Assembly: GCA_950097015.1 (NCBI GenBank)
Contig: CATNEN010000038.1
Coordinates: 8,246,001 to 8,310,000, forward strand
Direction: 5' to 3'
DNA: 64,000 bases
Source: Macrostomum hystrix
Lineage: Eukaryota > Animalia > Platyhelminthes
Below, in pieces: positions 1 through 64,000 of this stretch. Made by a program: the position numbers and the translations under genes. Below the pieces are notes generated by a model. That model was not told the origin of the DNA and ran no database searches. It worked only from the letters and a program-made list of their open reading frames with translations. How positions within the stretch are numbered: the stretch's first letter is position 1; each line of letters begins with the position of its first letter.

Positions 1-1851
1 CTGAACAGTCCCTGGGGTCTTTGATCTCCGCCGCTCTTGGCCCTTCTAAGAGCCATGCGACTCGGCCCGACGTATCCACGGTTAGCACCAGGAGTGTACG
101 CTGCTGGCTGTGTGGCGTAAAGAAATTAAGAACTGAGAGACAGAGAGGGAGAGGGGAAAGCGAGGGGTGTCAGTAGGTCGGTCCGTTCCTATTTCGGAGC
201 GCAGCAATGGGTCTTTACGACTTGTCATAAATCAGCGGTTCCAGTTTCAGATCCACAATGACCACTCTGGCCAGCTAGCTGGCGGCGTTTCGGGGGGATG
301 ATAAAGTTAGAAAAAAACAACACAAAAGGAACCAGGGCCGGCTTTACGGGGGACACGCAGAGACTTGTAATTATCCCGCCTACACAGGGCCACCTGACTA
401 AGCCTTCTTTAGCCGCAATCGTCGATTCGTCTCCAACGAAGTTCACAAATTTGATAAAATAAATTTGTTGCGTTTTTTAAGCTTCCAATCTTTATCAAAA
501 GGCTTTGCAAACTTTTTTTAGAAAAATGAGATAATTTTCTGAGGTTCTATCCCAGTTTCTGTCCTTGAGCTGGCTATAAATTTAGATTTCCCATTGCTTC
601 AATTTTCCCACTGGGAAACGGTTAGCATATTTTAGCAAGGCTGGTACTTCTTAGTACACCTGCCCCTTTGTACAATTCCATCTTTGGAGTAATTTTCGTG
701 CGTGCACAGTTCTCGGTTAATTAAGTAAGTCAAAGCAATTAAATACGCCATCTCAGGTGAAAGTGGAACCGAAAGTAGGAATTATTGGCAGTGTAACGTT
801 GCTAATCAGAAATGTATGTTTTCCCGCTTCGAAAATATAGTGTTGAAATTGAAAAGAGCAATTTAATCAAATTTAAAAGCAGGATTAATCATTGATAATT
901 TCCAAAAAATGTTTCCTTACGATATCTGTAACAAAAGAGGAAATTACAGGAAACAAGCAAAGTTAGGCGATAGACTCAGTAATCCTTTAAGAAAAATCTC
1001 AGTACCACAATAATCTAACCTTGGTACTTGAGTACTCTAGTACTTAAGTCCTCGATTACTCCAGTACTCAAGCACTTAAGTACTTGCGTACTTTAGCATA
1101 AAAGTGCTTGAGTACTTAAGTGTTGTAGCATTTTAGTACTCCTGTACTCTAGCAATTTTGAACTCTAGTACAGCCCTGCTTTCTGCTCTAGTACAGCCAG
1201 CTTTAACACAATTTACTTAGTATCGACATAATTAAGTTTTATTATAACAAGAAGCCGAAACCAGAAAGCCGTGTTAACTTCGGCGCTTGATTAATATCGC
1301 TAGATTAAGCTAACTTCCGTTTCGTTGCTTATTTAACTAATGGGTTCAGATGGGTTCAAAGCAATTTTTGCGTTTGTTCATATTTCAGGTTTCATACTCA
1401 TTAGACTCCTTAGTAATTAGTAAGCTAATTTTGCTTCGTTAACTGCGAACAAATCAAGTTGCTAATAAAATACGAAACTCCAAAAAAGCAGGAAAAAAAT
1501 TTCATTTGTGATGGAACATCTAGAAAAAATTCAATGAATCATAACAATCCTAAAGATGAAACCGCTGATTTAGGCTGACATTTGATCATAAAAATGGGAA
1601 TCAAGATTATCCGAGATTTGAGATCGGGGATCTTGGATCCCCAGAATCTCGTCAGAATTTCCACAGAAAGGCCTCTTAGAGAATCAGATGAGATTTCTGC
1701 AAGACTCTTCAGGAAATTTCTTAGAGCGCATGGTAGAGACAAAAAATATTTTCGTTAAAAATAGGATAATCATCTAAAATTGATGCCGTTTTCTAGAATA
1801 AAACTAATTAACTCAAATTCCGGACAGTAGAACCCAGTAATTTCAGCCTTT

Positions 1852-4800
1852 TCAGTTCTTCTGGCTCGACCTCAGACCGCGCTCAATCCAAGCATCGATG
1901 TCCTTCGCTTTGCGGTCTTCGCTAGTGTACCACAGGTTGGCTATGGTGTCCGCTGGCAGGGGGTCCAGGTTGTTACGGTGCTTCAGGCTGGCAATCTTGA
2001 TCGTCACGTAGGCCCTGAACTCCCTGTGCCTCTCCAGGGGCTGCTCCCGGTCGGCAATCTTGGCCAACTCATCAGGCTCCAGCACCACCGGACTGCGGAC
2101 CAGAATCATCAGCGTCATCATCAGTAGGTTGTTCAGCTCCGATGCCAGCTTGTCAGCGCGCAACTCAGCCTCCGACTTGGCGAACAGGAGGCCGCCAACG
2201 CTGTGGCCCTTCTTCAGCGTCGGCAGGGGATTCTCCAGGAAGTCGTACACAACCGACGCTTCGGCTTGGGGGGAAGCCTTTCGAGTTGAAAGTTTTGAGT
2301 AATATTTGTCATTTAAAAAATCCCAAATCCCTCAGACGACCTACGGTATTCAGCTCGAATCAACGGTTGCTCAAAGAACTGTTATAGAAGCATTGAGTGC
2401 TCTGAGGTCTCAGAGTCGACTCCGCAATGAGGCCACATTAATTAAAGGCTTGGCATGAGCTTTTCGGTGTTACATTAATTTGATTTTTAAGTAGTCATAA
2501 AGATTTGGTAAAATATTTGCTCATTTTTGGCAATATGGTTTGATGACAAGTTTAAACGAGACTGAAGGGTGAAGCCGCGGAGAGAGTACTTGTGGGCTAG
2601 GTGAGGAACTTTCGCACACAAGGGCAAATCAAGGTAGAGTGATTAATGCACTGACTGACCAATAAAAAGTCAGGGCAGGTGTACGCACACCCCTGTGTGA
2701 GCATGTGCTCAGGGCTCAGTGGAAAGGGCCGAAAAGCCTCCTCGCTGCCTGTGGGTCTATTCTCCCCAACCGATGCGTCAATGCTCTTTTTGTCTTTTTT
2801 CGAGCTGTTCTTTTCTTTTCTGATCGTCAACTAACCTTCAAATTTTGCAGCGTCAGCGACCACTGCAGTGTCGCAGGTTCCTGACCAAACAGTCGCCAGA
2901 TTTGCATCACGTCCTTAATCATCTGGAAGCCCTGTGCCTTTGAGTACGGCTGGCCGACCTTTCCTTCAATGCAATCCTTTAGGGAGCTGTTGTACGTAGA
3001 ATGCAGCACGCATAGCTCGTTCCTGTCGTTAAACGTTACCATCAAAGTTATAGCGAAGCAGCGCTGACTGCTTATAAGCTTTCCTTTCATCAAGTGATGA
3101 TTGGGTATGCCTCCTAGGCGGCCAATAGGTCTTGTACGCCCGTCCGACTCAGTGAAGCCTCCGCCTATTGCAGTAACCGTGACGCCGATCCCCGAGTCCT
3201 GCGTGCGCTCGAACCCCGCGTAGCATCGGGTTAGGTGACAATGCTGGCCCAGTCGCAATTTCGCTACCGGCTCCGAAAGGCTACCGGACGGCAGGTGTCC
3301 GTATCTCTGAAGGTTTCGCAGAGCCTCGGCTAAAGTCAAACAAAACTGCACCCGCTGCCAGGCAAGGAGCGCTGTTTCGTTCTCCTTGGCGAGCATTTTC
3401 TGCAGCTTAGCAGCGAACTTGTGCCTGGAATGCGACAGGTTCAACAGGCAGTCCTCCGCCTGCTTCAGTGTGTAATCAACGCCAGCAAACATTTTACGAA
3501 CCACCGCGTGCAGGTCGATGCTCTCGTAGAACTCGCGGGCTACGTCGCTCTTCCACTCTGGTGTGTTCGGACTGGCTCCGCGGTTTTTATTCACCTTGGC
3601 AGCCGACCACAGCCTTCTGACCCACTTCAAGAAGCCCGCTTCAGACTTCCACTCAACGCTAAAGTTTAGCTTGACTATATTCATCACTATCTCATCGGCG
3701 TGTGTGCGAATCAGGTCCTGCCACGGGCTGGAGGGCTGGTCTTGTGAAGCGCCGGAGAAAAGCTTTTTTAGCTTCTCAACTTCATTAAACAGTTCGGTTC
3801 TCAGATCGTTTATCTTACGTTCTAGCGACTCCCTGATTTCAACATTCAGCAGGTGGAGCACAAAATTGTTAATCTGTTCGCGGTACTGCTGCTCTACTTC
3901 GTTATTCCGAATCTTGCTGTAAAGTCGTAGTGGTCCAAACTCCAGTTTGCGACATTCTCCAATGATTGTTTCCTCTTTCTGTTTGTGAATTTCGGTCAGT
4001 TCTCCAAGAAAGGCAGACTTGCATTCTTTTAGTTTGGCTTTGGTATCACGAAAGCTCTGAAATATTAGCTCTTTTGAGGCCTTCTCAATCTGCTGAGTGT
4101 CTTCACCTGCCTCATCGCCAGGGTCCCTAGTAAACACGTCAAATGTGCGCACTGACACCAGGAAGAGCGTAGATAGGGCGAGTTCCGTACGGCTTCTGCC
4201 GGTCTCCAGCAAGCAATCCTTCAGAGCTCTAACCATCGAGCGGTACTGGGTCTCGTAGTCCTGATTAAGACGCTTGATTTGCTCCGAATTTCCAGATAGA
4301 GGTGAGCGCTGTCGCAGCACAGACACGGGGTGAATGGACATTTTGCCGCTACTGCTGCCTGTCAGCTTGTACTTTTCCAGTTGATCTATCACCAGGCGCT
4401 GCTTGCGACGCTGGGTTTGAAGCCCGCTATCATGAAAGCGAGTGTTCGACGAGTCCTCTTCTGGATCTGATTCTCCGTCCATCTCCTCAGCTTCTGGGTC
4501 ATAGTCCACTTTGTTGATGACGAAGAAGATGCGCATATTGGGCACATTTGCCCTGAGGAAGAACAGAAATTCTCGATCCTGCGGGATAAAAAACAGTTCT
4601 CGACTGATTGAAAGAGCTCTATGCGGACGCTATTTTATTGTCTGTTCCGAACTCAATGCCTCACCGAATTTCCCAAGCCTTTGTTGCCGTCAATGATGTA
4701 TACCACAGTCTGGTGGTTGAAGCAAAACAGTTGTCGCAAGAGCCGCTCGCGCAGTTTGGGATCAAAGCAGTCGCCAGGTATCTCTAGGAACTGTACTCGC

Positions 4801-6237
4801 GTTCTAAGTATGGGATTTCGCACGCCGATTTCAAGCACGCAGTTTTCTAAACTGCCCCAGGCCGATCGCTCTCTGTCACTCATGACTTCTTCGATGAATT
4901 CACGAACTTGATGCGAGACTCGCTGATGCTGCAATCGGTTTTTTGTGCATAATATGTCGAGTCTATTGTAGCATTCGCTGTTTCCATTACCCACTACGCT
5001 AGGCAATAAATATTCTTCGTCACTAGATCATGGCCCCAGCAAATTTAGTTTGCTGAGAGGCTTACCATCTCATGATGCAGCTGGGACTGCTGCTGCTGAT
5101 TCGATTCCGAGTCCTGCAACAACAAAGGCCTCTCAGTGGAGCTGCGAGCAATTTTCACGTAACCGACTTCGTCATACTTCAGGTGCACAATGCCATTGCA
5201 CGGGTGCTTCAGCATGGCTCCACTGCTTGGTAGGATGTCAGCACCCAGAATTCCGTTGATGACGGAGGATTTGCCGCTGCCTTTGCCGCCCAGAACTAGC
5301 AAGATGGGATCAGTTCGCAGCACGTTCATTATGGTCTGCTCTTCACTCGGCGATAGCCAGGCCTCGACACGGTCAGCAGCAGCTTGCTCGCCTGACCCCA
5401 AGGAGATGCCGCCAAGTAGTTCTTGGATGCCCTGGCAGGCCTGTTTGAGTTCTTGGAAGGTCTGTTTGACGATCCGTCGAGTGCTGTAGAAACTGCTGAA
5501 GTAGTCATGCAGTTCGTTAATGGAGTTCTCATTGCTCTGCGGTGCCCAGGAGCTGGACTGCTCCATGTCCGACATCTCTGACATAAAGGCTTCGCCATCA
5601 GGGTCAATTTCTCCCTCGATGCTGGCTGTTGTAAAATAGAGATTATCAAATAGCCGTTGTGCTTGTCATGCAGGTAAATAAATAAAAGTAATGTATCTGT
5701 GGCAAATTTGCGAGCGATTTTTTAGAAAAAATGTTCAAATGACAATTTGTTTGCAGGCAGGAAACAGCTACGGGACTTAAATGCGATGTTTGCCTGCAGA
5801 ACTTCGTCGCCCAGTCTTTGCTCCCCAGAGGGAAAACAGAAGTTCAACATGTTACCGTAGTCACAGTGTTGTCTATGGCCCTAACTAAAAGTATAAATAT
5901 TCAGTATTTCATACCAGTAGGCTACTACTATTTTTACCTAGCCCAATCTGCTTGCTTCATAGATTTGTCTATGGCCCAAGCACTGTGGCCGAAAAGAAGT
6001 CTACATTCTAACGTTAGGGACCGATTTTGCACTACAGATTTTGTAGTAGATCAACAAAACGCTTTTCATACTCACTGGTCCTGCTGTTCCAGCTGCAAGC
6101 TGCTCCACGATTCGTCTCCGGAGCTGCGGGCTGCGGGTTGTCATTAACCTCATCGACTGGCTTCTCTGTCTCAGCGACGGCTTCAGGGCTGGCTTCGCTC
6201 TGTGGATCAGCCTGATGGGACACTTCCGAGTCTGAAG
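1852..6237 (-). CDS. DSTYK-like protein: N-terminal dynamin-type P-loop GTPase, helical stalk and degenerate kinase-like C-terminus. Multi-exon; first exon not located.
   Basis: Exons ~6076-6237, 5066-5625, ~4665-5006, 2836-4578 and probably ~1852-2280. GT-AG sites and phases match for 6076/5625 and 4665/4578; the other junctions are unresolved. G1 LVLGGKGSGKSSVINGILGADILPS, G3-like FLEIPG, G4 FFVINKVD. Stalk segments EWKSDVAREFYESID and AEALRNLQRYGHLP resemble DSTYK (EWKRKVAQEAIESLS...SLQDVLLHRKP). Kinase-like tail LCVLHSTYNSSLKDCIE...FQMIKDV lacks HRD. Confidence 0.7.
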
Positions 6238-6315
6238 CTGCAAGTGATGCATTTCATATGCACTACTTGTAAGGCAGGAGTTAATTCGAAAGGCGACAGC
6301 GGGTCGGATCCACAG

Positions 6316-6856
6316 ATGAGAGATGAGACAGTGATAGATGATACAGTGAGAGATGAGACAGTGATAGATGATACAGTGAGAGATGAGACACTGAGAGATG
6401 AGACAGTGAGAGACGAGACACTGAGAGAGGAGATAGTGAGAGATGAGACAGTGAGAGATGAGACAGTGAGAGATGAGACTGAGCTCTGAGAGATGATACA
6501 CTGAGAGGAGACTGTGAGAGATGAGACAGTGGGAAATGAGACATTGGGAGATGAGACAGTGAGAGATGAGACAGTGAGAGATGAGACAGTTAGAGATAAG
6601 ACAGTGAGAGATGAGACAGTGGGATATGAGACAGTGGGAGATGAGACAGTGAGAGATGAGACAGTGAGAGATGAGACAGTTAGAGATAAGACAGTGAGAG
6701 ATGAGACAGTGGGATATGAGACAGTGGGAGATGAGACAGTGAGAGATGATACAGTGAGAGATGATACAGTGCGAGATGAGACACTGAGAAATGATACAGT
6801 GAGAGATGATACAGTGCGAGATGAGACACTGAGAGATGATACAGTGCGAGATGAGA
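6316..6856. repeat. 15-bp minisatellite (GAGATGAGACAGTGA)n, probably intronic
   Basis: Direct tandem repeats; source of the spurious RDETV/SHCLI ORFs. Confidence 0.95.
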
Positions 6857-7799
6857 ATGGGTGTTGTAACACGTGTGACACGAGACATACGAGACAACAA
6901 GGTTAGAGATAAAACTTTGTCGAGCTTTTATGTACGAAAGGGCGACTGTTATAAAATCCCATTATCCCACTACATCGGAGGAGTGAGGAAGTCAATGGCG
7001 AAGCAGATCTTACCGTCTACTGGCTGGGCGGGACCGATGGTTACAAATCCTGTTTGACTCTTCAGATTCATGTCAATCTATAAATCTATAATCTACAATA
7101 ATGCTGCTTCTAATTTAATTTAGTGCGCAGGGGTTTAAAATTGCTGGTAAAGATTGTGAAACACAAAGCAATTAAGCAAAGCTATGGCACTCTAAAGTGG
7201 CCTACAGTTTTAGCATATTTAAGCTTTATTTATTTTTGCACCCAAGCTTAATACAGGGCCAACCTCTGCCTTGCGCAGAAAGCACAACTGCCTCCTTGCC
7301 TTTCACTTCTACCCCTCGGCCCAACCCCCCCAAAACATGCGTGCACTGTCTCGGAGAGCAGTGTACATTCGGGCATAGTGTACACTCATCGAGCGAGCGC
7401 AATTTTACGGACAAGATAAGCAGAAGTGCTGGCGCACAAAGCCAATGAACGGGATATGTTTGCTAGGTCCCTACCCAAATTGCCAAATTGCTTTAGCTTA
7501 CTTTAGATACAATTTCCAACTAGTGTGGAGATTATGCTAATTGTCTGGAACACCGGAAAATACCAAGGCTGCAACAAATTCCTGCAACTGCATTAGAAAT
7601 AGGGAAAGTCGAAATGACGTGTTTGAAAATTAACCTTTCTTATCATTAACAGCACAGGATCTCACAAAATTTAGATAAGCCATTTTTTAATTTAATGGAG
7701 CATCGAGCTTCATAGCATAATGGGCAGTGAAATATGTCGCGAAAATGTTTCTTCTACGAGCTAGATGTTGATAGACGACTATCTGTTCTGCTTGGAGCT

Positions 7800-8765
7800 G
7801 AATTGTTAGACAGGACATCAGATTGTTAGACTAGGACATCAGATTGTTAGACAGGACATCAGATTGTTAGATAGGACATCCGATTGTTAGACAGGACATC
7901 AGATTGTTAGACTAGGACATCAGATTGTTAGACAGGACATCAGATTGTTAGACAGGACATCAGATTGTTAGATAGGACATCCGATTGTTAGACAGGACAT
8001 CAGATTGTTAGACTAGGACATCAGATTGTTAGACAGGACATCAGATTGTTAGACAGGACATCAGATTTATCTAATTGAACATCAGATTTATCTAATTGAA
8101 CATCAGATTTATCTAATTGAACATCAGATTTACCTAATTGGACATCAGATTGTTAGACAGGACATCAGATTGTTAGACAGGACATCAGATTGTTAGACTA
8201 GGAAATCAGATTGTTAGACAGGACATCAGATTGTTAGACAGGACATCCGATTGTTAGACAGGACATCAGATTGTTAGACAGGACATCAGATTGTTAGACA
8301 ACACATCAGATTGTTAGACAGGACATCAGATTGTTAGACTAGGAAATCAGATTGTTAGACAGGACATCAGATTGTTAGACAGGACACCCGATTGTTAGAC
8401 AGGACATCAGATTTATCTAATTGAACATCAGATTTATCTAATTGGACATCAGATTGTTAGACTAGGAAATCAGTTTGTTAGACAAGACATCAGGTTGTTA
8501 GACTAGGAAATCAGATTGTTAGACTAGGAAATCAGATTGTTAGACTAGGAAATCAGATTGTTAGACAGGACATCAGATTGTTAGACAGGACATCCGATTG
8601 TTAGACAGGACATTAGATTGTTAGACAGGACATCAGATTGGTAGACAGGACATCCGATTGGTAGACTAGGACATCCGATTGGTAGACTAGGACATCCGAT
8701 TGGTAGACTAGGACATCAGATTGGTAGACTAGGACATCCGATTGGTAGACTAGGACATCAGATTA
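7800..8765. repeat. 20/21-bp minisatellite (GATTGTTAGAC(T)AGGACATCA)n
   Basis: About 45 tandem copies with variant blocks. Confidence 0.95.
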
Positions 8766-8859
8766 TGCTACTTACTCAATACATCATGCTACCCCTTCCA
8801 TAAATCATGTTTTCCCCTCTAAAAATAATGCTACCTCTTCAAAAATTAATGCTACCCCA

Positions 8860-9170
8860 ACGATAATTCACGCTAACCCCTTAATAATTCACGCTAACCC
8901 CTCAATAAATCACGCTAACCCCTTAATAAATCACGCTAACCCCATTAATAATTCACGCTAACCCCTTAATAAATCACGCTAACCCCTTAATAAATCACGC
9001 TAACCCCTTAATAATTCACGCTAACCCCTCAATAAATCACGCTAACCCCTTAATAAATCACGCTAACCCCTCAATAAATCACGCTACCTTCTTGATAAAT
9101 CATGCTATACCTCGATAAATCATGCTACCCCGTTGATAAATCATGTTACGCCCTCGACAAATCATGCTTC
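8860..9170. repeat. ~22-bp minisatellite (TAAATCACGCTAACCCCTTAA-type)
   Basis: Tandem copies that degenerate at both ends. Confidence 0.9.
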
Positions 9171-10339
9171 CCCCGTCAAAATAGAAAAAAAAGTTAATTG
9201 CGTTGCTTAAAATTTCCTTCAAATTCTGAATCTGATAACTCTGGCAGCTATGCTAGAAAAATCCTTAGTTTTGTATCTATGACGCTTGCTGCTACACTCT
9301 AAAAACTTGTTTTTATTATCAGAGCGTGCAGAGTAGCAAAGCAAACGAATATTTGCTTTTATAATTAGCTGATAGAAAGTGCTAACTATTCATTCCCGTA
9401 CCCAATGAAAGCCTAATAAATAAATAAAAACAGCTACTTTCATTTTTAATGGTTGATGATAGAATATTATCAGAAAAGAAGCAGTTAATATGCTGAAATT
9501 TGATTCTGTAGAAAGAATACTTTACTTCGGAGCTAGGTGTAAAAATGTGTCTGCAGAAAACTGCAGACAGTATATGTGCTGCACTCTTCAGCGACAAAAA
9601 TGAGGAGGAGATGTCTCGCTATCATTAAGCATTATACGCTCGTAAAAGCCCTTTCATAAAATATAATACGACTATAATGTGTCCTTAAAATATACCAGAA
9701 ATTAACTTTTATTTCGAATATTTAATGCCTTTAAAATGAAACAACCTCCTAGAAAAGTTACATGTAACAGCTTGCCATAAATACACACCCAACAAAACAC
9801 ACTGGATGAAAATCGGTTCAGCCATTCAGTAGTTAGATTGAAGTTCGTATAAGTAGCTAGGTAGGTAGTTGTGAGTTTTAGTATATTGGACTAGCAATTT
9901 TAGCCACAATCAAAGCAAAGCACAAGTTAAATTTTGGGATGTGCAAATCCCCCTCCTTTTTCAAGTTATGCCCATTAAGTACGCTAATAACTCCATAACA
10001 TTTTTTAACAAACTGAACTAACTTGTCACCTCAATAAGCTAAATTGCTCCCCATCGAGTAGCCCCAAAAAGATTTCCCTCTGGGGTGACAACCTAAGCAG
10101 AAAAAATGCTTACTGCCTGCCCAGCAGCAGAGAACCAAAAGAAAAGCATACTACCAATATTCCATCTGCAAGAATGTTTTAGCCTCCCCCCTTAGGTACA
10201 AAAACCTAAAGAGAGAAAGAGATCACTTTATATTAACAAAGATGCATACAATTTGAATCGAATGCTACGGTTACAGGCAGGTGCAAGTGAGTTAAATGTA
10301 ACGGTTCCCCGTTTCATTTTCAGATTTACTTTCGAAATA

Positions 10340-10660
10340 TAGCACACTGGCCCTGTCCACCAAATCACATGAAAATTTACAGCCTTCGAAGAGTGATCAG
10401 TGAGCATCAAATTTGGAATCGATTCGTCGTACCTGCATGCACCTGCCGATTGTGCATTATAACCAATTCTCAAACTTCCTAATGTTGCAGGCTTTTTACA
10501 AGCACAGGTGCCGATTACAGATGAGAAAGGTCGAATTTATGTTGCCACAGCGAGACATTGAATTATAGATTCAATTGTGCATACTCGACAGAAGGGTGGC
10601 TACAGCTGTGGCGTCTTTGTATGCCTCTTTGTTCGAATGCTTGTCTTTGACCAGTAATCA
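10340..10660 (+). pseudogene. Decayed Ulp1/SENP-like (peptidase C48) cysteine protease fragment, probably transposon-derived
   Basis: One frame reads ...FGIDSSY...AGFLQAQ...H*IIDSIVHTRQKGGYSCGVFVCLFVRMLV*, matching the Q-x-x-G-x-x-C-G-V-F-V-C motif. An HW occurs upstream in another frame; in-frame stops are present. Confidence 0.4.
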
Positions 10661-11239
10661 CAAGGACTGTGTCTCCACAAATGACGGCGAAAGGTTTTGT
10701 TTGTGTTCCGTGAGAATATGGTTGGTACCGAAACTTAACAGACCTGAGAAAAATAATTATCACCTTGAACTCAGTAATGAATATCCGATTATGTCTTGCG
10801 TATGCAATAATTTTGAAGGTTTCATGCACGCACTATAGTATACCAACAGTAGATCCTTTAATATTAATTAATTTTTCTTCAATTAAAATATTACGCAGGT
10901 CAGCGCGTATCCTAGGCTTAATATTGCATATCTTGATAAGCACTCTTGTTATTAGAGAGTTTTAAGCTATTCTACATTGAGTACACCACAGCTTAGGCAT
11001 TTCGCAGTTTTTTGCCCTATTTTTTTAATGATAAATATATTTGAAAGCCGTTAAACGATGCGCATACTTATATTATTGTCCTGTAAGGCGAACGTTTCAC
11101 CCTAATTCTACAACAACTTCTCATATTTCAGTGTTAGCTGTACTCTTCTGCGGTTCAGTTGCCTATGTCAAATTGTTTGGTACTTTTATGGCTTATTGAA
11201 CTATATCCCATGCCAAGATCCCAAAGAGAATCCTCGCAA

Positions 11240-12455
11240 CTGATCCCCATCGAGATGGATTGCCATACATCCATCAGCTACCGGGTCCTGATCCCCATCA
11301 TGCAGGGTTGCCACACATCCATCAGCTACCTGGTCCTGATCCCCATCATGCAGGGTTGCCACACATCCATCAGCTACCTGGTCCTGATCCCCATCATGCA
11401 GGGTTGCCACACATCCATCAGCTACCTGGTCCTGATCCCCATCATGCAGGGTTGCCACACATCCATCAGCTACCTGGTCCTGATCCCCATCATGCAGGGT
11501 TGCCACACATCCATCAGCTACCTGGTCCTGATCCCCATCATGCAGGGTTGCCACACATCCATCAGCTACCGGGTCCTGATCCCCATCATGCAGGGTTGCC
11601 ACACATCCATCAGCTACCGGATCCTGATCCCCATCATGCAGGGTTGCCACACATCCATCAGCTACCGGATCCTGATCCCCATCATGCAGGGTTGCCACAC
11701 ATCCATCAGCTACCGGATCCTGATCCCCATCATGCAGGGTTGCCACACATCCATCAGCTACCGGGTCCTGATCCCCATCATGCAGGGTTGCCACACATCC
11801 ATCAGCTACCGGGTCCTGATCCCCATCATGCAGGGTTGCCACACATCCATCAGCTACCGGGTCCTGATCCCCATCATGCAGGGTTCCCACACATCCATCA
11901 GCTACCGGGTCCTGATCCCCATCATGCAGGGTTGCCACACATCCATCAGCTACCGGATCCTGATCCCCATCATGCAGGGTTGCCACACATCCATCAGCTA
12001 CCGGATCCTGATCCCCATCATGCAGGGTTGCCACACATCCATCAGCTACCGGGCCCTGATCCCCATCATGCAGGGTTGCCACACATCCATCAGCTACCGG
12101 GTCCTGATCCCCATCATGCAGGGTTGCCACACATCCATCAGCTACCGGATCCTGATCCCCATCATGCAGGGTTGCCACACATCCATCAGCTACCTGGTCC
12201 TGATCCCCATCATGCAGGGTTGCCACACATCCATCAGCTACCGGATCCTGATCCCCCTCATGCAGGGTTGCCACACATCCATCAGCTACCTGGTCCTGAT
12301 CCCCATCATGCAGGGTTGCCACACATCCATCAGCTACCGGATCCTGATCCCCATCATGCAGGGTTGCCACACATCCATCAGCTACCTGGTCCTGATCCCC
12401 ATCATGCAGGGTTGCCACACATCCATCAGCTACCGGATCCTGATCCCCATCATGC
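11240..12455. repeat. 48-bp minisatellite, ~25 near-identical copies, stop-free in at least three frames
   Basis: Unit CATGCAGGGTTGCCACACATCCATCAGCTACC(G/T)G(G/A)TCCTGATCCCCAT. Confidence 0.95.
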
Positions 12456-12823
12456 ATATCCATGCATCCCCTATATTTATGGATTTAGTCTTATTGATTT
12501 TTAAATTTTTCAATTGATTTATTGATTTATTCTACAGGTAATGCCATCTTAATTAAGCCTTATTCGACGCATTACCGATATAGCGGGTCATATGCAGACC
12601 CGATGCATTCATGTACTTAGATATGACAGCGGGGTCAGACATGATTCATTCTCGATTCTCGATTTCTCGCGTATTGTAGGGCTGGGGCAGTATTGAAAGG
12701 TTTGACGCAGACAAAGGCCGAAATTTAGCAATAAAAACAACGTTCCGACTTTGGCCCAGATTAGGCGTTAATCTATTCTGGGCCGGCCGAGACACCCACC
12801 TCAGCCCGCTCACTTGGACCTGG

Positions 12824-12880
12824 CAGCCAGGTGTACATAGCCAGGTGTACATAGCCAGGTGTACATAGCCAGGTGTACAT
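12824..12880. repeat. 14-bp tandem repeat (GCCAGGTGTACATA)x4
   Basis: Direct observation. Confidence 0.85.
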
Positions 12881-13867
12881 TCAGTGATACGAGTTAATAG
12901 TAAACAATGGCATATACGCGGCGCACTACAGTTGCTATTGATAATCAGTAGGTGCTGTTAAGTAAGTTTGCTCACAGTTTCGCTTGGTACAGTTGAGTAG
13001 GGTGAGTAGTAGGGTGCTTTAAATAAATTTGAATAGGGAAACTGCTCAAAAAATCGTATTTCCGCTACAGTCAGTAGAGTTTTGTAGAGTTTTGTAGATT
13101 CGGTATAAATTTCTGCATTTGATGAGGAGTGGCACATTGAACTCATGCTTCTGGTTGGAGTGTATTTTAATATATTTATTGTGTAATACTTATGAACAGT
13201 AATTATAACAGTTTATGACGCATTTTCGCATGCTTGAATGGCAGTCAGTCTGGGTGCAAAAAAAACAGATAATTTTGATAGAATCGTCAATTAAGGAAAC
13301 TGGGGTTCTAAGAGCTATGATATGATAACATTTTTGGGACTGTCTACCCAGCTACTGTAATAAATTGGCTGAGGTGACAACCAGATAGACATATTTGAGT
13401 CTTGAACATATTCTGCATGAATAATTGATCGGCCACTAGTGAGAGCAAAAACTAATGAACGAACAGTTTCTTTTATTATTTATTGACAATGATAAATTAA
13501 TTCACACAGAATATGAAATTCAAATTCATCTACTCGAGCTTAATAATCAGAATTGCAAGGCTATGCTAGAATTTCGAGCTCTAAAATCACTCGAAAATGA
13601 GCAGTTGTGATGAATCTCTGGCTGATCACGAAAAGAAATTCGCTTAGAGCAACAATCTCAATGTAGTCAGTGCAGCAGTCGCTGTCTGTGTCCTGCCCCT
13701 TCACAGCAGCACCAGCAGCAGCAGTCGCTGGTATGCTAACAATCAAGTAGCATCACACGGACTCGAAGCCTTTAGTTTTCTGAAATCAGAGCAACCTTGA
13801 GCACTCATTCAGTATCAGAAATGTAACGGAAACACTACTGACAAGTAGCATTGTAGCTAAGAAGTCA

Positions 13868-14825
13868 TTTTAGCCAAGTAGCCATTGTAGCCAAGTAGCC
13901 ACTGTAGCCAAGTAGCCACTGTAGCCAAGTAGCCATTGTAGCCAAGTAGCCACTGTAGCCAAGTAGCCATTGTAGCCAAGTAGCCACTGTAACCAAGTAG
14001 GCATTGTAGCCAAGTAGCCATTGTAGCCAAGTAGGCACTGTAGCCAAGTAGCCACTGTAGCCAAGTAGCCACTGTAGCCAAGTAGCCACTGTAGCCAAGT
14101 AGCCATAGTAGCCAAGTAGCCACTGTAGCCAAGTAGGCACTGTAGCCAAGTAGCCACTGTAGCCAAGTAGCCATAGTAGCCAAGTAGCCATAGTAGCCAA
14201 GTAGCCACGTAGCCAAGTAGCAAAGTAGCCATTTTAGCCAAGTAGCCACTGTAGCCAAGTAGCCACTGTAGCCAAGTAGGCACTGTAGCCAAGTAGCCAT
14301 TGTAGCCAAGTAGCCACTGTAGCCAAGTAGCCACTGTAGCCAAGTAGGCACTGTAGCCAAGTAGCCATTGTAGCCAAGTAGCCACTGTAGCCAAGTAGCC
14401 ACTGTAGCCAAGTAGCCACTGTAGCCAAGTAGCCACTGAAGCCAAGTAGCCACTGTAGCCAAGTAGCCATTGTAGCCAAGTAGCCATTGTAGCCAAGTAG
14501 CCATAGTAGCCAAGTAGCCATTGTTGCCAAGTAGCCACTGTAGCCAAGTAGGCACTGTAGCCAAGTAGCCATTGTAGCCAAGTAGCCACTGTAGCCAAGT
14601 AGCCACTGTAGCCAAGTAGGCACTGTAGCCAAGTAGCCATTGTAGCCAAGTAGCCACTGTAGCCAAGTAGCCACTGTAGCCAAGTAGCCACTGTAGCCAA
14701 GTAGCCACTGAAGCCAAGTAGCCACTGTAGCCAAGTAGCCATTGTAGCCAAGTAGCCATTGTAGCCAAGTAGCCATAGTAGCCAAGTAGCCATTGTTGCC
14801 AAGTAGCCATTGTTGCCAAGTAGTC
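13868..14825. repeat. 17-bp minisatellite (GTAGCCAAGTAGCCACT)n, probably in a 3' UTR intron of the lectin-Ig gene
   Basis: About 55 copies. A short copy of the same motif lies at 15438-15480 in another intron. A GTGAGT donor follows the stop codon at 14910. Confidence 0.95.
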
Positions 14826-14909
14826 ATCGAGATTAATGGATAAGCAACGTGGCATTGCAGTCGGACAGGACTGTCCCTGTTTGCTCGCTGAAGTGACTCG
14901 TTGACTCAC

Positions 14910-17900
14910 CTAATTAGCAGGATGAGACACCTCAGGTGACACTTTCGATTCCTCCTGAATGCCTGAGCTTAGGTTGAGCCCGGCTGCTGAAGGCTCAGTT
15001 GAAGGCACTCGGAGCTGCAATGGAAAGGTTCAGAGCCGTCAGCTGCTGAAGGGCACGATCGCCACATTTTCATGTACTGACCTTCGAGATGAGCAGAAAG
15101 CATGCAGCGCAGACGACTGACACAACAACCAAAAACAGGATGGCTGAGACAACAATCGTGAAAGTCGTGAGCCCAGTCCCAGGGCAGACGAGTCGAGCTA
15201 TGGTGTAAACAGGTGAGCCGAAAGTCATGTTCTCAGGGAGGTTCTGTGCCGCACTGCAGTTGACAAAGACTTCGCTCCTGCTCATGTCATGCTCAACACC
15301 GCTGTCGAGCGACCACGTGCTAAGGATGCTCCTGTTGTCTGACACCTGCAGTTTCATATATTACAGGGTGTTGCAACCAAGTCTTTCAAGAATCATACGG
15401 AATGCAACTCACCAGTGAAAGCCGAGAGACATGTTCTGTAGCCAAGTAGCCATTGTGGCCAAGTAGCCACTGTAGCCATTGTTTCATTTGAGAGAATTTT
15501 TTTTCCTTGACTTGAAAATTGCACTTGTGCTCAGGCATTGGGTGAGAAGCCGATGATCTGAACTGTACCGTCATTCTTGTCATGCTTTTGCAGAATTCCA
15601 GGAATTTTATCGATAGACTCGATGGCGGGTCTGGCGGGAATTTTGAGGTGCTTTCATAAATTGCAGCTGACATATTTATTATGAGGAGCAAATATTAGAA
15701 AAATTCAGGATGCTCACTCACACAGCACATTGACTGGGGTCTGCGTCTGCACAGAGCCAAGGCTGCAAGAGTAGTTTCCTGAGTGCTCAGGGAGTGCTCG
15801 AACCACTGCAGTCTTGTGATTTTTAATGCAGTTACCGTTCGGAAGGCAGAGCTGGAGCCCGCTTGAGTATGAGCACAGCATTGAGCTGTTGCAGTGCAGC
15901 TCGCAGCTCACAGAGAACCTCGAGTTGACGGCCACAAACTGATCCGCGGTGGCCGCTGAAAAATATTCTGACCAGCTTGTATGATAAACAGATAAACCAA
16001 TAGCGATCGAATGCATTTCATGTGACTGTAGTCTCTGTGACGAGTTAATGGTACAGATGCACTTAAAGGCATTGGAATCTATTATCTATTATCGTTGATG
16101 TGAAGTGAGTTTATCAACGAGTTCATGAATTCCATGAGTCATGGTTGACGGTCAAATCGGCTATTGGCGTTTCAATTGACTTGGCTTTTTGCCAGCATCC
16201 CCGTGGGCATTGTGTCAGTTGAGTTTTGTGCTGTGGGCATTGTGTCAGTTGAGTTTTGTGCTGTGGGCATTTTGTCAGTTGAGTTTTGTGCTGTGGGCAT
16301 TGTGTCAGTTGAGTTTTGTGCTGTGGGCATTGTGTCAGTTGAGTTTTGTGCTGTGGGCATTGTGTCAGGTGAGGTTTTGTGCTGTGGGCATTGTGTCAGT
16401 TGAGGTTTTGTGCTGTGGGCATTGTGTCAGTCCGCTAGAGTTGAAGCACATCTGTGAGTTGTTACAGTGCAGCTCGCAGCTCACAGAGAACCTCGACTTG
16501 AGGGCCACCACCTGATCTACCGAAACCGCTGGAATATAAGTTACCATTGAAATTTCAAGCTCAACTCGTGCACTTCCTGCTTGAGAAATTACTTTACAAT
16601 TGAACTTACTCAGCACACTGACAGTGGATGTTTTTGCAACCGATCCGAATCTGCACATGTAGTCCCCTGAGTTCTCAGGCTGAGCACTGCCAATGTGCAG
16701 CTCATGGCCATTTATGCAGCTGCCGTTGGGAGAGCACAGCTGCAGCTCGCTTGAGCTCGAGTTGAGTTTTACTCCATCGCTGCAGTACAGCAAGCAGCTC
16801 ACACTGAACTTTGAGTTCTGAGGCACCAGCTGAGGCGCTGAGGATTCTGGAGATTTACAAATCATCCAATCGACATTGCTAAATCAAGGAAGTTTTAGAA
16901 TTTCCCTTTCACAACAATAGGTCCATAATAAAAGACCCGAACTCACTCAGATGCATAATCTGAAGTCTGAGATCTGCGAAGCTCATGTAGTCATCAATAT
17001 AAGGTGGCACAGAAATGTTCCTTCGCAGCAGCAAGTACCTCACCTGGAGTTCAGATGAAATCTCAGTGGGATCCAGAACTCATCAGAGCACAACTCAAGG
17101 CACAGAGCAGGTCTCACCTCCGCTAAGCAGTTCACCGTGAAGTTCTCACCAGCCTCGATACGCGCCTGCTTGCTCACCGTCAGGCCGCACCGTCTCCAGA
17201 GATGCTGAGACTCTCTGAACTGGCTGCTCATGTTTCTTGAGCTGCAGTGATCACCGGAGAACAGCTGACTGCTGCTGCTCGATGTCCAGATCTCGATGTC
17301 TCTGGCTCTCGGGTAGAATGTTGTAACGCCATCTAAAAGTGAGTACTTCACGACTAAGCAGTGGAAGCTGATGTGCATGGAAAAACTTGAGCAGTGACTC
17401 ACCCTCTCTGCCCTTTACAGTAACTGATCTGATGAGCACTGACTCATTCAGCTGCACTGCGAACCAATGAAATCCTCCGTCTGCATAGCTTCTGCTTTCG
17501 CTGAAGAAGAACGCGTAGCTGGGGTAATGTTTATTCCTTTCAATACTTTTCTCTTCGGCGTCGCTTCTGGCGTTAAAGCAGGACGTTACTCTGCCGATCG
17601 TCTTGAAGGACGACTGCCAGGAGTTGAGCACTCGGCTCCTGCGAATCGGCAACTCACAGGCTGCAGTTGCCATGGAAACTTGCAATTCAGAAAATAACTC
17701 GAGCAATTCTCTATTATTCCTTATTGTGTTTAAATTGGCTATCAGCCTTTATACTTTAACCAATTTTCCCTGGCTAACTTCTGCATTGTGCTATTTTTTA
17801 TCGTTTGTCTAATTTGTCCGAGCTACGATTTGATGCGCAAAAATGTCTCGCTTTCAGGCCCTTATTATTCTTTGAAAGTTATAAACAAAGTAGAAAATCT

Positions 17901-20900
17901 GCTCACAGAGCACGGTGACTGAGATCTGCTTGCTGAAAGAGCCAAGTCTGCATGAGTAATTTCCTGAGTGCTCAGGAAGTGCTTGAGCCGCTGCAATATT
18001 GTAATCTTTAATGCAGGTACCGTTCGGAAGGCAGAGCTGGAGCCCTCTTGAGCACAGCATTGAGCTGTTGCAGTGAAGCTCGCAGCTCACATTGAAACTC
18101 GAGTTGATGGTCACAACCTGATCCTCGGAGGCCGCTGAAAAAATGTTTTGACCAGCTTGTATGATAAACAGATAAACAAATAGCGATCGTATGCATTTCA
18201 TGTGACTGAAGTCTCTGTGACGAGGTAAAGGCAGGATAGGAATGAAGTATCGATTTTCGTTGATGAGGAGCTAATTTCTCAACGAGTTCATGAATTCCAT
18301 TAATCAGAATGATCGTTGAACTGGCTATTGGCGTTTCAATTGACTTTGGGGTTTTGCTACCCTTCCCTGTCTGTTTCGCTGTCTGCTTAACTTGGATTCT
18401 CCACAGTCAGTTCTGACTTCGCTCTAATTCTATCTAGTTCTCTACATTTTCCGGCTTCTGATTGGTCCGCCTCGCACTTTCTAGCCTCCTCTCTTACCCT
18501 CAGTCTCGCACTCTTTTGTTATCGCCACGCCAACCCCCTCTAGTTGCGAGATTGGTGAGCCAGTAAGGACCAAGGGGAAGCCGAAGCGAAGCGAGTACTT
18601 GGTACTTACGTATGCGAGAAATCTATATGATAAGATTGGGTAACAACTGCACACACTGAAAACGACGTTTTCTGAATTGTAAATGCCACCGTTTGAGAAT
18701 GAAGTGTTGTAAAGGGATGCGGTTTTCGCTAAAATGTGTAAAACACCTGGGCCTATTGGGCCAGGCATGCTTGGTTGTCACGGACGCGTTTTTTGGTTAC
18801 CATGGCAACGGAAAAGTGCACTTTTTCGAGTGGCTCGAAAATTGTGTTCTTAAAAAATAAGTATTGAGTATATGGTGCTGCCTAACGATCTATATGAGCT
18901 TAAGCGGGCATTTATAGGCTACAGTAATATGATAATTATTTTAAGTGCATTTGCTCTTTTGTACATGAGAAGGTGAAAAACGTGTTTTTTGAGGTGCAAA
19001 AAAGTACATTTTTTCAAAAGTTTGGCAGGAAGCAGCTCAAAGGCAGCTCAAAAGCTGCTGAACTGTTTGCAGGACATCTGGGGCTGTCTGATGAAGGCAA
19101 GCATTTTATCAGGTATGCACCTTTAGTACAAAAGTACACGTGTACTTTAAAAGTGCCTTTTGTATAGGTGCACTTTGAGGCCCTACTAAGTAAGGAAGCA
19201 ATGCATTTTCTGCTTGGTTTTGCATGTTTTTAGAATCAACTGGATGTCCTCTAAATTGCTGCGTTGGTTTCGGCTTGTTTAAGTGCACTGCTTTAAATAT
19301 GCCCGGCTTTAATGTTCAAAAACGTGTTTTTGGTCATTTTTGGTCATTGTTTGACTCATAAAAGGAGCCCTAACAATTGTGCGTTTTATGGTGCTGCTTA
19401 GCCGCCTGTTTGCCATTGTTGCCAACATATTCATTAACGATTCCGTAAATTATCAAGTTTTCATGACATGCTGGTTGTGAGCTAGGCTGCTAAAACCTTC
19501 ATTTTTTTCACCTATACAAATTTTTAAAAGGGCTTTTTGCAAAGCCCTTTCCATTTCATTTCCATTTCCATTTCAAGAAGAAGGAAACCAAATACTCGTA
19601 CAATACACAACAAGTGAAAAATTATACAAATTTAGGTTAGGGTTCGTCTTCGAAAGTACCTATGGAAAAGCTTGCATTCGCTCGGCTTCCCCTTGGTCCT
19701 TGCTGGCTCACCCATCTCGCAATGAAGATTGTATCTTCATAACTATAGCCTAGTCTGTCCAACTTAACCAGGCGTATATTCGAGTCGTATATAGCCAAGG
19801 GCACAGAGCCCTGTCACTTTCGCTTCTCTTCTCTTCATTGGCAACCGGCAGGCCAGCTTAAAAAATTATTACTTCTCTTAATTTCTCGACAACTCCTTCC
19901 AAGCATTTCTGAAAATAACTCGAGCAATTCTCTATAATTCCTTATTGTGTTTAAATTGGCTTTCAGCCTTTATACTTTAACCAATTTTCCCTGGCTAACT
20001 TCTGCATTGTGCTATTTTTTTCCGTTTTCAAATTTTTCGAGCTATGATTCGAAGGGTAAAAAATTCCCACTTTCAGGCCCTTACAATACTTTAAAAAGTT
20101 ATAAACAAAGTAGAAAATCTGCTCACAGAGCACGGCGACTGAGGTCTTCTTGCTGACAGAGCCAAGTCTGCAAGAGTAATTTCCAGAGTGATCAGGCAGA
20201 GCTTGAGCCACTGCAATCTTGTGTTCTGCAATGCAGTTACCGTTCGGTAGGCAGAGCTGGAGCCCTGTTGAGTTTGAGCACAGCATTGAGTTGTTGCAGT
20301 GCAGCTCGCAGCTCACAGAGAACCTAGACTTGAGGGCCACCACCTGATCTGCCGAAACCGCTGGAATATAAGTTACCATTGAAATTTCAAGCTCAACTCG
20401 TGCACTTCCTGCTTGAGAAATTACTTTACAATTGAACTTACTCAGCACACTGACAGTGGATGTTTTTGCAACCGATCCGAATCTGCACATGTAGTCCCCT
20501 GAGTTCTCAGGCTGAGCACTGCCAATGTGCAGCTCATGGCCATTTATGCAGCTGCCGTTGGGAGAGCACAGCTGCAGCTCGCTTGAGCTCGAGTTGAGTT
20601 TTACTCCATCGCTGCAGTACAGCAAGCAGCTCACACTGAACTTTGAGTTCTGAGGCACCAGCTGAGGCGCTGAGGATTCTGGAGATTTACAAATCATCCA
20701 ATCGACATTGCTAAATCAAGGAAGTTTTAGAATTTCCCTTTCACAACAATAGGTCCATAATAAAAGACCCGAACTCACTCAGATGCATAATCTGAAGTCT
20801 GAGATCTGCGAAGCTCATGTACTCATCAGTATAAGGTGACACAGAAATGTTCCTTCGCAGCAGCAAGTACCTCACCTGGAGTTCAGATGAAATCTCAGTG

Positions 20901-21538
20901 GGATCCAGAACTCATCAGAGCACAACTCAAGGCACAGAGCAGGTCTCACCTCCGCTAAGCAGTTCACCGTGAAGTTCTCACCAGCCTCGATACGCGCCTG
21001 CTTGCTCACCGTCAGGCCGCACCGTCTCCAGAGATGCTGAGACTCTCTGAACTGGCTGCTCATGTTTCTTGAGCTGCAGTGATCACCGGAGAACAGCTGA
21101 CTGCTGCTGCTCGATGTCCAGATCTCGATGTCTCTGGCTCTCGGGTAGAATGTTGTAACGCCATCTAAAAGTGAGTACTTCACGACTAAGCAGTGGAAGC
21201 TGATGTGCATGGAAAAACTTGAGCAGTGACTCACCCTCTCTGCCCTTTACAGTAACTGATCTGATGAGCACTGACTCATTCAGCTGCACTGCGAACCAAT
21301 GAAATCCTCCGTCTGCATAGCTTCTGCTTTCGCTGAAGAAGAACGCGTAGCTGGGGTAATGTTTATTCCTTTCAATACTTTTCTCTTCGGCGTCGCTTCT
21401 GGCGTTAAAGCAGGACGTTACTCTGCCGATCGTCTTGAAGGACGACTGCCAGGAGTTGAGCACTCGGCTCCTGCGAATCGGCAACTCACAGGCTGCAGTT
21501 GCCATGGAAACTTGCAGTGCCAGGATCAGTAGAAGCAT
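14910..21538 (-). CDS. Type I membrane protein: signal peptide, [fucolectin/F5-8C-like domain + Ig-like domains] x2, transmembrane helix, short cytoplasmic tail
   Basis: ATG at 21538 (MLLLILALQVSMATAA). Exons 21235-21538, 20950-21164, 20779-20875, 20442-20678, 20127-20360, 17907-18134, 17403-17660/17678, 17118-17332, 16947-17043, 16610-16846, (16528 disrupted), 15722-15955, 15569-15666, 15082-15345, 14910-15014, with GT-AG sites in consistent phase. HWFAVQLNESVLIRSVTVKGR resembles the fucolectin/discoidin W-x-V-D-L...V-T-I-x-N-R. Ig motifs FSVSC...ENSGDYMC and HSGNYSC. TM helix FTIVVSAILFLVVVSVVCAACFLLI. Confidence 0.75.
16200..16432. repeat. 30/31-bp minisatellite replacing the 3' half of the duplicated Ig exon
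   Basis: (TGTGGGCATTGTGTCAGTTGAGTTTTGTGC)x~7.5. Homology to exon 20127-20360 stops at ~16432. Confidence 0.9.
18544..19722. mobile_element. Non-autonomous TIR DNA transposon (MITE-like, ~1.18 kb) in an intron
   Basis: ~50-bp imperfect inverted repeats TTGCGAGATTGGTGAGCCAGTAAGGACCAAGGGGAAGCCGA... / ...TCGGCTTCCCCTTGGTCCTTGCTGGCTCACCCATCTCGCAA. No TSD recognised. Confidence 0.6.
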
Positions 21539-22809
21539 GGCCTTGGCCAGTTTGAGAATTTCAAAATCAGTAAAAATTTGTGCTGTTGAAATCAATCCAG
21601 AATTTATAGCGGATTCACTATGACGTCCTATTGGAATGAATCGGCACCTGCGATATGATTTGATGATCCAGAGAGTAACTCTGTTCACAGCGAATCTAAT
21701 AAAGGCACAATCTGCTTTATCTCGAAGCTTGGACCATGTCGTGTTGCTGCTAATTCATTTGTCTGCAGTTGTTCTTTGTTGTTCTTTCTTTCTTCTTGTT
21801 TGATAATATAGCTTTCTTCAACTGGATCCTTTTTGGTTCTTTCTGCGTTCAAATTGGTGCGTGGCTGTCAGCAGTATGACGTGGCAGCGGTGTCGGGATG
21901 TACCATAGAAGACAGAATCAATTCGGTAAAAACTGCGAGCAATTTGGGTCACATGGGGGGCTAGCCGAGACGAAGAATGGCGCATAGGGACCTCAAGCTG
22001 CCGGATGGTCACCAGAGCTGACCATAGATTAAAAGCCATATCTGCCGAGAAATTTCGTGCTGTCTATGGGCGATAAAAGTTTCAGAGAAGCAGCGCCTTT
22101 CCTGCCGATCATGGTCAGCAACGCTGGCCAAGTTAGATAGCTCGTACTACGGCTAAATGTGTCTATATTGCATTCGTTTGCCTGCCACGAGTTTGCTTCG
22201 AGTGAATATGAGCAAAGGAATAAGCAAAATACAGACTGACTGATATGTAAAATGCTAGTAGTTTATTTTAACGAGAGAAAAAAAGACTTTTTGTAGCCAA
22301 ACGCATTGCAAGCATTAAATTCATTTTAGAATGAATATTGCTAGAAAAATTATAAAGAACCAAATAAGAGCACATGCTCAAAATTATCAAATTTGCCAGT
22401 GAGAGCAGCATAGCAATAAATAAGGGTGTTAGTGAAAATTCAGAAGAGATCTACAGTATACGACTATACTGACTGCCAGTGAACAATTTCATATAAAACA
22501 GAAACATGCAAGAAACTAAAGTTTGTTTTTGTATAGCAGTAGATTTGAGGGTAACAGGATACGCATTAACATTGGTTTAAAATTTGCGGAAAAAAACTTT
22601 CTGAAGTTAAGCTTAACGGAACATGGTAGCAAAACCCAGATGTGCAGTAACTTTCTGCGATGTCCAGTAACTTTTATGATCCAACCAAATACCGCTTTAT
22701 CTCGTAAAAATATAGAACAGCTTGCAACCGACAATAACTCAGACACATTCGAAACGCATCCTATGATGGTAGCTTTAGTTACTTAGTGATTCGCATGCCA
22801 CTCCTCGAA

Positions 22810-23953
22810 CAACAACAACAACAACAACAACAACAAAGTACGCTGTCAGGTGGAAAAGGCAGCGTCACAGTGCACGCTTCAGAGCCTGGGCGTGAACAAA
22901 GGCCGCACCGCCGGCAGTGTCCAGGGCGCCAGCATCGGCCAGCAGGCAGTCGACGAAACGCCGAGTTCGGGCCTGGCCGCGCCGGTAGGGTGCCTGCAGC
23001 GTTAGCAGCAGCACCTCCTGCACCGGCTGCGGGCAGTAGGACTCGGCGCGGATGATGTGGCCTGCAAGCTGGAGTCGCCGAAGTCGCAGCAGTTCACTCG
23101 GACGGGCCAGGCCGGCGCGACGATAGAGTGCCGCGTTAGTGATCCGCTCGTCGCTGATCTTAAAGGCGGCACGCAGCAGGCCAGCGTGCGCCGCGTTGAC
23201 TTGCTGTTCTAGCGAATCAGTCAGCGTCCACGTCTCGGCGTTGTACAACAGGACGGTCTCGACCACCGCCTGGAACAGCGCCGCCCTCTGGCGATCAGGT
23301 AGGGCCTCGGACTGCAGGACCGCCCTCACAGAACGAAAGGCAGCCCAAGCGTACCGGCGGCGACGCCGCAGATCTTCGCGGACGTCAGGTACCAGACCGC
23401 CGAGGTAGACGAACTGCTGACAGCGCGGAAGCTCCGTTACCTGCCCGTCAGCGCTTCGGCAGAAAATTGCGGCCTCGATGTCGCCCGGCACGCAGAGCAC
23501 AACGGTCTTCTTCGTGTTGACCAACAGGCCGACGCTCGCTGCAGCGCTAACCAGCTTATCCAGCTGGCGCTGGGCGTCCTCTACGGTCGAGGACAGCAGG
23601 GCGAGGTCATCGGCGTAGCCAAGCACGCTGAGCCGCTTCTCCGGTTGACGTCGACCCACGCGTCGCCGCAGTAGGAAGCCGTCTTCGTCGGTAGGAAGAG
23701 CAGTTCGTAGCACCCAGTCAAGCACCAGGACGAACAGGAACGGCGCTAGAGTGTCCCCCTGGAGCACCCCGGAGGATGTCTCGAAGGGGTCCGACAGGCC
23801 GTCCGGCGTCATCACAGCTGCTCTCGTAGCACAGTACAACGCCATGATGGCGGAGATCAGCTGTTCTGGCACATGGTACGCGCGGAGCACATGTGGGAGC
23901 GCAGCCCTCGCAACCGAGTCGAAAGCCTTCATGAAGGCTTCATGAAGGAATGA
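22810..23953 (-). mobile_element. 5'-truncated non-LTR retrotransposon (RTE-like LINE) with a (TTG)n tail and 10-bp TSD
   Basis: RT motifs KAFDSV, GVLQGDTLAPFLF, LGYADDL, FVYLG, LLYNAETWTLT. (CAA)n tail on + at 22810-22836. TSD ACTCCTCGAA at 22800-22809 and 23954-23963. Confidence 0.9.
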
Positions 23954-24607
23954 ACTCCTCGAAGCAGGGGCTAAGACAAAGTCCGGGGGCGCCTGGGCAC
24001 ACGGTGCAGCAGAAAACAGTGCGCTTTGCATTGCCCCTGCTGTAGCACACGCGGCAGCGCTTTGCCGGTCTTGGTGTGGAGTCGTTTGGGGGAAGCCTCG
24101 ATGGAAAGTGGCTTTCCTGCTGAGCAGCGACACCTGTCAGCATCCTGGGCGCTGCTCTCAGCCTGCCAGATCCAGTCGATTCCACCAAATGAACAATGCA
24201 TTGCTCCAGAAACTTTAAAAATGGTAAGCGTCCACCGTTCTTTTAATACAAAACCCATGCATTGTGTACGAGAAGCAGGCAGAGGTGCAATCCCAACTTG
24301 TGAAACCACTTATACGTTTTTCGACAGCTGTCGTACGGCTTCAGCATGGCGTTTAGTCGGTCAACACCTCCCATGCAGCGATTGAATAGCAAATTCGATG
24401 CGCTCTTCTGCACCGGCACCACTTTACCGCTCTTGCGAATTCGCAGTACCTGGGCTTTGTCAGCTGAGCCATGGGTGTCGAGCATGAGGATCGTCTTCAA
24501 GCCGCTCTCCTTCCGCTCTGAGATCTTCATGGCTAGCAGAGGATGCTTTCTCATGAAGACAACGTCGTTTACTGGCACCTGGCGTCCACGGAGCGACAAA
24601 GGCACTC

Positions 24608-24851
24608 TGTAACACACTAAAAGTGGGGGAACGAACCTCGCGCTGGCAGACCGAGACCGGTTTCTGGCTTGTTTGCCTTCGTCAGTCAGCCATAGCCACA
24701 CGCCGTCCTCTCCCACCACTCTTAGTGTGCACAGAAGTCTCTTTTAAGCTTGCCATTTTTATGGCGATACTTTTTTAGTGTTATGTGAGAGTTTTGCAGC
24801 CAAGTCTTTGCTTTTCTACTGTTGTCAGTAGTCTGAATTGTATCTCTCACA
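24608..24851. mobile_element. 244-bp solo LTR inside the piggyBac ORF
   Basis: TGT...ACA ends; 5-bp TSD CACTC at 24603-24607 and 24852-24856. Removing it restores ...FTGTVRADRG-VPLSLRG... Confidence 0.8.
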
Positions 24852-25669
24852 CACTCCACGGTCGGCTCGAACAGTTCCTGTGAAAAGTGTGCTGCGCTCG
24901 TACAGAACACTGACATGTCTGGCAGAGGCAAACCACTTGGTCCACGCAAACGTGGTAGCATAAATCAAGCAGATCCTTACACAGTTCAATTACTATTCTC
25001 TCGCTCAAAGACAGCTGATCGCAGCCGAGATGTTCACCAAAGCGGGAATTCTCTTCTGCAGTCGAGTGCACCAGAAAGCTGTATAAATATCCAGAAGTCG
25101 ATTCACAAGTGCAGTACAATTTTATACCAACTCGTGCTCTCTTTGATGGTAATAAGTACTGTCTGAACTGTAGCTTCCCTTATACAGAATGAGAGATTCA
25201 TCAACACTAAGTTGCTGCTCTGGCTGGTAAACGTTTCTGCAGAGCCACTGAGCCAATTGAATTAGTGGCCGAATTTTGTGCAGCGGATCATCCGTGACTG
25301 GTTCGCGTGCGTTGTAAAACCGAAGAAACGAGAGCAGCTGTTTGAATCTGTCACGTGTGAGGGCATATGGAGACTGGAAAAGCGGTGTGCAGTGAATGTC
25401 ACTGGTGCTCCAGTAATCGTGTAAATCCGGCTTTTGGGAGATTCCCATGAACAGGTGCATGCCCAGAAGCCTGGAGATCTCGTCACGGTTAGTACCTTCC
25501 ATGAATTTAGAACTGTCGGCATAAAAGATGTCTCTGACAAACATCTCTGAGAGTCAATGTCAATGTTTTCCGGATCGTCAGGAAGCTCAATGCTCGGGTT
25601 TATTCCAGAAATACCAACAAAGTTCATTCCACCGCCGCCAACATCAATGCCAGGCTCTACTTCTAGCCA

Positions 25670-25870
25670 CTCGTCTCCTTCTTCATCGATAGCGACATCT
25701 TCATCACTTTCCTGCAAATCGTCTCCTTCTTCATCGATAGCGACATCTTCATCACTTTCCTGCAAATCGTCTCCTTCTTCATTGATAGCGACATCTTCAT
25801 CACTTTCCTGCAAATCGTCTCCTTCATCGATAGCGACATCATCATCAATTTCCTGCAAATCGTTTCCTTC
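25670..25870. repeat. 45/48-bp coding repeat in the acidic piggyBac N-terminus (DDLQESDEDVAIDEEG)
   Basis: About 4 tandem copies. Confidence 0.85.
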
Positions 25871-26089
25871 TCCGTCCATAGCAGTTGTATATATGGATAT
25901 TTAGGGCTAGCCCTGCCGACCAAGTCGGCCGGGACGGAGTTTCTAATTTTCTGGCCTCAGAATGTCATGGTCACTGCCTACCACGTGCCGGGCCGTTACC
26001 AGCTGTTTGCGGATGCCGCGTTCCGGCTGCCGCCATGAGCTGCTTAATTTTTTGTTGCGCGCCTGGCTACGTACGACTGATCAGTCCAT

Positions 26090-26280
26090 GGACTTGGGGA
26101 CGCCACACCCACCTTCAATTATCCTAGCTAATGCTGGTACCCATTTAACAGTTGGGTGAACTGAAGCAATGCAGAGTTAAGTGTTTTGCTAAAAGGACAC
26201 AGATTGTTCCAGTGGAGTCAGGAATCGAACCCCCGACCTTTAAGTCGTGAAACCGATGCTCTAAACACAAGGCTACAACC
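26090..26280 (-). mobile_element. tRNA-derived SINE with CORE-like central domain
   Basis: Minus strand: A-box-like TAGCCTTGTGTTTAG, B-box GGTTCGATTCC, then TGTGTCCTTTTAGCAAAACACTTAACTC...TTCACCCAACTGTTAAATGGGTACC. A second copy lies at ~63300-63455. Confidence 0.7.
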
Positions 26281-26697
26281 TCTAGCTATGGCTTTCAAGC
26301 TAGCAAATTATAATTAGCAATAATAGGCCGATAGGAAACAAAAAATTACGAATAAATTGTAAATACACTGTATCAAATCCATTGTATTGATCCTGGTAAC
26401 TCTTTCTGAAAGAGTCAGTCATTGAAATGGTATCTAACAGAATTAATTGATTTATATTATACTAGCTTTTTTGCCCGTTGTTTTTGGGGCAGAAATTTAA
26501 AGCAAAGCAGTAAGCAATTCACGTCTCTGTATTAACTTTATAGTGAAGGTCACCATTTATTTATTTACTGCATTAATGAAAAGTGAAGAGTTTGTTTAAG
26601 GGCGTTTTAAGTAAAAAATAAGTGAAAAGTTTGTCCAAACAGCCCCCTCTTGGTTACTTCTTTAGAAACATGTCTCTTAGCCACTCCTCTATACAGT

Positions 26698-26974
26698 CAG
26701 TGGCAGATCCAGGAATTTTGTTTTGGGGCGGTCTGTCAGGGGAGCGCCATGAGAATCACAGAGGGGGTGCCAGCGGCCGAAAAAGGGCGCCAGGAGCCAA
26801 GAAAGGGCGCCAGCGGCTGAAAAACGGGAGCCAGCGGCTGAAAAAGGGGCGCCAGCGGCCGAAAAGGGGCGCCAGTGCTGCGACTGGCGCCCCTGGTGGG
26901 GGCATCTTATTCCCATGATTAAAATTTTTGGGGGGGGGCGACTGCCCCCCGCCCCCCCCCTAAATCTGCCTCTG
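26698..26974. mobile_element. hAT-type MITE nested in Helitron unit 26462-28958
   Basis: TIR CAGTGGCAGAT/ATCTGCCTCTG; 8-bp TSD TATACAGT at 26690-26697 and 26975-26982. Confidence 0.85.
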
Positions 26975-27126
26975 TATACAGTATGCATGTACACGCGTAT
27001 ACATAAGGAAAATAGCCATGGCATAACAATAACAATGTCAAAGAAACAAAATTAAACTGTTTCAGAGTTCAGAGTTAGACAGGTCAAGGTCAATTCGTGA
27101 CTACTTTTCTATTAATTGCTTGCGAG

Positions 27127-27790
27127 TCACCTCAAGGCCTGGGGATACACCACATTCTTCGTTCTTCCCCTTGGTGCGAAAATGAATAGGCCAGCTGGAG
27201 TTCCAACACGGGAGCAGGCGACATAAAGCTGCCCATGCGAGAAGCAAGGAGTCTCCAGGTTGATGCCAGCCACCTTCAGCGACTGTCCCTGAGCCTTGTT
27301 AATAGTCATCGCAAAGCACACTCTCACAGGGAACTGCAGTCGCTTGAACTGAAATGGCAGGTCCGTGGGGATAATTGGAATCCGGGGAACGAACACAGAC
27401 TCTCCTCTGCCAGATCCAGTCATTATCGTGGCCTCAATCACGTGTGGGAAGAGCCGCCTGACTATCAGTCTGGTGCCGTTACACAGCCTTGGCGCATTCA
27501 GGTTGCGGAGGAGCATAATTGGTGCCCCAACTTTCAGCTGCAAGTTGTGCGATGGAGTTCCAGGAGGATCTAGAGAGTTCAGAAACTCAACAGGATACTC
27601 CACAGCGGTGTCATCAGTCAACGTTGTATCAATTGACTTGTAGGTGAAAACTGCATCTGGCAACTCCTGAAGCAGTTGGTAGTTAATTTCGTTGGCGGCA
27701 TCATTTCTAGGACACAGAATTGCCCTCTCTGACAGCCAGTCAACGTCAGCATATCGAACCATCAGGTTCGGGTAAACTTTTGCCTTGAGC
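27127..27790 (-). pseudogene. Helitron PIF1-like helicase C-terminal fragment (copy 1)
   Basis: RAILCPRN, PIMLLRNL, LCNGTRL, FAMTINKAQGQS, FSHGQLYVACSR. No Rep domain or Walker A. Confidence 0.9.
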
Positions 27791-29195
27791 TTTTTTGACG
27801 ATTTTTGAGCAGTTTTTTGCACTTTTGAGCAGGAAGGAAATGATTTTTCGGGAATTTGAGTAGCCTATTGCACTCAGCGTAGGTGGTTTTAGGAATGTGC
27901 AAAGTTTGGTGCGATTTGGTTGAGCGGTTTCGGCGTCTATAAAGACAAAAGACAGACACTGGGACGCCACCGCACTCACCGCAGTCTCAGTGCTGCTTGG
28001 GGGCCAGTAGACAGTCTAGGGGTTTGGGCTGTGTACATTCACGGCTTGAAATACAATGTACAGTCTGGGGCTTCGGCGCCCGGGGAAGGGAGGGGAGTGG
28101 CTGTATTAAAATTTGGCCCGCAGAGTGGCGGAGGGGAGTTGGGGTAGCTGTCCTCGGAAAACAAAAAGTGACTCACTTTGAGATGATGCAGCTTTGCTCT
28201 GGATTGAGTAGAGATGTTCAAAATTGACAGCATTGTTGTAAAACATGTAAAGTGTAAGTGGATCAAATTTGGAGAAAATCTGACAAAGTGGGGCGACGAT
28301 TTGTCGAATTGAGTGATTTTTTGACGATTTTTGAGCAGTTTTTTGCACTTTTGAGCAGGAAGGAAATGATTTTTCGGGAATTTGAGTAGCCTATTGCACT
28401 CAGCGTAGGTGGTTTTAGGTATGTGCAAAGTTTGGTGCGATTTGGTTGAGCGGTTTCGGCGTCTATAAAGACAAAAGGTTGCACACACACACACACAGAC
28501 AGAGTTTTCACACGCACGCACTCAGTCTCAGTGCTGCTTGGGGGCCAGTAGACAGTCTAGGGGTTTGGGCTGTGTACATTCACGGCTTGAAATACAATGT
28601 ACAGTCTGGGGCTTCGGCGCCCGGGGAAGGGAGGGGGTGGCTGTATTAAAATTTGGCCCGCAGAGTGGCGGAGGGGAGTTGGGGTGGCTGTCCTCGGAAA
28701 ACAAAAAGTGACTCACTTTGAGATGATGCAGCTTTGCTCTGGATTGAGTAGAGATGTTCAAAATTGACAGCATTGTTGTAAAACATGTAAAGTGTAAGTG
28801 GATCAAATTTGGAGAAAATCTGACAAAGTGGGGCGACGATTTGTCGAATTGAGTGATTTTTTGACGATTTTTGAGCAGTTTTTTGCACTTTTGAGCAGGA
28901 AGGAAATGATTTTCCTCAAATGATTGACAGACAGAGTTTTCACTTTTATATATATGGAGTAGCTTTTTTTGCCCGTTGTTTTTGGGGCAGAAATTTAAAG
29001 CAAAGCAGTAAGCAATTCACGTCTCTGTATTAACTTTATAGTGAAGGTCACCATTTATTTATTTACTGCATTAATGAAAAGTGAAGAGTTTGTTTAAGGG
29101 CGTTTTAAGTAAAAAATAAGTGAAAAGTTTGTCCAAACAGCCCCCTCTTGATTACTTCTTTAGAAACATGTCTCTTAGCCACTCCTCTATACAGT

Positions 29196-29388
29196 CAGTG
29201 GCAGATCCAGGAATTTTGTTTTGGGGCGGTCTGTCAGGGGAGCGCCATGAGAATCACAGAGGGGGTGCCAGCGACCGAAAAGGGGCGCCAGTGCTGCGAC
29301 TGGCACCCCTGGTGGGGGCATCTTATTCCCATGATTAAAATTTTGGGGGGGGGCGACTGCCCCCCGCCCCCCCCTAAATCTGCCTCTG
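29196..29388. mobile_element. hAT-type MITE copy 2 (internally deleted)
   Basis: Same TIRs and TATACAGT TSD; ~84 bp shorter. Confidence 0.85.
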
Positions 29389-29539
29389 TATACAGTATGC
29401 ATGTACACGCGTATACATAAGGAAAATAGCCATGGCATAACAATAACAATGTCAAAGAACAAAATTAAACTGTTTCAGAGTTCAGAGTTAGACAGGTCAA
29501 GGTCAATTCGTGACTACTTTTCTATTAATTGCTTGCGAG

Positions 29540-30500
29540 TCACCTCAAGGCCTGGGGATACACCACATTCTTCGTTCTTCCCCTTGGTGCGAAAATGAAT
29601 AGGCCAGCTGGAGTTCCAACACGGGAGCAGGCGACATAAAGCTGCCCATGCGAGAAGCAAGGAGTCTCCAGGTTGATGCCAGCCACCTTCAGCGACTGTC
29701 CCTGAGCCTTGTTAATAGTCATCGCAAAGCACACTCTCACAGGGAACTGCAGTCGCTTGAACTGAAATGGCAGGTCCGTGGGGATAATTGGAATCCGGGG
29801 AACGAACACAGACTCTCCTCTGCCAGATCCAGTCATTATCATGGCCTCAATCACGTGTGGGAAGAGCCGCCTGACTATCAGTCTGGTGCCGTTACACAGC
29901 CTTGGCGCATTCAGGTTGCGGAGGAGCATAATTGGTGCCCCAACTTTCAGCTGCAAGTTGTGCGATGGAGTTCCAGGAGGATCTAGAGAGTTCAGAAACT
30001 CAACAGGATACTCCACAGCGGTGTCATCAGTCAACGTTGTATCAATTGACTTGTAGGTGAAAACTGCACCTGGCAACTCCTGAAGCAGTTGGTAGTTAAT
30101 TTCGTTGGCGGCATCATTTCTAGGACACAGAATTGCCCTCTCTGACAGCCAGTCAACGTCAGCATATCGAACCATCAGGTTCGGGTAAACTTTTGCCCTG
30201 AGCTCCTGCACTGACTGCACAATGGTTCCGATTGTAGCGATCGATGACTGCCCATCCTCGGTGCTAATCTCCAGCAGACCATTGCCGATTCGCAATAGAT
30301 TGGCAGAGAACTCATGAGCTGTTTCGTCTCCTTGAATTGTAGCTCTCATGTTTGTTCGTAGGTGCAACTTCACAACCGATGGCCACAGGTGAGATGATTT
30401 TAGGCAAGCATTAATCTCATCAGCAGGAGTGCCATGCGGAATCACAGGCAGCGTCTGTCTAAAGTCTCCAGACAGCAGCAGAGTGACACCACCCATCAGT
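29540..30500 (-). pseudogene. Helitron PIF1-like helicase C-terminal fragment (copy 2)
   Basis: GGVTLLLSGDFRQTLPV...LRIGNG...FAMTINKAQGQS...HGQLYVACSR. N-terminal half absent. Confidence 0.9.
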
Positions 30501-31402
30501 TGATCGCCAGCCTCTCTCTTTCTTCCCTCTATCCCAGGCTGGCTGGAGAAAAATATCGACCGGAGAGCCCTGCGCACTGGGACGCCACCGCACTCACCGC
30601 ACTCAGTCTCAGTGCTGCTTGGGGGCCAGTAGACAGTCTAGGGGTTTGGGCTGTGTACATTCACGGCTTGAAATACAATGTACAGTCTGGGGCTTCGGCG
30701 CCCGGGGAAGGGAGGGGGTGGCTGTAATAAAATTTGGCCCGCAGAGTGGCGGAGGGGAGTTGGGGTGGCTGTCCTCGGAAAACAAAAAGTGACTCACTTT
30801 GAGATGATGCAGCTTTGCTCTGGATTGAGTAGAGATGTTCAAAATTGACAGCATTGTTGTAAAACATGTAAAGTGTAAGTGGATCAAATTTGGAGAAAAT
30901 CTGACAAAGTGGGGCGACGATTTGTCGAATTGAGTGATTTTTTGACGATTTTTGAGCAGTTTTTTGCACTTTTGAGCAGGAAGGAAATGATTTTTCGGGA
31001 ATTTGAGTAGCCTATTGCACTCAGCGTAGGTGGTTTTAGGTATGTGCAAAGTTTGGTGCGATTTAGTTGAGCGGTTTCGGCGTCTATAAAGACAAAAGGT
31101 TGCACACACACACACACACACACACACAGACAGACAGACAGAGTTTTCACTTTTATATATATAGACTAGCTTTTTTTGCCCGTTGTTTTTGGGGCAGAAA
31201 TTTAAAGCAAAGCAGTAAGCAATTCACGTCTCTGTATTAACTTTATAGTGAAGGTCACCATTTATTTATTTACTGCATTAATGAAAAGTGAAGAGTTTGT
31301 TTAAGGGCGTTTTAAGTAAAAAATATGTGAAAAGTTTGTCCAAACAGCCCCCTCTTGATTACTTCTTTAGAAACATGTCTCTTAGCCACTCCTCTATACA
31401 GT

Positions 31403-31678
31403 CAGTGGCAGATCTAGGAATTTTGTTTTGGGGCGGTCTGTCAGGGGAGCGCCATGAGAATCACAGAGGGGGTGCCAGCGGCCGAAAAAGGGCGCCAGGA
31501 GCCAAGAAAGGGCGCCAGCAGCTGAAAAACGGGAGCCAGCGGCTGAAAAAGGGGCGCCAGCGGCCGAAAAGGGGCGCCAGTGCTGCGACTGGCGCCCCTG
31601 GTGGGGGCATCTTATTCCCATGATTAAAATTTTGGGGGGGGGCGACTGCCCCCCGCCCCCCCCCTAAATCTGCCTCTG
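31403..31678. mobile_element. hAT-type MITE copy 3
   Basis: Same TIRs and TATACAGT TSD. Confidence 0.85.
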
Positions 31679-31830
31679 TATACAGTATGCATGTACACGC
31701 GTATACATAAGGAAAATAGCCAAGGCATAACAATAACAATGTCAAAGAAACAAAATTAAACAGTTTCAGAGTTCAGAGTTAGACAGGTCAAGGTCAATTC
31801 GTGACTACTTTTCTATTAATTGCTTGCGAG

Positions 31831-32800
31831 TCACCTCAAGGCCTGGGGATACACCACATTCTTCGTTCTTCCCCTTGGTGCGAAAATGAATAGGCCAGCT
31901 GGAGTTCCAACACGGGAGCAGGCGACATAAAGCTGCCCATGCGAGAAGCAAGGAGTCTCCAGGTTGATGCCAGCCACCTTCAGCGACTGTCCCTGAGCCT
32001 TGTTAATAGTCATCGCAAAGCACACTCTCACAGGGAACTGCAGTCGCTTGAACTGAAATGGCAGGTCCGTGGGGATAATTGGAATCCGGGGAACGAACAC
32101 AGACTCTCCTCTGCCAGATCCAGTCATTATCGTGGCCTCAATCACGTGTGGGAAGAGCCGCCTGACTATCAGTCTGGTGCCGTTACACAGCCTTGGCGCA
32201 TTCAGGTTGCGGAGGAGCATAATTGGTGCCCCAACTTTCAGCTGCAAGTTGTGCGATGGAGTTCCAGGAGGATCTAGAGAGTTCAGAAACTCAACAGGAT
32301 ACTCCACAGCGGTGTCATCAGTCAACGTTGTATCAATTGACTTGTAGGTGAAAACTGCATCTGGCAACTCCTGAAGCAGTTGGTAGTTAATTTCGTTGGC
32401 GGCATGCCGGCATCATTTCTAGGACACAGAATTGCCCTCTCTGACAGCCAGTCAACGTCAGCATATCGAACCATCAGGTTCGGGTAAACTTTTGCCTTGA
32501 GCTCCTGCACTGACTGCACAATGGTTCCGATTGTAGCGATCGATGACTGCCCATCCTCGGTGCTAATCTCCAGCAGACCATTGCCGATTCGCAATAGATT
32601 GGCAGAGAACTCATGAGCTGTTTCGTCTCCTTGAATTGTAGCTCTCATGTTTGTTCGTAGGTGCAACTTCACAACCGATGGCCACAGGTGAGATGATTTT
32701 AGGCAAGCATTAATCTCATCAGCAGGAGTGCCACGCGGAATCACAGGCAGCGTCTGTCTAAAGTCTCCAGACAGCAGCAGAGTGACACCACCCATCAGTT
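31831..32800 (-). pseudogene. Helitron PIF1-like helicase C-terminal fragment (copy 3, frameshifted)
   Basis: Same sequence as copy 2, with a small palindromic insertion (GGCATGCC) near 32401-32410 causing a frameshift. Confidence 0.9.
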
Positions 32801-34509
32801 GATCGCCAGCCTCTCTCTTTCTTCTATCCCAGGCTGGCTGGAGAGAAATATAGACCGGAGAGCCCTGCGCACTGGGACGCCACCGCACTCACCGCACTCA
32901 GTCTCAGTGCTGCTTGGGGGCCAGTAGACAGTCTAGGGGTTTGGGCTGTGTACATTCACGGCTTGAAATACAATGTACAGTCTGGGGCTTCGGCGCCCGG
33001 GGAAGGGAGGGGGTGGCTGTAATAAAATTTGGCCCGCAGAGTGGCGGAGGGGAGTTGGGGTGGCTGTCCTCGGAAAACAAAAAGTGACTCACTTTGAGAT
33101 GATGCAGCTTTGCTCTGGATTGAGTAGAGATGTTCAAAATTGACAGCATTGTTGGAAAACATGTAAAGTGTAAGTGGATCAAATTTGGAGAAAATCTGAC
33201 AAAGTGGGGCGACGATATGTCGAATTGAGTGATTTTTTGACGATTTTTGAGCAGTTTTTTGCACTTTTGAGCAGGAAGGAAATGATTTTTCAGGAATTTG
33301 AGTAGCCTATTGCACTCAGCGTAGGTGGTTTTAGGTATGTGCAAAGTTTGGTGCGATTTCGTTGAGCGGTTTCGGCGTCTATAAAGACAAAAGGTTGCAC
33401 ACACACACACACACACACAGACAGACAGAGTTTTCACTTTTATATATATAGATTTAAGCATGTAGATTTGTGCCCTATCTAAAGCATTGCATTGGCTTTG
33501 AAAGCTGTGGAGTATGAGTGATTTTATAGTCTTCATTTATCAAGAACTCTAAGTACTTGAGCATATACAATATAATCAAGAATTGCAGCTTACTAGGACT
33601 AAGCTGGTTCAGAGACTCCAACTAATTTACTGCTGACTCTTAAATTAATTGATTACCTGGGACAAAAATCATGATTTTAGGTCACAAAAAATTAAGGCAA
33701 GCAGAAAGTGTTTTCTACTGAAGTACGATAGATTTTTACTATCGGTGTCGCGAAAGCGTGAGTTATTATTATCCAATCCTGTTCTCTGTACACCCTTGTG
33801 GTAATCTATTTTCTTACCCCTGTTATCTGCCAGTTCCGCCCTTCTCTATCTATTATCGATTTTGTCGCTGTCCCTTTCCGCTAACCCCCCTCCAGTCTAG
33901 CGTCTGCCCCCACCGTGTTTTGCTCTCCCTCTGCTCGCGTTATCTATCGTCTTTTAACCCCCCAATTTACATTCACCCCAGGGTTTCATACCCTCATTTG
34001 TCTCTCCTCGCTGTCGACCCCCTTTCTGTCCTAGCATATCAAAATTTATAATATATTGTTTGAGGCCCGAGGTAGAGTGGCGTACGTTCTTCTGGTGCAT
34101 CGGCGCAAATGATTGCCATTTGACTCATAACTCTAACATAGCGAAAGTTCAAATGAAATCAATTTACGAGTATTTACAATCGGATTAAATCCTTGCAACA
34201 TACAGACAGACGCACGACATGTATACGGATGAATGCATAAAAATAAACGTGAATGACCAATATGACTAACAATTTGGTGACTTATGGTACTACTTTTTAA
34301 CGCCTCGGCGAATTTCGTGTTTGAAAGTCATGACTGAGGTTGCTTTTGATCCAGCACCACATTTTTGCACCAGCTGGATTATCGAAGCTGTCAAAGAAAT
34401 GTTGCCTCCATTTGCACTGCTTCAGTTCAGTGTTAGGACGCCAATAACGCACGCTTCTATTTCGTAAACTTCATGGACACGGATTATGTCTACGTTTTCT
34501 CGGTGGAGA

Positions 34510-34712
34510 TTATTATTACTATTATTATTACTATTATTATTACTAATATTATTACTATTATTATTACTATTATTATTACTATTATTATTACTAATATTAT
34601 TACTATTATTATTACTAATATTATTACTATTATTATTACTATTATTATGACTATTATTATTACTAATATTATTACTATTATTATTACTATTATTATTACT
34701 ATTATTATTATT
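34510..34712. repeat. AT-rich microsatellite (ATTATTATTACT)n
   Basis: Direct observation. Confidence 0.95.
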
Positions 34713-35446
34713 GAAATGCGCACGCCGATTGGGGGCTGGCTTAATTCTTTGATTATTTGATGTTGGTACGCTCGTAACTAACAAGGCAGATCGATTCGAT
34801 TTAAAAAAGGCGATAGAAAAAGAGTAGCATGCATAAGATTGATTTTAGGTGAATAAAATATTTGAAATTTGTAAACAAAGGTCCATTAAAACAAAAAATA
34901 AAGATTGAAATTTGAAGAGAAAATTAAAACTGACTGAAATCACTTCGCTCCCGAATGGAGAATAGCTATTTTGTTTTTGCGAGTTACGATCAAATATAAG
35001 AAAACTAAAACTCTAACTATAATCAAGCATTCTAACTATGGGCCTCAGGGCCGTGGCTTTTTTATCTAGCTTTAATTATGCTTTCTATGAATTCCACAAA
35101 AATTTCTGTTAATTCTGTGCTTTCCTGTGTGATTAAAACACCATTTTGTCATCAGCTGTTATGCTTTCGAAATTTCGAACAGTGCCTGCCACTTTCTCTA
35201 TGAATTTATTTCTAACTGGAACATTAACGGACCAATCGCAAAAAATAACGAATAAAAGTAACGACCATTATTATGTTTTAGGTAATCTTACTTTTTTGGT
35301 AACGCGCCTAACACTGATTGCACCTTTGGGAGCTCATATCTGTTCGTAAAAACGAGTATATGAGACTTTTTTCCACAGACAGTTTCACGCAGATGTTTTT
35401 TTGCCGTGGAGTCTTTCCCGCCGTGGGAAATCAGGAAAAGCTCGTC

Positions 35447-35703
35447 AGGAAAAGCTCCTGCGGGAAAACCTTGTGTGGGAAAAGCTCCTGCGGGAAAACC
35501 TTGTTGTGGGAAAAGCTCCTGCGGGAAAACCTTGTGTGGGAAAAGCTCCTGCGGGAAAACCTTGTTGTGGGAAAAGCTCCTGCGGGAAAACCTTGTGTGG
35601 GAAAAGCTCCTGCGGGAAAACCTTGTTGTGGGAAAAGCTCCTGTGGGAAAACCTTGTTGTGGGAAAAGCTCCTGCGGGAAAACCTTGTTGTGGGAAAAGC
35701 TCC
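35447..35703. repeat. ~30/32-bp minisatellite (GGGAAAAGCTCCTGCGGGAAAACCTTGT(TG)T)n
   Basis: About 8 copies. Confidence 0.9.
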
Positions 35704-36079
35704 TTTGACTGCGGCCCATTGCTCCTATAAAGCAGACAACCGATCTTTCCTTAGCCGAGAAGCCAACAAATGCTCCCCTTTAGCAGGAAACCAATGCCCT
35801 TCTTTAGCAGAAAACCTTATGCGCTTTTTTAGCAGAAAACCGTATGCTTCATTAGTAGAGAATCAGCGCTTCCTTTAGCAAGTTTTGTCCCCTTAAGCAG
35901 GCAACCAATGCCCTCTTTAGCAAGGTTTGGCCTCCTTTAGTGAAGAACAATGCACCCCTTTAGCAGACAACCAATGCCTCTCTTTAACAGAGAACGAATG
36001 CCCCCTTTCAAGAAAACAAGATTTTTACTGAGCCCAGCAGTCAACCAATGTCCCACAGCAGTCAATCAAGGCAGTCAAT

Positions 36080-36570
36080 CAAAACCAATGCCCCCTTTAG
36101 CAGAAAACCAATGACCCCTTTAGCAGAAAACCAATGACCCCCTTTAGCAGAAAAACAATGACCCCTTAACAGGTAACCAATGACCCCTTTAACAGGTAAC
36201 CAATGACCTCCTTTAGCAGGTAACCAATGAACCCCTTTAGCAGAAAACCAATGACCCCTTTAGCAGAAAACCAATGACCTCCTTCATCAGGTAACCAATG
36301 ACCCCTTTAGCAGGTAACCAATGAACCCCTTTAGCAGAAAACCAATGACCCCTTTAGCAGGTAACCAATTAACCCCTTTAGCAGAAAGCCAATGAACCCA
36401 TTAGCAGGTAACCAATGAACCCCTATAGCAGAAAACCAATGACCCCTTTAGCAGGTAACCAATGAACTCGTTTAGCAGGTAATCAACGACCTCCTTTAGC
36501 AGGTAATCAATGACCTCCTTTAGCAGGTAATAAATGACCTCGTTTAGCATGTAATCAATGACCTCCATAA
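36080..36570. repeat. ~21-23-bp minisatellite (CAGAAAACCAATGACCCCTTTAG)n
   Basis: About 21 copies, with degenerate copies upstream to ~35730. Confidence 0.9.
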
Positions 36571-36701
36571 CCACTTTCCTAATGCTGAAATGCTGAAACC
36601 TTTTGCATTGAGACAGAACAATGAAATTTGATCAATGTAATGCTTGGACTGAATGAAATGTTTTAAAGAAAATGCGATCAAATTTGGTCAAAGCATTCAA
36701 T

Positions 36702-37341
36702 TGTGACGATTAAAAGGACGAAGACCGAAGTCAGTGGCGGCGACAATTTTAGTTCACGGCAGTCTAGAGTCAGTTCTATGTACTTTATTATCTGGGTGCA
36801 CTGGGACGTACGACAAGCAGAGAGGAAAGTAAGGCGCAGGAGCTCAATAGTAGTAACGGTAAGTGATAGTAAGTAAGTTATAGTCAGTGGACAGGCGAAC
36901 AAGTGGACGAGACGAGAAGAAGTCTAGTCAAGCCAAGTATAGAGAAGCCTATAGAGAAGTACAAGGAGTCCAAGGCAGACCCAGGCACAGGCAGACACGG
37001 CAGGACAAGGCAGGTGGGGCGCGAGCGGGCCTAAAAACCTTAGTCAAATAAGCTAGACAGACTGTAAAACAGGGCGATCGATAATTCTCGGGAACAGTCC
37101 CAGCCAATGAGCGTGCAGCCCACTGGACAGGGTAGAATAGCTTGAGACATTAGTAGAAAATAAGCTAGGGCAGCGCGGTGTGCATCCACGCGTCTACTTA
37201 CAGTAGCGCGCACAGAATAATAATTAATTATATGAACTCGATAAATTGAAGGTAGCAAAAAGACATTATTTAAATGGCCCAAGTTATTACATAATTAGGA
37301 ATTCGCAAATTACAATTCACAGTGACAGTGACAACGTCACA
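36702..37341. mobile_element. 640-bp solo LTR
   Basis: 7-bp terminal inverted repeat TGTGACG...CGTCACA; 4-bp TSD CAAT at 36698-36701 and 37342-37345. Confidence 0.75.
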
Positions 37342-37589
37342 CAATCTCTGTTGAACGCGAATCATAAAATAAATAACTACTCATAAATAAACATTGATTA
37401 GAGATTTAGTATAGGTGCAGATGAACTAGCTCCCCTACGCCACCCTCTGTGTGGCCTCCCTTAAGCCCTTATCAGTGCGCTCTTATCAATAAAATTGGCA
37501 TGCTGAAAAATGCATTGGAAAAGCCTATCTTAAACAGTTTTTCGAATATTTAATCCCTTTAGAAATGAAGTTAAGCTTAATAAGAATAC

Positions 37590-37712
37590 GTGTACCGATT
37601 CGGGCACATTCGACATCTTTTGGTGAGAAAACAAAGAAAATAGGTTATGCCGTTCGGGAGATATAGCGTTTACACAAACAAACAATGATTAGACATTTAG
37701 TATAGGTGGATG
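37590..37712 (-). mobile_element. Possible 5' fragment of another non-autonomous Helitron
   Basis: Minus strand ATCCACCTATACTAAATG...GTTTGTTTGTGTAAACGCTATATCTCCCGAACGG resembles Helitron 5' ends. No 3' end found. Confidence 0.3.
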
Positions 37713-37814
37713 GAAGGTATGCTTGATACGCTCGTAGTCACAAAAATCTGGTTCGATTTTTATAAAATATTTCAAAAAATAATTTTTTCGTGGTCACAAA
37801 TTTTCACGCAACTG

Positions 37815-38850
37815 AGGGCCTCTAATACCGGGCGATTGTAATTATAAATGCCTCTGTAATTCAGAGCCTCTGTAGTTGCAGAGAGAATCTGCAGTTGAGA
37901 GCCTCTGTAGTTGAGAGAATCTGCAGTTGAGAGCCTCTGTAGTCGGGAGCCTCTAATACCGGACGATAGCAAATGCCTCTGTAGTTGAGAGCCTCTGTAG
38001 TTAAGAGAATCTGCAGTTGAGAGAATCTGTAGTTGAGAGCTTTAAATACCGAACGATTACAAATGCCTCTGTAGTTGAGAGCCTCTGTAGTTAAGATAAT
38101 CTGCAGTTGAGAGAATCTGTAGTTGAGAGCTTTAAATACCGAACGATTACAAATGCCTCTGTAGTTGAGAGCCTCTGTAGTTAAGAGAATCTGCAGTTGA
38201 GAGCCTCTGTAGTTAAGAGAATCTGTAGTTGAGAGCCTCTGTATTTAAGAGAATCTGTAGTTGAGAGCCTCTGTAGTTAAGAGAATCTGTAGTCAAGAGC
38301 TTCTAATACGGTACGATTGCAAATGCCTCTGTAGTTGAGAGCCTCTGTAGTTAAGAGAATCTGCAGTTGAGAGCCTCTGTAGTTAAGAGAATCTGTAGTT
38401 GAGAGCCTCTGTATTTAAGAGAATCTGTAGTTGAGAGCCTCTGTAGTTAAGAGAATCTGTAGTCAAGAGCTTCTAATACGGTACGATTGCAAATGCCTCT
38501 GTAGTTGAGAGCCTCTGTAGTTAAGAGAATCTGTAGTTGAGAGCCTCTGTAGTTAAGAGAATCTGTAGTTGAGAGCCTCTGTAGTTAAGAGAATCTGTAG
38601 TTGAGAGCCTCTGTAGTTAAGAGAATCTGTAGTTGAGAGCCTCTGTAGTTAAGAGAATCTGTAGTTGAGAGCCTCTGTAGTTAAGAGAATCTGTAGTCGA
38701 GAGCTTCTAATACCGTACGATTGCAAATGCCTCTGTAGTTGAGAGCCTCTGTAGTTCAGAGCCCCAGTAGTTGAGAGAATCTGTAGTTGAAAGCCTTAAA
38801 TACCGTACGATTGTGAATGCCTCTGTATAGTTTAGAGCCTCTAGCAGTTG
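37815..38850. repeat. Composite 16/18-bp minisatellite (CTCTGTAGTTGAGAGC / CTGTAGTTAAGAGAAT) with higher-order repeats
   Basis: Tandem subunits punctuated by a recurring TAATAC(C/G)G(T/A)ACGATT(G/A)CAAATGC spacer. Confidence 0.9.
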
Positions 38851-39412
38851 AGAAGTATTTGAGATCCTATCTATCTGCTTTGCGTACACCCGCAACAGCC
38901 AATCAGCCTACGTTGCATGGTCCGGACAATGAGAGTTTTAAAGGTAATTGTCACACTCAGGATTCTATACATTAAGGGCTTTTTGACTGAATGAAGCATC
39001 ATTGTTTTGCTTCAAAAGTTTTGCGATTCTGAAAACACACATTCATGACTTTATTTAACAAAGTCTGCGATTTTTTTTTCGTTTTTTTCAGAGGACAGAA
39101 TTATTTGTTATTGTTCATTCTTCCTATTTTTCAAATTGCAGGTTTATATTTTAAGTCTACGAGGCATCATACCTGGGAAATCTCCCATGGTCCACTGGCT
39201 GTGAATGGCGATTCCATATCCCTACAGTAAATAAACTTGATAATTTGGAAAATTTGCAGCGGTTTTGAAGCCTCGTGCAGTTGCTCTGATGAAATTCAAA
39301 CAAAGCAGTCAAGTTTTTCATTGAGGAAGATTTCAGGCATTTTTTCTGAAATATAGGAGTTGATTTAGCCGTTTGTGTGTACAATGTACATACAAAAATA
39401 GCCTGTTCTAAG

Positions 39413-39895
39413 TATGACGAAGTTTCGGTCTCAACGAATAGGCGTAGCAGTTTCGGTTTATTTTACTAGTAAGGTAAATTATCAATTGTTACAACACCTT
39501 GTAGCGGAAAGCACTCTCATGCAATAAGTTGGGCCTTCGAATTGAGAAATCGTCTTTACGGCGAATGCTGCCTATGTCTTTGATGGGTTACAGAGCTACT
39601 CAATGGATTTCATTTGAAACACAGCTACAGCTACAGTTCAGATTAGTCACTGATAAAATAACAACCAGCACTCAGTCGTAGAACAAGCCCGGGGTGAGTG
39701 TGGGAGCCTTCCTGGAAAGGCCTAATAAGCACATTTGAATACGAACTACGACTATGTAGTACACTAAAACAAAACCATTATAAATATTAATGGAAAACCG
39801 AAGAAATATCCCTAACAATTATAGCTAACGAAAATAATGCACTTAATAAGAAATAGCATATTAAAATTACATTAAATTAGAGAGACAACGTCACA
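39413..39895. mobile_element. 483-bp solo LTR
   Basis: TATGACG (one change from TGTGACG)...ACAACGTCACA ends; 4-bp TSD TAAG at 39409-39412 and 39896-39899. The terminus is shared with the 36702-37341 LTR. Confidence 0.6.
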
Positions 39896-40309
39896 TAAGG
39901 ATGTACATCGTTTAGGCTAGTTAGATCGATAAATAATGGGGTGGCTGCTCGAGAGAGAACGCCAGAACCTGCACGAGATAAAAACAGAAAGGATTAATTT
40001 GAGATGGAGCATTGAAACTTGGTTTATTTTATCAATATCATTCTATTTTCTTTTGAATTTATTCTGAATCAAAAGCTTAAAGATATTATATCACTTTTTG
40101 ATGGAGACTCTCACAGACGCGCCTAAATTGACAGCTATCTAAAGATCTAAAGAAAGCTGTCAATAGGTGCATTGGGATCAAAAGAACTGCGAATACAAAA
40201 ATACAAACCTGCATGATGGATTATAGATTGGTACAGTAGTATGATTTATAAAATATGCAAAACATTTGGAAATTCAAGGCTGCATGGATTGCTTAAGAAC
40301 CAAAAAGAA

Positions 40310-40584
40310 CCATCACCTCATCTCACCTCACCTCACCTCATCTCACCTCATCTCACCTCATCTCACCTCACCTCATCTCATCTCACCTCACCTCACCTCA
40401 CCTCACCTCACCTCACCTCATCTCATCTCACCTCACCTCACCTCATCTCACCTCACCTCACCTCACCTCACCTCACCTCACCTCACCTCATCTCACCTCA
40501 CCTCATCTCACCTCACCTCACCTCAACTCACCTCACCTCATCCTCAACTCACCTCACCTCATCTCACCTCACCTCACCTCACCT
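40310..40584. repeat. Pentanucleotide microsatellite (CCTCA/TCTCA)n
   Basis: Direct observation. Confidence 0.95.
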
Positions 40585-40646
40585 GCCCCTTCAAGCAAAG
40601 CCCGCCAGACGGTCTAATGACTGCAGAGTCCCTGATTTGTCCGGTC

Positions 40647-40746
40647 TCACACGCAGGCCGTTCCCGTGCACTTCAGCTGCACTCGGCCCTGTGGCTCCCA
40701 GTTGGCAGCTATGACGATGACGCAGTCGAGACCGCTGCAGATCGAT

Positions 40747-40801
<55 letters not shown>

Positions 40802-42680
40802 AGTTGTATTTGGACGAGGCGCCGCCGCCGCTGAAGCCGCCACCGCCACCGGCAGGGCCAGTGACAGGGCTGGAGCTGTTGCAGCAACCGCCGGCTGCAC
40901 CTCCGCCACCGAAGCCGCCATCGCCGGTTGAGCAGCCCCCGACGCCGGAGCCACCCAGCCAGCCGACCGAGCGACTCAGGCCGGGACCGCCAGAGTTTGA
41001 GTAGCCAAACGACACAGCCGAGCTATTCCAGCCAGCGCCGGGACCGCCACAGGCCAAGTCTGTTGGTTCGCATGGCACCATGCCCGCAGAGCCCAGACTG
41101 CCGCCACTGCCGGTGTAACGATTTCCCGTAGGATTCGAATCCGTGCCATTCGGTCCATCGGTGCCGTGCATGCCTGAAAGAGTTGTCGTCGTCATGGGCA
41201 TGGTGCAAAGCCTGCAGCTGGTCCGTCTCGGGACACAGCGAGGTATATATATATATATGTAGTTTTAGCAGAAACAGAAACTGACTGACTACTCGTAATA
41301 TGCTCAAGCACTCACCACCCTTGTCATAGCCAACACCGCCGCCGCCTCCGGCTGCCAGGAGCAGTTGCAGACTCTCGATGCCACCGTTGCTGACGTACAC
41401 GAAGCTGCCGCCGCCGCCGCCTGCGCCCGACTGGCAGCGTGAGTTGCCGCCAGCCTGGCCCACAACAATGCTTAGTCGTGTACCGGCGGTGAGGTTGAAG
41501 CGACCAGAGGATGAGGCTCCCCTGCCACCGATTGGGCTGGAGCTTGTGCTGTTCCCACCACGGGCTCCGAAGGCCTCGATGCGGTAGCAGCAGGTAGTAT
41601 TGATGGTGACGTTCTGCACAGCTCCGAGCCTGCCAGTCCCGTAGGCTGGATTAGAACCGAGGGTGGATGGTTTAATTGCAAGTAAACTTGCATGTACGAC
41701 TACATTTTCTCTCGATCTCTCTCCGCGGCAGCCACCCCATTTTTATCGATCGTGCCGGCTGAAACACCATTATGGTAAATTGAAATGACGCCCAACCTAC
41801 CAGTTGGTATAACCTCTAAAACTTCTACTCCAGCGGATTCTGTTACTCATTGTTCTCTTCAGCGAGAAAGACATAAGAGTTTTAAAAAAGGTCTTTGATC
41901 TCTCTTTCTTTATCTTTGGCTCCCGTCTGGGCCACAATATATTTTTCTTAGCTGAGCGAGCCGGACGATGAAAAATACTCAAACCAAAAAAACCTTCACA
42001 AAAACTCATACGCGCACACAGAAAACTCTGATAACAATGCCAGTCGCGGAGTGGGGCGGACGGACAAGGGGGTAAGAAAAACCACGCACGAAACATCAAC
42101 CCCTCGCCAAACACTGGCCTACACCTCTCATCACAACACTCATTTTACACTCGGGAATAAAGTTACGTCCTGCTCAAATATAATTCTTGCATTTACAGCC
42201 GTACCGTTGATGACAACACTAATCGTAGCTCGAGTCTTCAGCTGCTGATGGATGTCGTCTGCTTTCCAGACTTCCGCCCCGCCGTGCGCTGGCGTGCTAA
42301 AATTTCTCGTCACGTGACTATCGCTCGGGCCCAGCTGGCCCAATGACTCATCGTTGATGACTAGCAGCTGGCATTGGCGGCTGGTCTCATTCACAACGGC
42401 GACAGCGCAACCTCTCACAAAGCACACCATGACACAGTGAATGTCCGAGATTAAATTTGGCTCGTTAATCAGGCTGCTGCTTACGGAGCTATCAATCAAA
42501 ATTGGGTTGTTATTCGAAACGAGTTGAAAATCACCCTTAGGACCGCCTGCAGCAGCTCCCGTCACTGAAACAGGTGCGATTGAGTGAAAAAGCCAAAAGC
42601 TTGAAACAACTGAATGCATGAACTCCGCACTTACGGGCTGTGCGAACAAGCAGCAGAGCAACAAATACCAGCAGATGCAT
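40647..42680 (-). CDS. Secreted protein: signal peptide, PAN/apple-like module and ALK/LTK-type glycine-rich domain
   Basis: Exons 42635-42680, 42205-42564, 41316-41645, 40647-41173 (GT-AG, all phase 1). Signal MHLLVFVALLLVRTALTG. PAN-like HCVMVCFVRGCAVAVVNETSRQCQL. Glycine-rich hallmarks YRIEAFGARGG, GGRGASSSGRFNLTAGTRLSIVVGQAG, GGGGGSFVY, LLAAGGGGG, GGFGGGG, GGGGGFSGG, GRVQL. No TM helix or kinase. Confidence 0.8.
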
Positions 42681-44223
42681 TGTTTTTGTAAGTTTAACGT
42701 TAGTTAAAGTTAAAGCTTTTCGACGAACAGGAGCAGACAGAAGCATGCATTAAAAGCCAGTGTGAGATGGCTTATTTATACACGTAGGCGCCAAGCCACT
42801 CGGCAGCCAATCAAAGCGCGATCCATTGAGCCTCCTACTTTCGTATCTTAGAGACTATCTGCAACTTCCACTGGATGGTCCGATCTCTCTGCCATATCTG
42901 ATATAAATAATATTCGGCAACAACGGCCCTGTTCCCATGCAATGCCTTCCAGGCTATGCATCGGAATCACTGACATGAAATATTGAATAATCAAAATTAC
43001 TAATCATAGTTCTTTGCTTCTTTAAAAACTTTTTTCTTTTTAGCATTATACAATTGAGATGCTGTACAGGTCGAAAAAAAGAATTTTTGAACTCTTTAAA
43101 CTTAGCATTTTGCATTGCTTTTATGGCACCCAAGTCGTGACGAGAATAACTAAAGTTATACGAGTATATCGGTCTTTATCTAATTCGTGTTTCGGCGACC
43201 CTGATTAAACATGATCAAGAGAAATTAAGTTAAATTAGCTAGATTAAGGCGCCGCTACTGTACTGATGCCACGTGGAGCTCGTTAATCGTATTTGAAGGA
43301 GCTAATTATGAGCACATAATAGGGCCTTGACTTAGCTACAGGTTCATCGGGCCGAGCGGATGCAGCTAGTATAGGTGGAGAGGACCGGCCATTTTGCTGG
43401 CCCCTTGCCTTAGATTTTAGGGGATGGTGGCTACCCAAAATGCAGAGTTAATTAAGTGCAGTATTTTTGTGCGGTAAATTGTCTCTCTCTATTTGCGCTG
43501 TCTGTCTATAATAACTGCCATGGAATATTCGACAACTATACTAAACGTCTCTTAGACAATAAATTTATAATTGTCCCAAAATATAACTGAATTTTCGTTT
43601 ATAAATTGTTCGGCCTATTTATTCGGGTGTATGAATAGCGAGCGAGCGGACTAGCGCTAGCGAATCCGCTACAGCGAATCAATGTTAGCAAAGGTCGGCT
43701 TGCAGATTTTCTGCAAATATCGTGCTCTATTACTATTAGTGACCATTAAATTATGGCAAAAGCTTCAATTTAAAATTCATTTTAATTTTTCTGGCATGCT
43801 CTATACAAAATTAGTTACTTTTAATTTTGCGCCTACGCTTTCTTAATTAACGTATTAGTTAGATACAACTAGTGTTATGTATAAATAATTGTTTATTTAA
43901 ATCTTTCCAGGAAAGAAAAACAACTAAGTCCTATATTATAATATCATGTTACGTTACGTTGATTGCTGGTGTGGGTTTTTCACACCCCAGACCACGTATT
44001 AATTTCCCAATTGACATTCACATTCACATTCACATTCAAACAAGAGTATTGTAACTTAAAAAATAACCATTCAATTACAGCGAAACTTACAAGATCTTCT
44101 GATGCAATTAAGATAACGTTCCAAAATAAATATAATTTATTTTTATCAATGCATAAAAGAATTACTCTGCTTTGAAGTTTGTTCCTATCTCCGCAGTGTA
44201 TATTCTTGTACTTTCAAAAAGTA

Positions 44224-47200
44224 ACTTCTACTGCATCAATCGCAGTGAAAATTTACAAAACCTCTGATGCAATCGAGTTGATTGGATGTGTAAAATTTCA
44301 GACTGATTCATGAAAGCGTCTGCGGGTTATTCAATGTTAAAGTGTGTTTCGTATCTCCGTAGTGTATTTTTGGGAGCCAGCTTGACATTCGCAGGCAGAC
44401 ACTTCTACTGCATCAATCGCAATGAAAATTTACAAAACCTCTGATGCAATCGAGTTGATTGGATGAGTAAAATTTCAGGCTGATTCATGAATGCGTCTGC
44501 GGGTTATTCAATGTTAAAGTGTGTTTCGTATCTCCGTAGTGTAATATTTTTGGGAGCCAGCTTGACATTCGCAGGCAGACACTTCTACTGCATCAATCGC
44601 AATGAAAATTTACAAAACCTCTGATGCAATCGAGTTGATTGGATGTGTAAAATTTCAGGCTGATTCATGAAAGCGTCTGCGGGTTATTCAATGTTAAAGT
44701 GTGTTTCGTATCTCCGTAGTGTATTTTTGGGAGCCAGCTTGACATTCGCAGGCAGACACTTCTACTGCATCAATCGCAATGAAAATTTACAAAACCTCTG
44801 ATGCAATCGAGTTGATTGGATGTGTAAAATTTCAGACTGATTCATGAAAGCGTCTGCGGGTTATTCAATGTTAAAGTGTGTTTCGTATCTCCGTAGTGTA
44901 ATATTTTTGGGAGCCAGCTTGACATTCGCAGGCAGACACTTCTACTGCATCAATCGCAATGAAAATTTACAAAACCTCTGATGCAATCGAGTTGATTGGA
45001 TGTGTAAAATTTCAGACTGATTCATGAAAGCGTCTGCGGGTTATTCAATGTTAAAGTGTGTTCGTATCTCCGTAGTGTATTTTTGGGAGCCAGCTTGACA
45101 TTCGCAGGCAGACACTTCTACTGCATCAATCGCAATGAAAATTTACAAAACCTCTGATGCAATCGAGTTGATTGGATGTGTAAAATTTCAGACTGATTCA
45201 TGAAAGCGTCTGCGGGTTATTCAATGTTAAAGTGTGTTTCGTATCTCCGTAGTGTATTTTTGGGAGCCAGCTTGACATTCGCAGGCAGACACTTCTACTG
45301 CATCAATCGCAATGAAAATTTACAAAACCTCTGATGCAATCGAGTTGATTGGATGTGTAAAATTTCAGGCTGATTCATGAAAGCGTCTGCGGGTTATTCA
45401 ATGTTAAAGTGTGTTTCGTATCTCCGTAGTGTAATATTTTTGGGAGCCAGCTTGACATTCGCAGGCAGACACTTCTACTGCATCAATCGCAATGAAAATT
45501 TACAAAACCTCTGATGCAATCGAGTTGATTGGATGTGTAAAATTTCAGACTGATTCATGAAAGCGTCTGCGGGTTATTCAATGTTAAAGTGTGTTCGTAT
45601 CTCCGTAGTGTATTTTTGGGAGCCAGCTTGACATTCGCAGGCAGACACTTCTACTGCATCAATCGCAATGAAAATTTACAAAACCTCTGATGCAATCGAG
45701 TTGATTGGATGTGTAAAATTTCAGACTGATTCATGAAAGCGTCTGCGGGTTATTCAATGTTAAAGTGTGTTTCGTATCTCCGTAGTGTATTTTTGGGAGC
45801 CAGCTTGACATTCGCAGGCAGACACTTCTACTGCATCAATCGCAATGAAAATTTACAAAACCTCTGATGCAATCGAGTTGATTGGATGAGTAAAATTTCA
45901 GGCTGATTCATGAATGCGTCTGCGGGTTATTCAATGTTAAAGTGTGTTTCGTATCTCCGTAGTGTATTTTTGGGAGCCAGCTTGACATTCGCAGGCAGAC
46001 ACTTCTACTGCCTCAATCGCAATGCAAATTTACAAAACCTCTGATGCAATCGAGTTGATTGGATGTGTAAAATTTCAGGCTGATTCATGAAAGCGTCTGC
46101 GGGTTATTCAATGTTAAAGTGTGTTCGTATCTCCGTAGTGTATTTTTGGGAGCCAGCTTGACATTCGCAGGCAGACACTTCTACTGCATCAATCGCAATG
46201 AAAATTTACAAAACCTCTGATGCAATCGAGTTGATTGGATGTGTAAAATTTCAGACTGATTCATGAAAGCGTCTGCGGGTTATTCAATGTTAAAGTGTGT
46301 TTCGTATCTCCGTAGTGTATTTTTGGGAGCCAGCTTGACATTCGCAGGCAGACACTTCTACTGCATCAATCGCAATGAAAATTTACAAAACCTCTGATGC
46401 AATCGAGTTGATTGGATGTGTAAAATTTCAGGCTGATTCATGAAAGCGTCTGCGGGTTATTCAATGTTAAAGTGTGTTTCGTATCTCCGTAGTGTATTTT
46501 TGGGAGCCAGCTTGACATTCGCAGGCAGACACTTCTACTGCCTCAATCGCAATGAAAATTTACAAAACCTCTGATGCAATCGAGTTGATTGGATGTGTAA
46601 AATTTCAGGCTGATTCATGAAAGCGTCTGCGGGTTATTCAATGTTAAAGTGTGTTTCGTATCTCCGTAGTGTAATATTTTTGGGAGCCAGCTTGACATTC
46701 GCAGGCAGACACTTCTACTGCATCAATCGCAATGAAAATTTACAAAACCTCTGATGCAATCGAGTTGATTGGATGTGTAAAATTTCAGACTGATTCATGA
46801 AAGCGTCTGCGGGTTATTCAATGTTAAAGTGTGTTCGTATCTCCGTAGTGTATTTTTGGGAGCCAGCTTGACATTCGCAGGCAGACACTTCTACTGCATC
46901 AATCGCAATGAAAATTTACAAAACCTCTGATGCAATCGAGTTGATTGGATGTGTAAAATTTCAGACTGATTCATGAAAGCGTCTGCGGGTTATTCAATGT
47001 TAAAGTGTGTTTCGTATCTCCGTAGTGTATTTTTGGGAGCCAGCTTGACATTCGCAGGCAGACACTTCTACTGCATCAATCGCAATGAAAATTTACAAAA
47101 CCTCTGATGCAATCGAGTTGATTGGATGAGTAAAATTTCAGGCTGATTCATGAATGCGTCTGCGGGTTATTCAATGTTAAAGTGTGTTTCGTATCTCCGT

Positions 47201-50200
47201 AGTGTATTTTTGGGAGCCAGCTTGACATTCGCAGGCAGACACTTCTACTGCCTCAATCGCAATGCAAATTTACAAAACCTCTGATGCAATCGAGTTGATT
47301 GGATGTGTAAAATTTCAGGCTGATTCATGAAAGCGTCTGCGGGTTATTCAATGTTAAAGTGTGTTCGTATCTCCGTAGTGTATTTTTGGGAGCCAGCTTG
47401 ACATTCGCAGGCAGACACTTCTACTGCATCAATCGCAATGAAAATTTACAAAACCTCTGATGCAATCGAGTTGATTGGATGTGTAAAATTTCAGACTGAT
47501 TCATGAAAGCGTCTGCGGGTTATTCAATGTTAAAGTGTGTTTCGTATCTCCGTAGTGTATTTTTGGGAGCCAGCTTGACATTCGCAGGCAGACACTTCTA
47601 CTGCATCAATCGCAATGAAAATTTACAAAACCTCTGATGCAATCGAGTTGATTGGATGTGTAAAATTTCAGGCTGATTCATGAAAGCGTCTGCGGGTTAT
47701 TCAATGTTAAAGTGTGTTTCGTATCTCCGTAGTGTATTTTTGGGAGCCAGCTTGACATTCGCAGGCAGACACTTCTACTGCCTCAATCGCAATGAAAATT
47801 TACAAAACCTCTGATGCAATCGAGTTGATTGGATGTGTAAAATTTCAGGCTGATTCATGAAAGCGTCTGCGGGTTATTCAATGTTAAAGTGTGTTTCGTA
47901 TCTCCGTAGTGTAATATTTTTGGGAGCCAGCTTGACATTCGCAGGCAGACACTTCTACTGCATCAATCGCAATGAAAATTTACAAAACCTCTGATGCAAT
48001 CGAGTTGATTGGATGTGTAAAATTTCAGGCTGATTCATGAAAGCGTCTGCGGGTTATTCAATGTTAAAGTGTGTTTCGTATCTCCGTAGTGTATTTTTGG
48101 GAGCCAGCTTGACATTCGCAGGCAGACACTTCTACTGCATCAATCGCAATGAAAATTTACAAAACCTCTGATGCAATCGAGTTGATTGGATGTGTAAAAT
48201 TTCAGACTGATTCATGAAAGCGTCTGCGGGTTATTCAATGTTAAAGTGTGTTTCGTATCTCCGTAGTGTATTTTTGGGAGCCAGCTTGACATTCGCAGGC
48301 AGACACTTCTACTGCATCAATCGCAATGAAAATTTACAAAACCTCTGATGCAATCGAGTTGATTGGATGTGTAAAATTTCAGGCTGATTCATGAAAGCGT
48401 CTGCGGGTTATTCAATGTTAAAGTGTGTTTCGTATCTCCGTAGTGTAATATTTTTGGGAGCCAGCTTGACATTCGCAGGCAGACACTTCTACTGCATCAA
48501 TCGCAATGAAAATTTACAAAACCTCTGATGCAATCGAGTTGATTGGATGTGTAAAATTTCAGACTGATTCATGAAAGCGTCTGCGGGTTATTCAATGTTA
48601 AAGTGTGTTCGTATCTCCGTAGTGTATTTTTGGGAGCCAGCTTGACATTCGCAGGCAGACACTTCTACTGCCTCAATCGCAATGCAAATTTACAAAACCT
48701 CTGATGCAATCGAGTTGATTGGATGTGTAAAATTTCAGGCTGATTCATGAAAGCGTCTGCGGGTTATTCAATGTTAAAGTGTGTTCGTATCTCCGTAGTG
48801 TATTTTTGGGAGCCAGCTTGACATTCGCAGGCAGACACTTCTACTGCATCAATCGCAATGCAAATTTACAAAACCTCTGATGCAATCGAGTTGATTGGAT
48901 GTGTAAAATTTCAGGCTGATTCATGAAAGCGTCTGCGGGTTATTCAATTTTAAAGTGTGTTTCGTATCTCCGTAGTGTATTTTTGGGAGCCAGCTTGACA
49001 TTCGCAGGCAGACACTTCTACTGCCTCAATCGCAATGAAAATTTACAAAACCTCTGATGCAATCGAGTTGATTGGATGTGTAAAATTTCAGACTGATTCA
49101 TGAAAGCGTCTGCGGGTTATTCAATGTTAAAGTGTGTTTCGTATCTCCGTAGTGTATTTTTGGGAGCCAGCTTGACATTCGCAGGCAGACACTTCTACTG
49201 CATCAATCGCAATGAAAATTTACAAAACCTCTGATGCAATCGAGTTGATTGGATGTGTAAAATTTCAGGCTGATTCATGAAAGCGTCTGCGGGTTATTCA
49301 ATGTTAAAGTGTGTTTCGTATCTCCGTAGTGTAATATTTTTGGGAGCCAGCTTGACATTCGCAGGCAGACACTTCTACTGCATCAATCGCAATGAAAATT
49401 TACAAAACCTCTGATGCAATCGAGTTGATTGGATGTGTAAAATTTCAGGCTGATTCATGAAAGCGTCTGCGGGTTATTCAATGTTAAAGTGTGTTTCGTA
49501 TCTCCGTAGTGTATTTTTGGGAGCCAGCTTGACATTCGCAGGCAGACACTTCTACTGCATCAATCGCAATGAAAATTTACAAAACCTCTGATGCAATCGA
49601 GTTGATTGGATGTGTAAAATTTCAGACTGATTCATGAAAGCGTCTGCGGGTTATTCAATGTTAAAGTGTGTTTCGTATCTCCGTAGTGTATTTTTGGGAG
49701 CCAGCTTGACATTCGCAGGCAGACACTTCTACTGCATCAATCGCAATGAAAATTTACAAAACCTCTGATGCAATCGAGTTGATTGGATGTGTAAAATTTC
49801 AGGCTGATTCATGAAAGCGTCTGCGGGTTATTCAATGTTAAAGTGTGTTTCGTATCTCCGTAGTGTAATATTTTTGGGAGCCAGCTTGACATTCGCAGGC
49901 AGACACTTCTACTGCATCAATCGCAATGAAAATTTACAAAACCTCTGATGCAATCGAGTTGATTGGATGTGTAAAATTTCAGGCTGATTCATGAAAGCGT
50001 CTGCGGGTTATTCAATGTTAAAGTGTGTTTCGTATCTCCGTAGTGTATTTTTGGGAGCCAGCTTGACATTCGCAGGCAGACACTTCTACTGCATCAATCG
50101 CAATGAAAATTTACAAAACCTCTGATGCAATCGAGTTGATTGGATGTGTAAAATTTCAGACTGATTCATGAAAGCGTCTGCGGGTTATTCAATGTTAAAG

Positions 50201-50907
50201 TGTGTTTCGTATCTCCGTAGTGTAATATTTTTGGGAGCCAGCTTGACATTCGCAGGCAGACACTTCTACTGCATCAATCGCAATGAAAATTTACAAAACC
50301 TCTGATGCAATCGAGTTGATTGGATGTGTAAAATTTCAGGCTGATTCATGAAAGCGTCTGCGGGTTATTCAATGTTAAAGTGTGTTTCGTATCTCCGTAG
50401 TGTAATATTTTTGGGAGCCAGCTTGACATTCGCAGGCAGACACTTCTACTGCATCAATCGCAATGAAAATTTACAAAACCTCTGATGCAATCGAGTTGAT
50501 TGGATGTGTAAAATTTCAGACTGATTCATGAAAGCGTCTGCGGGTTATTCAATGTTAAAGTGTGTTCGTATCTCCGTAGTGTATTTTTGGGAGCCAGCTT
50601 GACATTCGCAGGCAGACACTTCTACTGCCTCAATCGCAATGCAAATTTACAAAACCTCTGATGCAATCGAGTTGATTGGATGTGTAAAATTTCAGGCTGA
50701 TTCATGAAAGCGTCTGCGGGTTATTCAATGTTAAAGTGTGTTCGTATCTCCGTAGTGTATTTTTGGGAGCCAGCTTGACATTCGCAGGCAGACACTTCTA
50801 CTGCCTCAATCGCAATGCAAATTTACAAAACCTCTGATGCAATCGAGTTGATTGGATGTGTAAAATTTCAGACTGATTCATGAAAAGCGTCTGCGGGTTA
50901 TTCAATG
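44224..50907 (+). repeat. Satellite array, 176/177/180-bp monomer, ~38 copies (left arm)
   Basis: Monomer CTTCTACTGCATCAATCGCAATGAAAATTTACAAAACCTCTGATGCAATCGAG...GCAGGCAGACA. Few recurrent variant sites. Confidence 0.97.
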
Positions 50908-51625
50908 TGTTGTGATTTAATAGTTTCTATGTACTGTATTTAATAGTTTCTATGTACTGTATTTTTCGGTGCACTTTCACAGTCGCGTTGCACTTTGAGT
51001 CGCCCCCCTGCCCCTTTCTTGCTCTGCGCCTGCCTGCCTATCAATTTCTCCCACCCCTGGCGTCTGATTGGTTGAGCTAAGACGTTGGGTACCCCCGGTT
51101 ATTGTCATCTTCCGTTCATGCCCTCTCATTGGTTCGCGGCTCGCCCAGTTGTCTTATTGACCCTGCGTGATTGGCGAGGCTGCGACTGGTTCTCTCTGTT
51201 ACTGTCTCTTACTTTCTCTCTCTACCCTGCAGCTTAGCCGTGATCGGGTATTACCCTGCTCACCCTGGGTGAGCAGGTCTTATTTATTGGCGTGCGCGCG
51301 CTCGTCCCCCTCGGACGTGACTGTTTTGTTTTGTTGAGCACCCCAACCACCGCCTACCAGACAAAATACATCAACTCAGCCAGCTCTCCCGAGCGCAAAC
51401 CCGCACTGCAAGCCTACGTAAGTGTCGTCTGCCTCTGTCTTTTCGGGTTCAGTCACTAGGACTTTGTCGCCAGGGCCTGTGCATTCGTTGCGACCTTGGT
51501 TGCCGGCTTACTGCCTGTGCGTCTAGTGCGACAGTAGGCCGACACATAGTAGGACGGAAGTGCTGAACCTCCCTGCTCGTCCTGAGCGAGAGGCGAAGCC
51601 GGCTGGCCCGTCTCGGGACACAACA
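50908..51625 (+). mobile_element. 5' LTR (718 bp) of a Gypsy-like retrotransposon
   Basis: TGTTGTG...CACAACA terminal inverted repeat; interrupts a satellite monomer; followed directly by PBS and gag. Confidence 0.85.
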
Positions 51626-51626
51626 T

Positions 51627-51644
51627 TGGTGTCGTGACCAGGAT
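51627..51644 (+). promoter_or_regulatory. Primer binding site, tRNA-His-like
   Basis: TGGTGTCGTGACCAGGAT, 1 nt after the LTR; close to the complement of the tRNA-His 3' end (TGGTGCCGTGACTCGGAT). Confidence 0.75.
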
Positions 51645-51789
51645 AGTTCGTGCCTGTTAGGATCCTCGACCCCATGTGTTAATTAGCTTAGGGATTCTGT
51701 TCAGGAGGGGTGTTTTCTAGGACTTTTGTCAGTGCTTTGTTGTTGCCGTGAGATTTTTTATCTTGTGATTCGAGGATTTTGTTGTCGTC

Positions 51790-52968
51790 ATGGGAGACGA
51801 ACGAGTGAATCGCCTCGTGGAGCTGATGACTGCTTCGGTGCGTCGGACCTTGCAGCAGGAGATAAATGCAGCGCAGAATGTCCAGAGGCCAGCGAAGCCG
51901 CCGAAGTATTCTAGTGGAGACAACTTTCGCCTGTGGTTGCAGAAGTTCAACGCTTATTGTGATGCTGCGCAGATTGCGGAGGCCGCTCGAAGGCCGCACC
52001 TGCTTAGCTTCTTGGATTTGAATACAGCATTTGCAGCGGTGGAGAATCTACAGCTGGGTGAGGATCTGGAATATCAGGAGTTTACGGACGCTCTGTTGGA
52101 AAGGTTTCAGCAGCACCGCACGACTGAAGATTACCGGATGGAGCTGGAGTCACGAGTGCAGAAGGAGGGCGAGACCTACGAGGCATACGCCGATGCACTG
52201 CTGGAGCTGGCGAGGAATGCCTACCCTGAAGACGAGCTGCCCGCTGAGATTGTCAACAGTTTTGCAAGGGACAGATTCAAGAAGGGCATTAAGGCTGCTG
52301 AGAGCGTCAAGGAGTACGTGATCCTTCAACAGCCTGCTACTCTCGCTGAGGCTGTGCGTTGCGTTCGACGAAAGGAGGCAGCTACTCTAGCCGCCAAGAC
52401 GTCAGGCTCGGACCAGACCTCCAGGAAGACGACATCAGGTGTGGCTGCCGTGGACACCAGAGCCGCCAGTTCAGAAGGTTTTGGAGCGCTTCAGCAGCGG
52501 ATCCGTGAGCTGGAAGACCAACTGAAGCGGCTGAGCCAGACGCCGCCTCCTCGACAGTCTGCTGCACCGTCGCCTGCTGGGTCTGCGCGTCCGCGCGGCC
52601 CGGGGCCCGGGTTGCTAGGAGACAGGGGGGCCTGCGCGTACGCCGCGACCCCTAGTCGTCTAGCAGAGCAACAGCAGAGGCAGCATGGTGCTTGCTTTCA
52701 GTGCGGAGACGTCGGCCACCTAGCGCGTGAGTGTCCTAGTCGCGTCGGAAGGATGCAGCAACCGCCACCGAGCACAGCAGCGATGACTGTTGGTCCAAGG
52801 CGTTGCTACGCGTGCAACCAGCCAGGTCATCTGGCCAAGAATTGTCGGTTGGGAAACTTTAGCAGGGCGAAAACTGATTTATTCGTTCAAAAATACTACA
52901 ATAAGACACTTAAACAACTCAACACTAAAAAATTCTCATTAAATCACACAGCCCCTCTTTTACTGTAA
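51790..52968 (+). CDS. gag: Gypsy-like Gag with two CCHC zinc knuckles; element truncated at ~52870 (pol and 3' LTR missing)
   Basis: PPKYSSGDNFRLWLQKF; RVQKEGETYEAYADAL (major homology region-like); CFQCGDVGHLAREC and CYACNQPGHLAKNC; GGGAAAC slippery site at 52851-52857. The last ~30 aa are read-through into AT-rich non-LTR sequence. Confidence 0.88.
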   Translation: MGDERVNRLVELMTASVRRTLQQEINAAQNVQRPAKPPKYSSGDNFRLWLQKFNAYCDAAQIAEAARRPHLLSFLDLNTAFAAVENLQLGEDLEYQEFTDALLERFQQHRTTEDYRMELESRVQKEGETYEAYADALLELARNAYPEDELPAEIVNSFARDRFKKGIKAAESVKEYVILQQPATLAEAVRCVRRKEAATLAAKTSGSDQTSRKTTSGVAAVDTRAASSEGFGALQQRIRELEDQLKRLSQTPPPRQSAAPSPAGSARPRGPGPGLLGDRGACAYAATPSRLAEQQQRQHGACFQCGDVGHLARECPSRVGRMQQPPPSTAAMTVGPRRCYACNQPGHLAKNCRLGNFSRAKTDLFVQKYYNKTLKQLNTKKFSLNHTAPLLL

Positions 52969-53045
52969 AAAAACTACACAGGCTGATTTATAAGCCCGCG
53001 AAGATCAATTGCCTTGAATTCATTGCGAGCTGATGTCGAGCTGCA

Positions 53046-54968
53046 CTGGCTCCCAAAAATACACTTCGGAGATACGAAACACACTTTAACATTGAATAAC
53101 CCGAAGACGCTTTCATGAATCAGTCTGAAATTTTACACATCCAATCAACTCGATTGCATCAGAGGTTTTGTAAATTTGCATTGCGATTGAGGCAGTAGAA
53201 GTGTCTGCCTGCGAATGTCAAGCTGGCTCCCAAAAATACACTACGGAGATACGAACACACTTTAACATTGAATAACCCGCAGACGCTTTCATGAATCAGT
53301 CTGAAATTTTACACATCCAATCAACTCGATTGCATCAGAGGTTTTGTAAATTTTCATTGCGATTGAGGCAGTAGAAGTGTCTGCCTGCGAATGTCAAGCT
53401 GGCTCCCAAAAATACACTACGGAGATACGAAACACACTTTAAAATTGAATAACCCGCAGACGCTTTCATGAATCAGCCTGAAATTTTACACATCCAATCA
53501 ACTCGATTGCATCAGAGGTTTTGTAAATTTTCATTGCGATTGATGCAGTAGAAGTGTCTGCCTGCGAATGTCAAGCTGGCTCCCAAAAATACACTACGGA
53601 GATACGAAACACACTTTAACATTGAATAACCCGCAGACGCTTTCATGAATCAGCCTGAAATTTTACACATCCAATCAACTCGATTGCATCAGAGGTTTTG
53701 TAAATTTTCATTGCGATTGAGGCAGTAGAAGTGTCTGCCTGCGAATGTCAAGCTGGCTCCCAAAAATACACTACGGAGATACGAAACACACTTTAACATT
53801 GAATAACCCGCAGACGCTTTCATGAATCAGCCTGAAATTTTACACATCCAATCAACTCGATTGCATCAGAGGTTTTGTAAATTTTCATTGCGATTGATGC
53901 AGTAGAAGTGTCTGCCTGCGAATGTCAAGCTGGCTCCCAAAAATACACTACGGAGATACGAACACACTTTAACATTGAATAACCCGCAGACGCTTTCATG
54001 AATCAGCCTGAAATTTTACACATCCAATCAACTCGATTGCATCAGAGGTTTTGTAAATTTGCATTGCGATTGAGGCAGTAGAAGTGTCTGCCTGCGAATG
54101 TCAAGCTGGCTCCCAAAAATACACTACGGAGATACGAACACACTTTAACATTGAATAACCCGCAGACGCTTTCATGAATCAGTCTGAAATTTTACACATC
54201 CAATCAACTCGATTGCATCAGAGGTTTTGTAAATTTTCATTGCGATTGAGGCAGTAGAAGTGTCTGCCTGCGAATGTCAAGCTGACTCCCAAAAATACAC
54301 TACGGAGATACGAAACACACTTTAAAATTGAATAACCCGCAGACGCTTTCATGAATCAGCCTGAAATTTTACACATCCAATCAACTCGATTGCATCAGAG
54401 GTTTTGTAAATTTTCATTGCGATTGATGCAGTAGAAGTGTCTGCCTGCGAATGTCAAGCTGGCTCCCAAAAATACACTACGGAGATACGAAACACACTTT
54501 AACATTGAATAACCCGCAGACGCTTTCATGAATCAGCCTGAAATTTTACACATCCAATCAACTCGATTGCATCAGAGGTTTTGTAAATTTTCATTGCGAT
54601 TGATGCAGTAGAAGTGTCTGCCTGCGAATGTCAAGCTGGCTCCCAAAAATACACTACGGAGATACGAACACACTTTAACATTGAATAACCCGCAGACGCT
54701 TTCATGAATCAGTCTGAAATTTTACACATCCAATCAACTCGATTGCATCAGAGGTTTTGTAAATTTTCATTGCGATTGATGCAGTAGAAGTGTCTGCCTG
54801 CGAATGTCAAGCTGGCTCCCAAAAATACACTACGGAGATACGAACACACTTTAACATTGAATAACCCGCAGACGCTTTCATGAATCAGTCTGAAATTTTA
54901 CACATCCAATCAACTCGATTGCATCAGAGGTTTTGTAAATTTTCATTGCGATTGATGCAGTAGAAGTT
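53046..54968 (-). repeat. Satellite array, same monomer in inverted orientation, ~11 copies (right arm)
   Basis: Reverse complement of the left-arm monomer with the same variant sites. Confidence 0.97.
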
Positions 54969-55416
54969 ACTTTTTGAAAGTACAAGAATATACACTGCGG
55001 AGATAGGAACAAACTTCAAAGCTGTGTAATTCTTTTATGCATTGACAAAAATAAATTATATTTATTTTGGAACGTTATCTTAGTTGCATCAGAAGATCTT
55101 GTAAGTTTCGCTGTAATTGAATGGTTATTTTTTAAGTTACAATACTCTTGTTTGAATGTGAATGTGAATGTGAATGTCAATCGGGAAATTAATACGTCCC
55201 CAGACCTTCGTACTATCCAAAAAATCAAACTATCAAATTAAAATATCAACTATCATCAAATTTATAAAAAGTTACCAATCAAATTAAAGGTTAACTTTGT
55301 GATAACCCGCGCACTGGGGTGTTTTCCCTCACCTTTTTCTCCCTCGCACACTGCACATGGCCTATTTGTTTTACTATAGAGATGCACCTTTGTTTTAATT
55401 TGCTCATCATGCATGT

Positions 55417-55458
55417 CAAGGACCACTAGAAGAAGACCACTTCTTCTAGTGGTCCTTG
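55417..55458. other. 42-bp perfect hairpin (19-bp stem) with CAAGGAC-CACTA termini
   Basis: CAAGGACCACTAGAAGAAG-ACCA-CTTCTTCTAGTGGTCCTTG. No TSD evident. Confidence 0.8.
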
Positions 55459-55988
55459 GTACCTACTTTGCTCACGTGAATGACCAAAATAACCAATTAC
55501 TTTCCAATCTCTAAAATCTAAACTCGCTACTTTTAAATAATTTACAAACAAGCAATATGTTTTAAACAATAATTACCAAATATATAATTCTTTTATGTAG
55601 CGTAAGAGCTTCGGCTGATGCGCGGGGAGCAGGATGTAAAAACCCTGTGTTTTACCCCAAACTTGATAACAACAAATACGTTAATTGCTATAGATGTAAG
55701 CATAAAAGTTTAGGTTGCACGTTGCAAGTTGCTGGTTTCAAGAGTTTGAACTTTATTTGCAAATTTTACCTAATCATTGGCCTTACCATACCATATATAC
55801 TAGGCATATATTGGCCCATCCCTAAAATTGTGTTTTCCAGATTATATAATGACATTTTAGCTAGACCTAGTTTTAATACCTAGCCTATATCTATTGGCAG
55901 TAGTGCTAGTGTTAGTGCTCAGCTAGTCTGGCCCAATGGCATTATATTAGCCTAGCTAGACTAATATTTTGTTTTATAATATTATGGC

Positions 55989-56022
55989 CAAGGACTACTA
56001 AACTGTTGTTTAGTAGTCCTTG
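55989..56022. mobile_element. 34-bp palindromic micro-element with 8-bp TSD
   Basis: ATTATGGC|CAAGGACTACTAAAC-TGTT-GTTTAGTAGTCCTTG|ATTATGGC. Confidence 0.7.
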
Positions 56023-57441
56023 ATTATGGCTAGGTCACTAGGCTAGCTAGGCCCTAGGCCCCTATCCAATAAGCTAGGGCATACCTGTAGGGCAGGTAAC
56101 TTAATACCATCCTGCTCACCTGCTGTTTTAACTTGTACCTGAGGAATTATGTGGCGCTGGCCATTTCCTTCCAAGCATTTAGGTCACATGATGTACTGAA
56201 TTGCCAATTACTATCCTGCTAACTTGGCCTAACATTCATTTGACTCCCCTATACTTCCATTTTACTTTGTGTTATAGGCCTACCATAATATATTTAGTTT
56301 GACCTATACATTTCAATTGTAGGCCATGTATAGGCATTTATTAATATTAGTTATTGCTGGGCATGTGGGCTTAAGTCTATATTTGCATATAGTGTGGCAG
56401 GTAGGTAGCTAGTGTCAGAGAAATATTTGCTTTGAATAACTATGGCAATTTTAGAATTTTACAAGCAGTACTCAGTGACTTGTTGTTAAAGAAACATTTG
56501 CTTGACAAAGCAATTAAATAACTAAACTAATTCCTATCATACATGCGCAACCTCCCAAATCTTATCCGACCATGCAACTTAGTTTTTGCTCTCATTTGCG
56601 CCTTAGTTCGTTTCATTGCTCTATTTACGACTTAGTTTGCTCTCATTTGCTCTCTTTTTCTCTCCCCTTTTTCCTTTTCTTCAAGCCTTCCTTTTTTGTC
56701 CCTTGGTCCCCCCTTTGATTTTTTTGCGCTTGGTCGATTGGTTTTTTGTGACTTACCTTGCTTGGCCCTCGTTTCACCCAGCCGGTTCAGCTGGGTCAGC
56801 CGGGTGTTGCGCATGTATGATTCCTATTAAGGCTTTATAAATGTCCTAATTTTGTCACATTGAATGTTAAAGGCCTAAATTAAAACAAAACAGTTTTATG
56901 CTCATATTCATTGACATTTTTGTTACATAGGCAACTTAACTCTGCATGTTATCTAATATATGCTATATTATATAATATATTATATAAATTATATATTAGA
57001 TAAACCTTATCTGACAGGGGTGTTTTTTATATGTGCTTATTATTATAATATTTACTACAACATTAAAAAATTTGTTTATTTAATTGCTGATACAAGTTTA
57101 TATAAAAATTAATACAACTTAATAAGCTTACTTGGATTTATTCATAACACGTACAATAATATAGAGAGGTTATACTAATATTTTTTGTTAAGTATGGTAG
57201 CTTGCTAATTAAAATGTTTATTTGAAAAATAATTGTTTTTACAAAAAACTTGTTGCACATTTTTCTTTTAGTATAAATATTTCATAACGTTTTTAGTAGC
57301 CATTTAAAAACAATAATTATATATTTGAATTTGTAGTTTTTATTGACCAGCTTTGTCACTCACTTGTTTTACTATGATTATAAACTTTATAGATTTTATT
57401 CATAAGAATAAACATCACAAATATTTTGCAGCAACTCAATC

Positions 57442-59624
57442 ATGTCGGTGCCATTGCTTGATGCCATCAACGGTGGCTGCAGCAGCAGTTCAGAGCAGGC
57501 AGCTGCCACTGAGGACGAGTGGATCCGCACTGGAGCCCAGTACACAGCCCTGCAGCGCTTGTCCATGTCACTTCTACGCCAGGGTCCCCTGCCCCGCCAC
57601 CTGGCTATCATCATGGACGGCAATCGCCGATTTGCCCGCTGTCACGGCCTGCAGAAGGCGCAGGGTCATCTGCGCGGCTTCAAGAAGGTCGGCGAAGTGC
57701 TGGAATGGTGCCGCGATCTGGGCGTGGACGAGGTGACAGTCTACGCGTTCAGCATCGAGAATTTTAACCGTAGCCAGGAGGAGGTGGCCTGCCTGATGCA
57801 GCTGGCCAGGGAGAAGTTTGACCGGCTGCTGCAGGAGCTGGACAGGCTGCGGACCTACGGCGTCTGCGTCCGGATCATCGGCAATCTGGACCTGCTGCCA
57901 GCTGACATCCGGGCCGCCGCTGCCCGGGTTATGCTGGCTACAAGGTGAACAGTTAGAATGCATTGCTATGTATTCACCAAAATACTTTTTCAAAGCTCTG
58001 GCTTCGATTTAGAATTCCCCTGTTTCCATTTCCCAGTTTCTCGCACTTAAATCCCATATCCTGGCTTCCCAACTCCCACACACCCCAAATCCCAAATTAT
58101 GGCCTCCACCACACCCCAAATCCCATATCCTGTCCTCCGCCACACTCCCAAATCCCATATTCTCGACTCCCAACTCGCACACACCCCACACTCCCAAATC
58201 CCATTTCCTGGCCTGCCCAACAACCAAATCCCATTTTTTGGCTTCCCCCACACCCTAAATCCCATTGTTTGGCCTCCCCCACACGCCATATCCTGGCCTC
58301 CACTACACCCTAAAATCCCATATCTTGGCCTCCCACACCCTAAAATCCCATATCTTGGCCTCCCACACCCTAAAACCCGATATCTTGGCCTCCCACATCC
58401 TAAAACCCGATATCTTGGCTTCCCCCACACCCAAAAACCCGATATCTTGGCCTCCCACACGCTAAAACCCGATATCTTGGCTTCCCCCACACCCTAAAAT
58501 CCCATATCCTGGCCTCCCACATTCCGAAATCCCATATCCTGGCCTCCCCCACATCCCAAATCCTGGCCTCCCCCACACCACATCCCAAATCCTAGCCTCC
58601 CCCACACCACACCCCAAATCCTAGCCTCCCCCACACCCCAAATCCTGGCCTCCCCACACCCCAAATCCTGGCCTCCCCACACCCCAAATCCTGGCCTCCC
58701 CACACCCCAAATCCTGGCCTCCCCCACACCCCAAATCCTGGCCTCCCCCACACCCCAAATCCTGGCCTCACCCACACTCCAAATCCTGGCCTCCCCCACA
58801 CTCCAAATCCTGGCCTCCCCCACACCCAAATCCTGGCCTCCCCCACACCCCAAATCAGGTTTTTTCAAAAATTCGCAATTCGATTTCGCAGAGAGCACAC
58901 CAAAGCCCGCTTGAACGTGTGCTTCGCTTACACCTCGCGTGATGACATGGCCCACTCCGCCTCGCTGGCTGGCGAAGCTGTTCGCTCGGGCCTGCTTGTG
59001 CCCGATGACGTCACTCCGCGACTGCTCGATCGATGCGCGCGCACTTACTTATCGCCGGCGCCTCCTGATTTGTTGATTCGGACATCTGGCGAGGCTAGAT
59101 TGTCAGATTTTCTGCTTTGGCAGGTGAGAATTTAAACTTTTGATTTCTACGTTTTCTGTACTTTTCTATACATATCGGGTGTATGCTAATTAAAAATCTT
59201 CCTGGCTAATTATTTTCAGACTAGATTCACCTGCGTTCACTTTGTGAATGCAATGTGGCCAGACTTCTCTGTGTGGCACCTGATGTGGGCCGTGTTTAAT
59301 TATCAAAGAAACTATGCAACAATGCAGGTGAGACAACATTTTGTAAATATAGTTTTTAGACTGGCCTTGTTTGTACACGCTACTGGCGCGTGTTTCTCAA
59401 GGCCACATGTCCCATTCGGTATTTTGCACTAGTAATTTGCTGTCAATTACCGCCCATCTGCCACCCAGTCTGGCCTGGCCGCCCTGGCAGCCGAGGAGGA
59501 CGAAGAGGATCGATCCCTGGCCAGGCGAGATCCTCAGTGGAGCCGGCGTGTCCTGGCATTTGATCAGTTTGTTCGGGACAAAGAGGAAGCCAACCTCAAG
59601 CGGTACCTGGCGGCTGAGAACTAA
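57442..59624 (+). CDS. DHDDS: Dehydrodolichyl diphosphate synthase (cis-prenyltransferase)
   Basis: Exons 57442-57944, 58892-59123, 59220-59327, 59469-59624 (GT-AG, in frame). Motifs PRHLAIIMDGNRRFA, VTVYAFSIENFNRS, LNVCFAYTSR, PDLLIRTSGEARLSDFLLWQ, WPDFSVW. Confidence 0.95.
58045..58856. repeat. C-rich ~24-30-bp minisatellite in DHDDS intron 1
   Basis: (CCCCAAATCCTGGCCTCCCCCACA)n and (CCTAAAATCCCATATCTTGGCCTCCCACAC)n variants. Confidence 0.9.
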
Positions 59625-60134
59625 TAAGCGATCAGTCACATTTGTCACCTCATTCTTTATTTTGCTTGATTATATTAATTTATTTAGCACTCGCGCGCAC
59701 CGCCCTACTTGTAAGTAGGGCTATGCAAAAATGAACCTGTGTTGGTACTCCTGCGCATTATAAATGTTCTGTTCAACTTCTTTGGTTCATTGCTTCAGTC
59801 TCAATAGTGCTTAGACTAATTTATGACTATAATTTACTACTTTGTTTAGTAGTAGCTAGTGTGCCAAAGTGATTTAGCTTCAGTGTTTGCTACAAGTTTC
59901 ACTTATCCGGATGAGCCTGTCCTATGTTTAACTGGATTATATATGCTAATAAAATGCAAATTAAAACTTTATATATGAAATGAGTTAGATTGGAGCAGTT
60001 TATCTTGATGTCACATAATAAATTAGAGTTGTATTTGACCTGTCAATAAAAATGGGGATTTTGTTCGTGTTTTTAGTTTCCAACATTTACAAGTGTGCGT
60101 TCCTACAAAGAGTCGAATATTGTTCCGGTGTTGC

Positions 60135-60473
60135 CTACTGGCTCTTGGTCTGGCTGCTCAGGTAGTCCGTGTAGTACTTGCCGCCAGCCCCGGCCCGGTC
60201 CTCTCCGTATGGCTTGCCCTCCAGCAGCTTGTCCTCCTGCTTGACCTTGTGCTGCACCACGCAGCCGATGACAATGCCCACCAGGATGATGATCACCAGT
60301 GCCACCGGGATGCCGATCAGGACTCCCAGCTGCTCGCTAGTGAAGCCGCCTATGCTGGCCGCAGTTGTCGTTGCCATGGGAACGGCGGTGGTGGCGCCAG
60401 TTTGACCGGCGACAAACGTCGGCCGCTGGCACAGCAGCGATAGAATAGTCAGCGGAATCAGGGCCAGATGCAT
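60135..60473 (-). CDS. Small (112 aa) single-pass type I membrane protein of unknown function
   Basis: Signal-like MHLALIPLTILSLLC, Thr/Ala-rich ectodomain, TM LGVLIGIPVALVIIILVGIVIGCVV, charged tail. GC-rich coding-like island with a TATA-like element at ~60562. Confidence 0.7.
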   Translation of the reverse strand: MHLALIPLTILSLLCQRPTFVAGQTGATTAVPMATTTAASIGGFTSEQLGVLIGIPVALVIIILVGIVIGCVVQHKVKQEDKLLEGKPYGEDRAGAGGKYYTDYLSSQTKSQ

Positions 60474-61222
60474 AATGGAAAAGTTCCTCAGTGTGCACTT
60501 TTACAGAATGCAATTGGAAGCTAGGTTGGGTCTATGCGTCTGTTTAAGCAAGGCTGCGTGCTATATAAGCCTGCGGGTTGGGGGTTAGGAATTTAACTAG
60601 GTCAGCACAGTTTCACACAATGCGGGTAGGAGGACCGCTGTACTCAATTTCTCAAGAGAGATGAGAATGGTGTACAGTTTGAAATGCAGTGTGCATTCTG
60701 GCCCGCTGCGTGGCCATGCTTAAGTGAATCTACCAATAGCGAATAATGGCGGACCGACATAAATTTTTCTGAAGCAATGCCGAGCTTTAGACTGTGTTTG
60801 CTCAGTTGCGCTGAGTTGTTTTTCGCTAAGAGAAGCAAAGTTGATAACAAGGCGCATAATTACACATTTTCGCTCATTCAACTCCAATATAATTATGGGA
60901 AAATGAATTAGGCGAGTATTGTATATCAGTAGTATATTTTTATTCGACATATTAAACCAAGAACAGCAAATGAGGGGCTTGGGAACACAAGCGAGATGCA
61001 GATCACCATTGCTGACGTAATTTATGACCGCGAAAGGGAAGAATTACCGTAGACTAAATAACCCGGAATAGAACAGAGAAAAAACAAGTGTGAGAAGTGG
61101 AGAAGAATCTATAATCAAGAGATTTAAACTAATCTTAAAAGAAGAAGCTAACACGAAGCAATAGAAGTCACGGAGGAGGTGAGAGCACATCAACTTGCGA
61201 GCATTGAAGGGACACAGTCAGC

Positions 61223-63061
61223 TCAGAACACAGTCAGCAGGGCGAACACTCCGTACACCAGGGCGCACGGATAAGCAACCAGCAGGCGCTGATGGTCCAT
61301 GGACAGTGCGGTGACGAAGAGCTTGCTGGACGAGTAGGCGCACCAGGCCACGGTCAGGCTGGTAAGCACAATGCCCGCTAGGCTGCTGCACGGGTTGGGG
61401 TGGGGTGAATGCGATAAGCTTCACCCTTCTGTTAACCGTTCTGCCACTCACCCTCCTGCACAGTGCACACACTCACTGTACACTCTCTCAATGTACATTA
61501 GGGGGGTTGCCCCCTAATTGGCGTCATGTGACAACCTCGACAAGCCCCGAAACGGCAAATTCGACTGATTTAATGAGGAAAATGATAATGGACTTTATAA
61601 CTGGCGGAAGTGACGCCACTCACCGTAGGGACAGTACAACGGCCATGAGGGACAGGAGGCACATTGGGAGCAGGCAGTAGCCAAGGGTCGACATGACCGA
61701 GGTCAACTGCACGGATGTGGCGTTCATCAGGTTGAGCAGCAGGTAGAGCGCCAGGCAGCCAGTGACGCCGATGCCATATATGTAGCCAAAGTGCAGCTTG
61801 CCGGTCTGTGATTGGTTGAGAGCAAGCTGCGAGTTAACTACTAAGAGTAGTTAAAGTGCGGAAAAAACATTGGGGAGTTAAACAGTTGAATAGTCGGGCA
61901 GTTTGGGGGCAGGATCGGGGTGACTACTCACAAGCAGCAGAGCGCCGCCAAAAGCCAGGCAGAACACAAGCGGCCCCGCCAGGTCGGTGTCTCGCACAGC
62001 CTCCACATCGGCCTGCTTCAACGGGTTCAGCACCATCAGCGTCTGGAGGCGGATGATGGGACATGGGATTTGGTTAGTCTTGTTAGTATCGAAGTTAGGG
62101 CCTAACACGTTTAGAGGATACCACTACTACCAAAAATCCCTGCTACCAGAGTATCCGAATATCCCACCCTAACAAAATATCCCTAGCTAACAGAATATCC
62201 CAGTCTACCAGAATATCCCAGTCTACCAGAATATCCCAGTCTACTAGAATATCCCAGTCTACTAGAATATCCCAGTCTACCAGAATATCCCAGTCTACCA
62301 GAATATCCCAGTCTACTAGAATATCCCAGTCTACCAGAATATCCCAGTCTACCAGAATATCCCAGTCTACCAGAATATCCCAGTCTACCAGAATATCCCA
62401 GTCTACTAGAATATCCCAGTCTACCAGAATATCCCAGTCTACTAGAATATCCCACCCTAACAAAATATCCCACTCTAACAAAATATCCCAGTCTACCAGA
62501 ATATGATAACATCCCATTATCCTAGTCTAGAAGAATATCCACGCCTGCCACAATGTGACGCTCAGCTCCAACCTTCTGGGTGATGTGATCAAAGTTGATG
62601 CCAAGTTCTTCTAACAGAGGCGGCTCGTCTTCAAAATTATTTCCGCCGCTAGCAGGGGACTGTGCTCCCTTGCCGTCTCTGCTGCCGCTGGCTGCACTGT
62701 CTGGCACAAACATCTGACCAGAGTAGGCCGGGTGGTTCGCATACGGATCGTACACTGAGGTTGCAGGCTGGGGCTGATACGGCTGGTGCTGCGGTGGCCC
62801 GCCCCCGTAGAAGTCTTGCTGCTGCTGCTGCTGCGGGTCCTGCTGGTAGTCGTAGGATGCAAAATCCCTGAAATATGGATTATGAAACTGCTTATAGCGC
62901 GGAGAAAGTACACAGCCTCATGTATAGTGCATGCACGCAGTCTGGAATCTGCATACTTACATGACCTGCTGGTTATAGTAGACTGGGGCCTGCTGCTGCT
63001 GTCCATCTTGACTAGGATAGGCAGCCGACCATTCGGCTGGATTGTAAGGCGCGCTGCACAT
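61223..63061 (-). CDS. YIPF5: YIPF5/Yip1A ER-Golgi membrane protein
   Basis: Exons 62961-63061, 62573-62867, 61932-62042, 61624-61805, 61223-61385. Motifs [66 protein letters not shown]. Start codon tentative. Confidence 0.92.
62155..62515. repeat. 18-bp minisatellite (CCCAGTCTAC(C/T)AGAATAT)n in a YIPF5 intron
   Basis: About 19 copies. Confidence 0.95.
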
Positions 63062-63299
63062 CGCTCAATTCCTTCTTTGCCTTTTAGTTTCCTTGCCGCT
63101 TATCCGCCTGATGCACTTTTACCTGGGTGAAAATGTCTGCAATTAAATATGATAAGCGTCGTTTTTCGATAGTGCCTACTGTGAGTAGAAGAATAGTGTT
63201 TTAATTAATAACAATTATAAATTACACGTGCCCTATTGGGCCAGATGTGCAGCTATTGCGCGGCGCTTCTGAAGGCTGTGTACAACTGTTCAGTCTATG

Positions 63300-63455
63300 G
63301 ACTGGAGGTACGCTACACCCACCCTTTATTACCTTATCTATTGCTGGTACCCAGTTAACAGCTTGGGTGAACAGGCGTCTTTCTAAAGAACACAAATTGT
63401 TGGAGACGGGAATCGAACCCCCGACCTTCAAGTCGTGAGTCCGACACGCTAGGCT
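63300..63455 (-). mobile_element. tRNA-derived SINE, second copy
   Basis: TCACGACTTGAAGGTCGGGGGTTCGATTCCC...TTCACCCAAGCTGTTAACTGGGTACCAGCA, homologous to 26090-26280. Confidence 0.7.
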
Positions 63456-64000
63456 AAAAGCCCAGAGTAATAGAAGGTAGACAGCGGGGTAGCTATGAAT
63501 TTATAGCTATTTTAATATGTAATATTTTTAGCTAATAAAAAAACAAACAAAAGGCAGCTTCATTCAAAAAGTCACAAACACGCGAAACTAAGCAAATTGT
63601 ACATTCTGCAAAATCGCTAGTCGCATCATTTCTCTCAAACTCAGTGCGTCAATTTCAACAAAATATGTTGCACAATGTAATTAAAATAAAAGCTTCTAAT
63701 CAGCAATTTTATTCCATACAAGTCAATTTAGAAACTTGAAAAAATGAAAAAAACAATGGTTTAACAGTAGAACTACAAAGGGGGAATTCCCCAGTGCTGC
63801 ACCCGAACGGAGCAACGCAAGCACATAAAACTCAAGAACACGGGCCAACTTTTTGTTGCGCATCTTCTGAAAACAAGAATCAAGTCGCCAGCCCTTCAGA
63901 CCATCGAGATATTCAACTGTTCTGGACGAAGGTCTGATTTTCCCATAAGCGCTAGGGTATTTCATGCACCCCTATACACGAATTTGCACTGCGCCTCAGC

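What the first reader, a model, noticed from the sequence alone, without database searches (positions are those of the whole stretch)
43994..55197. Giant foldback transposon whose inverted arms are nucleosome-sized (~177 bp) satellite arrays
Seen: a perfect 9-bp TSD (CCCCAGACC) flanks 11.2 kb bounded by ~230-bp near-identical inverted termini. Each terminus runs directly into an array of the same 176-180-bp monomer, ~38 copies forward and ~11 copies reverse. Diverged monomer-like sequence occurs in the outer TIR (~44075-44225) and at the inner edge of the right arm (~52990-53100). Known: Foldback/Mutator-like elements make 9-bp TSDs and have modular repeat-containing TIRs, and a few Drosophila elements have been proposed to seed satellites this way. 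Inference: a mobile satellite-generating element caught expanding a centromere-satellite-length monomer between ordinary genes. The ACGT termini are atypical of canonical MULEs, so the family may be new.
Basis: partly seen in the sequence, partly recalled or inferred. Interest (0 to 1): 0.82.

Follow-up and report, generated by a model that had tools for sequence, protein, structure and literature searches.

The report
Foldback jumping gene with satellite arms
This is a real, recently mobile "foldback" cut-and-paste jumping gene of an invertebrate (reportedly a flatworm) whose two inverted ends have grown into arrays of a 177-base repeat. The kind is already known from flies and beetles, so it is a good new example rather than a new kind of element.

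Summary
An 11,204-bp element (43994-55197) lies between perfect 9-bp duplications (CCCCAGACC). It has 230-bp inverted ends (97.8% alike) that run into 37.6 forward and 10.9 reverse copies of a ~177-bp monomer.

It is not an assembly artefact. The same genome holds 17 end-paired copies (1.0-11.2 kb), and 14 of them have perfect 9-bp duplications, all different. Arms range from 1 to 38 monomers, and copy-specific block duplications show that the arrays grow in place.

It is a fixed 2,137-bp passenger, a retrotransposon LTR plus an intact 392-aa gag-like ORF. Ten copies carry it whole and one in part (98.8-99.9% identical).

The element has no transposase. Two sibling copies keep remnants of a DDE transposase and a Ulp1-like protease. 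These remnants match intact genes inside giant (about 14-29 kb) foldback elements of the same genome, whose arms are 170-bp arrays. That protein family (DDE + Ulp1/C48 + PHD) looks like the fly FB-NOF / Rehavkus branch of Mutator.

I found no evidence for a centromere role and no arrays outside elements. Tetris (Drosophila) and Rehavkus (Tribolium) already show this biology, and this scan has already described sister foldback families elsewhere in this genome. Verdict: new member of a known kind.

The parts
43985..43993 (.). Left target-site duplication CCCCAGACC
   Evidence: Identical 9-mer at 55198-55206.
43994..44223 (+). Left outer terminal inverted repeat (flanking domain). It starts ACGTATTAATTTCCC, holds (ATTCAC)x4.8 at 44010-44038 and a diverged monomer at 44070-44208.
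   Evidence: 225/230 identical to the right end in inverted orientation. The 22-nt terminus occurs 45 times in the genome, against 0 for the reversed control. The monomer-like part has z = 8.5.
44224..50908 (+). Left arm: 37.6 tandem copies of the ~177-bp monomer (177/180-bp alternation, 357-bp dimer). It includes a duplicated 7-monomer block, 45435-46674 and 46675-47914.
   Evidence: TRF; 1,240-bp offset of the inverted-repeat hits; variant string FBXKBAY x2 and private multi-copy variants.
50909..51625 (+). Retrotransposon LTR (717 bp, TGTTG...CAACA), joined directly to a truncated monomer.
   Evidence: The same 717 bp occurs alone at other loci at 81-98% identity. TG..CA ends read.
51626..51789 (+). 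Leader with a PBS-like TGG start (TTGGTGTCGTGACC...)
   Evidence: Read. No tRNA gene with the exact 14-nt complement was found, so the PBS is unverified.
51790..52968 (+). Intact 392-aa gag-like ORF with two CCHC zinc knuckles. Gag homology ends at about residue 360 (52867); the last ~32 residues are read-through.
   Evidence: Pfam zf-CCHC E = 1e-12, weak PNMA and Retrotrans_gag. Intact in 8 copies. Homology limits.
52868..53045 (.). AT-rich inner segment, probably a remnant of the original foldback centre or inner arm
   Evidence: 147 bp are shared at 89% with the different centre of copy L076. Weak monomer likeness, z about 2.6.
53046..54967 (-). Right arm: 10.9 monomers, reverse complement of the left arm
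54968..55197 (-). Right outer terminal inverted repeat
55198..55206 (.). Right target-site duplication CCCCAGACC

Best explanation
The element is a non-autonomous foldback DNA transposon.

Shown:
- It is one of at least 17 end-paired copies of a young family. The copies inserted at unrelated sites with 9-bp target duplications.
- Each end consists of a 230-bp outer domain followed by a variable array of a ~177-bp monomer. That monomer is itself a diverged duplicate of part of the outer domain.
- The arrays change length inside individual copies by duplication of multi-monomer blocks.
- The centre of this subfamily is a retrotransposon LTR-plus-gag fragment with identical junctions in all carriers. 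It therefore entered once and now travels as a passenger.

Inferred:
- The family is moved in trans by a DDE transposase of the Foldback-NOF / Rehavkus branch of the Mutator superfamily, which makes 9-bp staggered cuts.
- The monomers carry extra transposase-binding sites, which would favour their multiplication. Unequal exchange or replication slippage in the repeats then drives further growth.
- The original transposase + Ulp1-protease gene was lost by internal deletion, leaving remnants in sibling copies.
- No intact transposase matched to these termini was found, so the current source of transposase is unknown.
For: Mobility and family:
- 45 termini in the genome against 0 for the control.
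- 17 paired copies; 14 of 17 have perfect 9-bp TSDs, all different.
- Centres are 98.8-99.9% identical, while arms range from 1 to 38 monomers.
- Copy-private block duplications: window FBXKBAY x2, L064 CQRMCBN x2, L068 IAE x3.
- The outer TIR contains a diverged monomer, z = 8.5.

Passenger:
- The same 2,137-bp centre lies whole in 10 copies and in part in 1.
- The LTR also occurs alone elsewhere.
- The gag has CCHC knuckles.

Superfamily:
- The centre of copy L075 keeps the E-motif region of a transposase (55% aa identity to L079, E = 3e-18; 34% to L080).
- The centre of copy L074 keeps a Ulp1-like remnant (E = 7e-13).
- L080 is an intact 958-aa protein with conserved D, D, CxxH and N..E..K motifs, a C48-like part and a C-terminal PHD-like part.
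- It sits between inverted 170-bp arrays of at least 8.4 kb each.
- Its AlphaFold model (pLDDT 81.6) matches DDE transposases: P element and the IS256-family ISCth4, prob 0.98-0.99.
- Two homologues point to 'NOF-FB transposable element protein' clusters that carry C48 and PHD, with Mutator (MULE) clusters next.

Literature:
- Rehavkus has a 9-bp TSD, long TIRs, a PHD finger and subterminal tandem repeats (PMC6446971).
- In Tribolium it carries 164-bp and similar satellites in its inverted termini, with up to 50 monomers (PMC10218199, PMC12581902).
Against: - This copy, and every copy with these termini, lacks a transposase.
- None of the 41 Pfam MULE-domain hits in the genome lies within 10 kb of a terminus.
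- The giant L080-type elements do not show the same 14-nt terminus near their arms, so cross-mobilisation is doubtful.
- The nearest relatives of the remnant are themselves broken.
- Pfam's MULE model does not hit the transposase family.
- The NOF link rests on a language-model and predicted-structure look-alike search, not on an alignment to a reference NOF or Rehavkus sequence.
- Binding of transposase to the monomers is assumed by analogy.
- The length of the 38-copy array cannot be verified without reads.
Confidence: 0.8

Rival explanations
1. Assembly fold-back artefact: the inverted arms arise from chimeric or palindromic reads, not from the genome.
For: Inverted tandem arrays are a classic place for misassembly, and no reads were available here. 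The exact number of monomers (38 and 11) is unverified.
Against: The same architecture recurs at 16 other loci on 11 contigs: outer TIR, array, identical 2,137-bp centre, inverted array, TIR. Each locus has its own flanks, and 13 of the 16 have their own perfect 9-bp TSD.
Confidence: 0.02
2. A foldback structure that evolved convergently in another superfamily. On this reading the element is moved by a non-Mutator transposase, and the remnants in L074 and L075 are unrelated passengers, as the gag is.
For: Foldback architecture has arisen more than once; for example, Galileo belongs to the P superfamily (discussed in PMC4079207). The centres of this family demonstrably pick up foreign DNA: the LTR-gag, and a 4.6-kb unknown insert in L076. 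The top solved-structure match of the related transposase is the P element.
Against: The 9-bp TSD fits Mutator/Foldback/Rehavkus, not P (7-8 bp) or hAT (8 bp). Two different copies keep two different parts (DDE E-motif, Ulp1) of the same kind of protein, and that protein sits intact in satellite-armed foldback elements of this genome. Look-alike searches give NOF-FB and MULE, not P.
Confidence: 0.13
3. A pre-existing genomic (possibly centromeric) 177-bp satellite that a transposon merely captured. On this reading the arrays are primarily host satellite DNA.
For: The monomer length is typical of satellites. Long satellite blocks are often missing from assemblies, so absence here is weak evidence.
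Against: All 150 listed monomer matches lie inside the 17 paired copies. Those copies hold about 267 of the at least 279 matches. The monomer is a diverged copy of the element's own outer TIR, which points to an origin inside the element.
Confidence: 0.05

Closest known systems
Tetris foldback transposon of Drosophila virilis (PMC4079207)
   Same: Non-autonomous. Each TIR is an outer flanking domain plus a variable array of ~220-bp repeats that share a stretch with the flanking domain. It has a middle domain without a transposase, 8-10-bp TSDs and array growth inside elements. No autonomous partner was found.
   Different: Different host phylum and unrelated sequence. Here the monomer is 177 bp, the family has many intact TSD-flanked copies (14, against 3), no element-free arrays were seen, and the middle domain is a defined LTR-gag passenger.
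Rehavkus elements (RepeatMasker class MULE-NOF), e.g. Rehavkus-1_TC and Rehavkus-3_TC of Tribolium (PMC6446971, PMC10218199, PMC12581902)
   Same: 9-bp TSD, long TIRs and subterminal tandem repeats of satellite length (164 bp in Rehavkus-1_TC), with up to about 50 monomers per inverted terminus. The transposase has a PHD finger. The related autonomous elements in this genome have the same layout.
   Different: Dupeyron et al. list Rehavkus hosts as arthropods and annelids. This host is reportedly a flatworm (not verified here). No alignment to a Repbase Rehavkus transposase could be made, and this copy has no transposase.
Drosophila melanogaster FB / FB-NOF
   Same: Inverted arms built of tandem repeats and a 9-bp TSD (the TSD length is from my own knowledge). 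A large central protein (NOF) occurs in some copies. Look-alike searches link the flatworm protein family to NOF clusters that carry C48 and PHD domains.
   Different: FB arm repeats are short (tens of bp), not ~177 bp. The relationship is a lead from predicted-structure and feature similarity, not from an alignment.
Pack-MULE / passenger-carrying DNA transposons
   Same: Foreign sequence between the TIRs is amplified together with the element.
   Different: The passenger here is a retrotransposon 5' LTR + gag rather than host gene fragments. It probably entered by nested insertion and later truncation, not by the capture mechanism proposed for Pack-MULEs.

Membership tests
Foldback elements (structural class) | Long inverted arms composed largely of tandem repeats, with a short or variable centre | tested here: met
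   Arms of 6.9 and 2.2 kb made of 177-bp repeats. Sibling copies L061 and L069 are essentially arms only.
Foldback elements (structural class) | Mobile: multiple copies at unrelated sites, each with its own target-site duplication | tested here: met
   17 paired copies; 14 have perfect, different 9-bp TSDs.
Mutator superfamily, NOF/Rehavkus branch | 9-bp target-site duplication | tested here: met
   Table 1 of PMC6446971 gives 9 bp for Rehavkus.
Mutator superfamily, NOF/Rehavkus branch | Long TIRs with subterminal tandem repeats | tested here: met
   PMC6446971; PMC12581902.
Mutator superfamily, NOF/Rehavkus branch | Element encodes, or descends from an element encoding, a DDE transposase with a PHD finger | tested here: inconclusive
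   This copy encodes none. Siblings L075 and L074 keep transposase and Ulp1 remnants. The related intact protein L080 has a C-terminal Cys/His cluster that Pfam PHD hits only at E = 0.4. Eight of 31 homologues hit PHD at E down to 3e-8.
Mutator superfamily, NOF/Rehavkus branch | Transposase groups with reference NOF/Rehavkus sequences in an alignment or tree | not testable with these tools
   No reference sequence was available. There are only look-alike leads to 'NOF-FB transposable element protein' clusters.
Canonical MULE (Pfam PF10551) | Match to the MULE transposase domain model | tested here: not met
   None of 31 family members matches PF10551 at E <= 0.01. None of the 41 PF10551 hits in the genome lies near a terminus. 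The fold is nevertheless a DDE RNase-H type, with the IS256-family ISCth4 among the best matches.
Galileo-type (P superfamily) foldback | 7-8-bp TSD and a THAP/P-type transposase | tested here: not met
   The TSD is 9 bp in 14 copies. The 7-8-bp value is from my own knowledge and from the discussion in PMC4079207.
Centromeric satellite | Long monomer arrays at centromeres, bound by CENP-A | not testable with these tools
   In the assembly the monomers are confined to the transposon copies. There are no cytological data.

The most novel reading that the evidence does not exclude
The composite is more than a junk passenger. A DNA transposon has taken over an LTR promoter and an intact gag gene and has spread at least 8 intact copies of it. 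Either the element or the host might use the capsid-like protein, a route to gag domestication by DNA transposition. Alternatively, these foldback arms might be the nursery of the species' satellite or centromere repeats.
Probability: 0.06. Interest if true: 0.6.

Novelty: new member of a known kind. Interest (0 to 1): 0.36.

Why it matters
The family gives an unusually clean, assembly-level view of how a transposon end becomes a satellite:
- one family with 17 dated copies;
- arms of 1 to 38 monomers;
- visible block duplications;
- a monomer that derives from the element's own terminus.

Unlike Tetris, this genome also holds related intact elements whose transposase gene lies between satellite arms of 8 kb and more. 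The link between transposase and repeats is therefore testable.

It probably extends the NOF/Rehavkus-type foldback elements to another animal phylum. It also shows a retrotransposon gag gene being copied by a DNA transposon. It does not reveal a new kind of element.

Tried and rejected
1. Autonomous partner. Terminus patterns (22-mer with up to 2 mismatches, 14-mer with up to 1) were cross-checked against the 41 Pfam MULE hits and against the NOF-like genes. None lay within 10 kb.
2. Solo terminus at C12:2120289 (L077). It is a 171-bp TIR stump next to unrelated DNA.
3. Parent retrotransposon. The only close gag outside the family (L078, 98% nt) has no pol and no LTR in front.
4. Selection on gag. 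There are 10 variable sites, 4 synonymous and 6 non-synonymous, which is too few to tell.
5. PBS check. No tRNA gene has the 14-nt complement.
6. Empty site. The left flank is unique in the assembly.
7. Word-index protein searches. They gave nothing for gag and 2 hits for the transposase. DHDDS showed only that the host is an animal.
8. PDB by sequence. No meaningful match.
9. Rfam on the element. No hit, so there is no twister ribozyme here. The 'miRNA' hits in L069 are hairpin artefacts.
10. Termini and TSDs of the giant L080-type elements.
11. An inversion between two copies on contig C7 as the cause of the missing TSD of L062. The flanks do not match.

Full report
**Observation**

Tandem Repeats Finder reports two arrays of one 177-bp unit (a 357-bp dimer is also detected). 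The first spans 44224-50908, with 37.6 copies and 98% matches. The second spans 53046-54967, with 10.9 copies. The two arrays are reverse complements of each other at 99%.

Outside the arrays lie 230-bp end domains that are 225/230 identical in inverted orientation. The element starts ACGTATTAATTTCCC at 43994 and ends with the complement at 55197. It is flanked by CCCCAGACC at 43985-43993 and at 55198-55206.

Positions 77-215 of the end domain align collinearly with a monomer. The score is 81, against 31 +/- 5.8 for 500 shuffles. The array unit is therefore a diverged duplicate of part of the terminus.

**A mobile family, not an artefact**

The window is C38:8246001-8310000 of a 220-Mb, 42-contig assembly.

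- The 221-bp end domain has 40 scored matches at 88-100% identity.
- The 22-nt terminus occurs 45 times, against 0 for the reversed control.
- The matches pair up into 17 elements of 998 to 11,204 bp. I fetched the other 16 (L061-L076).
- Thirteen of those 16 have perfect 9-bp duplications, all different and without a consensus. One (L075) is imperfect, one (L073) has a damaged end, and one (L062) has none.

Arms hold from 1 to 38 monomers. Monomers differ by only about 1.4-1.6%, whether compared within an arm, between the arms of one copy, or between copies.

Strings of exact variants show copy-private block duplications: FBXKBAY twice in the window (45435-47914), CQRMCBN twice in L064, and IAE three times in L068. 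Several variants are multi-copy in one element only. The arrays therefore grow in place after insertion.

All 150 listed monomer matches lie in these 17 copies. Those copies hold about 267 of the at least 279 matches. I saw no element-free array, but counts of repeats from this tool are lower bounds.

The left flank is unique in the assembly, so no empty site is available.

**The centre**

The 2,137 bp between the arms (50909-53045) recur with identical junctions in 10 copies, and partly in an eleventh, at 98.8-99.9% identity and in either orientation. They consist of four parts.

- A 717-bp unit runs from 50909 to 51625 and has TGTTG...CAACA ends. It also occurs alone at other loci at 81-98% identity, so it is an LTR.
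- A leader follows, starting with TGG. Its 14-nt complement is found in no tRNA gene of the assembly, so the primer-binding site is unverified.
- An intact 392-aa ORF spans 51790-52968. It has two CCHC knuckles (E = 1e-12) and weak PNMA and Retrotrans_gag matches.
- A 178-bp AT-rich stretch ends the centre. 147 bp of it are shared at 89% with the otherwise different centre of L076.

Gag homology stops at about residue 360 (52867). The rest of the ORF is read-through.

The only close gag outside the family (L078, 98% nt) has neither pol nor an upstream LTR.

Eight copies keep the ORF intact. With 4 synonymous and 6 non-synonymous variable sites, this needs no selection; the copies are simply young.

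My reading is as follows. A retrotransposon inserted into the inner part of a foldback element and lost its 3' part. The composite then spread as a subfamily. I only compared these copies and built no consensus.

**Which transposase**

No copy with these termini encodes one. None of the 41 Pfam MULE-domain hits of the genome lies within 10 kb of a terminus.

Two sibling copies that lack the LTR-gag keep remnants:

- The 409-bp centre of L075 encodes the region around a catalytic-E motif (SNAHIESWFGNVK). It is 55% identical (E = 3e-18) to a frameshifted gene at C38:18.27 Mb (L079) and 34% identical to an intact gene at C25:7.16 Mb (L080).
- The centre of L074 keeps a Ulp1-like stretch that matches the same two loci (E = 7e-13 and 1e-5).

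L080's protein is 958 aa once an in-frame 33-bp minisatellite is set aside. It has:

- an N-terminal Cys/His cluster;
- conserved LDATGS, TDFSWA, CxxH and N..VE..F..VK motifs;
- a C48-like HSCGVFVC region;
- a C-terminal PHD-like cluster.

A scan of 1.8 billion representative proteins finds 868 relatives, including ones from a mussel, a sea cucumber and a barnacle. Of 31 relatives scanned, 8 match Pfam PHD, 3 match Peptidase_C48 and none matches the MULE model.

An AlphaFold model of the core has pLDDT 81.6 and pTM 0.74. Its best solved-structure matches are all DDE transposases: P element, the IS256-family ISCth4, RAG1, Transib and Hermes.

For two homologues the protein atlas gives clusters named after the fly 'NOF-FB transposable element' protein (C48 in 45% and PHD in 34% of members). 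Mutator (MULE) clusters come next. These are leads, not alignments.

**The intact relatives are foldback elements too**

L080's gene is followed by a 170-bp tandem array. In the genome that array lies on the + strand from C25:7149491 to 7157911 and on the - strand from 7169472 to 7177972. The arms are thus at least 8.4 kb each around an 11.6-kb centre.

The same layout recurs on C11 and C24. Arrays on one listed side accompany further gene copies on C24, C31 and C38.

Their arms are not near any match to the window family's 14-nt terminus. They are therefore a sister lineage, and probably not the source of transposase for this family.

A below-threshold twister-P1 match (40.5 bits, E = 1e-5) lies between L080's gene and its arm. 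The window element has no Rfam match.

**What is known**

Dupeyron et al. characterise Rehavkus by a 9-bp TSD, TIRs of 26-400 bp, a PHD finger and a minisatellite. They treat it as the sister group of Mutator (PMC6446971).

In Tribolium, Rehavkus elements are called foldback transposons. They carry satellites (for example a 164-bp unit) in their inverted termini, with up to 50 monomers and termini over 11 kb. One such repeat expanded to an 80-kb array in a sibling species (PMC10218199, PMC12581902).

Tetris of Drosophila virilis has the same three-part TIR, a repeat that shares sequence with the outer domain, 8-10-bp TSDs and no known autonomous copy (PMC4079207).

RepeatMasker's class name MULE-NOF is in common use (for example PMC12694884). 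That it corresponds to Rehavkus is my recollection, not something I tested.

**Earlier notes of this scan**

Other agents have already described, elsewhere in this genome, an intact 25-kb foldback element with arms of a 170-bp repeat (s1-853587). By its position it is a copy of the L080 family. They also described a twister ribozyme next to such an arm (s1-850360) and several NOF-type foldback transposases (for example s1-848205).

I reached the L080 family independently, through the L075 remnant. Their notes agree with mine but are not independent proof.

They call the host a Macrostomum-type flatworm. I could only confirm an animal host, from the DHDDS gene at 57442-57948, whose best database identity is 59%.

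**Verdict**

The structure is real and the foldback reading is right. The element is a non-autonomous member of a known kind, the NOF/Rehavkus-type foldback transposons with satellite arms. Its passenger, an LTR plus gag, is unusual.

The centromere idea has no support. The claim of a new family holds only in the trivial sense that the sequence is new.

Noticed in passing
L080:1218-1272 (-) = C25:7158017-7158071: Match to the type-P1 twister ribozyme (40.5 bits, E = 1e-5, below Rfam's gathering score). It lies between the 3' end of the NOF-like transposase gene and the 170-bp satellite arm. The window element has no such match.
   Followed up: partly
L080:4653-6813: A 33-bp minisatellite (65.5 copies) lies directly upstream of the transposase coding region. 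It is free of stop codons in three frames of the gene's strand and in one frame of the other strand. It therefore inflates the mechanical ORF to 1,744 aa.
   Followed up: partly
L076:2393-3925 (-) (C27:617091-623137): A diverged family copy carries a different 4.6-kb centre with a 510-aa ORF. The ORF has a thrice-repeated Arg/Ser-rich block, a conserved-looking C-terminal region, no Pfam match and no similarity to the transposase.
   Followed up: partly
L062 (C7:12090842-12099191): This otherwise intact 8,350-bp copy has no target-site duplication (flanks ATTTTTCGA and GAAAAATTA). That suggests a rearrangement between copies. The nearby half-copy at C7:12723040 does not supply the matching flank.
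   Followed up: partly
L078:1861-2967 (+) (C1:15448860-15449966): A stand-alone 368-aa gag-like ORF is 98% identical in DNA to the passenger. It has no pol and no LTR in front. A block of tandem repeats lies upstream (L078:822-1356), and an 84% LTR copy lies 4.8 kb downstream.
   Followed up: partly
L069:2790-3050: Rfam 'miRNA' matches (MIR8001, MIR8562, mir-3926) arise only because the two arms meet in a near-perfect hairpin. They are artefacts of the palindrome.
   Followed up: yes
window 40313-40584 and 58073-58856: A (TCACC)x54 microsatellite, and a block of 24-31-bp C-rich minisatellites (units such as CCCACACCCTAAATCCCATATCTTGGCCT), lie in the DNA around the insertion.
   Followed up: no
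window 40647-42664 (-) and 57442-57948 (+): The neighbouring genes are glycine-rich ORFs on the minus strand (not identified) and an exon of dehydrodolichyl diphosphate synthase (DHDDS, Pfam PF01255 in all hits). The element is intergenic.
   Followed up: partly
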